Assembly: GCA_963810535.1 (NCBI GenBank)
Contig: CAWENW010000009.1
Coordinates: 16,363 to 80,362, forward strand
Source: an uncultured Chloroflexia bacterium
Lineage (GTDB): Bacteria > Chloroflexota > Ktedonobacteria > Ktedonobacterales > JADMIN01
DNA length: 64,000 nucleotides
Direction of reading: 5' to 3'
Below, piece by piece: positions 1-64,000 of the stretch (position 1 is the stretch's first letter; the number at the start of each line of letters is the position of its first letter). Under the pieces are notes generated by a model. It had not been told where the DNA came from, searched no databases, and saw only the letters and a list, made by a program, of their open reading frames with translations. The position numbers and the translations under genes were made by a program.

Positions 1-2
1 GC

Positions 3-452
3 GGCAAGGGTTCTCCTGGCATACCCATCAATACGCTCTACACGCAGCCGACCCTCGCTTCACCCTCTTCGTCCAACACCTTGGAGAGCACCGAAAACCG
101 CGACACGCTCTACACCGTGGGCTGGCTCGATCTGAGCAAAGGGCCAATGGTGTTGCACGTGCCGGACATGGCGGGCCGCTACTACGTCGTCGAGTTTCTC
201 GACCCGTGGGGGACGGTCTTCGCCTATGTGGGCCGGCGCACCACCGGGACAGAGGCCGGTGACTACCTCATCAGCGGACCGGGCTGGAAGGGAGCGGTGC
301 CGGCTGGAGTGAAGCAGATCGTCTCGCCGGACAACACGGTGGGGCTGATTGGACGCACGCTCGTCTACAGTGACAGCGACCTTGCCACCGCCTACGGGCT
401 GGCGAAGCAGATCCAGGTTACCCCACTGAGCCAGTGGCACTCCAGCCCGTAG
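3..452 (+). CDS. DUF1254-domain protein, 5' end outside window
   Basis: Frame is open from base 3 with no stop before the listed TTG at 81. Motif run NRDTLYTVGWLDL..PMVLHVPD..GRYYVVEFLDPWG..VGRRTTG..GDYLISGPGWKG resembles the DUF1254 signature as I recall it. Confidence 0.6.
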   Translation, partial: GKGSPGIPINTLYTQPTLASPSSSNTLESTENRDTLYTVGWLDLSKGPMVLHVPDMAGRYYVVEFLDPWGTVFAYVGRRTTGTEAGDYLISGPGWKGAVPAGVKQIVSPDNTVGLIGRTLVYSDSDLATAYGLAKQIQVTPLSQWHSSP

Positions 453-562
453 CAGGCCAGTGGCATGGCGTCTCTCGCCGACCCGTATGAGGGCGTGTCC
501 GAACGAACGTAGGTATCGTGCCTCCCTGTGAGCGGAGGCGCAGGTATAGTGAGGAGTTTCCG

Positions 563-979
563 ATGAAGCGACCTGTAGGCGTCACCATTCTCGCGGTTAT
601 CGGCATTATCTATGGCATCTTCAGTCTGCTCCTAGCACTCCTGGGACTGCTAGGTTCAGCTCTTCTCGCATCCGGTACATACGGTGCGGCTGTCAAGTAC
701 AGTGCGGGGACACTGGCCTACGCGACGATCTCGGATGCCGTCCTTGGCATCCTGTACCTCGCCTTCGGCATTGGCGCCTTCCAGCTGAAGGGCTGGGCCT
801 GGACCACGGGCGTCGTCGCGCTCGTATTGGATATTCTCAGGAACATTGTGTCGCTCGTCATCCGGGGATTCAGTGCCGGTTCAATCGTTGTCCCCATCGT
901 TACCATCGTGATTGCCCTCGTGCTGCTCTGGTATCTCTTCCGCCCGAACGTGCGCGCCGCCTTCGGGAAGGCAGGCTAG
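563..979 (+). CDS. hypothetical integral membrane protein
   Basis: ATG at 563 preceded by GAGGAG (551-556). Product MKRPVGVTILAVIGIIYGIF... has about 4 hydrophobic helices. The listed ORF start at 518 is probably too early. Confidence 0.6.
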   Translation: MKRPVGVTILAVIGIIYGIFSLLLALLGLLGSALLASGTYGAAVKYSAGTLAYATISDAVLGILYLAFGIGAFQLKGWAWTTGVVALVLDILRNIVSLVIRGFSAGSIVVPIVTIVIALVLLWYLFRPNVRAAFGKAG

Positions 980-1274
980 CCTCCTCATCGTGGCGGTGCA
1001 CCACCCGAGCGCCGCGGCGCTATCCCATCGATGAGATTGCCCCCGGCGCGACGTCCGCATCGCTCGCAGGGTAGAAAGCTCAAGATGCTGCTGTGATTAA
1101 AAACATGGCGAGCTCATTAGGTTTCTGTATGGAGCAATCCATTTGTACCACCAAGAGGCGGCTGTGCGATTGTCATACAATGGACTACAGAACAGCGCGG
1201 GGAGGTGAGATCCTGGGTACAGACAATGCGACGCCCAAGCGACAAGTGGGCAAGTAGCGAAGGAGTGACGTGCC

Positions 1275-1493
1275 ATGGGACTTGTGCTATTGGGAGGGCT
1301 GTTCACGGCCAACCGCGCCTCCGCAATCCTACTCGTCACCGGGGGGCTAGCCGTCGTCTATGGCGTGCTCGAGCTCGTCGGGATTGCGCCTCGAAGGAGC
1401 TTTATAGGCCGAAACCTCGATCCAAAGATCCAATCCCTTGTGATCGTGCTCATCGGCGTCGTGTTGGTGGTCCTCGGCCTCGTACTACGATGA
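1275..1493 (+). CDS. small hypothetical membrane protein (72 aa)
   Basis: AAGGAG 9 nt upstream of the ATG; two clear hydrophobic helices; G+C-rich third codon positions. Confidence 0.5.
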   Translation: MGLVLLGGLFTANRASAILLVTGGLAVVYGVLELVGIAPRRSFIGRNLDPKIQSLVIVLIGVVLVVLGLVLR

Positions 1494-1605
1494 AGATGCG
1501 GATGCTGGCACGGTCGGAAACCGTCCCCACCAAGCAATGAATTGCTGCGCTGATTCGGCACAGGCACAAACGGGAGCGTGCATGCGGGGAGTGTAGGGAG
1601 TACCT

Positions 1606-2550
1606 ATGAACGCTATCGAAACGAACCACTTGACCCGTACCTTCGGCAGCCTGGTGGCGGTGGACGACTTGACGCTTGCCATTCCAGAGGGAACCGTCTT
1701 TGGTTTCCTCGGGCCAAATGGCGCAGGCAAAACAACTACCGTGCGCATGCTCTCGGCCTTGATTGCCCCCACGCGTGGGAGCGCTACGGTAGCGGGCTAT
1801 CGCCTGGGCGAGAATAATGAGGCGATTCGGCAAGCTGTTGGGATCCTCACCGAGACGCCGGGCTTATATGACCGCCTCAGCGCCTGGCAAAACCTGTTGT
1901 TTTTTGCGGAGTTGTATGATCTCCCTGCCAATCGCGCCGCCGCGCAGGTTGAACGCTACCTGCGTCTGCTCGACCTCTGGGAGCGGCGCGGTGACAAGGT
2001 GGGGGGCTTCTCGAAAGGCATGCGGCAGAAGCTGGCGATTGCACGCGCCTTGCTGCATGAACCCAAGGTAATCTTCCTCGACGAGCCAACGGCTGGCCTC
2101 GATCCGGAAGCGGCGCGGGTGGTGCGCGACTTCATCAAAGAGTTGCGGGCCGAGGGACGCACCATCTTTCTCACTACGCATAATCTGCCTGAGGCCGATG
2201 AACTCTGCGATCTGATCGGGGTGTTTCGCTCGCAGCTCCTGCGCCTGGGCACCCCAGCGAATCTACGTTCCGGCATGTTTGGCTCGGGGACACAGGTGCG
2301 GGTCGTCGGAGACGCGGCGCACTGGATCGAGACCGCCCGTGCGCTGTCCTTTGTCCGGGATGCGACGGCCGAAGACGGCACCCTCTCCGTCAGTCTCGCT
2401 GATCCCGATGAGCAGAATCCTGAGTTGGTACGGGCACTCGTGCAGGCAGGTGCACACATACGCTCGGTTGAACCAACCTCCCATTCCCTCGAAGAGGTGT
2501 ATCTGGACTTGGTGGAGCATGAGCCGGAAGCGGCGGCAGTCCGCCACTGA
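1606..2550 (+). CDS. ABC transporter ATP-binding protein (ABC-2 exporter type)
   Basis: Walker A GPNGAGKTT, signature FSKGMRQKLAIA, Walker B IFLDEPTAGLD, H-loop TTHN. Confidence 0.93.
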   Translation: MNAIETNHLTRTFGSLVAVDDLTLAIPEGTVFGFLGPNGAGKTTTVRMLSALIAPTRGSATVAGYRLGENNEAIRQAVGILTETPGLYDRLSAWQNLLFFAELYDLPANRAAAQVERYLRLLDLWERRGDKVGGFSKGMRQKLAIARALLHEPKVIFLDEPTAGLDPEAARVVRDFIKELRAEGRTIFLTTHNLPEADELCDLIGVFRSQLLRLGTPANLRSGMFGSGTQVRVVGDAAHWIETARALSFVRDATAEDGTLSVSLADPDEQNPELVRALVQAGAHIRSVEPTSHSLEEVYLDLVEHEPEAAAVRH

Positions 2551-2575
2551 GCACAAAGAAAGGGCATGACCTCGT

Positions 2576-3340
2576 ATGCGCAAAGTCTGGGTGATCTTGC
2601 GGAAAGAGTTCCTCGACATGCTCCAGCAGCGGACCCTGCTGTTCACGATTCTCCTGCCGCCGCTGCTGTTTGTGGTGATTCCCCTCTTCTACTTACAGCT
2701 AGTGGGAAGTGGGTCAAGAGCCAGTTCGCTGAAAGTGCCGTCCCTCCAAGGGTTGACTTTGCACGAGTACGCACAGGCACTGGTCGGAACGACGTTCTCC
2801 AATATCTATATTCTGCTGTCGATGATCGTGCCCAGTACGATTGCCGCCTACAGCATCATTGGAGAGAAGAGCAGCCACACGCTCGAGCCGCTGCTGGCAA
2901 CACCTGTGCGGCGGTGGCAATTGCTGGCGGGCAAGATTCTAGCGGCTTTGCTGCCTGCTGTGCTGCTCACGTGGATGAGCGGCGGTCTGTTCATCGCGGA
3001 ACTCGCGATCTTCACGGATGCGAATGTCGTCTCCCATGTCGTCACACAGGGCTGGCTCATCCTCTTCATCGCCGGTACACCGCTACTCGGGCTGATCGCG
3101 GTTGCCATCATGACGGCCATTTCGTCCCGGGTCAACGATACCCGCACAGCGCAACAGCTCTCAGTATGGGCGGTGGTTCCCATCATCGGGATCGTCCTCG
3201 GCGAGCTCTCCGGCCAGTTTGAGCTAACAGTGCTCGTGGCCATCATTGCCACCGTAATCCTGATCCCGGTCGCGATCCTCTCGATCTGGGGTGCCGCTCA
3301 GCTGTTTCAGCGCGAAGCCATTCTGACACGCTGGAAGTAG
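2576..3340 (+). CDS. ABC-2 type transporter permease
   Basis: Follows the ATPase after a 25-nt gap. 254 aa with about 6 TM helices and an N-terminal KEFLDMLQQR motif typical of ABC-2/NatB-like permeases. Confidence 0.8.
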   Translation: MRKVWVILRKEFLDMLQQRTLLFTILLPPLLFVVIPLFYLQLVGSGSRASSLKVPSLQGLTLHEYAQALVGTTFSNIYILLSMIVPSTIAAYSIIGEKSSHTLEPLLATPVRRWQLLAGKILAALLPAVLLTWMSGGLFIAELAIFTDANVVSHVVTQGWLILFIAGTPLLGLIAVAIMTAISSRVNDTRTAQQLSVWAVVPIIGIVLGELSGQFELTVLVAIIATVILIPVAILSIWGAAQLFQREAILTRWK

Positions 3341-3380
3341 GAGCGTCCGATACAAGCGACGCTATGCGCTCGCTGGACAT

Positions 3381-4886
3381 CTACAACTGTGGGCCATCGT
3401 TGACCGGATACTGGAGGGGAATGGCCGAAGTTCCAGACGATGTCAGCTCGCTCGCCAGCTGACGAACGGGCGCGTCCGCCACCAGCATAGACGGATTGAG
3501 CAGGTGAGCTTCGCTGCTCAACGCTAGCAATACCCCAAAGCGCTCGAAATACTCCACTTGCCCGCCACCTGCCGCCATGGTAGCCTGTATCAGACACCCT
3601 GCCGAGATGTTCGGTCCGGAGACAAACCGCACCTCGGCGTATTGAGCTCTCTCACTGGAGCTCAGGTACTCGGCAAAGTAGGACTCTGCCGCAGAACAGG
3701 CGGGATCGACCAGGATACGCTGCGTGGGATCAGCAACACTGGGCGTGAGCAGGTGTGTGCCAATATAGAGCTGCACTCGCCACGACCCGTCCTGCCAGCG
3801 CGCGCCGATGAGCAGTGCCTCGTCGTAAAAGGCATCCTCTCCAGAGGCGAGAGTTTGCTCTGGGTAAGCAGGTTCGCCCGCATTACTTTTGTAGTCTCGC
3901 CACATCTGCACTCCAGCAATTGCCAGCCACTGGTCGGGTGGCAGCTTTGATCCCACCGACTGGCGCTCATTGTAGTCAAGTGAGCAGATCGGAAAGCATT
4001 GATTTGGCATGAGACTGCAGTTTAGCGCCGCCGAGTGCAAATCAAGCTGGCAGATAGGTCTTGATCCTTGAGCATCCAGCTGCACCTGGGTCGCGGCGGT
4101 ATAGGTGCCGTCATCCACCCCAGGTCCTCCCAGGTAGACTGGCTCGCCAGCGTATACCGGACTACTGTCCACGACCGTGCTGAGAGTAGCCTGTATGCTG
4201 GCTTCGAGGGACGCATAATTGGCTGGCAGCAGGTCCCCGGAGTCGTCTCCAAGGCGCAAAATTTGCGCGGCTGGCTCACCGGGAATACGAGCAATGCCTT
4301 CGAATGCGGCGGGACAGGTATCGTCCGACGCCACAGGTACCGAGAGGACACATTGCTGTACGGGAAACGGGGCTGCTTGCCACGAGATAATATGACGGCC
4401 AGAAGCAAGCAGCAATGGGGGCTGGGAACCGGGTTCCCCAGCCGACACCCGGTGACCATCCACCAGCATGGTCGTCCAGGGTACATCAGGATCAACATAC
4501 AACCGATTGGAATCGGAGAGTACCACGGTGCGCGATTGGGAGCGAGCGGGCGCTCCCGAGTGCAGTGCGGGTCGAACGACGAAGACCGCTACAGCCAGGA
4601 CGGCGACGAGCGGCACTATAGCAAGCGGCCAGAAGCGCGATCGCCAAGTCAGTCTGCCAGCTCTTAAGGATCGGGCCCGGGCATATGCCAAACCTTGCGC
4701 AGAGCTAGCGGCGTCCGATGGTGGGTCTTCACGCACGGACGCTTTGCTGCGCTGCGACCGCAGGGAGTCTTGGGCCAACATATGCAACGCCTCAATACGA
4801 CGTTGGCGTTCCGACTCTCCACGCTCTCTCCACTCGTCCTCGAGACCGCCGTCAGGCTGCCCAGCTGGATCATCTGGCTGGCTCAT
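3381..4886 (-). CDS. hypothetical protein, charged N-terminus plus one TM helix plus large extracytoplasmic domain
   Basis: 501-aa uninterrupted ORF with a TM segment (WPLAIVPLVAVLAVAVFVV). No family recognised. Confidence 0.6.
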   Translation of the reverse strand: MSQPDDPAGQPDGGLEDEWRERGESERQRRIEALHMLAQDSLRSQRSKASVREDPPSDAASSAQGLAYARARSLRAGRLTWRSRFWPLAIVPLVAVLAVAVFVVRPALHSGAPARSQSRTVVLSDSNRLYVDPDVPWTTMLVDGHRVSAGEPGSQPPLLLASGRHIISWQAAPFPVQQCVLSVPVASDDTCPAAFEGIARIPGEPAAQILRLGDDSGDLLPANYASLEASIQATLSTVVDSSPVYAGEPVYLGGPGVDDGTYTAATQVQLDAQGSRPICQLDLHSAALNCSLMPNQCFPICSLDYNERQSVGSKLPPDQWLAIAGVQMWRDYKSNAGEPAYPEQTLASGEDAFYDEALLIGARWQDGSWRVQLYIGTHLLTPSVADPTQRILVDPACSAAESYFAEYLSSSERAQYAEVRFVSGPNISAGCLIQATMAAGGGQVEYFERFGVLLALSSEAHLLNPSMLVADAPVRQLASELTSSGTSAIPLQYPVNDGPQL

Positions 4887-5309
4887 AGCATCTCCTGCAT
4901 CTGTCTGTCAGACGCCCATCAGTCTTCTCCGAGGCAAATTGCCGGTCCCAGTCCAGTGTGAAGAGCGACGTGCAGACCAGCCATCAGTGCAAGAGCACAT
5001 GCCTAAGGCTCCCCCGCGCTACTCCGTAGCTTTCATAATACCTGATACTACCTGCGATCGTCAGCCTGAGTCCTAACGCAGTGACAATTTGGATCTTATA
5101 CCAAGTCCACGTACACAGGTGTAGAATAGAGCATGTCGACCAACCGTCTGGTAGCTCATGCGTGGGCTCAAGACTTATCGGCTGGCGCATGCCGGCGAAA
5201 CACGCTGCCATCATGTGGATCGATGTCACGGTCCGATCTCAGCTGCGCAATATTAGTGTCATTTCCCTAGATCGCCTATCGGCTCACGATTCGTGAGGAC
5301 CATTGACTC

Positions 5310-6056
5310 ATGTCCTATCCCGCAGCCTTTCTGGAACTTCAGGTTCGCTTCGCGTGCCGGCTCGCCAAGTTGTCTGGTCAGCCACTCAGTGAGGTGGTCC
5401 TGCACCACACAGCCCTCTATCGCATTCTGGGACTGGATTGGAGCTTAGATCCACACCATCTCGTGTGGCAGCAGTTCGTCAGCCAATTGGGTACCGATGG
5501 CTCGGGCATTGATCTGGCCTATCGGGTGTATGAGGAGCGCCGCAAGCAGGGTCGCATCCCTGACCACGACATGAGCCGTCCTCACTGGGGATGCTTCTCG
5601 TACGAGCATCACCTTGACGAGCAAGCCGTCCGCATCCACTTCTCCAACTGTGATACGACCGGCTTAGGACCGCTCAGCTCACAGCGTCGGATTGCCCGCC
5701 TGGCAGAGTTGCAGGCGATGTTCGCACATATTCGGCACGTACATCCAGAAGTCACGCTCGTCCGGGGTGGCTCGTGGTTATATAACCGTGAGGCCTATCT
5801 CCGGCTGTTTCCGCCAAGCTTCCGCGAGTCCGCCCGCGTGGACGATCCCCATCTGATCGCACGGGGACTCTGGGGGCAGTTCCTTCGCCACGGCAACCAC
5901 TTGAACGAGGAGGTCTCGGCACGCTTCACCGATCGCCTAGTCACACTATCTGATGCCGCCGAGTATGCGAGATGTTTTCCCTATCAAGTGCTGCTCACGC
6001 AAGCCCCGATCGTCGACTTCTACGCATTCTATGGTGTCAACCCGCCACCTGGATGA
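5310..6056 (+). CDS. hypothetical protein
   Basis: 248-aa ORF with an ATG start and normal-looking composition. No family recognised. Confidence 0.55.
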   Translation: MSYPAAFLELQVRFACRLAKLSGQPLSEVVLHHTALYRILGLDWSLDPHHLVWQQFVSQLGTDGSGIDLAYRVYEERRKQGRIPDHDMSRPHWGCFSYEHHLDEQAVRIHFSNCDTTGLGPLSSQRRIARLAELQAMFAHIRHVHPEVTLVRGGSWLYNREAYLRLFPPSFRESARVDDPHLIARGLWGQFLRHGNHLNEEVSARFTDRLVTLSDAAEYARCFPYQVLLTQAPIVDFYAFYGVNPPPG

Positions 6057-6281
6057 CGTCATGCCTGCTTCGGCGCAAGCAATCGGCAGGAGGCATGGCA
6101 GCGAGCCATGTGAGGGCCTGCTCGGCCAACTCGATAACATCCGCATACCGCCTGGTTAGCGGCGACCGCCGCTCGGGCCGAGTTGCAATTGTCGGCGCGG
6201 TATGGCCTACTCACTATCGTGGCGGAGAGGCAATTGGAGCCTTACGCCCGTCGGTAAGACACAAGAGGAAGGCTTTTTTTC

Positions 6282-6794
6282 GTGGCAAAACAATACAGCC
6301 GTCAACCGGCAATGCAAATTGACCCGAGCAAGCACTATACCGCGACGTTCCATACCAACCGAGGCGACTTTACCGTCGAGCTGTTTGCCAAGCAAGCTCC
6401 CTTAACCGTCAACAACTTCGTCTTCTTGGCACGCGACGGGTTTTACAACGGCACGACGTTCCATCGGGTGCTGCGCGACTTCATGGCACAGGCAGGCGAT
6501 CCCACCGGGACAGGACGCGGCGGCCCCGGCTATCAATTTGCCGACGAAGCGGGAGCGCTGGCGCTCAAGCACGACGGTCCAGGCATTCTGTCCATGGCCA
6601 ACGCCGGGCCGAATACAAACGGCTCCCAGTTCTTTATTACGTTTGAGCCGACGCCCCACCTCAACGGAAAGCATGGGGTATTCGGTCGAGTGGTCTCGGG
6701 GATGGATGTGGTGAAGTCGATCCGTCTGCGAGATCCGGACCGAGACCGCCAGCCCGGCGATACCATTGACAGCATCGATATCAGCGAGCAGTAG
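6282..6794 (+). CDS. peptidyl-prolyl cis-trans isomerase, cyclophilin type
   Basis: [42 protein letters not shown] and [12 protein letters not shown] are classic cyclophilin motifs. The start could instead be the ATG at 6312. Confidence 0.92.
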
Positions 6795-6844
6795 GATACG
6801 CGCTCGCCTGACGAGCGGACTGGTGCGCTGGAACGAGGAGACGA

Positions 6845-8437
6845 TTACTGCGCGATCTCGCTCTTAATCTGGCGCACCTTTTCCTCGGGCAAAATATCAA
6901 ACATGACCAGCAGGTCGGCCAGGGTGTATTCCAGTGCGGAATTGGCCAGATCCTGTTTGGTGCGACCCAGACTGGCGATCTGCTGGGGGGTCACCAGACC
7001 ACGGCTGACGAGCAGCGCCGCCAATAGCTGGTCGGGGCTTAGAAACTTGAAGAGGAGCGCCAGCTCGCCAAGCTTGAAGTCGATATCGACATTGGAGAGC
7101 ATCTCCTGCACGCCTCGTAGCGCTTCCAGTTTCTGCTCGCTGAGCAAGGACCCCTCTACCAGAACTGACCCGAGCGCCTCTTCGGTTGGCGTGGCTTTGC
7201 GAGCGGGGGGAGTAAAGGCGCTCTGCCGACTGGCGAATTCTGAGCCGGTTCCGGTGGACATCGCCACCGCGGGGGCATATTCGGTCGTGGTAAACGCGGC
7301 CTCCTGATCACCGGCGGACATCCCTTGGCTCCGCGTTACCATGGTAGGATTCGAGGTCTGGGAGAGACTTCTCCAGTCAAGCTCGCCAGCTCCAGGGGGA
7401 GTCCAGGAATCGAAGAGCTCGGGGGAGTCCCAGGCGACAGAGCTCGGCTGGGCGCCGGCTCTGCCCATCGCCTCGGGATTGCCGGCAACGCCGGTGCTTG
7501 TGCCGGCACTGCCCATCGACGTATAGGGTTGCGTCCCCAAGATGCCGAACTGGGAGGCATACGCCTCGCTTAGCCGGGCGGCGCGCTCTTCAAAGGATTC
7601 AACTGGCCGGTCTTCGGCCATCTGGTAGCTAAAGGCATGCGAAGGCGCGCCGGAGAATGGGAGGGACTGCGACTCGGAGGGCGGGGGCGGTACCGTCGCG
7701 GCGAATGGGTTCGTCGAGTATGGTTGAGCAAACGGCGAATCTTCAGATTCGTGTCCGATAGCTCCCAGTAGCTGCCCAGTCTCGATGAATGGATTGGAAG
7801 TGGCTGGATGGGCGAACGGGCTCGAGTCCTCGGGCATTTGCGGGACACTCAGCTGCGGCGCCGCCGGCAGAGACATGAATGGCGACGGAATGCCGAGCGC
7901 CGCGCCGATGGGTGGGATGTATCCAGGCTGGCCCGCGGACAACAGCGAGATGGAAGGCTGCGCAAACGGCTGGGGAAATGGATCCGCCATCACCGTGAGT
8001 GCTGGGCTCGCCACTCGCCCCCGCACGCCATCGATGATAACCTGGAATTCGTGGGCGCCGTGAACTTCTACGTCGGCCATGGCACGGGCCGATGGCTCGA
8101 AATCGGCGTCGAAAATGCTTCCGGGAGCGGTGTATCGGAACGTCATCACCTGTATCGAGCGGCCGCGACGCGCTCCGTCGAGCGCTACCCAGAACTCGCG
8201 CCGGCCGGCGGTAGCGCCGCCCAAATCGATGAGTATCAGCGCTACCAGCTGCTTGGAAGTCACATCAAAAAGCTCGACTGGCGTGCGGGCCCCACGCACA
8301 TCATAGCCGGCTATTCGCAGCTGTGACAGCAGCGGCACAGCAATAGCATCGTCCCGTTCAAAAAGTACGACGAGCGGCGTCGTAGAGGATTGGGCATCCA
8401 TATCGAGGGCAGGTCCAGGCATCTGGAAAGTCGTCAT
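6845..8437 (-). CDS. hypothetical protein with receiver-like N-terminus, Pro/Ser/Ala-rich linker and T2SS-E N-terminal (MshEN)-like C-terminus
   Basis: 530-aa ORF. The N-terminal 120 aa resemble a CheY-like fold (VVLFERDD..LILIDLG). The C-terminal helical repeat (LLSEQKLEAL...LLVSRGLVTPQQIASL) resembles GspE_N domains. Domain calls are from memory only. Confidence 0.55.
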   Translation of the reverse strand: MTTFQMPGPALDMDAQSSTTPLVVLFERDDAIAVPLLSQLRIAGYDVRGARTPVELFDVTSKQLVALILIDLGGATAGRREFWVALDGARRGRSIQVMTFRYTAPGSIFDADFEPSARAMADVEVHGAHEFQVIIDGVRGRVASPALTVMADPFPQPFAQPSISLLSAGQPGYIPPIGAALGIPSPFMSLPAAPQLSVPQMPEDSSPFAHPATSNPFIETGQLLGAIGHESEDSPFAQPYSTNPFAATVPPPPSESQSLPFSGAPSHAFSYQMAEDRPVESFEERAARLSEAYASQFGILGTQPYTSMGSAGTSTGVAGNPEAMGRAGAQPSSVAWDSPELFDSWTPPGAGELDWRSLSQTSNPTMVTRSQGMSAGDQEAAFTTTEYAPAVAMSTGTGSEFASRQSAFTPPARKATPTEEALGSVLVEGSLLSEQKLEALRGVQEMLSNVDIDFKLGELALLFKFLSPDQLLAALLVSRGLVTPQQIASLGRTKQDLANSALEYTLADLLVMFDILPEEKVRQIKSEIAQ

Positions 8438-8612
8438 TTTCTACCGCATTCCCCCAAACGCTACTAGAGCTGTACAGCCGTCACGACACCTCACGGTTTC
8501 CTTCCAGGCAGTCTTTTCTCCCAGGCCAGTATAACATATGCGTATAGGGGCGGAGAAATCTCCGCCCCCATTTGACATAGGTCACCCGGCCGCCGCGCAG
8601 GTGCGTGTGGCC

Positions 8613-9698
8613 CTACTCCCACTTGAAGAAGCGCGCGGCAAGCAGTGAGCAGACGAGCGCCCACCCGGCCAGGACCAGCACGTCCACACCCAGCGGAAAC
8701 TGGGGCACGCTGCCTACCGCTACCTGCCGGAAGGCGTCTCCCAGGTAGGTAAGCGGCAGAGCATTGACGATTGGACTCAGGAAAGCGGGCAGAAACGCCA
8801 GCGGGAAGAAGACTCCCGAGAGGAAGAGCATGGGGAAATTGATTGCCTGTGAGATGCCGTTGGCGCTCTCCACCGTTCTGGCCACCGACGCGATCAGGTA
8901 GCCGAGCGAGATAAACATGATGGCGCCAAGCACCACCAATCCCGCCAGCACCAGCGGATTTCCGATGATCTGCACATTGAAGAACGTGATACTGATGGCG
9001 AGTATGATTGCGCACTGCACGACTCCAATGGTCAGACGGAAGAGGACCTGGCTCACCAGCAACTGCCAGCGCGGCAGCGGTGTGGCTCCCAGCCGGCGCA
9101 GCACCTGCTCCTGGCGCAGCGTAACCAGCGGTGCGACGGTGGCGAAGAGACCCAGCTGCATCAATGCCATAGCCATGATACCGGGAGCGAGATAGCTGAC
9201 GGAGTTGACGTTGTGGGCGACCACGCTCTGCACTTGCAGCGTCGCCGGAGGGGTATAGGGCGCAACGCTCTGATTAAACCCCGCCAGTACCTGTTGAACC
9301 AGCTGGTTCTCCACCTGAGAGCTGGCGTCATTGCTGCTGCCGGCATAGACCATCTGGACGGAGGCTGGGGTCCGCGTGCCCAGCTGGGCACCGAACCCGC
9401 TTGGGATCACGACCAGGATGTCGAGGTTGCCGTTCTTAATATCGGACATCGCCGCCGATTGCGATTCATGCTTGATCTTGAAAAAAGGCACTGAGAACGC
9501 CTCGGCCAATCGCTGGCTGCTCACGCTGTTATCGTGATTTACTAGCACGAGACTGTAGGAGATAGAACCCGTGTTTCCATAGATGAGGCCGAAGAGGACG
9601 ATAAATATCAGAGGAAAGGCGAATGTCCAGAACAGCGCCGCGCGATCCCGGACGAACTCTCTCACGTTGGCGCGGTAGAGGCTCCAAATCGTAGACAT
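8613..9698 (-). CDS. ABC-2 type transporter permease
   Basis: 361 aa: N-terminal TM helix, large loop, then 5 TM helices. Lies directly downstream of an ABC ATPase on the same strand. Confidence 0.8.
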   Translation of the reverse strand: MSTIWSLYRANVREFVRDRAALFWTFAFPLIFIVLFGLIYGNTGSISYSLVLVNHDNSVSSQRLAEAFSVPFFKIKHESQSAAMSDIKNGNLDILVVIPSGFGAQLGTRTPASVQMVYAGSSNDASSQVENQLVQQVLAGFNQSVAPYTPPATLQVQSVVAHNVNSVSYLAPGIMAMALMQLGLFATVAPLVTLRQEQVLRRLGATPLPRWQLLVSQVLFRLTIGVVQCAIILAISITFFNVQIIGNPLVLAGLVVLGAIMFISLGYLIASVARTVESANGISQAINFPMLFLSGVFFPLAFLPAFLSPIVNALPLTYLGDAFRQVAVGSVPQFPLGVDVLVLAGWALVCSLLAARFFKWE

Positions 9699-9754
9699 AG
9701 CGAGCTTCTTTCTACTTCCGATGTATTTTTCTGTTTCCCAGTATCAACGGGAGG

Positions 9755-10702
9755 CTAGTCTCGCAGCGCACGTCCCGTGATCTTGAGGAAAACGTCTTCA
9801 AGCGTGGCGCTCCGTACGTTGAGGTCATTGAGAGAGCTGCCGCCCGTGCCGGAAGGACCAGCATCTAAAAGCGCCGCCATGGTTTTGGGGACGTCGGAGC
9901 TGTAGAGGGCCACATGGCCGTCCTCGCTGCTTGCGTGCGTGACGCCTGGTATATTGCGATACGCGTCGGCTCCGCGATGATCCGGGTCAAGGAATTCGAT
10001 GGCGATATCTTTGAAGTAGCGGTGGATCAGCTCGTTGGGTGAGCCGGTTTCGATAACGTGCCCGTGATCCACGATGGCGACGCGATCGCAGAGCTTCTCC
10101 GCCTCTTCCATATAATGGGTGGTCAGCATCAGCGTCTTGCCCTGGTGGCGAAGACTCTGCAGCACATCCCAGAGCTGGCGGCGGGCCTGTGGATCAAGTC
10201 CGGTAGTGGGCTCGTCAAAGAACACGATATCAGGATCGTTGACCAGGGCCAACGCCACGCTCAGCCGCTGCTTCTGTCCGCCGGAAAGCTCTTTGCTGCG
10301 GGTGTGTCGCTTCTCTCCCAGGTCCACCATATTGATCAACTCTTCGGTGGAGAGCGTCTTGCGTCCACGATAGAACTGGTGGAACAGGTCAAGGAGCTCG
10401 GTGACGGTGAGCCGGGGATAGAGCGCGGTCGTTTGCAGCTGAATGCCTATTCGCGTCTTTATGGCTACGGCGTCCTCCGGCTGGCGGAGTCCCAGTACAC
10501 TGATGCGCCCGGAATCAGGGGTGCGTAACCCTTCTATCATTTCAATGGTGGTCGACTTTCCTGCACCGTTCGGGCCCAGCAAGCCGAATATCTCGCCGTG
10601 GCGCACCTCGATAGTAATGCCGTCCACTGCCTTGGTCTGCCCGTATGTCTTGGACAGGTTCTCGGCGCTGATCGCCAAGGACTGGTCCGGATCAATGCTC
10701 AT
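9755..10702 (-). CDS. ABC transporter ATP-binding protein (DrrA-like)
   Basis: Walker A GPNGAGKST, signature LSGGQKQRLSVA, Walker B VFFDEPTTGLD, H-loop TTHY. Confidence 0.93.
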   Translation of the reverse strand: MSIDPDQSLAISAENLSKTYGQTKAVDGITIEVRHGEIFGLLGPNGAGKSTTIEMIEGLRTPDSGRISVLGLRQPEDAVAIKTRIGIQLQTTALYPRLTVTELLDLFHQFYRGRKTLSTEELINMVDLGEKRHTRSKELSGGQKQRLSVALALVNDPDIVFFDEPTTGLDPQARRQLWDVLQSLRHQGKTLMLTTHYMEEAEKLCDRVAIVDHGHVIETGSPNELIHRYFKDIAIEFLDPDHRGADAYRNIPGVTHASSEDGHVALYSSDVPKTMAALLDAGPSGTGGSSLNDLNVRSATLEDVFLKITGRALRD

Positions 10703-10963
10703 AATTACCTATGCCTCCTTCTCGCGAACAGAATAACACGCCCAGTCCCTCGCTGGCAGTATCGTAGGTCACGATGAAGGTCACTTCGCGTGTTTGCGTA
10801 CCAGTGACCAAAGTCATATTCGGGGCGTAGCTTGACAGGCCGCTTTACCACAAGACACACTTCACGGTGGCGGCCAAGGGGCACCACTGGGTGCCGCGAC
10901 CTCGACGACTCAAGAGCTTGGCGACAGTGTACGTAATATTTCAGGCGAAACGGGAGGCAACAC

Positions 10964-11452
10964 ATGGGTCTCTTTGATTCTATCAAGCAGGCGCTCAAAG
11001 GAGCGGCCGGCGATGCGGTACAGTCGGCAGAGCAGTCAGTACAGGAGACCGTCACCAATTCGGCACAGGGAGCGGTCGGCAATGTGCTGGGCCATCTCGG
11101 CAACGTTCCGGGAGGGCAGACGGTCAGCGACGCGCTTGCGGCAGGAGCGAACAGCGCTATTGGCGGGGCGGTAAATAGCGCCACCGCGGCGGCAACCGGG
11201 CAGGGCGCAGGCAGCCCATCGCTGGGCGAGACGGTGCACAATGCCGTACAGGCCACAACCCAGACCGCGACCGGAGACACCGCCGGAGCTATCAGCGGCG
11301 CAGCCGAGAGTGCCGTCGGCGGAGCGCTTGGCAACGTGGAGGGATCTGCCGCGGGTCAGGTCGTAGGTGGCGCCGCGCAGGCCGGTGCCGACTCCGCTAT
11401 TGGGAACGTCGCCGGGCAGGCGGCCGATGCCGCCGACCGGCGTCTTCCGTAA
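10964..11452 (+). CDS. Gly/Ala-rich hypothetical protein
   Basis: GGGAGG about 8 nt upstream of the ATG. 162-aa low-complexity product (repeated GxAxxSAxGG). Confidence 0.45.
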   Translation: MGLFDSIKQALKGAAGDAVQSAEQSVQETVTNSAQGAVGNVLGHLGNVPGGQTVSDALAAGANSAIGGAVNSATAAATGQGAGSPSLGETVHNAVQATTQTATGDTAGAISGAAESAVGGALGNVEGSAAGQVVGGAAQAGADSAIGNVAGQAADAADRRLP

Positions 11453-11549
11453 CCGGGGAACGGGCGCACTATGCCGGCTCGCGCTGGGCTTTCGTTACCC
11501 CCCCGGCGCTTGACGCGGCCGCCCTATGTATGGTATCGTGGGATGACAT

Positions 11550-11625
<76 letters not shown>

Positions 11626-11705
11626 GTGCGAAGCGACTTTGACGTGTACACATACATGTACACACCAAAGTCGCTTTTTCGCGTCTAAGAGTCTATTTGG
11701 AGAGA

Positions 11706-12254
<549 letters not shown>

Positions 12255-12405
12255 GGGCGCATTTCTCCGTTTCTAGCTTTGTAGCTGGTAGAGGCCGCAC
12301 CGGATGCGGCACTCGGTGTAACACCTTGGCAGCATATCCTGCTACTGCGCCGCACACATCCGACATAGGGCGAGTCTCAGAGGTTAGGCGAATGTAGGAG
12401 TTAGG

Positions 12406-12458
12406 GAGGGGGGATCCCATAGGAGAGGGAGTCCCTCTCCTATGGGATCCCCCCTCCT
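12406..12458 (-). terminator. 53-nt near-perfect palindrome downstream of deoB (hairpin, no U-tract)
   Basis: GGAGGGGGGATCCCATAGGAGAGGGA-g-TCCCTCTCCTATGGGATCCCCCCTCC, about 25 bp of stem. Lies 20 nt beyond the deoB stop on the minus strand. No T-run follows. Confidence 0.5.
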
Positions 12459-12477
12459 TCAGCGCGGGACCGGCGTC

Positions 12478-13662
12478 CTAGCCTAACCCGATCTCGGCGG
12501 CAAAACTGGTGCCCGACTCAAGCTTCGCTACCCCAAACGCCTCCGCCAGGGTGGCTCCCAGATCGGCGAACGACTGGCGGGCGCCCAGATTTACATTCGA
12601 GCGAGAAATCGCCGGCCCCACTCCCAGGAGAGGCACCGCCTCTCGCGTATGGTCGGTGCCTCGGAAGGTGGGATCGGTCCCATGATCGCCGGTAATAAAT
12701 AGCGCGTCACCAGGGCCCAGCCCGGAGATCAGCTTCGGCAGCCAGGCATCGACAACCTCGAGCGCGGCGGCATACCCGTGTGGATCCCGGCGGTGGCCAT
12801 AGAGCTGGTCGCAATCGACCAGGTTGACAAAAAGCAGGCCGCTGAACTTCTTGGCCACCTCGGCTTCGGCCGCCTCCATCCCTGCCTGGTTGGTTCCGGT
12901 ATGGTTGGATCTGGTCAGACCTCGTTCGGCAAAAAGGTCTTCGATCTTACCAATGCCGGAGACCGTGTAGCCAGCTTCCTTGAGGCGATCCAACAGGGTC
13001 GGCGCCGGCGGATCCAGCGAGAAATCCCGCCGGTGGGGGGTTCGGATAAAGCTGCCCGGCCGGCCGATGAATGGCCGGGCAATGACTCGACCGACGGCAT
13101 TGTCTCCGGTGAGGAGTCCGCGAGCGATCTCGCACATCCGGTATAGCTCCGGCAGCGGTATCACCTCCTCGTGCGCCGCCAGCTGGAAGACGCTATCGGC
13201 GGAGGTGTAGAGAATCGGCATGCCGGTTCGCAGGTGCTCTTGGCCCAGCTCCTCGATGATGACGGTGCCCGAGGCCGCCTTGTTGCCAAGGGTGCCCCGG
13301 CCGATAGCTCTCTCGAACTCCGCTACCAGCGGGGCGGGAAAGCCGTTTGGATAGGTCGGCAATGGCCGTTTCAACGTCACTCCCATCAGCTCCCAGTGAC
13401 CGGTCGTGCTGTCCTTACCGGCAGAGGCCTCCTCGAGCCTCCCATAGACGCCTAAAGCGGTCCCTACAGGTGGGGTGCCCTCTATGGGCGTGACATTCCC
13501 AAGACCCATAGCCTCAAAAGTAGGCAGATGCAAGCCGCCGACCGCATGCGCGCAGTTGGTGAGGCAGTTAGCCGACGAATCGCCGTAGGCGCCGGCATCC
13601 GGCGCCTGCCCAACCCCCACACCGTCAAGTACGATCACGATTGCCCGTTCCAGCTGCGCCAT
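12478..13662 (-). CDS. deoB: phosphopentomutase
   Basis: VIVLDGVGVG, DSTTGHWELMG, NLVDCDQLYGHRRD and ITGDHGTDPT..DHTRE are the metal- and phosphate-binding motifs of DeoB. Confidence 0.9.
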   Translation of the reverse strand: MAQLERAIVIVLDGVGVGQAPDAGAYGDSSANCLTNCAHAVGGLHLPTFEAMGLGNVTPIEGTPPVGTALGVYGRLEEASAGKDSTTGHWELMGVTLKRPLPTYPNGFPAPLVAEFERAIGRGTLGNKAASGTVIIEELGQEHLRTGMPILYTSADSVFQLAAHEEVIPLPELYRMCEIARGLLTGDNAVGRVIARPFIGRPGSFIRTPHRRDFSLDPPAPTLLDRLKEAGYTVSGIGKIEDLFAERGLTRSNHTGTNQAGMEAAEAEVAKKFSGLLFVNLVDCDQLYGHRRDPHGYAAALEVVDAWLPKLISGLGPGDALFITGDHGTDPTFRGTDHTREAVPLLGVGPAISRSNVNLGARQSFADLGATLAEAFGVAKLESGTSFAAEIGLG

Positions 13663-13692
13663 CGTTCTATGCTCCTCTCGCTACTGGTGCGC

Positions 13693-14889
13693 TCACCAGG
13701 TCACCACCGGTCCCCGTAGTCGGACCGGCCGCGGCAAAGGATCGCCCAGCAGAGGTAACGCATAGTCGCGAAAGGCCCGCGTTATGCCCCTGCCACCGCT
13801 GGAAACAAAGGACGGTGGAAGCGGCCGGTGCTGGTTGGCGATGAGCGCTAACGCGGCGAGACCGGTAGTCGCCCCCTGCCCATCTCGGTCGCGCCCAAGC
13901 GTGATCATCTTGTCCGTTTCTCCGGCAAGCGCCGCATCTACCGCCACGCGTCCAACCATCTCGGCTTCCTCCCGGTCGGTGCGGGAGACACACGCCGACG
14001 ACATACGTTGCAAATCTCCTGGCTTGTCGTAGCGGGCGCGCAGGCCCAGGCGGCTGCGTACCAGGCTCACCAGATACGGAGCGGCTCCTCCAAGCAGCCG
14101 GTGCCCAAATGCGTCTTCACCCTGTTGCTGCAGAGCGCCGAGCGGCGCCCCAGCTAAGTCTCGCACGGTTTCGGCCACCACCACGACAACCTGGCCGAGA
14201 CTTCGGTACACCCCCTCCACATCCGAGAGGAACGCATCCGGGTCCAGAGGATACTCCGGCAGATAAATCAGGTGTGGAGGGTCCTCCTCGGTTTCTTTTC
14301 CGAGCGCCGCCGCGGCGGCCAGCCAGCCGGCGTCACGCCCCATGACTTCGATGATCTTCACTGGGTAATGGGTTGGTATGGCCTCGGTGCAGAGCGCCGA
14401 ATCCTGAACCGCCAGCGCAAGGAAGCGGGCGGCGCTGCCATAGCCGGGACAGTGATCGGTCTCGGGCAGGTCGTTGTCGATGGTCTTGGGCACGCAGATG
14501 ATACGTAGATCGATTCCCGCAGCCGCGGCGGCCAGTGCCATCTGGTGGGCGGTGTCGGCCGAGTCGTTTCCACCGATATAGAGGAAGTATCCGGCGCCCA
14601 GCGAGGCCAGGTTAGCTACCGCCTGCTCCGCCTCACCCTCCTGTAATCGGTAGCGACAGGAGCCCAGCGCCGCCGAGGGAGTACGCAGCAATGCCGCGAG
14701 CGAAGCGCTGTCCAGCTGCCCCAGGTCCAGCGCCTGCTTCTCCAGCACGCCGCGTATGCCGTACCGCGCGCCGAAGATGCCATCCACTTTCCCGGGTTGC
14801 GCAAGTGCCCCGCGAATTGCCCCTACCAGGCTGGCGTTGATGACCGCCGTGGCCCCTCCCGATTGTCCTATCACCAGACGCGTTCCCAC
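13693..14889 (-). CDS. 6-phosphofructokinase family protein (ATP vs PPi specificity undetermined)
   Basis: GQSGGATAVINASL, YIGGNDSADTA, PKTIDNDL, MGRDAGWLAAA. Confidence 0.85.
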   Translation of the reverse strand: MGTRLVIGQSGGATAVINASLVGAIRGALAQPGKVDGIFGARYGIRGVLEKQALDLGQLDSASLAALLRTPSAALGSCRYRLQEGEAEQAVANLASLGAGYFLYIGGNDSADTAHQMALAAAAAGIDLRIICVPKTIDNDLPETDHCPGYGSAARFLALAVQDSALCTEAIPTHYPVKIIEVMGRDAGWLAAAAALGKETEEDPPHLIYLPEYPLDPDAFLSDVEGVYRSLGQVVVVVAETVRDLAGAPLGALQQQGEDAFGHRLLGGAAPYLVSLVRSRLGLRARYDKPGDLQRMSSACVSRTDREEAEMVGRVAVDAALAGETDKMITLGRDRDGQGATTGLAALALIANQHRPLPPSFVSSGGRGITRAFRDYALPLLGDPLPRPVRLRGPVVTW

Positions 14890-15177
14890 ATCACTTCTCC
14901 GCTGCTCTTACGCTCACCTCGAGGGTCCACTTCGACCTGCCATCGCACCGATATGTCCGAGATTCCCGTGCAAACGTTCCCAACATAAGCACCTGGGACC
15001 TACGCAATCACGAGGGCAGTACAGACGCAGTATAACCCAGCCAGACCTTCCTGGTCACAGACGAGCTAGGTCCAATGGTCCTCCTTGCTAGCGGCGTGGA
15101 GAGCCGATATCATTAGTTTGATTTGTCTCCCTACATCTATCATATCTAGAATCAGAACGTCACAAAGGTGGGTTACG

Positions 15178-15675
15178 ATGAAACCTCCTCAGCAGATAAA
15201 CCACGCTCGCCATCATATCTGGCAGCCATCTGATCTAGGTGACAAGGCCGCAGACATAATCACGGGTTTCGTGGGGTCGTGGGTATTTGTCGGCATTCAC
15301 GCCTTCTGGTTCATTCTTTGGATTATTCTACGGATCGAGCCTTTTCCATTTGGGCTCCTCACCTTACTGGTGAGCCTCGAGGCCATCTTCTTGAGCACAT
15401 TCGTGATGATGAGCCAAAATCGGTCAGCAGCGAGAGACCACATACGTGACGATCATGAGGCTCAAGAAGTGGACGTGCTCTTCCAGATCAATCAGACGCA
15501 GTTGGAGATCCTGCATCTGCTGCGCCAGCAAATATGCCCACCGGACGCGGTGAAGCCAACGGAGAAGATTACCGCTGCCAAAGCCGCAGAAACTCAAGAG
15601 GTACTGCGAGCAGCTGAGGCCCGAGCTGTATCGGCAGCGGCTCGGTCCAAGCAGTTGCCAAGACGACGGCGCTAA
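15178..15675 (+). CDS. DUF1003-domain membrane protein
   Basis: DKAADIITGFVGSWVFVGIHAFWFILWI...PFGLLTLLVSLEAIFLSTFVMMSQNR matches the DUF1003 core as I recall it. ATG at 15178 chosen over the listed upstream start. Confidence 0.7.
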   Translation: MKPPQQINHARHHIWQPSDLGDKAADIITGFVGSWVFVGIHAFWFILWIILRIEPFPFGLLTLLVSLEAIFLSTFVMMSQNRSAARDHIRDDHEAQEVDVLFQINQTQLEILHLLRQQICPPDAVKPTEKITAAKAAETQEVLRAAEARAVSAAARSKQLPRRRR

Positions 15676-15833
15676 AGACACAGTTCCGGCTGAGGGCAGG
15701 CGAGATGCAAAACAGGATAAGTCACTTTGCGCTCTTACTCCATCCACTGAATTTCTCTCTGCACATGTAGATACTAGTCCACCATATATGTTGCGGACTA
15801 TCAGGATTTGAGGGATACTGCTAGGCAGATTCG

Positions 15834-16496
15834 TTGAGGAATTTGTGTAGGAGTTCTGCCTTGGCAGCTCGTCCACCAATCGTGGTATACCCGAACAAAA
15901 CCAAGCTTGCTGCACTATGTGCAGGTCAGGTGCTGTTCGCTCTAGGATGCCTTGCTGTTTGCGTGTGGATAGTAATTAGCCCACCATCGTATACAGCCGA
16001 TGCGGCAGGAGCGGAGACAACGAACGTAGTGATGATTTTTTGCACGACCATTCTCGTACCAATTCTGGCCTATCTCGCTGCTGGTGAGTGTTACCAGCTT
16101 CTTCGGCACCAACCAGCAGTGACGGTGACAGAGGAAGGTCTGATTGATAACTGCTCACTTCTTTTCTGTGGCGTCGGACTGATCCGTTGGCAGGAGATGT
16201 ACGCAGTGCTGGTAGTTCCGTATAAGACACCTGGACTGATCCAGATGACGCAGTGGTACTTGACCATCGTCCTCCGAGACGACAACGAATTTTTCCGGCA
16301 ACGCAGCGCAGCCCTGCGAAGGCTGCGCTGGATTGTCACAGCGCTATCATTCTCGCATGCTATCCGCCTCAATCTATGTCTCAGCTATAGGATGGAAGAG
16401 TATGTCTGGGGCTCACTGCGCACCGAATACGAAACGCAGTGCCGCAAGAACCACGCACTTCGGCAGTTACCTGAAATTGCATTTGGTGTCCGGTAG
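15834..16496 (+). CDS. hypothetical membrane protein
   Basis: 220-aa ORF with two N-terminal TM helices in a stretch with visibly lower G+C. Start codon uncertain. Confidence 0.45.
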   Translation: MRNLCRSSALAARPPIVVYPNKTKLAALCAGQVLFALGCLAVCVWIVISPPSYTADAAGAETTNVVMIFCTTILVPILAYLAAGECYQLLRHQPAVTVTEEGLIDNCSLLFCGVGLIRWQEMYAVLVVPYKTPGLIQMTQWYLTIVLRDDNEFFRQRSAALRRLRWIVTALSFSHAIRLNLCLSYRMEEYVWGSLRTEYETQCRKNHALRQLPEIAFGVR

Positions 16497-16741
16497 TTGC
16501 TGAAATCGGAGTCTGGCATCTATAGAGCAAGATGGGCTGCTCACCTCCGAATGGCAATTCCCCAAACTGCCCATGATCCGCCACCATTGCCGATCACGTA
16601 CTTCCCACGCCATCATCGGCAGCGCTGAATTCCTGTTCAAGGAGGCGAAGAAACATCAGCGGACCGCTGGCTATTGCGCCCGGCTGCATTGCGCATGTAC
16701 ACTTTTCTTACGTGTTGCTCTGCCTGTCAGGGAGGTAGTCA

Positions 16742-18328
16742 ATGGCCGAAGCTGCTGGGATCTTTGTCGGCCATGCGCACGAGGATAACACCTGGTGCCG
16801 CACTTTTGTCGACACCCTAAGGAGTGCAGGGGCGTCCGTCTGGTACGACGAGAACACCATGGGTTATGGAGGACCAGAGGAAGAAATAGAACCGGAATTG
16901 CGGCTACGGCCCATCTTTGTGCTAATTCTCTCTCCTCACTCGGTGGAGAAGTCGTGGGTACACCGCCTGATAGATGCGGCCACTCGGTTACGTGACCAGC
17001 AACCCGAGAGTGTCATCTCGTTAGTGGTAGCCGAGCAAGCAGATATCTCGCAGGACTGGAATGAGTTCCCGCGGGTGAGTGGGGCTGGGGATAGCGGGCT
17101 CAGCGCAACTGACGCGGCGAGACAGGTCGTTCGCCTGCTCGGGATTCTACCGGCCCAAGCGCCTGCGGCTGCCACACCACTGGCTGGGACTGAGACGGCA
17201 AAACAAGCCATGATCCGTGGGAATGGGTTGGCGGCGCAAAAACGCTATGAGGAGGCGCTTTCAGCCTACCAGCAGGCGCTAGTCCTGGATTCACGAGACG
17301 TCACTCTCTGGACTGCTACTGGCGCTTCGTTCCATGACCTTGCCCGTTACGAGGACGCCTTAGGCGCGTTTGACCAGGCACTGGCTCTAGAACTCACATC
17401 CGCTCGATCCTGGAACAACAAAGGCGCTGCACTGGTAGGATTGAAACGGTTTGAGGAGGCACAGGTAGCTTTAGATCAGGCACTGACTCTTGACTCTCAC
17501 TTTGTCCAGGCTTGGATCAATACCGGCACAGTGCTCTCCAAATTGCAGCGTACTGTGGAGGCGCTCGAAGCCTACGAACGGGCACTGACGATTGACCTAA
17601 AGGCTCCCGGCGGCTGGACTGGCAAAGGCACTATACTCTTACGCTTGGGCCGCTACGAGGACGCTTTGGGGGCATATGTGCAAGCTCTGACCCTTGATCC
17701 CAAGCTTGCTTCTGCCTGGAACGGCACGGGCTGGGCACTCTACAGACTGCGCCGTTACCGGGAGGCGCTGACATCCTTCGAGCGAGCCCTGGCATTGAAC
17801 GCGACAATTGCTCAGTACTGGACAGGCCTGGGCTACACGCTCCAGAGCCAGCGTCGCTATGAGGAAGCTCTCACAGCCTATGAGCAGGCAGTAGCTGTAG
17901 ATCCTCAATTGGCCTCAGCCTGGAGTGATGCAGGTATTGCGCTGAGACTTCTGCGCCGGTACAAGGAGGCGCTGGCCGCCCATGAGAAGGCCCTCTCTAT
18001 AGATCCTCAGTATGCTCCCGCCTGGCACAACAAGGGCCGTGTGCTCTATGACCTTGACCGCAATACGGAAGCCCTTAGGGCTTTTGAGCAAGCCTTGGTC
18101 TTGAATCCAAAATCTGCCATCTATTGGAGCAACCTCGGCGCCACGTTCTCCAGACTCAAACGCTGTGAGGAAGCTCTGTCAACCTTTGAGCAGGCTTTAG
18201 CCCTGGACCCGACGAATACCAGCACGTGGAGACATAAGGTGGCCGTGCTCAAAAAGCTGGGGCGCAGAGACCAGGCGAACGAAGCCGAACGCCAGCGGGA
18301 CGAGGCGCTGCGTCCCTCTGGCAGTTGA
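16742..18328 (+). CDS. TIR-like domain protein fused to about 10 TPR repeats
   Basis: N-terminus IFVGHAHEDNTWCRTFVDTLRSAGASVWYDE...IFVLILSPHSVEKSW fits the bacterial TIR pattern (FxSxxxxD...vwxD...vvlS..s..S.W). It is followed by regular 34-aa repeats (W.N.G.AL..L.RYEEAL.A..QAL.LDP). Confidence 0.7.
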   Translation: MAEAAGIFVGHAHEDNTWCRTFVDTLRSAGASVWYDENTMGYGGPEEEIEPELRLRPIFVLILSPHSVEKSWVHRLIDAATRLRDQQPESVISLVVAEQADISQDWNEFPRVSGAGDSGLSATDAARQVVRLLGILPAQAPAAATPLAGTETAKQAMIRGNGLAAQKRYEEALSAYQQALVLDSRDVTLWTATGASFHDLARYEDALGAFDQALALELTSARSWNNKGAALVGLKRFEEAQVALDQALTLDSHFVQAWINTGTVLSKLQRTVEALEAYERALTIDLKAPGGWTGKGTILLRLGRYEDALGAYVQALTLDPKLASAWNGTGWALYRLRRYREALTSFERALALNATIAQYWTGLGYTLQSQRRYEEALTAYEQAVAVDPQLASAWSDAGIALRLLRRYKEALAAHEKALSIDPQYAPAWHNKGRVLYDLDRNTEALRAFEQALVLNPKSAIYWSNLGATFSRLKRCEEALSTFEQALALDPTNTSTWRHKVAVLKKLGRRDQANEAERQRDEALRPSGS

Positions 18329-18768
18329 CTTTTGGAATGAGGTTGCCAAGAATATCGATGGATGGGCTGCGGTGGCTACCAGTAAAATGAGGCCATCGGA
18401 GCTTCGTGCCGAGACCGTCTCAACTAGTTCTGTGGTTCTTTGGGCGCTTGCCACAGCAGGTCATAAGGTAATGGAGAGTTATCGTCAGGACTAGCAATAG
18501 CATTTGCGACGACTGATACCGCGTCGCACCATACTATTGTAGTTTGTTGCTGCCGCCAGGTCGTGGAGTCCCTCACGCCGGTGAAGGGGCGTTCGCCGAC
18601 GGATTGACGCGACCATGTCGTATCATTGGGAAGAAGCAACCACACCATCCGCTTGGACCAGGGGCGCTCATACATTCCGCAGCGTTCTGCTGGTGCGAGC
18701 GCGCCTTCCTGCGACGGCGGAGATACGCGAGCAGCTCAAAGTGATGTGATCATGAAGGGAAAGGCGCA

Positions 18769-19479
18769 ATGCGACTCAGGCTGAGTCGAGTGCCCTGCCA
18801 ATCAACGGGGACCTGCCGCCGAGTGCTCCTCCTGAGCGTGATCTGGCCACTCTTGCTGCTTGCCGGGTGCGGGGCATCGGTGGCGGGGAGTACCGCAGTG
18901 CCTAGCCCCACTGGCACCGCGGCGAGCCACCGCCTGTCGTCGCTGACATGCTCCACCGTCCGCACAGCGATACCGACTCCCATTGTCCCGCCGCCCACAG
19001 TTCCTCCGAGTGCCCATCTTTGGTATGAGCACCTGGCCCTCGGTCCCGTGCCACTACAGCTCGTTTACCACCCCGGTGTCACCCTGCGCGTGCTCTGGTG
19101 TGCGCTGCCCGAGCCCTCTAATGCCAGCACACAGCCCGTCCTTGAGACGCTGACCGCCGGCTTCATCGGTCCCTTCGCCACGCGCGCTGCCGCCCAGGCT
19201 GACGAGCTTCCAGCCTCACCGTCGAGCGGGCCGCCGCACGACTTTCCGCCTCCCGGTCCCGTCGTCGCCAGCACGATCCCCATCCACACCACCACCTGGA
19301 GCAGCACGGACGAATCCGTACCACTCACCGTGCCCGCAACACTGGCTCCTGGCTACTACGTTTTCTTCGCGCAAGATGCCATCTCGGCGCAAGCCTTGCA
19401 AGCCTGTTTTGCCGTCACTGTGGGCGGGTGCCCTGTCAACGGCGGCGTGAGCAACATTGTGCAGATCACCCGAGCTTAA
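18769..19479 (+). CDS. hypothetical lipoprotein
   Basis: Signal peptide with lipobox LLLAGCGAS; Pro-rich mature part. Confidence 0.55.
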   Translation: MRLRLSRVPCQSTGTCRRVLLLSVIWPLLLLAGCGASVAGSTAVPSPTGTAASHRLSSLTCSTVRTAIPTPIVPPPTVPPSAHLWYEHLALGPVPLQLVYHPGVTLRVLWCALPEPSNASTQPVLETLTAGFIGPFATRAAAQADELPASPSSGPPHDFPPPGPVVASTIPIHTTTWSSTDESVPLTVPATLAPGYYVFFAQDAISAQALQACFAVTVGGCPVNGGVSNIVQITRA

Positions 19480-19543
19480 CGTGCGCACCTCTCCAGCAGG
19501 TACGCTCCTCGACGGTGAGGCATTGTCGCGTCGCACCGGTGTA

Positions 19544-20640
19544 CTACGCATTTCGCCCGGGACCTTGGCGTTTCTTGATTCGCTGCGGCCACCAATGGAA
19601 ATGCGTTGTGGAGCGGATGAGGTCGGGGTGGGCTTGCAGCGCCACGCAGCACTCGGCGTGGGCGTCCTCCAGGTCGCGGGTGGTGGCGACGTGCCGGTTG
19701 ACCAACACCGTGTTCGTCAGTGGCCACAGATGCTCGGCTGGCTGCAGCTCGGGCGAATAGAGTGGCAAGAACCGCATGTGGACATGCTCGGGCACCCGTA
19801 CCTTGGGACTGTCATGCCAGCCCGCACAGCCCTGCACCAGCACGATCTGTTTGGTTGGACCCGCTCCGACCGTCTGTGCCAAGGCTTCCAACTCGACCGA
19901 GAAGAGCTCGATAGTGACCGTCGTCGCCAGATGCCATACCGTGCGCGAAGCCGGCAGGATGCACGAAACCGACGAGGTAGCGCCAGACGAAGCAGTGCAG
20001 GGCGGTGAACAACGGGACGTTGGTCGCCAAGCGTCCGGATGTTGTGCACCAGCGGCTTGAGTCCGATGCGGTGCTCATCGATGGCCCAGAGTTCTACCTT
20101 GCTGTGAGGAAAGGCAGTTGCTACCTGCCGCAGTAAAGGACGCAGGCGCTCCTTAGAGTCGCGTTGCGCCTCTGGATCAGCCGAGATGTGGCGTGGGCGT
20201 GGCTTGCGCCAGTGTGCACCGATTCGCCGCAGCCAGCGCCAGCCCACCTGGCTGGGGACTCGGCGGCCCAGGCGCTGGCTGATCCAGGCAGCCACGGTGC
20301 GCCCACACCACTGATCACCGCCGGGAGCTGGCCCCGAGACGGCAGCATGCAGTTCTTGCTGATGTTCTGCTGAGAGTGACGGGGTACCTGGTTTGGCGTG
20401 GTGCCTCCGATCTCGAACTCCGTCGGCACCTTCAGTATTGTAGCGGCCGGCGATTTGGCCGATCCAGTAAGCGGAATAGCCCGTCATTACAGCAATCGCT
20501 GTCGCCGTAAAGCCACGGCTGAGCAGCCAGAGAAACTGCCAACGGCTGCGCCGGGTAGGGTCGCAGGCGCTGCGATAGCGCGTTGCCAGTTCGTTTGTGG
20601 TGAAATGCGGTTGGAGGTGAATATGTCGTGCCATCCTCAC
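19544..20640 (-). pseudogene. IS630-family transposase, broken into three reading frames
   Basis: N-terminal HTH part (19717..20640 frame), middle WRYLVGFVHPA (19812..20078 frame) and C-terminal WHDSPKVRVPEHVHMRFLPLYSPELQPAEHLW (19544..19891 frame) are collinear IS630/DDE_3 pieces in frames 0, 2 and 1. The position usually D in vlDnagwH reads Q/G. Confidence 0.7.
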
Positions 20641-20812
20641 GTTTTACAACGGTAGGGTGCGCCAGCGTAGGATACCGCGTCGCATCAGACTGGTGTCGTT
20701 TTCTCCTGGCCAATCTACCGAGCAGCCATGGCCGCAGAGAGCTATTCTCCAACTGTATGCCACAGTGGCAAATGACACGCCTGGTATCAGCCAGCCTCCC
20801 CCGGTCCCACCC

Positions 20813-21958
20813 CTACGACCTACTCACCCCGGTGATCTGGATACCGCCCGTGATCTCTACGCCGGCAGCGACCGTGACGGAAACATCCGTGTACGTTTGC
20901 CAGCGGACCGCGCCATCCTGCTCAGCGAGCGCATAGACGTGGCCGCTGTTCACCCCGAAGTACACCCGGCCTTCGCCCACGACCGGTGCAGAGAGCAGAG
21001 AGCCTCCCGTCTGGCAGGACCACCGCACTGTCCCATCCGCAGCGTTGAGCGCGTACAGGCATCCGTTATCCGCTCCCACGTAGACGACACCGCCCGCGAC
21101 TGCCGGCGCGGTGACGCCGCGAGCGTCGGTGTCGGCTCCCAGCCGCTGGCGCCAAAGCAGCGTGCCGTCGGTAGCGCGCAGCGCCTCGATGTAGACGTCG
21201 AGGCTCGATTCGGGTGGCCGTTGCCCGCCGGGCAGGTGCCGCCGCCACTCACTGTAGCTGACGTAGATGGTGTGGTCCAGCAGACAGGGCACTGAGGGCT
21301 GGAGCCAGCGGGCGTCACGTCGCCAGAGCAGCGTGCCGTCAGCAGCACGTAGCGCCACACACCCCGCGTGCGTGCTGGCGTAGACCACGCCGCCAGAAGC
21401 GACGAGGGGCACTGTACTAGAAGCAGGGAGCTCGGCTTGCCAGCGGACCGTGCCGGTTTCCGCGTCCAGCGCCTGCACGGAGGGGACCTCTGGCGCGTTC
21501 ACCGCGCGCGAGGTGTACAGCACACCGTCCCCACACGTGGGCGCGGAAAAGAGGAGAGGCCCCATCGCACGGCGCCAGAGCAGCCTGCCATCTGATGCCT
21601 GCCAGGTGAACACGTCACCCTCCGCGGTGCAGGTGTAGACGTGGCCCGCCACGACGAGCGGTGCGCCTGACGGACGCCCTCCCGTCGCGTCGCGCCAGAG
21701 CTCGTGGCCGTCACTCACCGCAAGTGCCTGGACCCACCCCTGCATGCCGTGGTTCACATTCACATAGAGCACGTTTCCTGCGATGGTATGGTTGCCGTGT
21801 ACGCTGGGCACCGGATACTCGCGCACCAGCGTACCCGTCCCCGCATCCAGCGCGTAGATCTTGCCCAGCCCGGCGTACACCACACCGTCCACAAGGGTCA
21901 CGGAAGCCGGCAGAACACTGCGCGTGATGTGCATCTTCTTGCTCCTGTTCTGTGTCAT
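20813..21958 (-). CDS. PQQ-like beta-propeller repeat protein
   Basis: Repeated GVVY(V/A)G..DG.LYAL.A.DGT..W units. The listed 519-aa ORF probably over-extends; the ATG at 21958 (MTQNRSKKMHI...) is proposed as the start. Confidence 0.7.
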   Translation of the reverse strand: MTQNRSKKMHITRSVLPASVTLVDGVVYAGLGKIYALDAGTGTLVREYPVPSVHGNHTIAGNVLYVNVNHGMQGWVQALAVSDGHELWRDATGGRPSGAPLVVAGHVYTCTAEGDVFTWQASDGRLLWRRAMGPLLFSAPTCGDGVLYTSRAVNAPEVPSVQALDAETGTVRWQAELPASSTVPLVASGGVVYASTHAGCVALRAADGTLLWRRDARWLQPSVPCLLDHTIYVSYSEWRRHLPGGQRPPESSLDVYIEALRATDGTLLWRQRLGADTDARGVTAPAVAGGVVYVGADNGCLYALNAADGTVRWSCQTGGSLLSAPVVGEGRVYFGVNSGHVYALAEQDGAVRWQTYTDVSVTVAAGVEITGGIQITGVSRS

Positions 21959-22452
21959 ACGCGGTCGCGTGGCATCGTTGCCATGTGACGGCCACCCCAA
22001 CCGAGTGTGTGCGGGACTAGTGATGGGACATGCTACAACTGTATTGCGCGACACGGTATGAGACATATCGACTGGCGAAAGACCAATGCTGTGTGACAGG
22101 GAATTTGTATGTTTGGGTTGGACATCGTTACTAGACGCCAAACAAAGCAAGCCACAACACAGTTCATTGAGCAAAAGCTGGAGCAGGTCAATGCCTAGGG
22201 TGGTCTGCTGTGAGGGTATGATCAAAGGGCAGTACAGTGGTGGCGAGTAAAGATGCTCATGAGAATGTCCGCAACTCTGCTCACCTGTTTGGTCAGTGCG
22301 ATGACGGGCACAAGACTCGGAAATCATCCTGACAATGGCAGCACACGTGACGAGTGAACGGAGTTTGAGCACACCTTAACCTGTCCCGCCGAGATGCCGG
22401 ATCTGGGTCCGCCCCGTCGCGCGGCTGAAGGCAACGTAACTACAGCTCCACT

Positions 22453-22482
22453 TTGCCGGGCCGGGCGAGTTTGTGGTATACT
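22453..22482 (+). promoter_or_regulatory. candidate sigma-70-type promoter (TTGCCG - 18 nt - TGgTATACT)
   Basis: -35 at 22453-22458, extended -10 at 22474-22482. It sits in a gene-free stretch and points toward the attenuator-like structure, iscB and pyrR. Confidence 0.45.
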
Positions 22483-22486
22483 CAAC

Positions 22487-22606
22487 GGTCAAGAGAGACC
22501 TCCCTTTAATACCGGCACCGTGAGGCCGGGAAGGAGAAGTACACCGATGTTGCGTGCCCAGTTGCCCCCACCTTCTCTCCACTTCTGGAGGCGAAGGTAT
22601 TTTTTT
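22487..22606 (+). promoter_or_regulatory. candidate PyrR-dependent transcription attenuator (pyr leader)
   Basis: The hairpin GGUC-AAGAGA-GACC (22487-22500) resembles the PyrR-binding consensus aRUCCAGAGAGGYU. GGGAAGGAGAAG (about 22528-22539) can pair either with CCUCCCUU (about 22499-22506) or with the 5' arm of the terminator. The leader ends in the terminator at 22571-22606. Confidence 0.45.
22571..22606 (+). terminator. intrinsic terminator
   Basis: CCTTC-t-CTCCA-cttc-TGGAG-gc-GAAGG followed by TATTTTTTT (seven T at 22600-22606). Confidence 0.75.
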
Positions 22607-22620
22607 GCGGTGGAAAGGTG

Positions 22621-24882
<2,262 letters not shown>

Positions 24883-24886
24883 ACGC

Positions 24887-25912
24887 GTGAAACCATCCAT
24901 ATCATCTCAACTTGAGCGACCCATCGCTCGCCGGCATCTCCTGGATGTCGACGACTGGTCGCCAGATGAAGTCGCCGCGCTGCTCGAACGGGCCGCCTAT
25001 ATGGGCACGCTGCTGGAGCGCCATGAACGGCCGAGCCCGGCGCCGCTGCTCGGTCACCTTATGGTCAATCTCTTCTACGAGAACAGCACCCGGACCCGCG
25101 TCTCGTTCGAGCGAGCTGGAAAGCAGCTAGGCGCCGATGTCACCAACGTTACCGCCTCTGCCAGCAGCGTGACCAAGGGCGAATCAATAGTCGACACGGT
25201 TCGAACCCTGCAAGCGCTGGGTGCCACCATTATCGTGGTGCGCCACAGCAGTTCCGGGGTGCCCGATCTGATTGCGCGCCACTTCCACGGAACTGTCATA
25301 AACGCCGGGGATGGCTGGCATGCTCATCCCAGCCAGGCGCTGCTGGATCTCTATACGCTACAGCGCCATCTGGGCCCGATCCTCGGGCGTCGCATCGTGA
25401 TTCTCGGGGATATTTTGCATAGCCGGGTAGCCAGGTCCAACGCGTGGTTGCTCTCTACTATGGGAGCGGAAGTCGTGCTCTCGGGTCCCCCAACCTTACT
25501 ACCGCCGGCCGCGGCCGAGCTGTACCGCCATCACCCAGTACCGGTAACCGGCCAGCCGCGCCAGGTCATCGTGGAGCCGCGCGTCGAGGTGGCGCTGGCC
25601 GGAGCCGACGCCGTCATGGTGCTGCGATTGCAGAAGGAGCGGCAACAGGCGGGACTGCTGCCGTCGCTGCGGGAGTATACCGCACGCTACGGGCTCACTC
25701 CCTCGCGGCTTCAGCTGGCTAGAGAGGGTGCACTCGTGCTGCATCCCGGCCCCATGAATGAAGGGGTCGAGATCGATCCGGAGGTGGTAACTGGCGACCG
25801 GGCGGTTATCACCGAGCAGGTCGCCAACGGTGTAGCGGTGCGCATGGCACTCATCGACTGCCTGGCCGGCGGAGAAGAACGCGGAGACTCTTCTCGAAAG
25901 GTAGGGAAGTAG
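24887..25912 (+). CDS. pyrB: aspartate carbamoyltransferase catalytic subunit
   Basis: FYENSTRTRVSFE, the HPSQALLD motif (here HAHPSQALLDL) and LHPGPMNEGVEI. GTG start 4 nt after the pyrR stop. Confidence 0.9.
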   Translation: MKPSISSQLERPIARRHLLDVDDWSPDEVAALLERAAYMGTLLERHERPSPAPLLGHLMVNLFYENSTRTRVSFERAGKQLGADVTNVTASASSVTKGESIVDTVRTLQALGATIIVVRHSSSGVPDLIARHFHGTVINAGDGWHAHPSQALLDLYTLQRHLGPILGRRIVILGDILHSRVARSNAWLLSTMGAEVVLSGPPTLLPPAAAELYRHHPVPVTGQPRQVIVEPRVEVALAGADAVMVLRLQKERQQAGLLPSLREYTARYGLTPSRLQLAREGALVLHPGPMNEGVEIDPEVVTGDRAVITEQVANGVAVRMALIDCLAGGEERGDSSRKVGK

Positions 25913-25914
25913 CG

Positions 25915-27303
25915 ATGCGAGAGGATGCCGAGCAGCCGCGGGCCATCTGGTTACGCGGCATGCGACTGGTAGACCCAAGCCAGAACATCGACCGGCGCGG
26001 GGCGCTGCTAGTGGTGGACGGCAGGGTCGCTTCGGCTGGAGATGAAGAGTACGTGGCCACGCAGGTAGCGCCAGAGTACGGGCCGCCGCTGCTCCGCGAC
26101 CTGCCGGAGCGCTGGGTTCTCGCACCCGGCCTGGTAGACTTGCATGTGCACCTGCGCGAGCCGGGATTTGAGGCCAAGGAGACCATCCGGACCGGCGGAG
26201 AAGCAGCGGCGCGCGGCGGCTTCACGACGATCTGCTGTATGCCCAATACTGATCCAGTCATCGACACCAGCGCGGTAATCGAGCTGGTGAGAAGACGAGC
26301 CCAGGACTCCAAAGTCCGCATCCATCCTATCGCCGCCATATCCCGGGGCCAGCGGGGCGCGGAGCTCGCCGATCTGCTGGAGCTGGCGGCGGCCGGCGCG
26401 GTCGCTTTCTCCGACGATGGCCATCCGCTAGTGAGCGCCAAGCTGACGCGCTCAGCGTTGGAGTACGTTACCCCACTCGGATTACCGTTGGTGGAGCATT
26501 GCCAGGATCTGGAGCTTGCCGGCGAGGGAGTGATGAACGAGGGGCAGGTCGCGACCTGGCTGGGACTGGCCGGCTGGCCGGACGTCGCCGAAGAGGTGAT
26601 GCTGGCGCGCGACCTGGCGCTGGTGCGTCTCACCGGCGCTCGGTATCATGCCGCGCATCTGAGTACCGCCGGCTCGGTGGCGCTGATCCGCGAGGCCAAG
26701 CGGCAGGGGCTGCCGGTTACCGCCGAGGTCACTCCTCATCATCTGCTGCTTACTGACAATTGGGTCGCCGGCCTGCGAAGCGGGCCGCTGGCGGAGGCGC
26801 TGCTCTCTGTCGGGATCTCACTTCCCTCCGGCCATCGCTACGATACCGCCTGCAAGGTGAATCCGCCATTACGCCGGGCTGACGACTGCCAGGCGCTGCT
26901 GGATGGACTGCGAGACGGCACCATCGACGCCATCGCCACCGACCATGCGCCCCATACTCTGGTCGAGAAGGACTGCGATTTCGATAGCGCCGCATTCGGC
27001 ATCTCCGGACTGGAGACCGCGCTGGCATCGCTGCTCTCGCTGGTGCATGCCGGATGGATAAGCCTCTCGCAGCTCATCTCCGCGCTCAGCGAGCGGCCCG
27101 CGCGGGCCTGGAATCTCGAGGGCGGCACGCTGCGGCCTGGCGCTCCCGCCGATTTTGTTGTCATCGATCCCGAGGAAGAATGGGTTGTCGACCCGGCCAG
27201 CTTCGCGTCACTGGGCCGTAACACGCCGCTCGAAGGTCTACGACTGCGTGGACGCGTGCGAGAGACCTGGGTCGGCGGCTCTCTGGTCTACACCGAACGG
27301 TAA
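25915..27303 (+). CDS. pyrC: dihydroorotase
   Basis: PGLVDLHVHLREPG, AEVTPHHL, ATDHAPH. Confidence 0.9.
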   Translation: MREDAEQPRAIWLRGMRLVDPSQNIDRRGALLVVDGRVASAGDEEYVATQVAPEYGPPLLRDLPERWVLAPGLVDLHVHLREPGFEAKETIRTGGEAAARGGFTTICCMPNTDPVIDTSAVIELVRRRAQDSKVRIHPIAAISRGQRGAELADLLELAAAGAVAFSDDGHPLVSAKLTRSALEYVTPLGLPLVEHCQDLELAGEGVMNEGQVATWLGLAGWPDVAEEVMLARDLALVRLTGARYHAAHLSTAGSVALIREAKRQGLPVTAEVTPHHLLLTDNWVAGLRSGPLAEALLSVGISLPSGHRYDTACKVNPPLRRADDCQALLDGLRDGTIDAIATDHAPHTLVEKDCDFDSAAFGISGLETALASLLSLVHAGWISLSQLISALSERPARAWNLEGGTLRPGAPADFVVIDPEEEWVVDPASFASLGRNTPLEGLRLRGRVRETWVGGSLVYTER

Positions 27304-27322
27304 AGGAAGCGGAGGAGACGAT

Positions 27323-28544
27323 TTGGAACACCTACCTAGTGGTAGAAATGACATGGGGGCGGTTCTCGTGCTGGAAGACGGCCGGTGCTTTCACGGCCGG
27401 CCCTTTGGCGCGGTGGAGGCCCTCGCATCCGGGCGTAAGGGCGAAGTAGTATTCGCTACCAGTATGACCGGCTACCAGGAAATCTGTACCGATCCCTCCT
27501 ACCGCGGCCAGATGGTGGTGATGACCTACCCCCTCATCGGAAATTACGGCGTCGCTCCCGACGATGCAGAGTCGCGCCGGCCCTGGCTCTCCGCCCTGAT
27601 AGTCCGAGAGTATACTGATGAGTACAGCAACTGGCGCGCCGCCGAGTCGCTCGACGCCTATCTCCACCGCTTCGGTATACCTGGCTTGGCCGACCTGGAT
27701 ACTCGTGCCCTAACCCGTCACCTGCGCGCCCATGGAACCTTGCGCGGAATCATCATGGGCTATTCAGGCAGTAACCAGCCCGACATCACCAACGCTCCAA
27801 GCCGCCGCCCGTGAAGTGCGGACCGTGACCGAGCTGGACGTCGTCGACGAGGTAGCCGAGCATCCGGGCGGCGAGGTGAGAACCTGGATTGGATCAACGC
27901 CGCCCGATGCGCCAAGCGTCCTGCTCATCGATACCGGCTATAAAGAAAATATCGCCCGGTGTCTCCTCGAGCGGGGGATACGCGTCATGATCGCGCCGTA
28001 CACCATCGACCTGGACCAGATACGACGGCTATCGCCCGACGGCATCGTGCTCGCCAATGGACCGGGCGATCCGGAGAGTCTCTCCCAGCTCACCCGCGTC
28101 GTCGGCGCTCTCATTCGGGAGCCGCATCCCATTCCTCTCTTCGGCATCTGTCTGGGTCACCAGATCATCGGACTGGCCGCCGGAGCCCAGACCAGCCGGC
28201 TGCCGTTTGGCCATCATGGGGGGAATCATCCGGTACGTGAGCAGCGCACCGGCAGAGTCACCATTACCTCACAGAACCATAACTTCCAGGTAGATGCCGC
28301 CTCCCTACCGGTAGAGAGCGGGTTTTATGTCAGCCATACCAATCTCTCAGATGGAAGCGTCGAAGGGCTGGCGCATAAACAGCTACCCATTTTTTCGGTA
28401 CAGTACCATCCAGAGGCCGCACCCGGTCCCGAGGATAACCGGCTGCTCTTCGATCGTTTCGCCGGCCTGATACGGGCCCAACCGACCGCGACTTCACCGG
28501 ACTCGCCACATCAGGAGGAGATGCCAAGCCGTGCCGCTACGTAA
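27323..28544 (+). pseudogene. carA: carbamoyl-phosphate synthase small subunit, frame break near 27780-27815
   Basis: The N-terminal CPSase small-chain part (VLVLEDG..TGYQEICTDPSYRGQ..TYPLIGNYG) runs in the frame ending at 27814. The GATase part (GICLGHQ..VQYHPEA) is in the +1 frame from about 27790. Both are collinear with CarA. Confidence 0.8.
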
Positions 28545-31500
28545 GGACGTCAATTCGGTGCTGGTCATAGGATCAGGACCGATCATCATAGGGCAGGCCG
28601 CCGAGTTCGATTACGCCGGCACACAGGCCTGTAAAGCGCTTCGCGAAGAAGGCCGGCGCGTCATCCTGGTCAACTCCAATCCCGCGACCATTATGACCGA
28701 TGAGGGAATCGCCGACGCGACCTACATCGAGCCGCTTACCGTTCCGGTGCTGGAGCGGATCATCGAGCGAGAGAGGCCCGACGGCCTGCTGGCTACGCTC
28801 GGGGGGCAGACCGGTCTCAACCTGGCGGTCGAGCTGTCGCAGGCGGGGGTACTGGAGCGGTACAACGTCAAGCTGCTGGGCACCTCGCTCTCAACCATAC
28901 TCCGCGCCGAGGACCGCGAGCTCTTTAAGCAGCTACTGCTCGACCTGGGCATCGAAGTACCACCCAGCCGGACGGTCACCACCCTGGAGGGTGCCCTCGA
29001 CTTTGCCGGGACCATTGGTCTGCCGGTCGTCATCCGTCCCGCCTTTACGCTGGGAGGGACCGGGGGCGGCGTGGCGAGAACCCGCGCCGAGCTGGCCCGC
29101 ATCGCCGAATCGGGGCTCGCGGCCAGCCCCATAGGTCAGATACTGGTCGAGCAGTACCTGCGAGGATGGAAAGAGCTCGAGTACGAGGTGTTGCGGGATG
29201 CGGCGGATACCTGCATTACCGTCTGCAACATGGAGAACTTCGACCCTCTCGGCATTCATACCGGTGACAGTATTGTGGTGGCGCCCAGCCAGACTCTCTC
29301 CGACCGTGAGCACCAGATGCTGCGAAGCGCCTCACTTCGGATCATTCGCGCCCTGGGGGTCGAGGGCGGCTGCAACATCCAGTTCGCCCTCGATCCGCAT
29401 TCGCTCCAGTTTTATGTGATCGAAGTCAACCCCCGGGTCAGCCGGAGCTCGGCGCTGGCCTCGAAAGCGACCGGGTATCCCATAGCCCGGGTGGCCGCCA
29501 AGATCGCCCTGGGATTACAGCTCGACGAGATCAAGAATCAAATTACCGGCGTGACGGTAGCGGCCTTCGAGCCCGCGCTCGACTACTGCGTGGTGAAGAT
29601 ACCGCGCTGGCCGTTCGATAAGTTCCCTCAGGCGGATCGGCTGCTGGGAACGCAGATGAAGGCAACCGGCGAGGTCATGGCCATCGACCGTACCTTCGAG
29701 GCCGCGCTGCAGAAGGCCATGCGTTCCCTTGAGCTACGACCGCCTGGCGGAGACTCCAGCGGATGAGCCGGAGGCCGGCACCGAGCCTGCAGGCGGAGCC
29801 GCCACCGGAGCTTCCAGCGGTGCCGACAACGGTACCGGAGGCCACTGACCTCCGCCTCTGGCGACTGCTACAGGCGATACGGGGCGATACCTCCGATGCC
29901 CACCTCGCCGAGCTGGCGAGCCAGACCGGCATCGATCACTGGTTTCTTGCCAAGCTACGCAACATCGTGACCATGGAGCGGCGTCTCTGCGAGGAGCCGC
30001 TCTCGCGCGAGCTGCTACTCGCGGCCAAGCGTCTCGGCTTCGCCGATTTTCGGATTGAAGAGCTAAACTTAGGCGCGCCGCAAGTGCCGCCAAACCCCAG
30101 CTACGAGTCCGGCAGAACCCACGACGGCATGCGTATTCGTTTGCTGCGGCGGCGGTGGGGCATCCGCCCTACCTACAAGATGGTAGACACCTGCGCCGCC
30201 GAGTTTCCGGCGCTCACTCCATATTTCTACAGCACTTATGAGGAAGAGAATGAGGCCGAGCCGCTCGAGGGACCACGCGCGGTGGTACTGGGCTCAGGTC
30301 CAATCCGCATTGGGCAGGGCATCGAGTTCGATTACTGCTCGGTACGAGCGGCGCTTGAGCTGCAGAGTGCCGGGACGAAGAGCATCTTGATCAACTCCAA
30401 TCCGGAGACGGTCAGCACCGACTTTGATGTCTCCGACCGCCTCTACTTCGAGCCGCTTGATCTAGAAAGCGTCCTGAACGTCCTCGAGAATGAGGGGCGT
30501 GACGGCGAGCTTCCGCCAGTGATCACCCAGTTCGGCGGCCAGACCGCTATAGGGTTGGTCTCGGGTCTTTCCGCCTATGGGGTGACGCTTCTCGGTACCG
30601 GAGCCGAGAGTATCGACGCGGCTGAGGATCGCTATCGGTTTGACGCGCTCATGGAGGAGCTGGGAGTGCCGCGACCGCGGGGAGCCGCGATCACAAGCGT
30701 CGAAGCCGCGCTCGAGACCGCGTCTGACATTGGCTATCCGGTGCTGGTGCGGCCCTCGTATGTGCTCGGGGGCCGCGGCATGGAAATCGTGCGTAGCGAG
30801 GCTGAGCTGCAACGGTATATGGCGCAGACGGTAGCCGAGTTTGGCGAGCATCCCATCCTTATCGACCGATACCTGAGCGGTCGTGAGGTCGAGGTCGACG
30901 CCCTGGGCGACGGCGCCGACGTGCTGATACCGGGAATCATGGAGCACATCGAACGGGCCGGCGTTCACTCCGGCGATAGCTTCGCCGTCTATCCGTCGCA
31001 GCAATCTCACCCAGGATGAGATCGAGACTATCGCCGGGTATACGCGGCGGATAGCCCTGGCCCTGGGAGTACGGGGGCTGGTCAACGCGCAGTTTGTCGT
31101 GACTGCCGAAGGCGCCTTCGGTGGTCACGACAGTTCGGACGGCCATGTCTACGTCCTGGAGGTTAACCCGCGGGCATCTCGAACGGTACCGTTCCTCTCC
31201 AAGGTTACCGGCGTCCCAATGGTGGCGTTGGCGACCCGTATCGCTCTGGGTGAGTCGCTGGCGCAGCTGGGCTACGGCGGGTTGCCAAATGGTCTCTGGC
31301 CGGAGCCGCCGCTGGTGGCGGTGAAGGGTCCAGTCTTTTCTATGGCCAAGATTACTGGCGGTGAAATGGCGCTCAGCCCTGAAATGAAAAGCACCGGCGA
31401 GGTGCTGGGAGTAGACCGGTCGTACTCCGCCTCGCTCACCAAGGCGCTGCTAGCGGCTCACATCGAGATTCCCGTTCAGGACGGTGTCGCCTTCGTCTCG

Positions 31501-31900
31501 CTGGCCGACCGAGATAAGCCAGAGTCTCTGCCGATTCTGCGCCGGCTGTCACGAAGCCGGCTACTCCTTCTACGCCACGCCGGGCACGGCGGCGTACCTG
31601 GCCGCCGACGGCATTCCCTCCGCCCCGGTGAGCCGTATTCGCAGCGGCGACGATACGATTCTGCAGCTCATACGGGAGCATCGGGTACAGCTGGTGCTGA
31701 ACACGCTGACCGGGGGCGGCGGCCGACTGCGGGAGGGAAGCGAGATGCGCGACGGATTCGAGATTCGCCGCAGCGCAGTTGAGAGCGGCGTGCCTTGCCT
31801 GACGTCACTGGATACCGCGCGGGCGGTGGTAGAGGCACGCTTCGGCGCCAGTGGCTACAGCGTCCTGCCGCTGATTGAGTACCGAGATGGCGTCCGGTCG
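28531..31900 (+). pseudogene. carB: carbamoyl-phosphate synthase large subunit, pieces in four frame segments
   Basis: CarB-collinear segments: 28531-29766 ([21 protein letters not shown]...), 29763-31019 (second ATP-grasp half), about 31001-31550 (LEVNPRASRTVPF...) and about 31550-31890 (MGS-like HEAGYSFYATPGTA...). Frame changes at about 29760, 31005 and 31550. There is no in-frame stop near the expected C-terminus, so the 3' end is approximate. Confidence 0.8.
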
Positions 31901-31932
31901 AGAGAACTGAGGATGCGCTGCTACCTGCCCCC

Positions 31933-32645
31933 CTACTTGCCTCGCCGTATGAGGAAGAGCGTTACCCCCTCAACCAGCAGCGCGACCACTATAGCGCTTA
32001 TGAATGCTCCCGCTATAGACATACGGCCAAGCAGCAGCGAGAGCGAGAGAAAAAAACCCGCGAAAGCGAACTGCCCCAAGAGGAGGCCACGCAGCACGCG
32101 AGCGGCATCGTGTGGGCCCTGCTGCTGGTGGGCGAAGATAACCAGTATCGAGGCATACAGAGGGAAAGGGGCCAGGAGGCCCGCCAGCTGCGGACCCAGC
32201 GCCGGGGCCAGACCGGTGAGTAGCAGCACGAAGATGGCGGCGATGACCATGCGAGCCGGTAAATCCCAGGCCGGCGCTCCGCCAGCCTTCCCCCGCCGCG
32301 GCAGCGTCTGCTCTTCCCCGTAGGCCGGCTCGCTCTCCGCCGCCATGGGCCGCATCCAGACGAATGCGCACGAGAGGACGGTGACCGCGACCAGAAAGAG
32401 GGGTAGCGGCGGTACGCTATGCAGGTGTGAGAAGACGAGGTTGAGGAGTAGGGTCGAGATCAGGAATCCGGCGACCGCTACCGGGGCTGCCCGCCACCAT
32501 TTCCAGCGGAATGCCGCCCATCCATAGACGAGCGCGAAAGCCGCATCGGAGATAGCCCCGGCCAGCGTGCCGGTCGCGGCCGCGGCGGCGAAGGCGGCGC
32601 CATGATCCAGGGCGAGGAAGAAGATGACGGGTCCGGAGGTGAAGG
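31933..32645 (-). pseudogene. integral membrane protein gene, C-terminal part (interrupted by the TnpB element)
   Basis: The minus-strand frame reads FTSGPVIFFLALDHGAAFAAAAATG...LVEGVTLFLIRRGK from 32643 down to the stop at 31933. It continues the N-terminal fragment at 34072-34174 in frame if 32646-34071 is removed. Confidence 0.7.
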
Positions 32646-32667
32646 GTTATGAATAGTTGCAGAGAAT

Positions 32668-32717
32668 GTACCCATATGTACCCATGTGTACCCATGTGTC
32701 TCCTTGTGTTCTCCTTG
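32668..32717 (+). repeat. five tandem 10-nt units in the element's left end (GTACCCATAT/GTACCCATGT/GTACCCATGT/GTCTCCTTGT/GTTCTCCTTG)
   Basis: Read directly. Copy 2 has four units at the equivalent place (about 37433-37472). Confidence 0.8.
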
Positions 32718-32813
32718 ACCGCAGCAGCAGAACATGATACACGTGTTCTAGCAATCGAGGAGTGAAGGCCTCCCTTTCGACAGGATGGCGGGGGAGGGTC
32801 GGAGAGATACGGG

Positions 32814-34055
32814 ATGCTGGTACAGCGAGCATACAAAACGGAGCTGGACCTCAACAATCGGCAGGTGACGGCCTGCCGCCAGCATGCTGGCGCCGCACGG
32901 TGGGCCTACAACTGGGGACTCCGGATCAAGCAGGAACGCTCTACCGCGAGCAAGAGGAGTCCCACTGCCATCGACCTGCACCGCGAGCTCAATGCCCTGA
33001 AAAAGACAGACGTGCCCTGGATGTATCGGGTCTCCAAGTGTGCGCCGCAGGAAGCCCTCTGGAACCTGGATGCCGCCTTCCAGCAGTTCTTTCGCCGGTG
33101 TGCCCTCAAGAAACAGGGCAGGTGGACCGGGAAGCTCGGGTATCCCCGTTTCAAGACCAAGAAGAAAGGACTGGGCAGCTTTCGGCTCACCGGCTCCATC
33201 GTGGTGTCGGAGAAAGCGATTGTGCTGCCCCGATTGGGTCGACTGCGGCTCAAAGAGCGCGAGTACCTGCCGACCTCAGGGGTAAAGATCCTCTCAGCCA
33301 CAGTGAGCGAGCAGGCTGGGCGCTGGTATGTGAGTGTCCAGGTGGAAGAGGAGCTGGCGGTACCCGAGAATACCGGGCCGGTCGTGGGGATCGATCTGGG
33401 GATCAAGAGTCTGGCGACCCTCTCCGATGGAACGGTGATCCCCAATCCGCGCCACCTGAAACGGCGTCTGAAGAAGCTCAAGCGGTTACAGCGAGTGGTG
33501 AGCCGGCGGAAGAAAGGCGGCAAGAACCGCAAGAAGGCGGTGCGCAAGCTCGCCACGCTGCATCGGCAGATCACGAACCAACGACGCAATACGCTGCATC
33601 AGGTCACGACCAGGCTGGCGAAAACCAAGTCGGTGCTGGTCATCGAAGATCTGAACGTCAGCGGGATGCTCAAGAACCACCATCTGGCGCAAGCCATTGG
33701 TGATGTGGGCTGGTATGAGTTCAAGCGGCAGCTGCTCTATAAAGCTAGCTGGTATGGGTCGCGAGTGATCCTGGCGGATCGGTGGGAGCCCTCCAGCAAG
33801 CGGTGTAGCGGCTGCGGGTGGGTCGACGAGGATCTGACGCTCTCAGATCGGGTCTATCACTGTGAGCAGTGTGGGCTGGTGCTGGATCGGGATCTGAATG
33901 CCGCGATCAATCTGATGCAACTGGCCGGGAGTTCCTCGGACAGTCACAACGCCTGTGGAGCTGTCAGCTCTGGCGCGAGGTCTCGGCGTCGCGTGAAACT
34001 GACGGCCGTGAAGCAGGAACCTAACGCCAAGGGTGGCTTGTCCATACTTGGGTAG
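32814..34055 (+). CDS. tnpB: TnpB, OMEGA RNA-guided RuvC endonuclease (intact)
   Basis: N-terminus MLVQRAYKTELDLNNRQ (OrfB_IS605 type), RuvC-I VVGIDLGIKSLATLSDG, RuvC-II VLVIEDLNVSGM, zinc ribbon CSGCG..CEQCG, Ruv[14 protein letters not shown]. Confidence 0.9.
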   Translation: MLVQRAYKTELDLNNRQVTACRQHAGAARWAYNWGLRIKQERSTASKRSPTAIDLHRELNALKKTDVPWMYRVSKCAPQEALWNLDAAFQQFFRRCALKKQGRWTGKLGYPRFKTKKKGLGSFRLTGSIVVSEKAIVLPRLGRLRLKEREYLPTSGVKILSATVSEQAGRWYVSVQVEEELAVPENTGPVVGIDLGIKSLATLSDGTVIPNPRHLKRRLKKLKRLQRVVSRRKKGGKNRKKAVRKLATLHRQITNQRRNTLHQVTTRLAKTKSVLVIEDLNVSGMLKNHHLAQAIGDVGWYEFKRQLLYKASWYGSRVILADRWEPSSKRCSGCGWVDEDLTLSDRVYHCEQCGLVLDRDLNAAINLMQLAGSSSDSHNACGAVSSGARSRRRVKLTAVKQEPNAKGGLSILG

Positions 34056-34087
34056 GTTTTGGAGAACGGTAGTCCAATCAGCCAGCC
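33900..34087 (+). ncRNA. candidate TnpB omegaRNA/reRNA: scaffold over the tnpB 3' end plus right end, guide = first about 16 nt of flank
   Basis: By analogy with characterised TnpB elements. The 3' 170 nt are the best-conserved part between the copies, and the hairpin at 33974-33993 shows a compensatory G:C to A:T change. The 5' limit is a guess. Confidence 0.45.
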
Positions 34088-34174
34088 GCTTACGGTCGGT
34101 CCCCAGCGTCTCCCGACCAGACTTGCCAGGCCGATTAGAGCTGGCGCCAGGAATATGCGGAGCGGAAGGCTCAT
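34072..34174 (-). pseudogene. integral membrane protein gene, N-terminal part (interrupted by the TnpB element)
   Basis: ATG at 34174 gives MSLPLRIFLAPALIGLASLVGRRWGPTVSGWLIG, then runs into the element's right end. Confidence 0.7.
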
Positions 34175-34558
34175 GGTTTTCGGCAGTCTCTTTGCGCTCC
34201 CGTGGATTAGCGTATCCAGTGATTGGCGTATCCAGCCGGAGAAATCAACCGCCCTGCCCAAGATACCTCGAGCAGGGCATTACCAGCAGGTGATGTAGGC
34301 GAGTGGATCGGCGTATTCGGCTTAGACCGTGACCTTCATCTTCTCGAAGTTAGATCCACTTACTGAGATCTTCGCCTCCGCAGACGTGATTGGCGCCCCC
34401 TAGACTATACCACTTCCTTGCAGGAGCCTCTGGCCATGTGGCTGGGGTCCCTCTTGTCGCTGCCGGTGCTTTCCACATTGAAGAATCGCCTTGGACGGAG
34501 GAACAAATCATGAAGATAAAGGCAAGAAATAGTCTCACTCCTATAGCTTGGTTAAGGA

Positions 34559-35605
34559 ATGGATAGCATGTGGCGCATGGACAAGTTCGAGCGAAGATCG
34601 CTGCTAGTGGGAAGCGTCTCCCTGGTTGTCATAGTGATCGTAGTTGCAAGTTGGATTGCCTTCGGACCGCAGGCGAAAACATCGGTTGCAGCAGTCCCAG
34701 ACGTAAGTAGCTTGCCGGGAGCAACTATCTGGGACCAACAGGCATCCTCGCTGATGTTCGGCACGAACGACGCCTATGATTGGTCGCCTCGCAATGTGGA
34801 GACTCAACTCGCAATCCAGTCATCACTGCATGAGGCGGGGGTTACACTGGTTCGCACCTTTATCCAGGAGAATGCCGACGACTCCACCATTTCGACGCGC
34901 ATTAAAACCATAGAACGCATTGGGGCAACCTGTCTAGCAGTGCTCACCAACATCGATGACACCAGTTTTGACGAGCACGTGGTCTCGTATCTCGGCAACC
35001 GCTGCCAGCTTTACGAGTTCGGAAATGAGCCCGATTATACCGGCATCTCGGTGGCTCACTACCTTGCTGCCTGGAACGCAACCATTCCTCTGCTTCGACG
35101 CATCAATCCCTCTGCCGTATTCATCGGACCGGTTGTAGAGACTCCACTGGGACTCAACAAATTTCTTCAGAACTTTCTGCTCGGCGTCAAGTCATCTGGT
35201 ATCCTTCCGGATGCCGTCAGCTTTCACCTCTATGCCTGCTATTACGACACCGAATCCTCCTGTCTCGCCAAGGCTGGTAGCTACATGTCGGCGACTCTCA
35301 AAGTGCGAAGGCTCGTCAAGCAGATTCTCGGGAGGGAGCTTCCTGTCGGAATTACCGAATGGAATTATGATCCGAACAACCCACCACCCGCCTATGGCGA
35401 CAATTCCAGCTTCATGACGAAGTTCACTACAATAGCTCTGCAGTCTATGATTGAAGGTGGAGCCGCGTTTGCCTGCCAGTTCGATGCCGCCAATTTTGCA
35501 GGCAATGGTCGACTGGATATGTTCAACATAGCTACTGATCGGGGAAAGGCGCAATTTGTTGCGCTGGCGAAAATGATCAGGCAGTACAAAAACGTACCCA
35601 GCTAG
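34559..35605 (+). CDS. glycoside hydrolase, clan GH-A TIM-barrel type (family not assigned), membrane-anchored
   Basis: N-terminal TM anchor. YEFGNEPD (acid/base NEP motif) and GITEWN (nucleophile Glu) have the spacing typical of GH5/GH39-like enzymes. G+C is visibly lower than in the neighbours. Confidence 0.6.
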   Translation: MDSMWRMDKFERRSLLVGSVSLVVIVIVVASWIAFGPQAKTSVAAVPDVSSLPGATIWDQQASSLMFGTNDAYDWSPRNVETQLAIQSSLHEAGVTLVRTFIQENADDSTISTRIKTIERIGATCLAVLTNIDDTSFDEHVVSYLGNRCQLYEFGNEPDYTGISVAHYLAAWNATIPLLRRINPSAVFIGPVVETPLGLNKFLQNFLLGVKSSGILPDAVSFHLYACYYDTESSCLAKAGSYMSATLKVRRLVKQILGRELPVGITEWNYDPNNPPPAYGDNSSFMTKFTTIALQSMIEGGAAFACQFDAANFAGNGRLDMFNIATDRGKAQFVALAKMIRQYKNVPS

Positions 35606-36060
35606 ACGGGAGAGTGGCAGGTACTCTCATGACTTGCTCTCTCGGCCTGGTGAAGCCGTGCGTGGCGCCTGTGGCGACATATTGGCCTGGCTGCTGTTGC
35701 CAAATACTGGGAGCGGCGCATTGGCCGGGAGAGCTTCCCAATGGGCATCGGCGAGTCCAAATCGGCATCGGTCATTGCGGCTCTCGTAGAAAAGGCGGAC
35801 GCCTGCACCCAGGAGATCAACGACGCAACCGAGAAGCTTACCGAGGCACGGCTTAGGCTAGGCTCGATTGACCAGCACAATGCGGACTTTGACCTGACCA
35901 TCACATTGCTGGAACAGTGGCCGGCTGGTGCCCTCTTTGATCAACCCCCGGAAGAGCGGCGTCGCCTGTTCCGTCAGATCGGGCTTCACGTTGAGGTCGC
36001 ACCAGCGGGCACATTGGGCGCACATGCAGGCGCAGCGCGGCTTTCAGCCACGTACGCGGT

Positions 36061-37161
36061 TCAGGAGGACCGTACCGAAAGTGTAGCCATCTTCTCAATG
36101 ATGGCATCGGCGACCTGAGAGGTGCCTACCGCGGTTGGATCATCGGGCCGCGGCTTGAGATCATAGGTGACGTTCTTGCCCTCGGCTATCACCGCCGCCA
36201 GAGCGCCCTCCAGGCGATTCGCCGCTTCGCGCTCTTTCAGGTAGCGCAGCATCAGCACTCCTGAGAACATCATGGCCATGGGGTTCACTTTGTTCTGGCC
36301 CGCGTACTTGGGGGCGCTGCCGTGCACCGGTTCGAAGACAGCGCAGTCGGTGCCGATATTCGCCCCAGGGGCGACTCCCAGTCCACCGATGAGACCGGCG
36401 GAGAGATCGGAGAGAATATCGCCGTAGAGGTTGGGCAGCACCAGCACATCGTAGAGCTCGGGCTTCTGGACCAGCTGCATGCACATGTTGTCGACGATGC
36501 GATCCTCGAACTGAATGTCGGGATATTCCTTGCTCACTTCTTGCGCTACCGAGAGAAACAGGCCATCGGAGAACTTCATGATGTTGGCCTTGTGCACCGC
36601 GGTCACCTTATGTCGCCCATTGTCGCGCGCGTAGTCGAAGGCGAACTTGACGATTCGGCGGCTGGCGCCCACAGAGATGTACTTGATGCTGATGGCGGCG
36701 TCGCGGCTCAGATTTTGCTTGGTCGTTCTTCCGATGAAATCAAGCAGCTCTTCCAGCTCAGGCGTGCCGCGTTGATACTCGATGCCGGCGTAGAGGTCTT
36801 CGGTGTTCTCGCGGCAGATGATGAGGTCGATGTTCTCATAGCGGGAGCGGAGGCCAGGAAACGACTTGGCGGGTCGAAGGTTCGCGTAGAGGTCAAGGCT
36901 CTTGCGCAGTGCTACGTTGGCGCTGCGAAATCCTTTGCCTACCGGAGTGGTAATCGGTCCTTTGAGACCGACCTTGGTCTGCCGTATAGACTCAATGACC
37001 TCATCTGGCAAGACGGTGCCGGTCTTCTCGAGCACGCTCAGGCCCGCCTGCAGCACGTGCCATCTGAATTGTACTCCCGTGGCCTCGAGCACGCGGCGAG
37101 TGGCTTCGGTGATCTCCGGTCCGGTACCATCGCCCGGGATCAACGTAACGTCGTAAGGCAT
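36061..37161 (-). CDS. icd: isocitrate dehydrogenase (isocitrate/isopropylmalate dehydrogenase family, about 366 aa)
   Basis: [44 protein letters not shown] at 37161 with GGAGGA upstream is preferred to the listed longer ORF. Confidence 0.85.
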
Positions 37162-37411
37162 TGTTCCTCCAGGTCCGTCTAGGGCCTCAACACGGGATAG
37201 ACGACCATTAAACCTTTCGGTCGGCCAACAGTGCAGCGTGACCGAAAAAATATGCTCCGGACGCTGCAGACCATGTGTGATTATAGCATAAACGTCACCC
37301 TCACCCCGGGTCACCCGGTCTCCTTCATGAGAGTGAACATGCATCTACCATCGACTCGTCTCGTGGTCGTCGGAGCCGGATATTCCGGGCAGAGTATTGC
37401 TGAGATACGGG

Positions 37412-38833
37412 GTTATGAATAGTTGCAGAGAATATACCCGTTTGTGCCCATGTGTATCCTTGTGTTCTCCTTGACCGTAGCAGCAGGGTATGATACATGT
37501 GTTCTAGCAATCGAAGAGTGAAGGCCTCGCTCTTCGACAGGACAGCTGGGGACTGGCAGGGAGATGCGGGATGCTGGTACAGCGGGCGTACAAAACGGAG
37601 CTGGATCTGAATGATCGGCAGATGACAGCCTGCCGCCAGCATGCCGGCGCCGCGCGCTGGGCCTACAACTGGGGACTCCGGATCAAGCAGGAGCGCTATG
37701 CGGCAAGCAAGAGGAGTCCCACCGCCATCGAGCTGCACCGCGAGCTCAACGGTCTTAAGAAGGCTGAGATTCCCTGGATGTATAGCGTCTCCAAATGTGC
37801 GCCGCAGGAAGCCTTGTGGAACCTGGATGCCGCCTTCCAGCAGTTCTTCCGCCGGTGTGCGCTCAAAAAGCAGGGCACGTGGACCGGAAAGCTCGGGTAT
37901 CCCCGCTTCAAGACCAAGAAGAAGGGGTTTGGGGAGTTTCCGGCTCACTGGGACGATTGTGGTGTCGGCTAAGTCGATCGTGCTGCCGCGCTTGGGGCGA
38001 CTGCGGCTCAAAGAGCGGGACTATCTGCCGACTGGTGGAGGGTGAAGATCCTCTCGGCCACGGTGAGTGAGCAGGCTGGGCACTGGTATGTGTCCGTGCA
38101 GGTGGAAGAGGAGCAGGCGGTACCCGAGAATACCGGATCCGTGGTCGGCATTGATCTGGGTGATCACGAGTCTGGCCACCCTCTCCGATGGAACGGTGAT
38201 CCCCAATCCGCGCCACCTCAAACGACGCATCAAGAAACTCAAGCGCCTCCAGCGGGTAGTAAGCCGGAGGAAGAAAGGCAGCAAGAACCGGAAGAAGGCT
38301 GTCCGTAAGCTCGCGAAGCTGCATCGGCAGATCAAGAACCAACGACGCAATACGCTGCATCAGGTGACGACCAGGCTGGCGAAAACCAAGTCCGTGCTGG
38401 TCATCGAAAACCTGAACGTCGGCGGGATGCTGAAGAACCATCATCTGGCGCAAGCGATCGGTGATGTGGGGTTGGTATGAGTTCAAGCGGCAGCTGCTCT
38501 ACAAAGCCAGCTGGTATGGGGCGCGAGTGATCCTGGCCGACCGGTGGGAGCCGTCCAGCAAGCGGTGTAGTGGCTGTGGGTGGGTCGATGCGGATCTGAC
38601 CCTCGCAGATCGGATCTTTCACTGCGAGCAGTGTGGGCTGGTGCGGGATCGAGATCTGAATGCGGCGATCAATCTGATGCAACTGGCCGGGAGTTCCTCG
38701 GACAGTGTAAACGCCTGTGGAGCTGTCAGCGCTGGCACGAGGCGCAAACCTCGTGTGAAACCGGCGGCCGTGAAGCAGGAACCTAACGCTGAGCATGGCC
38801 TGTCCATACTTGGGTAAGTTTGGGAGAACGGTA
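37412..38833 (+). mobile_element. TnpB-only IS200/IS605-family element, copy 2 (degenerate)
   Basis: Collinear with copy 1 from GTTATGAATAG to GGAGAACGGTA, with many substitutions, one fewer 10-nt unit in the left end, and indels in tnpB. Confidence 0.85.
37571..38817 (+). pseudogene. tnpB: tnpB pseudogene (four frame changes)
   Basis: TnpB-collinear pieces in ORFs 37571.., 37641.., 38042.., 38067.. and 38461.. (frames 2,0,2,0,1). Indels relative to copy 1 at about 37935, 38040, 38168 and 38472. Confidence 0.85.
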
Positions 38834-38892
38834 TCGGCAATCCTTGCAGAGGCTCACGCATCCGCATGAGCGTTGATGATATACTGGCTATT

Positions 38893-39322
38893 GGTTTCGA
38901 GGTAGACAGGCAATCGCGCCCGTGGCGCTGGCAACAGGCTACGGTCGAGGAAAGTCCGAACTCCACAGAGCGAGATGCTGGCTAACGGCCAGTGGGGGCG
39001 ACCCCAAGGACAGTGCCACAGAAACATACCACCGGCAGCCGGTCACGCGACCGGCTGCCGGCCAGGGTGAAATGGCGAGGTAAGAGCTCACCGGCAGCCG
39101 GGTGACCGGCTGGCCGAGGTAAACCCCATCTGGAGCAAGGCCAGACAGGAGGAGTGGTAGCCGGGAATTCATGTCCCGGCTCCCCGCAGGCGGCTCGTCT
39201 GTCCACCTCCGGGTAGGCCGCTAGAGGCGCCGGGCAACCGGCGTCGTAGATAGATGATTGCCGCTCTGCCGCTCCCTCGGGACGGCGAAGCACAGAATTC
39301 GGCTTACGTCTGCCTCGAAGCC
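38893..39322 (+). ncRNA. rnpB: RNase P RNA, bacterial type A
   Basis: GAGGAAAGTCCG (38947-38958), GGGTGAAATGGCGAGGTAAGAGCTCACC, TAGATAGATGATTGCC and ACAGAATTCGGCTTAC. The 5' GGTTTCGAGGTAGAC pairs with the 3' GTCTGCCTCGAAGCC (P1/P2). Confidence 0.93.
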
Positions 39323-39348
39323 GCCCAAGTCTCTTCAGCAACCAATCC

Positions 39349-39735
39349 CTAAACCGTCTGACTAGGACGATTCTGAGCGAATTCAATAAAGCACTGCGGC
39401 TGACCAGCGGGATCCTTGACGGCAAAGACCTTGCCGAAAGGCATCTGCTGGAGGGGGACGCACAACTCAGCTCTCTGTGACAACATGCTGCAGGCAGCTT
39501 CGGCGTCATCCACCAGCCAGTACAGTTCCAGGCCTCGAGTGCCGGTCAGCGGCTCATCACTGGCGATGGCATAACGGATGCCCGCTGAGTCCTTGAACTG
39601 GATGAATACGGGGGCTTCGCGCTCGACCCGCAGGCCGAGAATCTCAACATAGAATCGTTTTGCCGCTTCGATATCCTCGACATACTCCAATGCGAACGCA
39701 AACCGAGGTGTGATGTCAGTCATCAAAAAACCCAC
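39349..39735 (-). CDS. VOC (glyoxalase/bleomycin-resistance) family protein
   Basis: 128 aa; FALEYVEDIEAAKRFYVEILGLRVE is a typical VOC beta-alpha-beta start. Confidence 0.75.
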   Translation of the reverse strand: MGFLMTDITPRFAFALEYVEDIEAAKRFYVEILGLRVEREAPVFIQFKDSAGIRYAIASDEPLTGTRGLELYWLVDDAEAACSMLSQRAELCVPLQQMPFGKVFAVKDPAGQPQCFIEFAQNRPSQTV

Positions 39736-39836
39736 TCCTTACCTTTCATGTGGATGTACGCGTCACTGCGTTCACTCTACGACCGGGTTGCGACAGCATT
39801 ATGTCGGGAATTGTCCTTGATGATTCTAAGGTGAGC

Positions 39837-40541
39837 TCATGGCTGTTTCAGGACAGGCTGAGCAAGTTCGTATGGCAGATCGACCAGCAGTGTATCGAGC
39901 ATGCGTGGGTTGATTCGCTCTGGAGTCAGTGTGGCCTCAACGATCCGATCCAGCCGAAAGCTGCGCGGTGCCTGACGCAGCCGGCACCATGCCGCCAGAT
40001 ACCAACCGTGCGGTGTACTGATGATCCCGCCGAGCTCCACCGTCCGCTGCGTCTGATTTCCTCCAAAATCACGATAGGTCAATGACATAGCGGCGTGCTC
40101 ATCGATCGCGTGCTGAATAACATCGAACACCTGTCCTTGCGGGCTGCTCGGGTCACTAACAACTCGAATATGATTCACGAGATTGGCAGCGGCGTCCCGG
40201 GGGGCCCTAGCCATTACCGCGACGATTTTTTGCAAAGCAGATTGACCAGCCTCGGCCAGCGGCATAGCATGAGTCGAGGCCAGGGCAATGGCCAGCGCGG
40301 CTGCTTCGGTGGAGGTGAGATTCAGCGGTGGGAGGGTCATGTCGGCATGGAGGCCATAGCCACCACCAGGACCGGACTGTGACCAGATCGGTACACCGGC
40401 TTCCTGAAGGGAAAGCAGGTCCCGCTCGATGGTGCGGACGCTGACTTCAAAGGAAGTGGCCAGCTCTACGGCACGCAGCGTTCGCGGCGCACGAGCTCGC
40501 AGCTTTTCGACAAGGGCATAGAGCCGATCAGTGCGGTTCAT
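39837..40541 (-). CDS. YafY-family transcriptional regulator (HTH plus WYL domain)
   Basis: MNRTDRLYALVEKLRA...LATSFEVSVRTIERDLLSLQEAGVPI, then GWYLAAWCRLRQAPRSFRLDRI. Confidence 0.85.
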   Translation of the reverse strand: MNRTDRLYALVEKLRARAPRTLRAVELATSFEVSVRTIERDLLSLQEAGVPIWSQSGPGGGYGLHADMTLPPLNLTSTEAAALAIALASTHAMPLAEAGQSALQKIVAVMARAPRDAAANLVNHIRVVSDPSSPQGQVFDVIQHAIDEHAAMSLTYRDFGGNQTQRTVELGGIISTPHGWYLAAWCRLRQAPRSFRLDRIVEATLTPERINPRMLDTLLVDLPYELAQPVLKQP

Positions 40542-40620
40542 ATCAGGTCCAATCCGCCGTCCGGGCCACAGCTGTGGTTAAATCGTCAGAGATCGAGCGG
40601 CCAGACGCACGCTTAGCGTG

Positions 40621-41247
40621 CTACCGCATGTGTTGCAGAAAGCTGCCGATACCGTTGAGAATGAACTGAGCGGCCACCGCCGCGAGCAGCATGCCCAGTA
40701 CTCGCGAGAGCACCAGGATGCCGGTGGTACCCATACGCTTCTGGATCGGCAAGCTGATGCTCATGGTGATCCAGGCGGCTACCAGGGTAAGCCCAGCCGC
40801 CACCGCCACCGCCGCCAGCGCCGTTACCTGTCCCTGGGCGTTGTCTATCAAGAGAGTGGTGGTGACCAGCGCGCCGGGGCCGGCAATGAGGGGTATAGCA
40901 AGAGGGAAGACCGAGACGTCTTCGCGGGCCCGGGCGTCTCGGGCCTCTCGGGCAGTCTCTCGGGCGCCTGACTGCCGCCCGAAGAGCATGTCGATAGCAA
41001 TCAGAAAGAGGAGTACTCCGCCGGCGATGCTGAAAGCCTCAGAGGTTACGCCCAGTGACGAGAAGATGAGATGGCCGGCTACGCCGAAGCCGGCCAGAAC
41101 GATAGCGGCAATCACGACCGCACGAGTGACGACGCGCCCGCGCTCCTCGTCGGGGAGCCCCGAGGTCAGAGACAGGACTATCGGCACCAGTCCGATGGGA
41201 TCGATGACGGTAAAGAGCGCTACTAGAGCCTTGACAAAGAACAGCAT
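40621..41247 (-). CDS. MarC/UPF0056 family membrane protein
   Basis: FVKALVALFTVIDPIGLVPIVLSLT and six TM helices. Confidence 0.8.
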   Translation of the reverse strand: MLFFVKALVALFTVIDPIGLVPIVLSLTSGLPDEERGRVVTRAVVIAAIVLAGFGVAGHLIFSSLGVTSEAFSIAGGVLLFLIAIDMLFGRQSGARETAREARDARAREDVSVFPLAIPLIAGPGALVTTTLLIDNAQGQVTALAAVAVAAGLTLVAAWITMSISLPIQKRMGTTGILVLSRVLGMLLAAVAAQFILNGIGSFLQHMR

Positions 41248-41302
41248 CCTACGTACGGCCTCGGGTCAGCCAGCAGAGCGCGCGAAAGAACACTGGTCCC
41301 GG

Positions 41303-41914
41303 CTAGCGTTCGGCGCGTGCCGGCGCGCGAGAAGGAGTGCGACTGTCCATAGTCCCGCCGCCATAGCCGCAGAATGGGCAGACATTCCACTTGAGCTCCA
41401 GCAAATGCTCACAGCGCGGGCAGGGACGGCGAAGCTTGGTTCCGCAGGACGGGCAGACCTGGAAATCATGCTCGACACGGTAGTGGCAGGTGGGACAGGT
41501 TTGTCGCTCAGTCATCTCCGCCAGCAGCGATTCTTCCTCGAGCTGCCGTTCGTAGAGCTCCGCCAGAGTCTGGCGCGGCCGGATGATGAGATAGATAAAG
41601 AGACCACCTACATTGAAGACCGCGACCAGCACGGTGGCGGAGATCTGGAGTATGCTGTCCTGGGTGCGGGCGCGCACGTCGCGCCATGTCCAGTAGACGA
41701 GAGCCAGCCAGAAGATCACGGCAAACGCCACCGCGAAAAAAATGACCAGAGTCAGTAAGGGCTTTACGCTGTCGAGAATCGAGGGCGACGAGGACGTCGA
41801 CGACGCCGGGACACTCGGGGCTATCGCCGCTGCCGTTGCCGTAGCGGTCGCGGTCGGCCCCGCGGCAACGACGTTGATGAATTGATGAATGGCTGGCTGC
41901 AGCAACATACTCAC
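41303..41914 (-). CDS. zinc-ribbon domain membrane protein
   Basis: Two TM helices, then CPTCHYRV..CPSCG..CPRCEHLL..CPFCG (double zinc ribbon). Confidence 0.65.
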   Translation of the reverse strand: MSMLLQPAIHQFINVVAAGPTATATATAAAIAPSVPASSTSSSPSILDSVKPLLTLVIFFAVAFAVIFWLALVYWTWRDVRARTQDSILQISATVLVAVFNVGGLFIYLIIRPRQTLAELYERQLEEESLLAEMTERQTCPTCHYRVEHDFQVCPSCGTKLRRPCPRCEHLLELKWNVCPFCGYGGGTMDSRTPSRAPARAER

Positions 41915-42154
41915 GCTGTTCCACCTCTCTTAGCCGCACTTTTCATAATATTCGCTTTGCCGCAGCGACTTGCCGCGAGTCAGCAGTGGCGGCCCATCCA
42001 AACGCATGCTTCGCATGCTACGCACGTAATCCTACACCTGCAAGAACGAGGCGTGCGGCCACAGCATAGCAGGTCAGTCTCATGACTGTAAACTGGGCAT
42101 GCCTACCGGGCTATTACCCCGGTCGCTTCCCCAAGGTAGACTCCGCTGGGCTAC

Positions 42155-45121
42155 TTACAGCTGCTTTACAAAAGGCGCCATGCGGAGTCTCAACGTCTGA
42201 ATTTCTCCCGCACGCAAAGTGGCGCGTAGCTTATTGTTCAAGACTCGTGCCAACGGTCGTCCGGTCGCTGCCGCCGAAGGCCGCTCGCCCAAATCTACTA
42301 CTTGCGCGTCCTCAAAGGGCGATGCCAACGTAATCTCAGCGCTCACCTCGCGTCCCATAGGATTGTACAGGCGCAGGATAAGCGCATCGCCGTCGACGGA
42401 TCGCTTAATGGCGCTAACCGAGAGACTGGGCGGCGTGACCGAAAGAAAACTCCACGCCTCCGGCAGCGAGCCGGCGCGCTCCTGCTGCTCGGTGACCATG
42501 GCACGCAGAGGAGCCTCGAAGCGATCTGCCTCCCGCAGCACCTCCGCATCGCCGGTCTCCCAGGTTCCGGCGTGCGGGACCAGCGCATACTCAAACGTTT
42601 GCCGGCCCCGACCCTGGGCTTCCGGTGTGGCAATCTGCGGACCGGCGTGGCCCTGCCGCGTTGCGAGGTCGTTGCGGGAAAGCCACCCAGTACACCGGAG
42701 CAAGGTAAGTGCCACGCCACAGCCGCCAGGCAGTCGAAGTAGCTCATATTCCGGTAAGCCGTGTGAGAGCAGCGCCAGGCCAAGCTCTCCGTCGCTCACG
42801 TCAACGAATCGCCGCTGGGGCTGGGTGTCTGCCGGCATCTCCGCCCAGGTGCTAACTGGCGACTCGCCAGCGGCGTCTGGAGTCTGGGCGCCGGCGGCGT
42901 ACGGCGCCGGGCGGCGGGTGACCTCAAAGGCTCCTTCGGCGTATGCCGAGTCTGCCAGAAACGGTAGCGGAAACACCACCCGGAGCCGATGGTCCTCCGC
43001 CTCGTTCTCAACGCTGGTGCGGAATTCCACTCTCCGGCTACCGGGCGAGAGCGAAATATCGGTCGTTATCTCGCAGTCGACGCACTCCTCCGACCTCCCG
43101 GTACGGTCTTCCAGGCAGCGAGCTGGCAATCGGTAGGTCTGCCGTACCCGGAGTGAGGCGCGTGCCGGTCCGTTCTCAAGCAGCTCCACGGCGGCCGTCC
43201 CGGTTGGAGAGTCAACGGTGACGTCGTGAGCGGGCGGGCAGTAGGTATAGAGATCGCCGACGTCCCCGCTGTCCACCAGCCGGTTCAAGCCGGAGTAGCG
43301 AGCGTTGCCGGCTTTGTCGTAGATCGTGACCAACCCGGAGTCCGCCTCCACCTCGACACGCAGCCGCTCGTTCTCCAGCCAGGTAGGCCCTGCGCCCAGC
43401 TCCAGCCGCTCTCCGGCCTCCCCCGCCACCGGTTCCCGGTGGTCATCGGCGAGAGTAGCCGAATCCGCTCGGACCGGCCGCAGGTAGAATGTCTTGCCGC
43501 CATAGGCAGGCACATTCTCGGCGACGAAGACTAACTCGGTGACGGGGGCCTCACGCGCGGTGACGTAGATAGAATGTACCCGCTCGTCTTCCGCGAGCTC
43601 CCGCAGACGCGTCAGGGCATGCTCTATCGCATCAAGGTCTGGGGCTCCCTGTTCGGCAACCAGCACCTCGATCGGCACGCTACCCGCTTCGTCAACCGGG
43701 CCGACCTGGGCATCCAGAATGGTATACCCAAGCGCTCGGCCTTCGTGTATGATGCCGAGCATGCCGACCACTACCTCTTTGTCGGCGGACTGCTCCAGCA
43801 GCACACTGCCCTGCCGGCCCATGACCTGGTGCGGCATGACCACCAACTCCGAGTCCACCACCTCGAAGCGGGAGAAATTCGTCTGCGCCGAGCAGCGTAC
43901 CGCCTCGGTTCGGGGACCGCCGGAGACATTAAAGACCACGACCGGCACACTGTGCTCCGGCCCCGACGTATCTACCTGGGAAGCGAGCTTGCGAAGAGCC
44001 CTCTCGACAAGCTCACCGGCAATCTGCTGGCTCTGGGCAAACCGCGGCATCATCTCGCGATGAACCTGGTCGATACTGCAGCCGCAGATGCTGTCGTGGG
44101 GATGATTCTCCATGAGGAATTTCCAGGCAAGGTCGAGCTGGGTAGCGGGATACGGCTCGCCCAGCACCCAGGCCCAGCAGGTAGCCGGCTCCGCCCATCG
44201 GGTAAGCAGCGCTTCGCTGGCCGCGTTCTGCTGCTTCAGCCACAGACGGGTGGAGTAGACTCCCGCCAGTAGATGCGACCGGTAGCTGCTGCGCAGCTCG
44301 CCGGAATGGATGGGCAGTTCCTTCTGGTACTCGTGGAGCGAGGCAACATACTGGGGAAGCGTCGCGATTCGCAGAGTCAGTCCTCTGGCCGCCAGCTCTG
44401 TATTTGCCGCCGCGATCGCGCGGGGTAAGCCCGCCTGGGGCATCAGATGATCTCCGCCGTTCATGAGCAGCAAGGTTCGCCTCTGCCCTGCCCAGGGCCG
44501 CATACGCGAGGCCATCACCTGGACCCTCGCGGCAAGGGCCTCGGGGTCGGTCGGCAGCAAGGCGGCGTTGGCGTAGCCGAAGTCATCGCAGAGCCAGGCA
44601 ACCAGCACCTCGCTCCCATCAGGGGCGAGCCAGCGGAAGGTGTCCCGCTTGATGTCCGGTCCCACACCGCGCCAGAAGACGGCGTTGTCGATGCCGAAAC
44701 CCTGGAGCAGCTGAGGCAGCTGGGCAATGTGGCCGAAGGTATCGGGAACATAGCCAATCGGCATAGCCCCGCCGTAGAGGGCCGAGATCGCCTGACCTTT
44801 CTGCAGGTTGCGTATCAGCGATTCCCCACCGACTAAGAATTCGTCTGGCTGCAGATACCAGGGACCGACCAGAAGCCTTCCCGACTGCGTGAGCGCCTGC
44901 AGGCGCCTGGCATTCTCGGGCCTGATCTGCAGGTAGTCCTCCAGGATAATGGTCTGGCCGTCCAGCATAAAGAACGTAAAGGCCGGATCGGATTCCAGGG
45001 TCTCAAGCACGGCGTCCAGGGTATCCACGAGCTTCATACGGAACTGCTGAAACGTCAGATACCATTCACGATCCCAGTGCGTATGTGGAACAACCAGCAG
45101 CTCGGTCTCGTTCTCGTTCAT
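42155..45121 (-). CDS. alpha-mannosidase, glycoside hydrolase family 38
   Basis: VVPHTHWDREWY at the N-terminus, NHPHDSICGCS motif, 988 aa. Confidence 0.9.
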   Translation of the reverse strand: MNENETELLVVPHTHWDREWYLTFQQFRMKLVDTLDAVLETLESDPAFTFFMLDGQTIILEDYLQIRPENARRLQALTQSGRLLVGPWYLQPDEFLVGGESLIRNLQKGQAISALYGGAMPIGYVPDTFGHIAQLPQLLQGFGIDNAVFWRGVGPDIKRDTFRWLAPDGSEVLVAWLCDDFGYANAALLPTDPEALAARVQVMASRMRPWAGQRRTLLLMNGGDHLMPQAGLPRAIAAANTELAARGLTLRIATLPQYVASLHEYQKELPIHSGELRSSYRSHLLAGVYSTRLWLKQQNAASEALLTRWAEPATCWAWVLGEPYPATQLDLAWKFLMENHPHDSICGCSIDQVHREMMPRFAQSQQIAGELVERALRKLASQVDTSGPEHSVPVVVFNVSGGPRTEAVRCSAQTNFSRFEVVDSELVVMPHQVMGRQGSVLLEQSADKEVVVGMLGIIHEGRALGYTILDAQVGPVDEAGSVPIEVLVAEQGAPDLDAIEHALTRLRELAEDERVHSIYVTAREAPVTELVFVAENVPAYGGKTFYLRPVRADSATLADDHREPVAGEAGERLELGAGPTWLENERLRVEVEADSGLVTIYDKAGNARYSGLNRLVDSGDVGDLYTYCPPAHDVTVDSPTGTAAVELLENGPARASLRVRQTYRLPARCLEDRTGRSEECVDCEITTDISLSPGSRRVEFRTSVENEAEDHRLRVVFPLPFLADSAYAEGAFEVTRRPAPYAAGAQTPDAAGESPVSTWAEMPADTQPQRRFVDVSDGELGLALLSHGLPEYELLRLPGGCGVALTLLRCTGWLSRNDLATRQGHAGPQIATPEAQGRGRQTFEYALVPHAGTWETGDAEVLREADRFEAPLRAMVTEQQERAGSLPEAWSFLSVTPPSLSVSAIKRSVDGDALILRLYNPMGREVSAEITLASPFEDAQVVDLGERPSAAATGRPLARVLNNKLRATLRAGEIQTLRLRMAPFVKQL

Positions 45122-45381
45122 TGCAGCTCCTTTGACTTGGGAGTACCCACCAGTATCCTATACCATTACCCTATACCGCGGCGCGTCGAGCCCGCATAGT
45201 CAATCTGGGTTATCGCCAGTGCGGCGGGATAGTCGTATGTGACTGTCGGTCGAATGTGTCTAAAGTAAGGTATTACTGGATTGGTTTACACAAACATCCA
45301 TATGCGTCATCGCAATTACGCACCGAGTGTGGCCGGCAACTCTACTTTCTAGAGGGGGACCAGTGGCGGACGAGCGGCAAG

Positions 45382-45457
45382 TGGTGGGTGGTACTGGACT
45401 CGAACCAGTGACCTCGTCGGTGTGAACGACGCGCTCTGCCGGCTGAGCTAACCACCC
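45382..45457 (-). tRNA. tRNA-Val (anticodon CAC)
   Basis: Reverse complement folds as GGGTGGT-TA-GCTC..GAGC-CGTCG-TTCACAC-CGACG-AGGTC-ACTGG-TTCGAGT-CCAGT-ACCACCC-A-CCA. Confidence 0.92.
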
Positions 45458-45668
45458 AGTAAAGTGTTTCCGGCGCCCGATCAGCATATCACGGCCGGTT
45501 CGAAGCGTCAACGTACACGCAGTGCCGCGCGGGAGCGGGTCGGCATAGCCGGCAGATCGCTCCCTTGACAATCGATTTGCCCAGACGGTAGACTGCGGGC
45601 ACTATCGAACCGCGAGACCGGTTTTTTGGCTACCCGGCGACTTGCCGCTGGAGAGTGATTCTCACAGG

Positions 45669-46478
45669 ATGGATACCAAGGACGTTACACGGCGTATCCT
45701 TGCACAGCGGGCTGCCCGTTACGGGGACCTCGGTCCCGACTTCGGACAGGCAGGGACCGCGCGCTTCCGGCTGGAAACCGATCGTCTCAGGCTGGGCTAT
45801 GCCCGCGCGGCCCTGGGTAGATCACCCGAGCTGGTGGCCCGGGTCATAGAGTTTGCCCAGCAAAGGCGGCGGCCGGTCCAGTGGATGGTGGTACCGCAAC
45901 GCGCCGGGGAGACCGAGCTGGTGGCTGCGCTGGAGCAGGCAGGATTTAGCAAGACCGAGGATCTTCTGCTCATGGCGTGTGGAGAGCCGATCTCCGTGCC
46001 GAGCAGCCCGGGCATCACCATCTCAACCTTGCTGAATGCGGAGCAGATGCTGGCCTACGAGTACGCCAACCGACTCTGCTTCTACGATGATACCCACCCG
46101 CTGGCGGTCGCGGTGAAGCAGCGCGCCACCGATCGGTGGCGTGAGCAGCTGGGCGGATGGTTTCGCTACTACGCCGCGTTTGTGGGAGACCGGTTGGTGG
46201 CGGGCTGCTATGCCAGCCTCTTCGAGGATATACCGACCATCATGGGAGTTCTGACCCTTCCCGAGATCCGGCGCCAGGGTGTCGCATCCCAGCTGCTTTC
46301 AACGGTCGCCTCGGATCTACTGGGAGTAGAGCGGAGCGCCTGCTGTCTCTTCGTAGAGCGGCGTAATCCCGCGCAGTACTTGTATCGGAAGCTCGGCTTC
46401 GTACATCTGGTAGACATGCTGACCTTCAATCTCGAGACGACAAGCGTGAGCGGGACGACCGCAAAAGTCGAGGGCTAG
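45669..46478 (+). CDS. GNAT family N-acetyltransferase
   Basis: Acetyl-CoA-binding style segment LPEIRRQGVASQLLSTV..; C-terminal NPAQYLYRKLGF. Confidence 0.7.
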   Translation: MDTKDVTRRILAQRAARYGDLGPDFGQAGTARFRLETDRLRLGYARAALGRSPELVARVIEFAQQRRRPVQWMVVPQRAGETELVAALEQAGFSKTEDLLLMACGEPISVPSSPGITISTLLNAEQMLAYEYANRLCFYDDTHPLAVAVKQRATDRWREQLGGWFRYYAAFVGDRLVAGCYASLFEDIPTIMGVLTLPEIRRQGVASQLLSTVASDLLGVERSACCLFVERRNPAQYLYRKLGFVHLVDMLTFNLETTSVSGTTAKVEG

Positions 46479-47086
46479 GAAGCTGACAGATAGAGTTTGC
46501 GAAAGCGTTCGCGGCCCCGGGTAAGAGTCTGGCGAACATTCGCGACCGATATTCCCAGTGTACCCGCTATCTCCTGGCAACTCATCCCATACACTGTGCG
46601 TAGGACCAGCGTCGCTCGCTGGCGCTGCGCCATCTGTTCCAGCGTGTGCTCGACTACTATCTTGTCGGCGATCTCTCGCTCAACGTCCAGCGGGTCGGCA
46701 AGATACGGCGAGTCGAATGCAGCTTCGTCGAACTCGCCGTCACCCATGGAATGCTGGTACACATCTGAAAAGCAGAGCGACTTCTTGCGCCGCAGATAGC
46801 TGATTGCCAGATTGGTGGCTACCCGATACAGCCAGGCCTCGGGTCGGTCATAGGTCTGAAGCTCCGCGAAATGCTGCCAGGACCGTAGGAACGCCTCTTG
46901 GGCCAGGTCCAGCGCTGCCTCGTTGCACGGCACCATGCGCCGCAGATAGCCGCAGAGCGGCTGCTCATACTGAGCAAAGAACGCATCAAATTCCAGGCAC
47001 TCTCCCTGCGATCTCAGAGATTCCGTCCGTGGGCTGGCGACCGGCTCTCCCACACCGGCAGATGTCTCCAACTGTAGTGTCGCCAC
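46475..47086 (-). CDS. ECF-type RNA polymerase sigma factor
   Basis: Region 2 (ALDLAQEAFLRSWQHF..WLYRVATNLAISYLRR) and region 4 HTH (MSCQEIAGTLGISVANVRQTLTRGRERF). Confidence 0.88.
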   Translation of the reverse strand: MATLQLETSAGVGEPVASPRTESLRSQGECLEFDAFFAQYEQPLCGYLRRMVPCNEAALDLAQEAFLRSWQHFAELQTYDRPEAWLYRVATNLAISYLRRKKSLCFSDVYQHSMGDGEFDEAAFDSPYLADPLDVEREIADKIVVEHTLEQMAQRQRATLVLRTVYGMSCQEIAGTLGISVANVRQTLTRGRERFRKLYLSAS

Positions 47087-47690
47087 GCGGTGCTCCTTTA
47101 TACCAGACAGAAGCTGCTTGTAGTCTGCCTGGACACCTCTCCTACTCTGCTTTCACGCCGCGACTGTCAGCATACCTACTGGATCAGGACGTATCGAGTG
47201 TAGATGCCCATACACAGTCTGGCTATGTAGCGCTTCACACTTTGTGAAGTATGATTACAGTGGCGCTCGTGTTCCGCTAGGTGACTTTTTGGCCATACTG
47301 GGGTGGGACCAGGGCGGTTTTGTCGGATGCCGGCACAATATGCTACACTAGCCGAGTACTCCGGATGGGAGCGAGACGAAGGGAAGAACACCGGCAAGTC
47401 CAGGCGGAAGCGAGGTGGGCCCTGTCGCGGGCGGGAGAGGGATGCTGTCGTGCTACAGGTCTATGCTGGCATCGCCTATGCCGCGCTGCTGATCTGCACC
47501 ATATTCAACGGGTATGTCGCCATACGCGGGCGCTCCAACGCTACCGGACACCGTATTGAGGCGCGGCTGCTGGTGTGGTGCAGCGCTTGCGCCGTCATTG
47601 GAGCGGTGATTCTGGTCATGGCGATTGCCGACTAGGCCTTCCGGCCGGTTGGCTGTATACCACAGAACCGTGGTTCGAGAGGAGCGCACC

Positions 47691-48026
47691 ATGGAGAGAA
47701 GTCCGGCGAGGAAATTCATTCGAGTAGCTGAGCGTAGCCAGGTCCCACCCGGCCGGTTGCTGCGTGTCGAAGTCTCCGGGCGCTTGCTCTGCCTGGCCAA
47801 CGTAGCCGGTACCATCTACGCGGTAGATGACGACTGCACCCATACCAGTGGGGCGCTGGATCAGGGGGAGCTGGAGGGCTACGTTTTGACCTGCCCGCTT
47901 CATCTGGCGCAGTTTGACGTACGGACCGGCACTGTACTTCGCGGGCCAGCCCGGGACGAGCTGCCCACCTACTCGGTCCGGATGGACGAGAACGACATTC
48001 TGGTGGAAGAGACGGCAGCGGATTAG
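47691..48026 (+). CDS. Rieske [2Fe-2S] domain protein
   Basis: CTHTSG..(17 aa)..CPLHLAQF. RBS GAGAGGAG upstream of the ATG at 47691. Confidence 0.85.
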   Translation: MERSPARKFIRVAERSQVPPGRLLRVEVSGRLLCLANVAGTIYAVDDDCTHTSGALDQGELEGYVLTCPLHLAQFDVRTGTVLRGPARDELPTYSVRMDENDILVEETAAD

Positions 48027-48059
48027 CGGGAGAAGCTATAAAGAGAGGATCGGTGGCAA

Positions 48060-48701
48060 TTGGAGGGATCGTCACATGTGGTATTCGGTCTGGCGGGAGC
48101 GGTGGTGGCCGAGAGCCTGTTCCATATAGCGACTCCGCCGCTGTTTCCGTTGCCGACAGATCCAGGTATACTAGCCAACACCGTGGCGATCAAAATAATC
48201 TATTATGGATTCGCCGCGCTGGGGGCGCTAGCCCCGGATATCGACAATGCCCGAAGCACCATAGGGCAGCGCGCCGGCTTGGTGAGCAAAGGAATACAGC
48301 ACATAGCCGGCCACCGGACCTTCTTTCATAGCCTGCTCGGCCTGGCGGTGGTCGGGCTGCTCATTTGGGCGGCGCAGTACACCATCGGCTTGATCCTCTA
48401 TAACCAGCTCGGCCTGGTGGCCGGTGAACAGCTGGCAAGCGGTGTAGGCCCGGGCGCCGATCTTCATTCGGGAGCCGGAGTGGCCTTCGTGGCCTTCCTC
48501 ATCGGCTATTTCCTCCATCTGGTAGCGGATAGCCTGACCCTTGGCGGGGTACCCTGGCTCTGGCCCAATCGCACGAGGTTCGGCTTCCCCCCCGAACGCA
48601 GGTGGCGTTTCAAGACGGGAACCGCAGAGGAAACCATCGTAGTGGTCGTGGTTGCGGTCCTCGTCATTGTCGGCGTCTTCTTCGGCCACCTGATCGTCTA
48701 G
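48060..48701 (+). CDS. membrane-bound metal-dependent hydrolase (DUF457/YdjM-like)
   Basis: SHVVFGLA near the N-terminus, PDIDN motif, HLVADSLT, several TM helices. Start codon uncertain. Confidence 0.7.
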   Translation: MEGSSHVVFGLAGAVVAESLFHIATPPLFPLPTDPGILANTVAIKIIYYGFAALGALAPDIDNARSTIGQRAGLVSKGIQHIAGHRTFFHSLLGLAVVGLLIWAAQYTIGLILYNQLGLVAGEQLASGVGPGADLHSGAGVAFVAFLIGYFLHLVADSLTLGGVPWLWPNRTRFGFPPERRWRFKTGTAEETIVVVVVAVLVIVGVFFGHLIV

Positions 48702-48773
48702 GGCCCTGGCTATCAACTCAACATGGACTAGGGAATTGTCCCAGCCACGGCACGCGCCTGATTTGAAACTGAT

Positions 48774-49439
48774 TTAACTGGACGCGGTCGCTGACGGGGT
48801 GGCCAGCAGCTGATTGGTATCGGCAGGCACCCAGCTGACGTTTGGCTTGAGGGTGCTGAACAGCGCCTTTACCTTCGCGCTCGATTGGCTCGACGCTATA
48901 GTAATGCCGGTATTAGACACGGTACCCAGGCAGATCGCGGTGGTAGTCTGCTGAGAGCTCTGGGTGCATTGCAGGGAGCCGGAGAGATTCGCTCGCTTGG
49001 GCGCCTCCGAAAAGCTCAACGGTATGTCTCCGGGCAGGTTCCAGGTGACGACGAGATGGCCTCCATAGACTGGGTCGTGTATCGTCCCGCCGGCCAGGAC
49101 CAGGCAGGTGCCCAGGGGAAACGAGTCCGGAAGGTACGGGGTAAAGCCCAGCTGTGAACTGACCGTCTGCCAGTTCGTGAGGGTGGTCTGGCTGGAGCTT
49201 CCATTGTCGATAAAGGTAAGGGACACCGATCCGCCGCACCAGGGCACCTTATCCGAGGCCAGAGTCGTAGGAGCGGCGGTGGTGGATGAACCACCAATGC
49301 TACATCCGCTGACCAGCATCAATGCCGCAAGTAAGGCGGTTCCGCCGAGTGCTCGCCATCTCCGGTCGACGGCTGCCCGCTCTGGCGCACTCGGCCGAGG
49401 TTGAAAGCGCACGAAATGGTGAAAGGGCGAAGAACGCAT
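48774..49439 (-). CDS. hypothetical lipoprotein
   Basis: Signal peptide plus lipobox LMLVSGCSIGG. Confidence 0.55.
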   Translation of the reverse strand: MRSSPFHHFVRFQPRPSAPERAAVDRRWRALGGTALLAALMLVSGCSIGGSSTTAAPTTLASDKVPWCGGSVSLTFIDNGSSSQTTLTNWQTVSSQLGFTPYLPDSFPLGTCLVLAGGTIHDPVYGGHLVVTWNLPGDIPLSFSEAPKRANLSGSLQCTQSSQQTTTAICLGTVSNTGITIASSQSSAKVKALFSTLKPNVSWVPADTNQLLATPSATASS

Positions 49440-49648
49440 ACGAAGATCATCTCCCTGCCTTACGGCACGTCAAGAAACTGGTGAGCTATCCGGCATACAC
49501 ACGCGGATACACTGCCCGTCGATTGAGTATAACGCACGAGCCTCGCTAGATTGTGCGGGATCAAGACTTTTATTTACTTCTTTACTTCTTCGACTCGTCC
49601 CAACCCACCCCTCTCGTCCCCTCTAGAGAGTCACCGCTGTGCTATCTG

Positions 49649-50564
49649 CTACGAATCAGTCGTGCCATCCGCCGGGTCAAGGCCGCAGATTCGTCTGGCG
49701 AGAGCGATCTGGCGGCGCTCAGCCACCCAGTCGTGTCGCCCGTCGGGCAGCTCCTCGATAGGGGTTTCCAGAATCACCAAGGCATGTGTTAGACCAGAAT
49801 AAGAGAGAAACGCTTCTAGCCCCGCTATTGGTATAACTCCCTCGCCAATGCGCGCGTGGTTGTCTAGGTGGCTGCCCAGCGATTTGGGGGTATCGTTGAG
49901 ATGAATCACCGACACTCGCGAGAGCGAGATGGTCTCATCTACCTCGGCTAGGACCTGGCGAGCTCCGGCGGGGGTCCCAATATCAAAGCCCGCGCCCCAC
50001 AGATGGGCGGTATCCAGGCAGACGCCCAGACGCTGGCGGTACCTGGGGAGGCTGTCGAGCACGGTTGCTAGATTCTCCAGGCGATAGCCCAATTTTCCCC
50101 CTCCGCCGACATCATTTTCCAAGCAGCAGCGAGACGTCGTCGGGAGCGGATTCGAGTACCTGCTCGAGGCCGCGAGCCAGTCGCTCCAGTCCTTGCTCCT
50201 CACCTGACCCCATGTGACTGCCGATGTGAAAAACCACGCTGCTGCCGCCCATATCTTTAGTGCGCTCCATGGTGGAGCGCAGCAAATCGACCGATGCGTC
50301 AAAGATATCCGGGCGGGGCGATGCTAGGTTGATGAGATAGGCGGCATGGGAGACGATCGACCGAATGTCGAATTGCTCTGCGGCTTGCACAAAGGCGTGT
50401 GACTGCTCGGGATTGGGACTGGGCGGTTTCCAGCCGCGTGGATTGGTGACAAAGACCTGCACGGCGTCACAGCCGAGCTCGCTCGCGGTCTCCAGCGCCT
50501 GCACCGGCTTACCCTCGAGGGGCATGTGGCGTCCCAGTCGCACCGATTCCTCGTCACTTTCCAT
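49649..50564 (-). pseudogene. nfo: endonuclease IV with a single frame break near 50110-50125
   Basis: 50112..50564 encodes the N-terminal half ending ..DDVSLLLGK*. The next frame continues ..LENDVGGGGKLGYRLENL..CLDTAHLWGAGFD..IHLNDTPKSLGSHLDNHARIGEG. Removing one G from TTGGAAAA restores LLLENDVGGGG. Confidence 0.8.
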
Positions 50565-50577
50565 TCAACCGGACATA

Positions 50578-51381
50578 TCAGCCGGACATGCCGGTCTCGC
50601 CGTCTCCATCTTCGCCGACACCAGCGCTGGACACGTCTACCGCTTTGCGGATACGCCGCGCCGCCCGCAAACGTCCGGCCTCGAGCGCTTCGGTCTCGGG
50701 GCTACTTGGCGCGGGCAGAGCGTCCAGGCTGGTAAGTCCAAACTGTTGCAAGAAGTCGGCAGTGGTGCCAAAAAGTACCGGACGGCCCACGGTGGGGGAA
50801 CGACCGACCTCGATGACGAGTCCATACTGTACCAGGGTGCTGAGTGCGCGGTCGCTGTTGACCCCGCGAATGAACTCGATCTGGGAGCGGGTGATCGGCT
50901 GGCGATAAGCGACTACCGCCAGCGTTTCCAGCGCCGCCTGGGTCAGCTGTATATGCGACGGCATACCCAGCAGCGCGGCGACGACGCGGGCATTTTCCGG
51001 GGCGGAGACCAGCTGCACCTGGTCCTGTATCCATTGAACCAGCAGCCCACGTCCTGGTTGCCGGCAGCGATCGCTGAGAGCGGCGACGGCTGTCTCTAAC
51101 TGGCGCGAGTCTATTTCCAGCAACTTCTGCAGCTCATTCCGGCTGAGCGGGCGCCCGGCTACAAAAAGCAAGCTTTCCAGGGCCGAGCAGGTCCGGTCGA
51201 TATCCAGCCTGCCGGCGGCGGCGGGCAAGACGTCCCGTGTCGCTTCGGCGACACTGTGGGAATCGTAGAGTGAATCCTGTCTATAGTCGGGATCCCGCGA
51301 CGTTGATGGGACTGCGCGTGGTCTTGGCATATCGGCGATTATAGCATGAGCAGGCAGTGAATGCGAGCGCTGTTGCATCAT
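50578..51381 (-). CDS. scpB: segregation and condensation protein B
   Basis: LESLLFVAGRPLS, AALETLAVVAYRQPITRSQIEFIRGVNSD..L..L...GLI, GRPVLFGTT..FL..FGL. Confidence 0.88.
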   Translation of the reverse strand: MMQQRSHSLPAHAIIADMPRPRAVPSTSRDPDYRQDSLYDSHSVAEATRDVLPAAAGRLDIDRTCSALESLLFVAGRPLSRNELQKLLEIDSRQLETAVAALSDRCRQPGRGLLVQWIQDQVQLVSAPENARVVAALLGMPSHIQLTQAALETLAVVAYRQPITRSQIEFIRGVNSDRALSTLVQYGLVIEVGRSPTVGRPVLFGTTADFLQQFGLTSLDALPAPSSPETEALEAGRLRAARRIRKAVDVSSAGVGEDGDGETGMSG

Positions 51382-51473
51382 CTCAACTGCGTGCTATACT
51401 AATTCCCGCTGGTGCACATGGTCAGCATGCCAACGCGGCCAGGCACATCAGGGGAAATTGAGGGGGCAACTGC

Positions 51474-52553
51474 ATGCGGCGCTCGATGGACGTTGATACG
51501 ACAAACCAGACGAGGTTGAGATATTCAAGACCGGCGCGTCTCCGGCTGCCGGCATTACTTCTGGTAGGAATCTTGGCCCTGGTCGGCATAGTACCAGCCT
51601 CGCTGCTTACCGTGAGCGAAGCGCATGCCGATCCCGGCAGCAACGGTATGGTCCAAATCGTGGTGCCGAACAACAACGGTTCGTCGCAGGGTCCGGTGGG
51701 AACCAATATCACCATAAGCGGCACCGGCTTGACGCCCAGTGACACCTACACGGTCGGGTACGCTCCCCAGGACACCGGCGGCTGCAGCTCCGGGGTAACC
51801 CCTCTGGAGGGCGTTGGCACCGTTATGACCGACGGAAACGGCAACCTGACCGCCGACGATACCTTCCAATGGCCGCAGTCGCTAGCCAATGTGGGAAGCG
51901 CATACTTCATCTGTCTGCAGGACGCCGCTAACTCGGTGGCTCAATCTCAGACGACCTTTACGGTAGCCGGCAGCTCTCCACCGGCGATCCAGATAAAGCC
52001 GGCGGCGGTCTCCAGCCCCGGTACCACGACCCCAACTCCGCCGTCAGGGTTCTATCCCGGCGGAGCAATTGAGGTAGACGGCAGCAGCTATTTGCCGGGC
52101 GGTACCGAGCTCCAGGTGTATCTTAGCAGCACTCCGATCTCGACGACCGCTCAGCTGAGCCAGGCTACCCAGCTTTCACTGGTGCAGGGCCAGAGCATCA
52201 CCTCGTCCAACTCGGGACAGGTGACCGCCGTCGTCCAGATCCCCACCTCGGTGGGGCCAGGCCAGTATTATCTGTACCTGGTCAGCACGGATAGTCAGGG
52301 CACTGCGCTGCCTTCGCTTATGAACAACGTCGGCATCTCCATTACCACGGCTCCCGCGCCGACCCCCACCACGGTGCCCGCCACGGTGACGCCGACACAG
52401 GGCACCACGTCGCCCATCACGCCGTCTGCTCCGAGTGGACCCAGCTCCGGCCAGCTAGCTGCGGTCGTCGGGCTTGGCTTCGTAAGCTTCGTGCTCTTTG
52501 TCGTCGGCATCTTCCTACTGGTCTCGGCCTCCATGATGCCGCGTGAGGCGTGA
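51474..52553 (+). CDS. secreted Thr/Ser/Pro-rich protein with C-terminal TM anchor
   Basis: N-terminal signal/TM segment and a C-terminal hydrophobic anchor LAAVVGLGFVSFVLFVVGIFLLV. Confidence 0.55.
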   Translation: MRRSMDVDTTNQTRLRYSRPARLRLPALLLVGILALVGIVPASLLTVSEAHADPGSNGMVQIVVPNNNGSSQGPVGTNITISGTGLTPSDTYTVGYAPQDTGGCSSGVTPLEGVGTVMTDGNGNLTADDTFQWPQSLANVGSAYFICLQDAANSVAQSQTTFTVAGSSPPAIQIKPAAVSSPGTTTPTPPSGFYPGGAIEVDGSSYLPGGTELQVYLSSTPISTTAQLSQATQLSLVQGQSITSSNSGQVTAVVQIPTSVGPGQYYLYLVSTDSQGTALPSLMNNVGISITTAPAPTPTTVPATVTPTQGTTSPITPSAPSGPSSGQLAAVVGLGFVSFVLFVVGIFLLVSASMMPREA

Positions 52554-52654
52554 CTTGATGCCGCGTGAGACGTAAGATGGTATAGTCTCCAGTGTTGGGA
52601 GTACAGCGGTCGAGACACAACCCTTAGACACAACCCTTAAAGAACGGTAGCATC

Positions 52655-54658
52655 ATGCGAGCATCTGGGGAGGTAGCGGAGCAGCCGGCGGAGCATGCTC
52701 ACGGTGCCGAGACGCCGGAAGAGGTCTACCAGGAACGGTGCCAAAGCTACGGCGAAAAACAGGAGCATTATAATCAGCTCAGCCAGCAGACCGGCGTCAG
52801 GAACGTGGTTCTCTTCTTCGCCGCGGCGTTCTGCCTCTTCATAGCCGGATTCGGCGGCAGCTGGATCTTCTTCATCTTCTCACTGGCGCTCTTTGTCGCC
52901 TTTGTAGTCTCGTTCCTGCGCCTGGGCAAGATTAACCTCGAGGTCAAACGCTACCGCGAGTACGTCAAGATCAACACTGAGGGACTGAGCCGGCTCGATC
53001 GTGACTGGGCCTCCCTGCCGCTCCGGCAGCCCAAAGATGACGCCTCCGCCCAGCCGTATGCCGCCGATCTGGACCTGCTGGGACGCGCCTCACTTCAACA
53101 CCTGCTGAGCACCCCCACCACGGGCAATGGGCTGACCAACCTGCGGAACTGGCTGCTGCAGCCCGCCGCCGCCGCCGAGATACGCGAGCGGCAGAAGGTA
53201 GTGGCTGAGCTTGCGCCACTGATTGATTTTCGCGACGAATTCGAGTTGAGCGGCCGGCTCATGGGCGACGCCTCTGAGAGTGTCTACCAGGTATTTCTGC
53301 GGTGGGCGGAGAGTGAGCCGTGGCTGCTCCACCGACCCGCTCTGATCTGGCTCAGCCGCCTGCTTCCGGTCGCGACCGTTCTGCTGCTGGTTGGACAATT
53401 GACCGGCCTCGTGCCCTATCCTTTCTGGCTCGCCCCCCTTGCCCTCAACGTACTCATCTCTCAGGCACAGGGCAAGGTGGTTGAGGAGCTCCTCGACCAG
53501 GTCTCCGATCGGCAACGAGTCTTCCAGCCCTATAGCGATCTCTTTGCATTGGTGGTGCAGCAGGGCTTCACCGCTCCCCGGCTGCGTGATCTGGTCGACC
53601 GTTTGAGCGACGGCGGGCGCCGAGCCGACGAGCAGATGGGCCGGCTCGCGCGAATCTTGCAGTTTGGCGATCTGCGCCGGTCACTCATCTTCCCTGCGAT
53701 TCAGGCGGTACTGCTCTGGAATTTCCACACCCTCTGGCTGCTGGAGCGGTGGCAGCGGGACTGCGGCGACTACGCGCGTAACTGGCTGGACGCGCTCGGC
53801 ACTATGGAGGCGTATTCCGCGCTGGCGACCCTTGCCTATGACCACCCCGCCTGGGCGTTCCCCGAGGTGACCGATGGCAGAGCAGGGAAGAAGTCTCAGA
53901 GTGGTCCGATTCTGGAGGCGCGCGACCTCGGGCATCCACTGCTACCCGATCATCTCTGTGTCGGCAACGACGTCAGTATCGGGCCGGCGGGTACGTTTCT
54001 GCTGGTAACCGGATCCAACATGTCGGGGAAGAGCACTCTGCTGCGGGCCATTGGGGTCAATGTGGTGCTGGCGCAGGCTGGTGCCCCGGTCTGCGCCTCC
54101 TGGCTCCGGCTGGCCCCGGTGACGCTGGCGACCAGCATTCGCGTGCAGGACTCGCTGGAACAGGGGGTCTCCTACTATATGGCCGAGCTGCAGCGGCTCA
54201 AGCTGGTGGTCGACGACGCGATTGACGCGCAGGAGGCCGGTGATCGGGTACTTCTCTTCCTGCTGGATGAGATTCTGCACGGCACCAACACGAGCGAACG
54301 CCAGATTGCCGCCCGGCACATCATCGGGTATCTGCTGACTATCGGCGCCACCGGAGTGGTGTCAACTCACGACCTGACGCTGGCCGACTCGCCCGAGTTC
54401 ACCAAGCAGAGCACGCTGGTGCATTTTACCGAGCACTTTGAGCGGGGTGAAGACGGCCGGCCGGTTATGTCTTTCGATTACCAGCTCAGGCCCGGCCTGG
54501 CCACCTCTACCAACGCGCTCAAGCTTATGGAGATCGTCGGGCTGCCGCTTCCGGCTGCCGAGGACGATACGGCAGCAGAGCCGCAGCCGCAGCTGTCGTC
54601 TCAGGTGGAGACTGGAAGCCGCAATCTTCGGGGCTCAGTTTCCAAAGATACTCCCTAG
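52655..54658 (+). CDS. MutS-family ATPase paralogue with N-terminal transmembrane segment
   Basis: C-terminal MutS domain V: GSNMSGKSTLLRAIG, LLDEILHGTN, STHD. The N-terminus has two TM helices. No Smr domain seen. Confidence 0.8.
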   Translation: MRASGEVAEQPAEHAHGAETPEEVYQERCQSYGEKQEHYNQLSQQTGVRNVVLFFAAAFCLFIAGFGGSWIFFIFSLALFVAFVVSFLRLGKINLEVKRYREYVKINTEGLSRLDRDWASLPLRQPKDDASAQPYAADLDLLGRASLQHLLSTPTTGNGLTNLRNWLLQPAAAAEIRERQKVVAELAPLIDFRDEFELSGRLMGDASESVYQVFLRWAESEPWLLHRPALIWLSRLLPVATVLLLVGQLTGLVPYPFWLAPLALNVLISQAQGKVVEELLDQVSDRQRVFQPYSDLFALVVQQGFTAPRLRDLVDRLSDGGRRADEQMGRLARILQFGDLRRSLIFPAIQAVLLWNFHTLWLLERWQRDCGDYARNWLDALGTMEAYSALATLAYDHPAWAFPEVTDGRAGKKSQSGPILEARDLGHPLLPDHLCVGNDVSIGPAGTFLLVTGSNMSGKSTLLRAIGVNVVLAQAGAPVCASWLRLAPVTLATSIRVQDSLEQGVSYYMAELQRLKLVVDDAIDAQEAGDRVLLFLLDEILHGTNTSERQIAARHIIGYLLTIGATGVVSTHDLTLADSPEFTKQSTLVHFTEHFERGEDGRPVMSFDYQLRPGLATSTNALKLMEIVGLPLPAAEDDTAAEPQPQLSSQVETGSRNLRGSVSKDTP

Positions 54659-55411
54659 GTTGAAGCCTGGCGTCTGGCTTGCGACGTTCTGGTCGTCGGC
54701 GCCGGTGGGCATATGCATGTACATAGACTGTATCCCTACTCGCCCCGGTCCGGTGAAGCGATTGAAGACCAGGTTGCCGGAGCCGCCGAATATGCCGGTC
54801 TTGAGCCCGTACACCATCGGATCCATCCGTACGGTCTCATCTCGGTAGATCCAGCCGCCGGGCTCGATATCGATCTCTTCGCCCTGGGCCAGCACCTTCT
54901 CGAAGACGTTGCCGTAGCCATGGAGCCAGACTACCCCTTCACTCTGGGTCGCGGCAAATCGATCGACGAAGAATCCAGTGGAGCCGAGCAGCATATTGCC
55001 GATGCCTTGCTGGCGCGAGAAGCCGTAATCCAGGTTTCCGGTCGCCGCAAGATACTGATGCTCGCGTACCTCGATAGCGGCGCCCGGCTGCAGATGAATG
55101 GGAAAGACGTGTCCGGCGCCGTCGCGGGAGAATGCGACTTCACCGGGGCCACGAGCCTCGGTGAGGAAGATGGGCATGCCGGCGATCATACGCTTAAACA
55201 TTCCCTTCATCTGGTGTAGACCTATGGTGAGCCCCGGATCTTTCCAGAGCACCACGTGATGCTCGAAGATGATGGGAACGGTGCCGTCAAGCCAGACGTG
55301 CAGCACCGGTACCAGCTCACCTTGTATATGGTAGCTCAGGCCGGGGGCCTTGCCGTCGAGAACGCTGGTGGGCAGGAGCTGGGGGGGATTTGCTTGGTAC
55401 TGATAGCCCAT
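54635..55411 (-). CDS. AIM24 family protein (TIGR00266/DUF124)
   Basis: YHIQGELVPVLHV.L.., GPGEVAF, IEPGGWIY, GPGRVGIQSM. ATG at 55411 preferred to the listed longer ORF. Confidence 0.75.
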   Translation of the reverse strand: MGYQYQANPPQLLPTSVLDGKAPGLSYHIQGELVPVLHVWLDGTVPIIFEHHVVLWKDPGLTIGLHQMKGMFKRMIAGMPIFLTEARGPGEVAFSRDGAGHVFPIHLQPGAAIEVREHQYLAATGNLDYGFSRQQGIGNMLLGSTGFFVDRFAATQSEGVVWLHGYGNVFEKVLAQGEEIDIEPGGWIYRDETVRMDPMVYGLKTGIFGGSGNLVFNRFTGPGRVGIQSMYMHMPTGADDQNVASQTPGFNLGSIFGN

Positions 55412-55704
55412 AGGGTGTATGCCTTTCTCCGTAATCGCGCCGGCGCACGCTGGATCGAGGGCGCCGGTGCCGAGGCCGGCGCATTCACAGTGGCATACGC
55501 TCGCCACGCGCCAGCGGTTGCAACCGATACCAACTGCCGCTGGCCGGCGCGTAGTTACCATGAGCGGCATATTCACAAAGTCCCAAGTTTACCCGCTACA
55601 GCGGCATGATACAATAGCCTCAATGCCGTATCATTCGACTCGTGTGATTCGTTGCAACAGTTAGGCGACGTGAGCGCGAGCAGGGGACCTGAGCCCTTAG
55701 CGTC

Positions 55705-56367
55705 TTGCCGGGGGGAGGAGATCGGGTGGTGGGCGATAAGATCATACAAACGGCCGGACTACTGGTAAAACATGTCCTCGGAGTGTTCCTGCTTGCCTGG
55801 CAGCGAATGGCGCGTGCGGCCCTTATTGCCTTCGTCGTCGGGTTCCTGCTGGTCGAGATCGTTGGCGCCGTCTTCCTGGGATTCTTTCCGGCCTCCACAC
55901 TGACCCATGTGGTAGCGCTGATCTTCGCGCTGGCGGCGGCATACGCGGTCTCGCTGACCGTGTTTATCGACGAGCTGGTCATCGGCGCCATCGATTTGAT
56001 CAAGCTGCTCGAGGGTGACGCTTATGCCGACGCGCGGGCAATGGCCGCCGCCGCTGAGCGACACGCCGGCGAGAGAGGCAGCGGCCTCATGCGGTGGCTG
56101 GGCCACCGGCCGGCGGCTCCGCCAGAGGTCGCGGAGCAGCGGCGCCAGACGCGGGCCGACATCGACGCCACGGAAGTCTTCGTGAGCACGGCGCCACGCC
56201 AGCGCGTTAACGCCCGTCCAGTTGAAGCGAGCCAGCTACCTCGCATTACCTGGGCAATGGAGCAGCTGGATCACCAGGAGCAGGATCAGCCCGTGAAGCC
56301 GCGGGTGACGCGGGTGCTCGACCAACGATGGAACAGGTGCTGGACCAACCGATGGAGCAGGTGCTAG
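55705..56367 (+). CDS. hypothetical membrane protein; reading frame probably continues past 56367 after an indel
   Basis: Three TM helices. The 3' end carries an imperfect direct repeat (CCAACGATGGAACAGGTGCTGGA / CCAACCGATGGAGCAGGTGCTAGA). If the first unit had the extra C, it would read VLDQPMEQVLDQPMEQVLEL... in another frame. Confidence 0.5.
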   Translation: MPGGGDRVVGDKIIQTAGLLVKHVLGVFLLAWQRMARAALIAFVVGFLLVEIVGAVFLGFFPASTLTHVVALIFALAAAYAVSLTVFIDELVIGAIDLIKLLEGDAYADARAMAAAAERHAGERGSGLMRWLGHRPAAPPEVAEQRRQTRADIDATEVFVSTAPRQRVNARPVEASQLPRITWAMEQLDHQEQDQPVKPRVTRVLDQRWNRCWTNRWSRC

Positions 56368-56740
56368 AGCTAGCCGCGGTGGCGCCGTTAGCCGCTCCAC
56401 GCGCGTCTCCGACAGGACAGGCGGCAACTCCGGAGCTGGAGTTACCCTCCGCGCCGAAGATGGAGTTCCCTCCGCGCCGTTACCTCCTCTGGAACCAGCG
56501 GTGACGGCCACGCTGGCCGCGACACGCGAGCCCGCGACACGTGAGCCAATGCCCGAGCTGCGGGCGCGGGTGACGCGTCCGATCACGCGGCCACTAGACG
56601 GGGAGAGCGCCTCCGGCACCATAGAGGGGCAGCGGAGCATCTGGTCCCGCATCAGCAAGACGCTGGTGGGTAGTGTACATCCTCCACTTGAGGACGGTGG
56701 CGACACCGAATCAGGCGGCGAGTAATAAAAGGAGCTTTCA

Positions 56741-58216
56741 ATGGAGAAAGAACGTAAGATTCGTGTGCTGGTGGCCAAACCGGGACTGGACGGCCACGAT
56801 CGCGGCGCCAAGATTATCGCGCGGGCGCTACGGGACGCCGGCATGGAGGTGATCTACACCGGTATCCGGCAGACACCCCCGATGATCGTGGAGGCGGCGA
56901 TACAGGAGGATGTGGACGCCGTCCTGATGAGCATTCTCTCCGGCGCTCATCTGGCTATTTTCCCCAAAGTGATGCAGATGCTGGCCGACAACGGCGTGGA
57001 CGACGTGCTGGTCATGGCCGGCGGCATCCTACCGGATGAGGATATTCCCGCCATCGAGCGATTGGGTATCAAAGGTAACTTCGGACCCGGCACCTCGATG
57101 TCCACCATCATCGACTTTGTACGGGCCAACATCAACCAGGAGCGACTCAAGCAGGAGCTTGCGCCGCTGCGCCAGAGTACCGACAGAGCCGCTGGCGACA
57201 TGGCAGCCCGAAACGTCCCCAGGTCAGGCGGCGAAGTAGCATGCCGACACAACCCATTGTTGAGCGATCTGCTTGCCGGCGACCGGCGTGCGCTGGCACG
57301 AGTAGTGACATTGATCGAGAGCAACGCCCCCGAGACCCGCAGCATTCTGGCGCAGTTGCATTCCTACGGCGGGCACGCGCACATCGTGGGGCTAACCGGC
57401 TCGCCGGGTGCCGGCAAGAGCACATTAGTGATGCAGCTGGGCCGGGAGCTGCGCCGCCGTGGGAAGCGCATCGGCGTCGTGGCGGTGGACCCGAGCAGCC
57501 CGTTTACTGGAGGCGCTATACTGGGAGACCGTATCCGCATGCAGGAGCTGGCCGGTGACCCCAACGTCTTCATTCGCAGCATGGCCAGCCGGGGCAGTCT
57601 CGGGGGACTGGCGCGGGCTACCCGCGATGTGGTGCGCGCGCTGGACGCCGCTGGATTCGACACCATTCTCATCGAGACCGTTGGCGCGGGCCAGGCGGAG
57701 GTGGAGATCGTGCGCGCCGCCCAGTCAGTGATCGTGGTGACCGTCCCTGGTATGGGCGACGACATACAGGCGATTAAGGCGGGCATCCTGGAGATCGCCG
57801 ACATCTTTGTGGTCAATAAGGCCGACCGGCCCGGAGCCGACCAGACGGCCGCCGAGCTCCGCATGCTGATGAGTCTGGATGAACGCCGCAAGGAGCACGT
57901 CTGGCGCGTTCCGATCGTCAAAACCTCAGCCTCTACCGGAGAGGGCATCGCCGAGCTGGCCGATAAGCTGGACGAGCACCTGGCGTCGCTGCGCGAGACC
58001 GGGCAGCTGGCTGCCCGCCACGGACACCAGGCACGTAGCGAGATGCTTGCGCTCCTGCATCAGGCTCTTCTGGAGAAGCTTGAGGCCACACTGACACCCG
58101 AGGATTGGGACCAACTGGTCGACGAGGTGGTCGAGCGGCACCTTGACCCCTACACCGCGGCCGAGGAGATCGCCCGGCGCATCGGGCTCTCACCCGAGGA
58201 ATCGAAACCCATATAA
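56741..58216 (+). CDS. cobalamin-binding domain fused to MeaB/ArgK-type G3E GTPase
   Basis: N-terminus [23 protein letters not shown] (B12-binding DxHxxG region). Then MeaB part: [42 protein letters not shown]. Confidence 0.85.
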
Positions 58217-58365
58217 CAAGCCGGAACACGTATCAGCGACCCCACCAGATAATGCAGTGACGCTACCGCCGCCAGGTCGTTTATTTAGCAGAATTACTTC
58301 ACGAGGTGTAGTGCGTGCGGCATCGGGGCTACTTGCCAGGATGACTCTGGAGAAGGAGGGAATTC

Positions 58366-59892
58366 GTGCTCCGTGTGGTCCACCGAAGTAGTGCCTGGTT
58401 GGGCAGATGGCTATTGGTAGCAGTAGCACTCAGCGTTGGCGCCGGGGTCTTCGTTACCCTACTACCAGTGCCGCCAACGACCCTGGCCGCCCCGTCGGGT
58501 GCCTTTCGGACGTCAAGCAGCGTCTCCTGCGGCGGTACCGCGAGCACTCATCTGGCGGTCCCCGCTTACCAATCGGGTGCGAGTATCCGGCTCAGCCATA
58601 CCAGTGGGCCGGCTCAGGCCGGGCTTTCGATCAGTGGCACCGGCTGGCCGGCGGGGGTCGACATTTCGATTGACGCCTATGGCGACAATAGCACTGGCCA
58701 ACTCGTACTCGGTCAGCTCGCAATTGTCCGCGCGACCACCGATGTGGAGGGCAGATTTCAGTCCGCATCGTTCGCGGCGCCTGCCATACAGTCTTGCTTT
58801 GAGACGGATCCGAGCTACGGCCAACCCGGCTCATTCGTGACCTTCGTGGCTCATACTAGCGACAACATCGTGAGCGCTGAGGCGCGTTACCACTACCTGG
58901 ATGTGTTCCTCAGCTCTCCCGACACGCCCGAACTGGGCGTCCTGCCGGGCAGCGTCATTCCTATCGCGGGAAAGACCTGGATACCAGACGGACAAATCAC
59001 TGTGACTACTCTTCTGTTGCAGTCTGACCCAAACAGCACGAGCGCTCAATCGTTGGGAAAGCCGCCGGTGCATCTCACGACCGATGGGCAGGGAGCGTTT
59101 ACTATCGACGTCGTCGTACCGGGCAATCTCACGCCACAGGACGCGTTGGAAGTGTATGCCAGTGAGTTCGATCCTGGCTACGGAAACATCGATGCATCTC
59201 CGCTGATATTCGACGTCCTGCCCGATCTGGTGCCGACCTTCATTGCCAATTTCGTAGAAGGCTACCCTGGATCTACGGTGACGCTGACAGGCACCAACTG
59301 GCTTTCTGGTACGGTTATCGCCGAATACTGTCGAGGGCAGACGCTGGGTGGAGATATTCTGGTTCGCCAGTGGCTGATGGGGACTGCGCCGCTCAGCTGT
59401 AATCCCGAACTTTCACAAGGGCTCGGCTCCATATCAGTCCACAGCGGAGACTTCCGCATCAAGGTAACCATACCGGAGAACGCCCGTCCCGGCCCAATAA
59501 CCATACAGGTGCGTGCCGATAGCGATATCTGGCCCGCCATCTACGTGTTGGGAATACCTTTTACCGTTCTGGCGCCCTGGCAGCTCGTGCATCCACGCCT
59601 CGCCAACATCGTCCACGTCGCAGAGGTGGCGCTTCCGATCGTCCTGCTTGTCGCAGCCGGAGTTGCGGCTGTGGCGCTCTGGCAGCGCCGCCGGAGGCGG
59701 CGACGTGCTGCTCGAGGCCCGCTCCTCGCGAGTGGTACACCAGCGCCGGCATTCATGAGTGACCGTGTGGTATGTGAGACAGATGGTTTTTCGGGAGGAC
59801 GTCATGCAGGACTGGAACGAGCAGCAGCTGGAATGGATAGCGCGGCAGCAGCAGCTGGCGATCTGGCTCGCAACCCCGGGCAGCGAGAGTGA
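58366..59892 (+). CDS. hypothetical secreted protein with C-terminal TM anchor and poly-Arg stop-transfer
   Basis: Signal-like N-terminus, a 400-aa beta-rich region, then LPIVLLVAAGVAAVALWQRRRRRRRAA. The 3' tail overlaps the next gene and may be over-extended. Confidence 0.55.
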   Translation: MLRVVHRSSAWLGRWLLVAVALSVGAGVFVTLLPVPPTTLAAPSGAFRTSSSVSCGGTASTHLAVPAYQSGASIRLSHTSGPAQAGLSISGTGWPAGVDISIDAYGDNSTGQLVLGQLAIVRATTDVEGRFQSASFAAPAIQSCFETDPSYGQPGSFVTFVAHTSDNIVSAEARYHYLDVFLSSPDTPELGVLPGSVIPIAGKTWIPDGQITVTTLLLQSDPNSTSAQSLGKPPVHLTTDGQGAFTIDVVVPGNLTPQDALEVYASEFDPGYGNIDASPLIFDVLPDLVPTFIANFVEGYPGSTVTLTGTNWLSGTVIAEYCRGQTLGGDILVRQWLMGTAPLSCNPELSQGLGSISVHSGDFRIKVTIPENARPGPITIQVRADSDIWPAIYVLGIPFTVLAPWQLVHPRLANIVHVAEVALPIVLLVAAGVAAVALWQRRRRRRRAARGPLLASGTPAPAFMSDRVVCETDGFSGGRHAGLERAAAGMDSAAAAAGDLARNPGQRE

Positions 59893-60487
59893 AGCGCTCT
59901 CATTGGCGCTACGCCAGCACGCTCAGGTGCACAGCGCCGCGCGCTCCACAGACGGTCTATACTCCTTCGAGGATGAGGTGCTGGACGGACTCGGCGACGA
60001 AGATCTGCGCCGCACCCCAGCGGGCGCAGTAAACTCAATAGCGTGGCTGCTCTGGCATTGCGCGCGCATCGAGGACGTCACCACCACGATGCTGATCGCC
60101 GACCAGCCGCAGGTGCTGGAGCGCGAACCATGGCAGAGTCGTCTGCTGATTGCCGCGGTCGATGTAGGAACCGGCATGGGCGACACCCAGGTCGCCGGCG
60201 TGACTCAGCGAATCGACCTACCTGCGCTGCGTGAATACCGCCAGGCGGTCGGCGACAGCACTCGCCAGATTCTGCAAGAGCTGACGCCGGAGCGCCTCCA
60301 CGCCGCGGTGAGCTCGGCGCCGATCGCGCGCTTGAAGGCGTGTGGAGCGCTAGGTCCGGGTGGCGAGGAGCTGGCCGACATCTGGGGAAGCTGGACGATC
60401 TCCGATCTGGTGCGACAGCCGGCCATTCGCCACAGCTTCGTGCACTTGATCGAAGCGTTTGAACTGAAGCAGCGAATGCCTGGCTAG
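59804..60487 (+). CDS. DinB-family protein
   Basis: SIAWLLWHCARIEDV and C-terminal HSFVHLIEA are consistent with the DinB/YfiT helical bundle His triad. Start uncertain. Confidence 0.6.
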   Translation: MQDWNEQQLEWIARQQQLAIWLATPGSESEALSLALRQHAQVHSAARSTDGLYSFEDEVLDGLGDEDLRRTPAGAVNSIAWLLWHCARIEDVTTTMLIADQPQVLEREPWQSRLLIAAVDVGTGMGDTQVAGVTQRIDLPALREYRQAVGDSTRQILQELTPERLHAAVSSAPIARLKACGALGPGGEELADIWGSWTISDLVRQPAIRHSFVHLIEAFELKQRMPG

Positions 60488-60610
60488 TTTAGCGTTCAAC
60501 AGTAATTACCGTCGCTTTTGTCTCTTCACGCGTTGAGGGGAATGTGTAAGATGCTGGTTCCTGGGACGTGATTGCAGCAAGGTGAGTCCCGTCTTGCTGT
60601 ACCAAGACCG

Positions 60611-61447
60611 TCACGAGCTTTCTGCAAGCAGCTGTTGTAACTTGAAACGGGTCTCTGGCAAGGCGACGAAGACTTTCAGATGTACATCCGGCGCAATCGG
60701 GGTCAGGAAGGTGAGATGATCAAATGCCAACTCGCCCATCTGCGGATCGGTCAGGGTTCGTGTTCCGTCTGGCAACATCTGCACCTGCTGTTGCTCCCAC
60801 CACCGACAAAAGTGTTCACTGACTCGCTGTAGATCTGCCAGCAACTTCTGAAACGCTGGGTCAGCGGGATAGCGCACGTAGGCCGCACGAAAGGCGGCCG
60901 CGTAGTTTTGGGCGAGCCGCACCCAATCTGGGTCGTGCGGCTGCGCTTCACGGGCATAGAAGCGCCAGATCACGTTCCGGGAGTGCGGCGGGGAGGGATC
61001 ATCGAAATGAAACAACAGCCTGGCAGCCTGATTCCAGGCGAGAGCATCCCAGCGCCGCCCGATGGCAAACGCGGGATGGGGATCCAACGCCTCCACGACG
61101 CGTTGTAAGGCCGGCGTGATCTGGTCGGCTTCTCCGGCAATGACGGAGGTGGATTCTTGGTGCGCCAGATAGAACAGATGCTGCTCTTCGGCTGGGGTAA
61201 GGTGGAGCGCTTTGGCAATGTTTGCCAGCACACTGCGTGAGGGATGCACATCGCGCCCTTGCTCAAGTAAGGTATACCACGATATGCCTACGTTAGCTAA
61301 TTCCGCCACCTCTTCGCGTCGCAACCCTGGGGTCCGGCGTCGGGGACGGGCAGGCAATCCTACCTCATCCGGCTGAAGCCGTTCGCGCCGTGTGCGTAAA
61401 AAGTCTGCCAATGCTTGACGCCGTGCTGTCTCATCAATTGGGAACAT
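60611..61447 (-). CDS. MmyB-like helix-turn-helix transcriptional regulator
   Basis: LADFLRTRRERLQPDEVGLP...GLRREEVAELANVGISWYTLLEQGR is the MmyB/XRE N-terminal signature. ATG at 61447 preferred. Confidence 0.8.
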   Translation of the reverse strand: MFPIDETARRQALADFLRTRRERLQPDEVGLPARPRRRTPGLRREEVAELANVGISWYTLLEQGRDVHPSRSVLANIAKALHLTPAEEQHLFYLAHQESTSVIAGEADQITPALQRVVEALDPHPAFAIGRRWDALAWNQAARLLFHFDDPSPPHSRNVIWRFYAREAQPHDPDWVRLAQNYAAAFRAAYVRYPADPAFQKLLADLQRVSEHFCRWWEQQQVQMLPDGTRTLTDPQMGELAFDHLTFLTPIAPDVHLKVFVALPETRFKLQQLLAESS

Positions 61448-61553
61448 CCTTAGCCTACTAGTGGGAATCATATGATAGATGGGCATCTGGTTCTCGGATA
61501 CATCTCCCCGTATCATAGTCGATGGTGTGATTAACGACAAGGGAGGCAATACG

Positions 61554-62528
61554 ATGATTCTGATTCTTGGCGGGCTGGGGTTTGTAGGGGCGAATACGAC
61601 TCAGGCACTACTGGAGCTGGGCGAAGAGTGTGTGCTCACGCAGCACCAGACAACCCGCGTCCCGGCATTCCTGCAAGACGCAATCGGGAAACGGATCTTC
61701 ATTGAACCCCTGGACATCACCAATGTGCAGGCGCTCCGCAATCTGGGCAAGCAGTACCCAATGACAGGCATCATCCACCTGGCGACTGGTGGATTGCCGA
61801 TGGGGCCGGGAGCGTCAGCGCTGGACCTGGTACAGGATGTCCAAATGACGCTGGCTAGCATTGCCGCGGTGTTTCAGGTCGCTCAGGAGTGGCAGGTCAA
61901 GCGTGTGTTACTGGCCAGCGCGCCAGTGGTGTATAACGGGATCACCGCCCTGCCGTGGCGCGAGGATCAGCCCCTTCCGATGACGGCGATGTTCTCCATG
62001 GAGGTTGCCAAGAAATGCGGCGAGCTGGTGGCGAGCTACCTAGCGCGCCACACGCAGGTGGCATCGGTAGAAATGCGACTCGCGGGGATGTATGGGCCTA
62101 ACTATGACGTCACTCGCAGTTCGCTGGCGGGGCGATTGGTCCACGCTGCGGTCACGGGCGGCCAACCCAACCTGGATGGTATGCGGTTTGGGTCGGTCTT
62201 TGCGCAGGATGGGGGCGATCTGTGCTATATCAAAGACGCGGCGCGTGCGATTGCGCTGCTCCAGACCACTACGACCCTCAAACAGCCAGTCTACAATATT
62301 GGGAGCGGGCGTGCTACAACCAATCAGCAGATCGTGGAGGCGATTGGGCAGGTGGTTCCCCGTTTTGCCGCGGAGCTGCCTTCCCGCCCGCTCGCCGATG
62401 GACCAGCCCCCGGATGGCACTTTGATATCACCGCCCTGCGTGAGGACACGGGTTTTGCGCCACAATTTGACATTGAGGCCGGTATTGCTGACTATATCGA
62501 CTGGTTACGGGCTGGGAACGAGCGGTAA
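61554..62528 (+). CDS. NAD-dependent epimerase/dehydratase family protein
   Basis: MILILGGLGFVGAN Rossmann motif. AAGGGAGG RBS upstream of the ATG at 61554. Divergent from the MmyB-like regulator. Confidence 0.8.
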   Translation: MILILGGLGFVGANTTQALLELGEECVLTQHQTTRVPAFLQDAIGKRIFIEPLDITNVQALRNLGKQYPMTGIIHLATGGLPMGPGASALDLVQDVQMTLASIAAVFQVAQEWQVKRVLLASAPVVYNGITALPWREDQPLPMTAMFSMEVAKKCGELVASYLARHTQVASVEMRLAGMYGPNYDVTRSSLAGRLVHAAVTGGQPNLDGMRFGSVFAQDGGDLCYIKDAARAIALLQTTTTLKQPVYNIGSGRATTNQQIVEAIGQVVPRFAAELPSRPLADGPAPGWHFDITALREDTGFAPQFDIEAGIADYIDWLRAGNER

Positions 62529-62685
62529 CGTTTGTAGGATGCATCCCGTTGTTGAGTCGGATTCCTACATAGAATCTACATAGACATGTCGTGTCGTAAC
62601 GCTTGCCGTAACGAATACCGAATACGCCCCGAGCTATAGTTGCAGCAGAACAAGACCAATGCTCACTGACCAGAGGAGGTCTACA

Positions 62686-63096
62686 ATGCGCAACACACTC
62701 GCTCGGGACGTCGTTTCGACACCGCCCGAGAACAGCACCCCTACTCGTTCTGTCGTCGTCAACCACATGTCCAGCATCCATCGCACCATCGCCCGGGTGC
62801 TGCTTGGCGGCATTGCAGTGCAATTCTTCTTTGCCGGCCTCGGTGTCTTCGGTGTCACCAGCTTCCTTCCCCACGTGATATTTGGATCTCTGATAGTGCT
62901 GGCTTCGTTCGCACTGCCCATCATTGCCTGGCGCGGGCGTCTCGCCGCCGGAATCCAGCGACGCTCGTGGCTGCTGGCGGGGCTTATGATCTTACAGGGA
63001 CTCTTGATCGATGCCGGACATCTGATTCCTCTTATTTCGGCGTTTCATCCAGTCAATGCCATGCTCATCGCACTCCTCACCTTCACCCTGATATAG
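62686..63096 (+). CDS. hypothetical membrane protein (4 TM)
   Basis: AGAGGAGG RBS before the ATG at 62686; hydrophobic helices throughout. Confidence 0.55.
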   Translation: MRNTLARDVVSTPPENSTPTRSVVVNHMSSIHRTIARVLLGGIAVQFFFAGLGVFGVTSFLPHVIFGSLIVLASFALPIIAWRGRLAAGIQRRSWLLAGLMILQGLLIDAGHLIPLISAFHPVNAMLIALLTFTLI

Positions 63097-63467
63097 GGGT
63101 TCTATGAGCCGTGCTCACGTTTGTGTGCACCGTTGTCCGCATTGTATCTGGCCGGAGCCATGACTACCCCCCATACTATCTCTGTCACGTGCGAGCCATA
63201 TATCGCACGGTCAACGACTATCATGAGCCCGCGCATATCCACGGGCAAAAGGAGACAGCTCATGAACACGGAAACTTCGCGTACTGCAACAACATTTCGG
63301 AGCGATTGGCCGCTGCCAGCTACCTATCTTCCCAACTTTCGACTGAGCTGGGCCGAGTGGACCCGCAAGCTACATGATAGGTACACCAGCCAATCACAGC
63401 AGCGGCATGCACTGGCCGACGCCGCCTAGAGCCAGGCTCAACTGGCAAGTATTCAGGGACTCGACCG

Positions 63468-64000
63468 ATGGTATATCAAACTTCGAATCAACTCTTGCCC
63501 GAGGCGGCAGCCCAGCTCCGGGGTCCACTGGTTCTGCGCGATGCGTCGACGGTGCATGTGCGCCCCATACGAGCCGATGACGCTAACCGGCTACGCGCCT
63601 TCCATCAACGGCTCAGCGCCGATACCGTGTACCAGCGCTTCTTCGCCATCCTGCCAGAGCTCCCAATCGAGATGGCCAAGCGGCTTGCGAGCGTTGACTA
63701 CGAAAACCAGATGGCACTGCTAGCCACCATCAAGGTAGGTGGCTCGGAACGTATCATAGGGGTAGTGCGCTACGCGCGGACCGGGGCGTGCTCCGCTGAG
63801 CTTGGATTCGTGGTGGAGGACGACTGGCAGGGGCTGGGCATCGGCACGGCATTACTCCACCGGCTGGCAGAGTACGCGCGCAATCGCGGATTCCAGACCT
63901 TTTCAGCCCTCACCAATACCATGAATATGCGCATGATGAGACTGCTTCGTCACTCCGGCTTCCCGTGCGAATCGCGCATCGCCTGCGGTGAACTGGAAGT
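63468..64000 (+). CDS. GNAT acetyltransferase domain protein, 3' end outside window
   Basis: Own translation from ATG 63468: MVYQTSNQLLPEAAAQLRGPLVLRDASTVHVRPIRADDANRLRAFHQRLS..FVVEDDWQGLGIGTALLHRLAEYARNRGF. Open to the window end, which is why it is absent from the ORF track. Confidence 0.7.
   Translation, partial: MVYQTSNQLLPEAAAQLRGPLVLRDASTVHVRPIRADDANRLRAFHQRLSADTVYQRFFAILPELPIEMAKRLASVDYENQMALLATIKVGGSERIIGVVRYARTGACSAELGFVVEDDWQGLGIGTALLHRLAEYARNRGFQTFSALTNTMNMRMMRLLRHSGFPCESRIACGELE

What the first reader, a model, noticed from the sequence alone, without database searches (positions are those of the whole stretch)
32646..34174. Intact TnpB (OMEGA) element caught interrupting a membrane-protein gene with a clean, reconstructable junction
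The minus-strand gene starts at 34174 (MSLPLRIFLAPALIGLASLVGRRWGPTVSGWLIG) and runs straight into the element's right end. Its continuation (..FTSGPVIFFLALDHGAAF... to the stop at 31933) resumes exactly at the left end. Removing 32646-34071 restores one frame (..WLIG-P-FTSG..); the alternative boundary 32644-34069 gives ..G-L-FTSG... There is no target duplication, as expected for IS200/IS605-type insertion. TnpB has all RuvC residues (D in GIDLG, E in VIEDL, D in [10 protein letters not shown]) and the zinc ribbon, so this copy looks functional and the insertion looks recent. The guide predicted by the TnpB model is the first about 16 nt of right flank, GTCCAATCAGCCAGCC (34072-34087).
Basis: partly seen in the sequence, partly recalled or inferred. 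Interest (0 to 1): 0.7.

Follow-up and report, generated by a model that had tools for sequence, protein, structure and literature searches.

The report
IS607-type TnpB element splitting a membrane gene

Summary
The core observation holds. An intact 413-aa TnpB gene (32814-34055, +) lies in an element that splits a minus-strand membrane-protein gene, and more than 1,600 full-length homologues span the break.

Three details need correcting.
- **Boundaries.** The insert is 32647-34069 (1423 bp), not 32646-34071 or 32644-34069. The right end stops at ...GGAGAACGG in 54 related loci. The left flank ends in GGG in about 30 loci. Removing 32647-34069 restores G-L-P-F, which all 18 aligned homologues have.
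- **Family.** This is IS607 (serine recombinase), not IS200/IS605. Relatives with the same kind of ends carry an IS607-type transposase directly upstream of tnpB, and a GG dinucleotide sits at both junctions. This copy has no transposase, so it is non-autonomous.
- **Guide and TAM.** The predicted guide starts at 34070 (TAGTCCAATCAGCCAG). The predicted TAM is (R)GGG, here AGGG at 32643-32646.

Supporting evidence:
- The RuvC triad (D194/E278/D360) and the zinc-finger cysteines are intact.
- dN/dS against nine intact copies is 0.11-0.18.
- A covariation-supported ωRNA scaffold lies at about 33925-34069.
- A second copy with a frameshifted tnpB sits at 37413-38831.

Verdict: a new member of a known kind, of low interest.

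The parts
31933..32646 (-). C-terminal part of the interrupted membrane-protein gene (codons 36-272 of the restored 272-aa protein, plus the stop at 31933-31935)
   Evidence: Translation; tblastn of the restored protein gives 100% identity over residues 36-272. Full-length homologues cover both halves.
32643..32646 (+). Target-derived TAM-like motif AGGG next to the left end; its last two bases (32645-32646) are the left GG core
   Evidence: The GGG encodes the conserved Pro of GLPF in uninterrupted alleles. In 30 related left flanks, -1 to -3 are G in 24-29 cases and -4 is always A or G. This matches the IS607 (G)GG target and TGGG TAM in the literature.
32647..34069 (+). Non-autonomous IS607-family element carrying tnpB only, 1423 bp
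   Evidence: Ends defined by copy B, 54 right ends and about 30 left ends in other genomes, and the empty-site allele L001.
32647..32813 (+). Left end. It holds direct repeats ATGTACCCAT x3.4 (32666-32699) and TGTGTTCTCCT x2.2 (32695-32717), and a family-conserved block TTGACC (32715-32720)...TGATACACG (32735-32743). The repeats may be transposase-binding sites and the block may be a promoter.
   Evidence: repeats; conservation; GTTCTCC occurs once in the left end on + and once at the right end on -. The promoter reading is inference; the consensus scan found no promoter.
32814..34055 (+). tnpB, 413 aa, intact; RuvC D194/E278/D360; zinc-finger cysteines C331, C334, C350, C353
   Evidence: Pfam and NCBIfam matches. 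Alignment to ISDra2 TnpB structures with E=2.8e-59. Motif positions. dN/dS 0.11-0.18 against nine intact copies.
33925..34069 (+). ωRNA scaffold overlapping the 3' end of tnpB and the right end. Helices at 33925-33939, 33960-34006 and 34020-34062. It ends ...GGAGAACGG, with the right GG core at 34068-34069.
   Evidence: RNAalifold on 38 loci gave 22 pairs, 19 of them with compensatory changes. 91.7% of cells are paired against 31-51% in slid controls, and 0 of 500 shuffles reach the observed values. Coordinates. The 5' limit is approximate.
34070..34085 (+). Predicted guide template and target sequence TAGTCCAATCAGCCAG (the first 16 nt of right flank)
   Evidence: Flanks diverge immediately after CGG in 54 loci. 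The 16-nt guide length is assumed from ISDra2-type TnpB and was not measured here.
34070..34174 (-). N-terminal 35 codons of the interrupted membrane-protein gene (MSLPL...WLIGL)
37413..38831 (+). Second copy of the element, about 87% identical, in an intergenic site. Its tnpB is broken by frameshifts but its ωRNA region is conserved. Left flank ...ACGGGG, right flank TATCGGCAATCC...

Best explanation
This is a non-autonomous (tnpB-only) insertion sequence of the IS607 family, in a Ktedonobacterales (Chloroflexota) genome.

Shown by sequence comparison:
- It is inserted, antisense, between codons 35 and 36 of a conserved polytopic membrane-protein gene of about 270 aa.
- The insertion sits at a GG dinucleotide within ...GAAGGG^TAG... 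and made no target duplication.
- tnpB is intact and under purifying selection.
- Its 3' end and the right end encode a conserved structured RNA that stops at ...ACGG, directly against variable flank.

Inferred from the characterised IS607 and IS605 systems:
- A serine transposase (TnpA_S) supplied in trans moves the element as a double-stranded circle, by crossover at the GG core.
- Read-through transcription from the element gives an ωRNA whose guide is the first 16 or so nt of right flank (TAGTCCAATCAGCCAG).
- TnpB with this ωRNA cuts the empty donor joint (AGGG + TAGTCC...) left after excision. The break is then repaired from a sister copy that still carries the element, so the element is retained.
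- The occupied site is spared because the right end reads ACGG, not RGGG, at TAM position -3.
For: **TnpB identity**
- Domain matches in Pfam and NCBIfam.
- The triad D194/E278/D360 aligns with ISDra2 D191/E278/D361 (ISDra2 residue numbers are from my own knowledge).

**Gene interruption**
- More than 1,600 homologues, most of the 120 listed covering 99-100% of the restored protein.
- GLPF at the break in 18 of 18 aligned homologues.
- The empty-site DNA allele L001.

**Ends**
- The right end stops at GGAGAACGG in 54 loci.
- The left flank reads (T/G)RGGG.

**IS607 membership**
- 14 of 48 more distant relatives carry an abutting serine recombinase ORF: 10 matched the catalytic-serine motif scan, 4 more were recognised by eye.
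- In L030 that ORF is 'IS607 family transposase' at 178.8 bits against a cutoff of 110 and a Pfam Resolvase match.
- These relatives share the GGG|TGATAA... and ...GAGAACGG| termini.
- Published work reports a GG core, no TSD, a (G)GG target, a TGGG TAM, an ωRNA ending UCGG and self-discrimination at position -3.
- The left end holds subterminal direct repeats.

**ωRNA**
- Strong covariation.
- In the last 50 codons dN is about equal to dS, as expected where the RNA constrains the sequence more than the protein does.
Against: - No transposase is present in this copy or elsewhere in the 64-kb window (regex). Mobility therefore depends on a trans source that was not observed.
- NCBIfam places the TnpB below the cutoffs of both the IS200-specific model (323 against 425 bits) and the IS607-specific model (308 against 350 bits). 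The family assignment rests on genomic association in relatives at 74% identity or less and on the junction chemistry.
- The single-sequence fold of the ωRNA region is not exceptional (z = -1.45).
- The consensus scan found no promoter.
- No Rfam family matched.
- No expression, RNA or cleavage data exist.
- The window shows frameshifts in carB. The assembly may therefore carry indel errors, which weakens fine claims about which copies are intact or broken.
Confidence: 0.85

Rival explanations
1. One reading: an IS200/IS605-type element, mobilised by a Y1 (HUH) TnpA through single-stranded peel-and-paste, inserted 3' of a short target motif.
For: - The TnpB scores slightly higher on the IS200_TnpB NCBIfam model than on the IS607 model (323 against 308 bits, both below cutoff).
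- The best solved-structure relative of natural origin is ISDra2 TnpB, an IS200/IS605 element.
- Lack of a TSD and a motif next to the left end are shared by both families.
Against: - None of the upstream-abutting same-strand ORFs of at least 90 aa printed for 48 relatives resembled a Y1 transposase when read by eye; no Y1-specific search was run.
- 14 of the 48 carry IS607-type serine recombinases with the same kind of termini.
- An identical GG at both junctions fits a 2-bp serine-recombinase crossover.
- The left end has short direct repeats rather than a dominant subterminal hairpin.
Confidence: 0.04
2. The interruption is an assembly artefact: a multi-copy repeat wrongly placed inside the gene of a metagenome-assembled genome.
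For: - The element is multi-copy: two copies in the window and dozens in a related MAG.
- carB nearby shows frameshifts that could be assembly errors.
Against: - Both junctions fall exactly at the family's canonical ends.
- The two gene halves are collinear, in the same orientation, and join in frame to give the universally conserved GLPF.
- The target has the family's GGG motif.
- A chimeric join would not reproduce all of this.
Confidence: 0.03
3. The TnpB is no longer a transposon nuclease. It would be a stranded or domesticated gene, for example a guide-RNA-directed regulator, and the element an immobile relic.
For: - There is no transposase in cis or in the window.
- Published work describes domesticated and catalytically rearranged TnpBs.
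Against: - The catalytic triad and zinc finger are canonical.
- The family is multi-copy, with different flanks at each copy.
- The host gene shows no decay, so the insertion is young.
- The guide region varies with the flank in the way mobile copies do.
Confidence: 0.05

Closest known systems
IS607-family elements with TnpB (H. pylori IS607, M. tuberculosis IS1535, Clostridium botulinum CboIStron)
   Same: - GG core dinucleotide at both junctions and at the target, with no TSD and no terminal inverted repeats.
- Short subterminal direct repeats.
- G-rich target and TAM: (G)GG or TGGG in the published elements, (T/G)RGGG here.
- The ωRNA scaffold and right end finish in ...CGG, so position -3 separates the occupied site from the empty one.
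- Autonomous relatives have tnpA_S directly upstream of tnpB.
   Different: - This copy, and nearly all close copies at 81-89% identity, lack tnpA_S.
- Rfam detected no group I intron, so it is not an IStron.
- Position -4 of the flank is A or G rather than T.
- The lineage is Ktedonobacterales.
ISDra2 TnpB-ωRNA (IS200/IS605, Deinococcus radiodurans; PDB 8EXA, 8BF8, 8H1J)
   Same: - About 400-aa TnpB with the same domain order.
- An aligned D-E-D triad and zinc finger (E=2.8e-59).
- The ωRNA is encoded over the 3' end of tnpB and the right end, and the guide comes from the right flank.
   Different: ISDra2 moves by a Y1 TnpA through ssDNA hairpins and uses a TTGAT TAM. Here the family partner is a serine recombinase, with a GG crossover and a GGG-type motif.
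IS1341-type / nonautonomous OMEGA elements (tnpB-only)
   Same: tnpB is the only gene and the element is multi-copy. Published work describes this as the commonest state of OMEGA transposons.
   Different: IS1341 is conventionally grouped under IS200/IS605. This element's ends and autonomous relatives are IS607-type.

Membership tests
TnpB (OMEGA RNA-guided nuclease) | Domain architecture: HTH/WED, RuvC (OrfB_IS605) and a zinc-ribbon TNB domain | tested here: met
   Pfam PF12323, PF01385 and PF07282 all score above their cutoffs. NCBIfam guided_TnpB NF040570 scores 320 bits against a cutoff of 100.
TnpB (OMEGA RNA-guided nuclease) | Canonical RuvC D-E-D triad and CxxC...CxxC zinc finger | tested here: met
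   D194, E278 and D360 align with the ISDra2 catalytic positions. Cysteines at C331/C334 and C350/C353.
TnpB (OMEGA RNA-guided nuclease) | A conserved structured RNA (ωRNA) over the 3' end of the ORF and the right end, abutting variable flank | tested here: met
   22 pairs, 19 with compensatory changes. 91.7% of cells paired against 31-51% in slid controls. Flanks diverge right after CGG.
TnpB (OMEGA RNA-guided nuclease) | RNA-guided, TAM-dependent DNA cleavage | not testable with these tools
   This needs a plasmid-interference or TAM-library assay.
IS607 family | Serine-recombinase transposase (MerR-like HTH plus resolvase catalytic domain) encoded upstream of tnpB | tested here: not met
   It is absent from this copy and from the window. 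It is present in 14 of 48 relatives with homologous termini; NF033518 scores 178.8 bits against a cutoff of 110. This copy is therefore a non-autonomous derivative, not a complete IS607.
IS607 family | Identical GG dinucleotide at both element-flank junctions and at the target, with no TSD | tested here: met
   Left junction G-GG|TTATG, right junction AAC-GG|TAG. The empty allele reads GAAGGG|CAGTCC.
IS607 family | No terminal inverted repeats; short subterminal direct repeats | tested here: met
   10-11-nt direct repeats at 32666-32717. Between the two ends only short motifs are shared in inverted orientation. Whether TnpA_S binds these repeats was not tested.
IS200/IS605 family | Y1 (HUH) TnpA associated with the element or with close relatives | tested here: not met
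   No Y1-like ORF was evident among the upstream ORFs printed for the 48 relatives; where a transposase is present it is a serine recombinase. Only same-strand abutting ORFs of at least 90 aa were examined, by eye and without a Y1 model, so the test is not exhaustive.
IS200/IS605 family | Subterminal imperfect hairpins at both ends that TnpA_Y recognises on ssDNA | tested here: inconclusive
   The left end has only one 9-nt inverted repeat (32707-32734). Hairpins in the right end are explained by the ωRNA.
IStron (IS607/IS605 with a group I intron) | A group I intron within the element | tested here: not met
   Rfam found nothing at E<=1 across 32400-34400.

The most novel reading that the evidence does not exclude
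This tnpB-only lineage has reached dozens of copies in Ktedonobacterales genomes: about 35 loci in one MAG, with several different left-end subtypes but one conserved right end and ωRNA. No cognate serine transposase was seen next to any close copy. If these genomes truly have no TnpA_S, the spread would need a transposase-independent route. One candidate is copying driven by TnpB-ωRNA cleavage at TAM-bearing sites that resemble the guide. A milder version is that ωRNAs from decayed copies, such as copy B, are loaded in trans by TnpB from intact copies.
Probability: 0.05. Interest if true: 0.7.

Novelty: new member of a known kind. Interest (0 to 1): 0.2.

Why it matters
- It is a clean natural example of an IS607-type OMEGA element caught inside a gene. 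The occupied site, the inferred empty site, the TAM and the guide can all be read from sequence.
- It gives an untested TnpB/ωRNA pair with a predicted G-rich (R)GGG TAM, from a lineage (Ktedonobacterales) known for OMEGA expansions.
- It adds no new mechanism. The main value of this check is the corrected family, boundaries, TAM and guide.

Tried and rejected
- **Rfam.** A scan of 32400-34400 at E<=1 found nothing: no ωRNA family and no group I intron.
- **Metagenome scans.** Two scans for the empty site, one exact and one wobble-degenerate, returned 0 hits. Even the L001 allele is not in that collection. The uninterrupted allele is therefore known only from a relative at 85% aa identity and from protein homologues.
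- **Promoter scan.** The sigma-70 consensus scan found no promoter in the element. The conserved TTGACC-17-TACAC(G/T) block is only a visual inference.
- **Single-sequence RNA fold.** Folding the ωRNA region alone was not significant (z = -1.45). Only covariation supports the structure.
- **Membrane protein name.** Pfam and NCBIfam gave no family for the membrane protein. The name 'GlpM family' that JGI gives to a few homologues is not supported.
- **Paralogue search.** tblastn found no second copy of the membrane gene in the window.
Both (G-P-F and G-L-F) were rejected, because each drops a residue that all 18 homologues keep.
- **Right end at 34071.** Copies A and B both continue with TA after CGG, which suggested an end at 34071. 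This was rejected because 54 loci diverge right after CGG.

Full report
**1. What is in the sequence**

The plus strand carries a 413-aa ORF at 32814-34055. It matches HTH_OrfB_IS605, OrfB_IS605 and the Cas12f1-like TNB zinc-ribbon domain, all above Pfam's cutoffs, and NCBIfam's RNA-guided TnpB family at 320 bits against a cutoff of 100.

On the minus strand an ORF starts at 34174 and reads MSLPLRIFLAPALIGLASLVGRRWGPTVSGWLIG. It then runs on into element sequence. A second minus-strand frame begins right after a TAA at 32647-32649 with PFTSGPVIFFLALDHGAAF... and ends at the stop at 31933.

**2. The two halves are one gene**

The restored protein finds more than 1,600 homologues, most of the 120 listed being 257-285 aa long and covering 99-100% of the query. 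They come mostly from Ktedonobacterales and other Chloroflexota.

A simple hydropathy scan shows about eight hydrophobic segments, so "membrane protein" is fair. Neither Pfam nor NCBIfam names the family.

One deviation is a V to I change. Intact family members deviate at 0-4 such columns when left out in turn. The gene therefore shows no decay, which fits a young insertion.

**3.

- All 18 aligned homologues read G-L-P-F-T-S-G across the break, with both Leu and Pro.
- The closest uninterrupted allele is L001 (P0001, 85% aa identity, from a JGI metagenome). It reads ...GGA CTG|CCC TTC ACT....
- The window reads ...GGA CTA|CCG TTC TCC AAA... on the N-terminal side, where the element begins. 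It reads ...CAT AA|CCC TTC ACC... on the C-terminal side.
- The insert is therefore 32647-34069 (1423 bp). On the plus strand the empty site is ...GGAGGTGAAGGG^TAGTCCAATCAGCC...

Two independent lines agree with this.

- A second copy of the element lies at 37413-38831, about 87% identical.
- A genome-collection search with the TnpB gave 80 related loci, about 35 of them in a single Ktedonobacterales MAG. In 54 loci the right end stops at ...GGAGAACGG and the flanks diverge immediately after it. In 30 left ends the flank ends in GGG, position -4 is always A or G, and position -5 is mostly T or G.

The "TA" that copies A and B share after CGG is flank, not element.

**4. The family is IS607, not IS200/IS605**

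The close copies (81-89% identity) are all tnpB-only. More distant relatives are different.

- L020 (74%), L030 (71%) and L026 (69%), among others, carry an ORF of about 195 aa directly upstream of tnpB on the same strand. It has an N-terminal HTH and the ...ALYARVSSADQK... serine-recombinase motif.
- In L030 this ORF matches NCBIfam "IS607 family transposase" at 178.8 bits against a cutoff of 110, and Pfam Resolvase.
- 14 of 48 relatives examined have such an abutting ORF, intact or degraded: 10 matched the catalytic-serine motif scan and 4 more were recognised by eye. None of the printed upstream ORFs looked like a Y1 transposase, though no Y1-specific search was run.
- These autonomous elements share the right terminus ...TTCTGGAGAACGG| and the left boundary GGG|TGATAA....

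The junctions here fit what is published for IS607.

- They read G-GG|TTATG on the left and AAC-GG|TAG on the right.
- IS607 inserts at a GG dinucleotide without duplication. It has GG at its termini, which fits a 2-bp serine-recombinase crossover. It prefers (G)GG targets and has short subterminal direct repeats (PMC6188088).
- For the C. botulinum IS607-type element, both the TnpA_S target and the TnpB TAM are 5'-TGGG. The ωRNA scaffold ends ...UCGG. The TCGG of the right end avoids self-cleavage through discrimination at position -3 (bioRxiv 10.1101/2023.11.20.567912).
- The window element has the same layout: AGGG on the left...ACGG at the right end, and direct repeats ATGTACCCAT x3.4 and TGTGTTCTCCT x2.2 in the left end.
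- GTTCTCC occurs exactly twice in the element, once in the left end (+) and once at the right terminus (-). The same holds in copy B. Binding of these motifs by the transposase is inference.

**5. TnpB and ωRNA**

- The protein aligns with the ISDra2 TnpB structures at E=2.8e-59. D194, E278 and D360 fall on the catalytic triad, and the CxxC pairs are at 331-334 and 350-353.
- Against nine intact copies from other genomes, dN/dS is 0.11-0.18. It is 0.08-0.14 over the first ~360 codons. In the last 50 codons dN is about equal to dS. That is the expected pattern where an RNA, more than the protein, constrains the sequence.
- An RNAalifold consensus of the last 190 nt from 38 loci gives 22 pairs, 19 of them with compensatory changes.
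- 91.7% of cells are paired, against 31-51% when the partners are slid. No shuffle in 500 reaches the observed values.
- In window coordinates the helices are 33925-33939, 33960-34006 and 34020-34062.
- The single-sequence fold is unremarkable (z = -1.45) and Rfam has no match, including no group I intron.
- The predicted guide template is the flank from 34070, TAGTCCAATCAGCCAG.

**6. Mechanism**

Shown by sequence: the insertion site, the ends, the GG cores, intact tnpB under purifying selection, and a conserved structured 3' RNA.

Inferred from characterised relatives:
- The element moves through a TnpA_S supplied in trans and a circular dsDNA intermediate.
- Read-through produces the ωRNA.
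- TnpB-ωRNA cuts the AGGG+TAGTCC... donor joint after excision.
- Recombination from a sister copy then restores the element.

No transposase is present in the window, so this copy is non-autonomous. Published work describes tnpB-only elements as the commonest state of OMEGA transposons (PMC10691335).

**7. Caveats**

- carB (28531-31782) is split by at least one frameshift near 31000, and possibly another at about 29766. It is either a pseudogene or the assembly carries indel errors.
- Assembly errors would weaken the claim that tnpB in copy B is truly broken. One of its four indels is a G-run length change.
- Two metagenome scans for an empty site from the same species found nothing.
- The promoter-like block in the left end was not picked up by the consensus scan.

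**8. Verdict**

This is a real and well-preserved IS607-family tnpB-only element inserted in a conserved membrane-protein gene. The junction is off by one codon, the guide start by two bases, and the family assignment needs correcting. It is a new member of a known kind and of low general interest.

Noticed in passing
window 37413-38831: A second copy of the same element (about 87% identical, same strand) lies in an intergenic site upstream of an isocitrate/isopropylmalate-dehydrogenase-like gene (36061-37344, minus strand). Its tnpB is split into four ORFs by indels, but its ωRNA region and ends are conserved. Its left end has one fewer 10-nt repeat than copy A.
   Followed up: partly
window 28531-31782: The carbamoyl-phosphate synthase large-subunit gene (carB) is split into three ORFs. 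There is a clear frameshift near 31000 (...AVYPSQ / NLTQDEIETI...) and a possible one at about 29766. This is either a pseudogene or indel errors in the assembly.
   Followed up: partly
window 12031-12174: A tandem array of a 9-nt unit (GTCGTCGCT, about 11 overlapping copies), probably a coding low-complexity repeat.
   Followed up: no
window 34250-34279 (minus strand): A strong terminator-like hairpin (13 pairs, then a T-rich tail) lies about 75 nt upstream of the start codon of the interrupted membrane gene.
   Followed up: no
L041 3817-6198: A related copy in MAG CAWGVQ01 has an insertion of about 2.4 kb inside its tnpB, apparently a nested insertion.
   Followed up: no
L002-L066 (left ends, about 160 nt upstream of tnpB): Close copies share one conserved right end and ωRNA, but fall into at least five left-end subtypes over the first 60 or so nt (TTATGAATAG..., TAATACTTCAG..., TTGATAACTAG..., TTATAATT..., TTACAATTTC...). 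All are preceded by GGG.
   Followed up: partly
L050, L062, L063 (Promethearchaeota / Thorarchaeota MAGs): TnpB relatives at 53-58% identity occur in Asgard-archaeal MAGs. L050 and L062 have the same ...GG(A/G)GAACGG right terminus; no right end was identified in L063.
   Followed up: no
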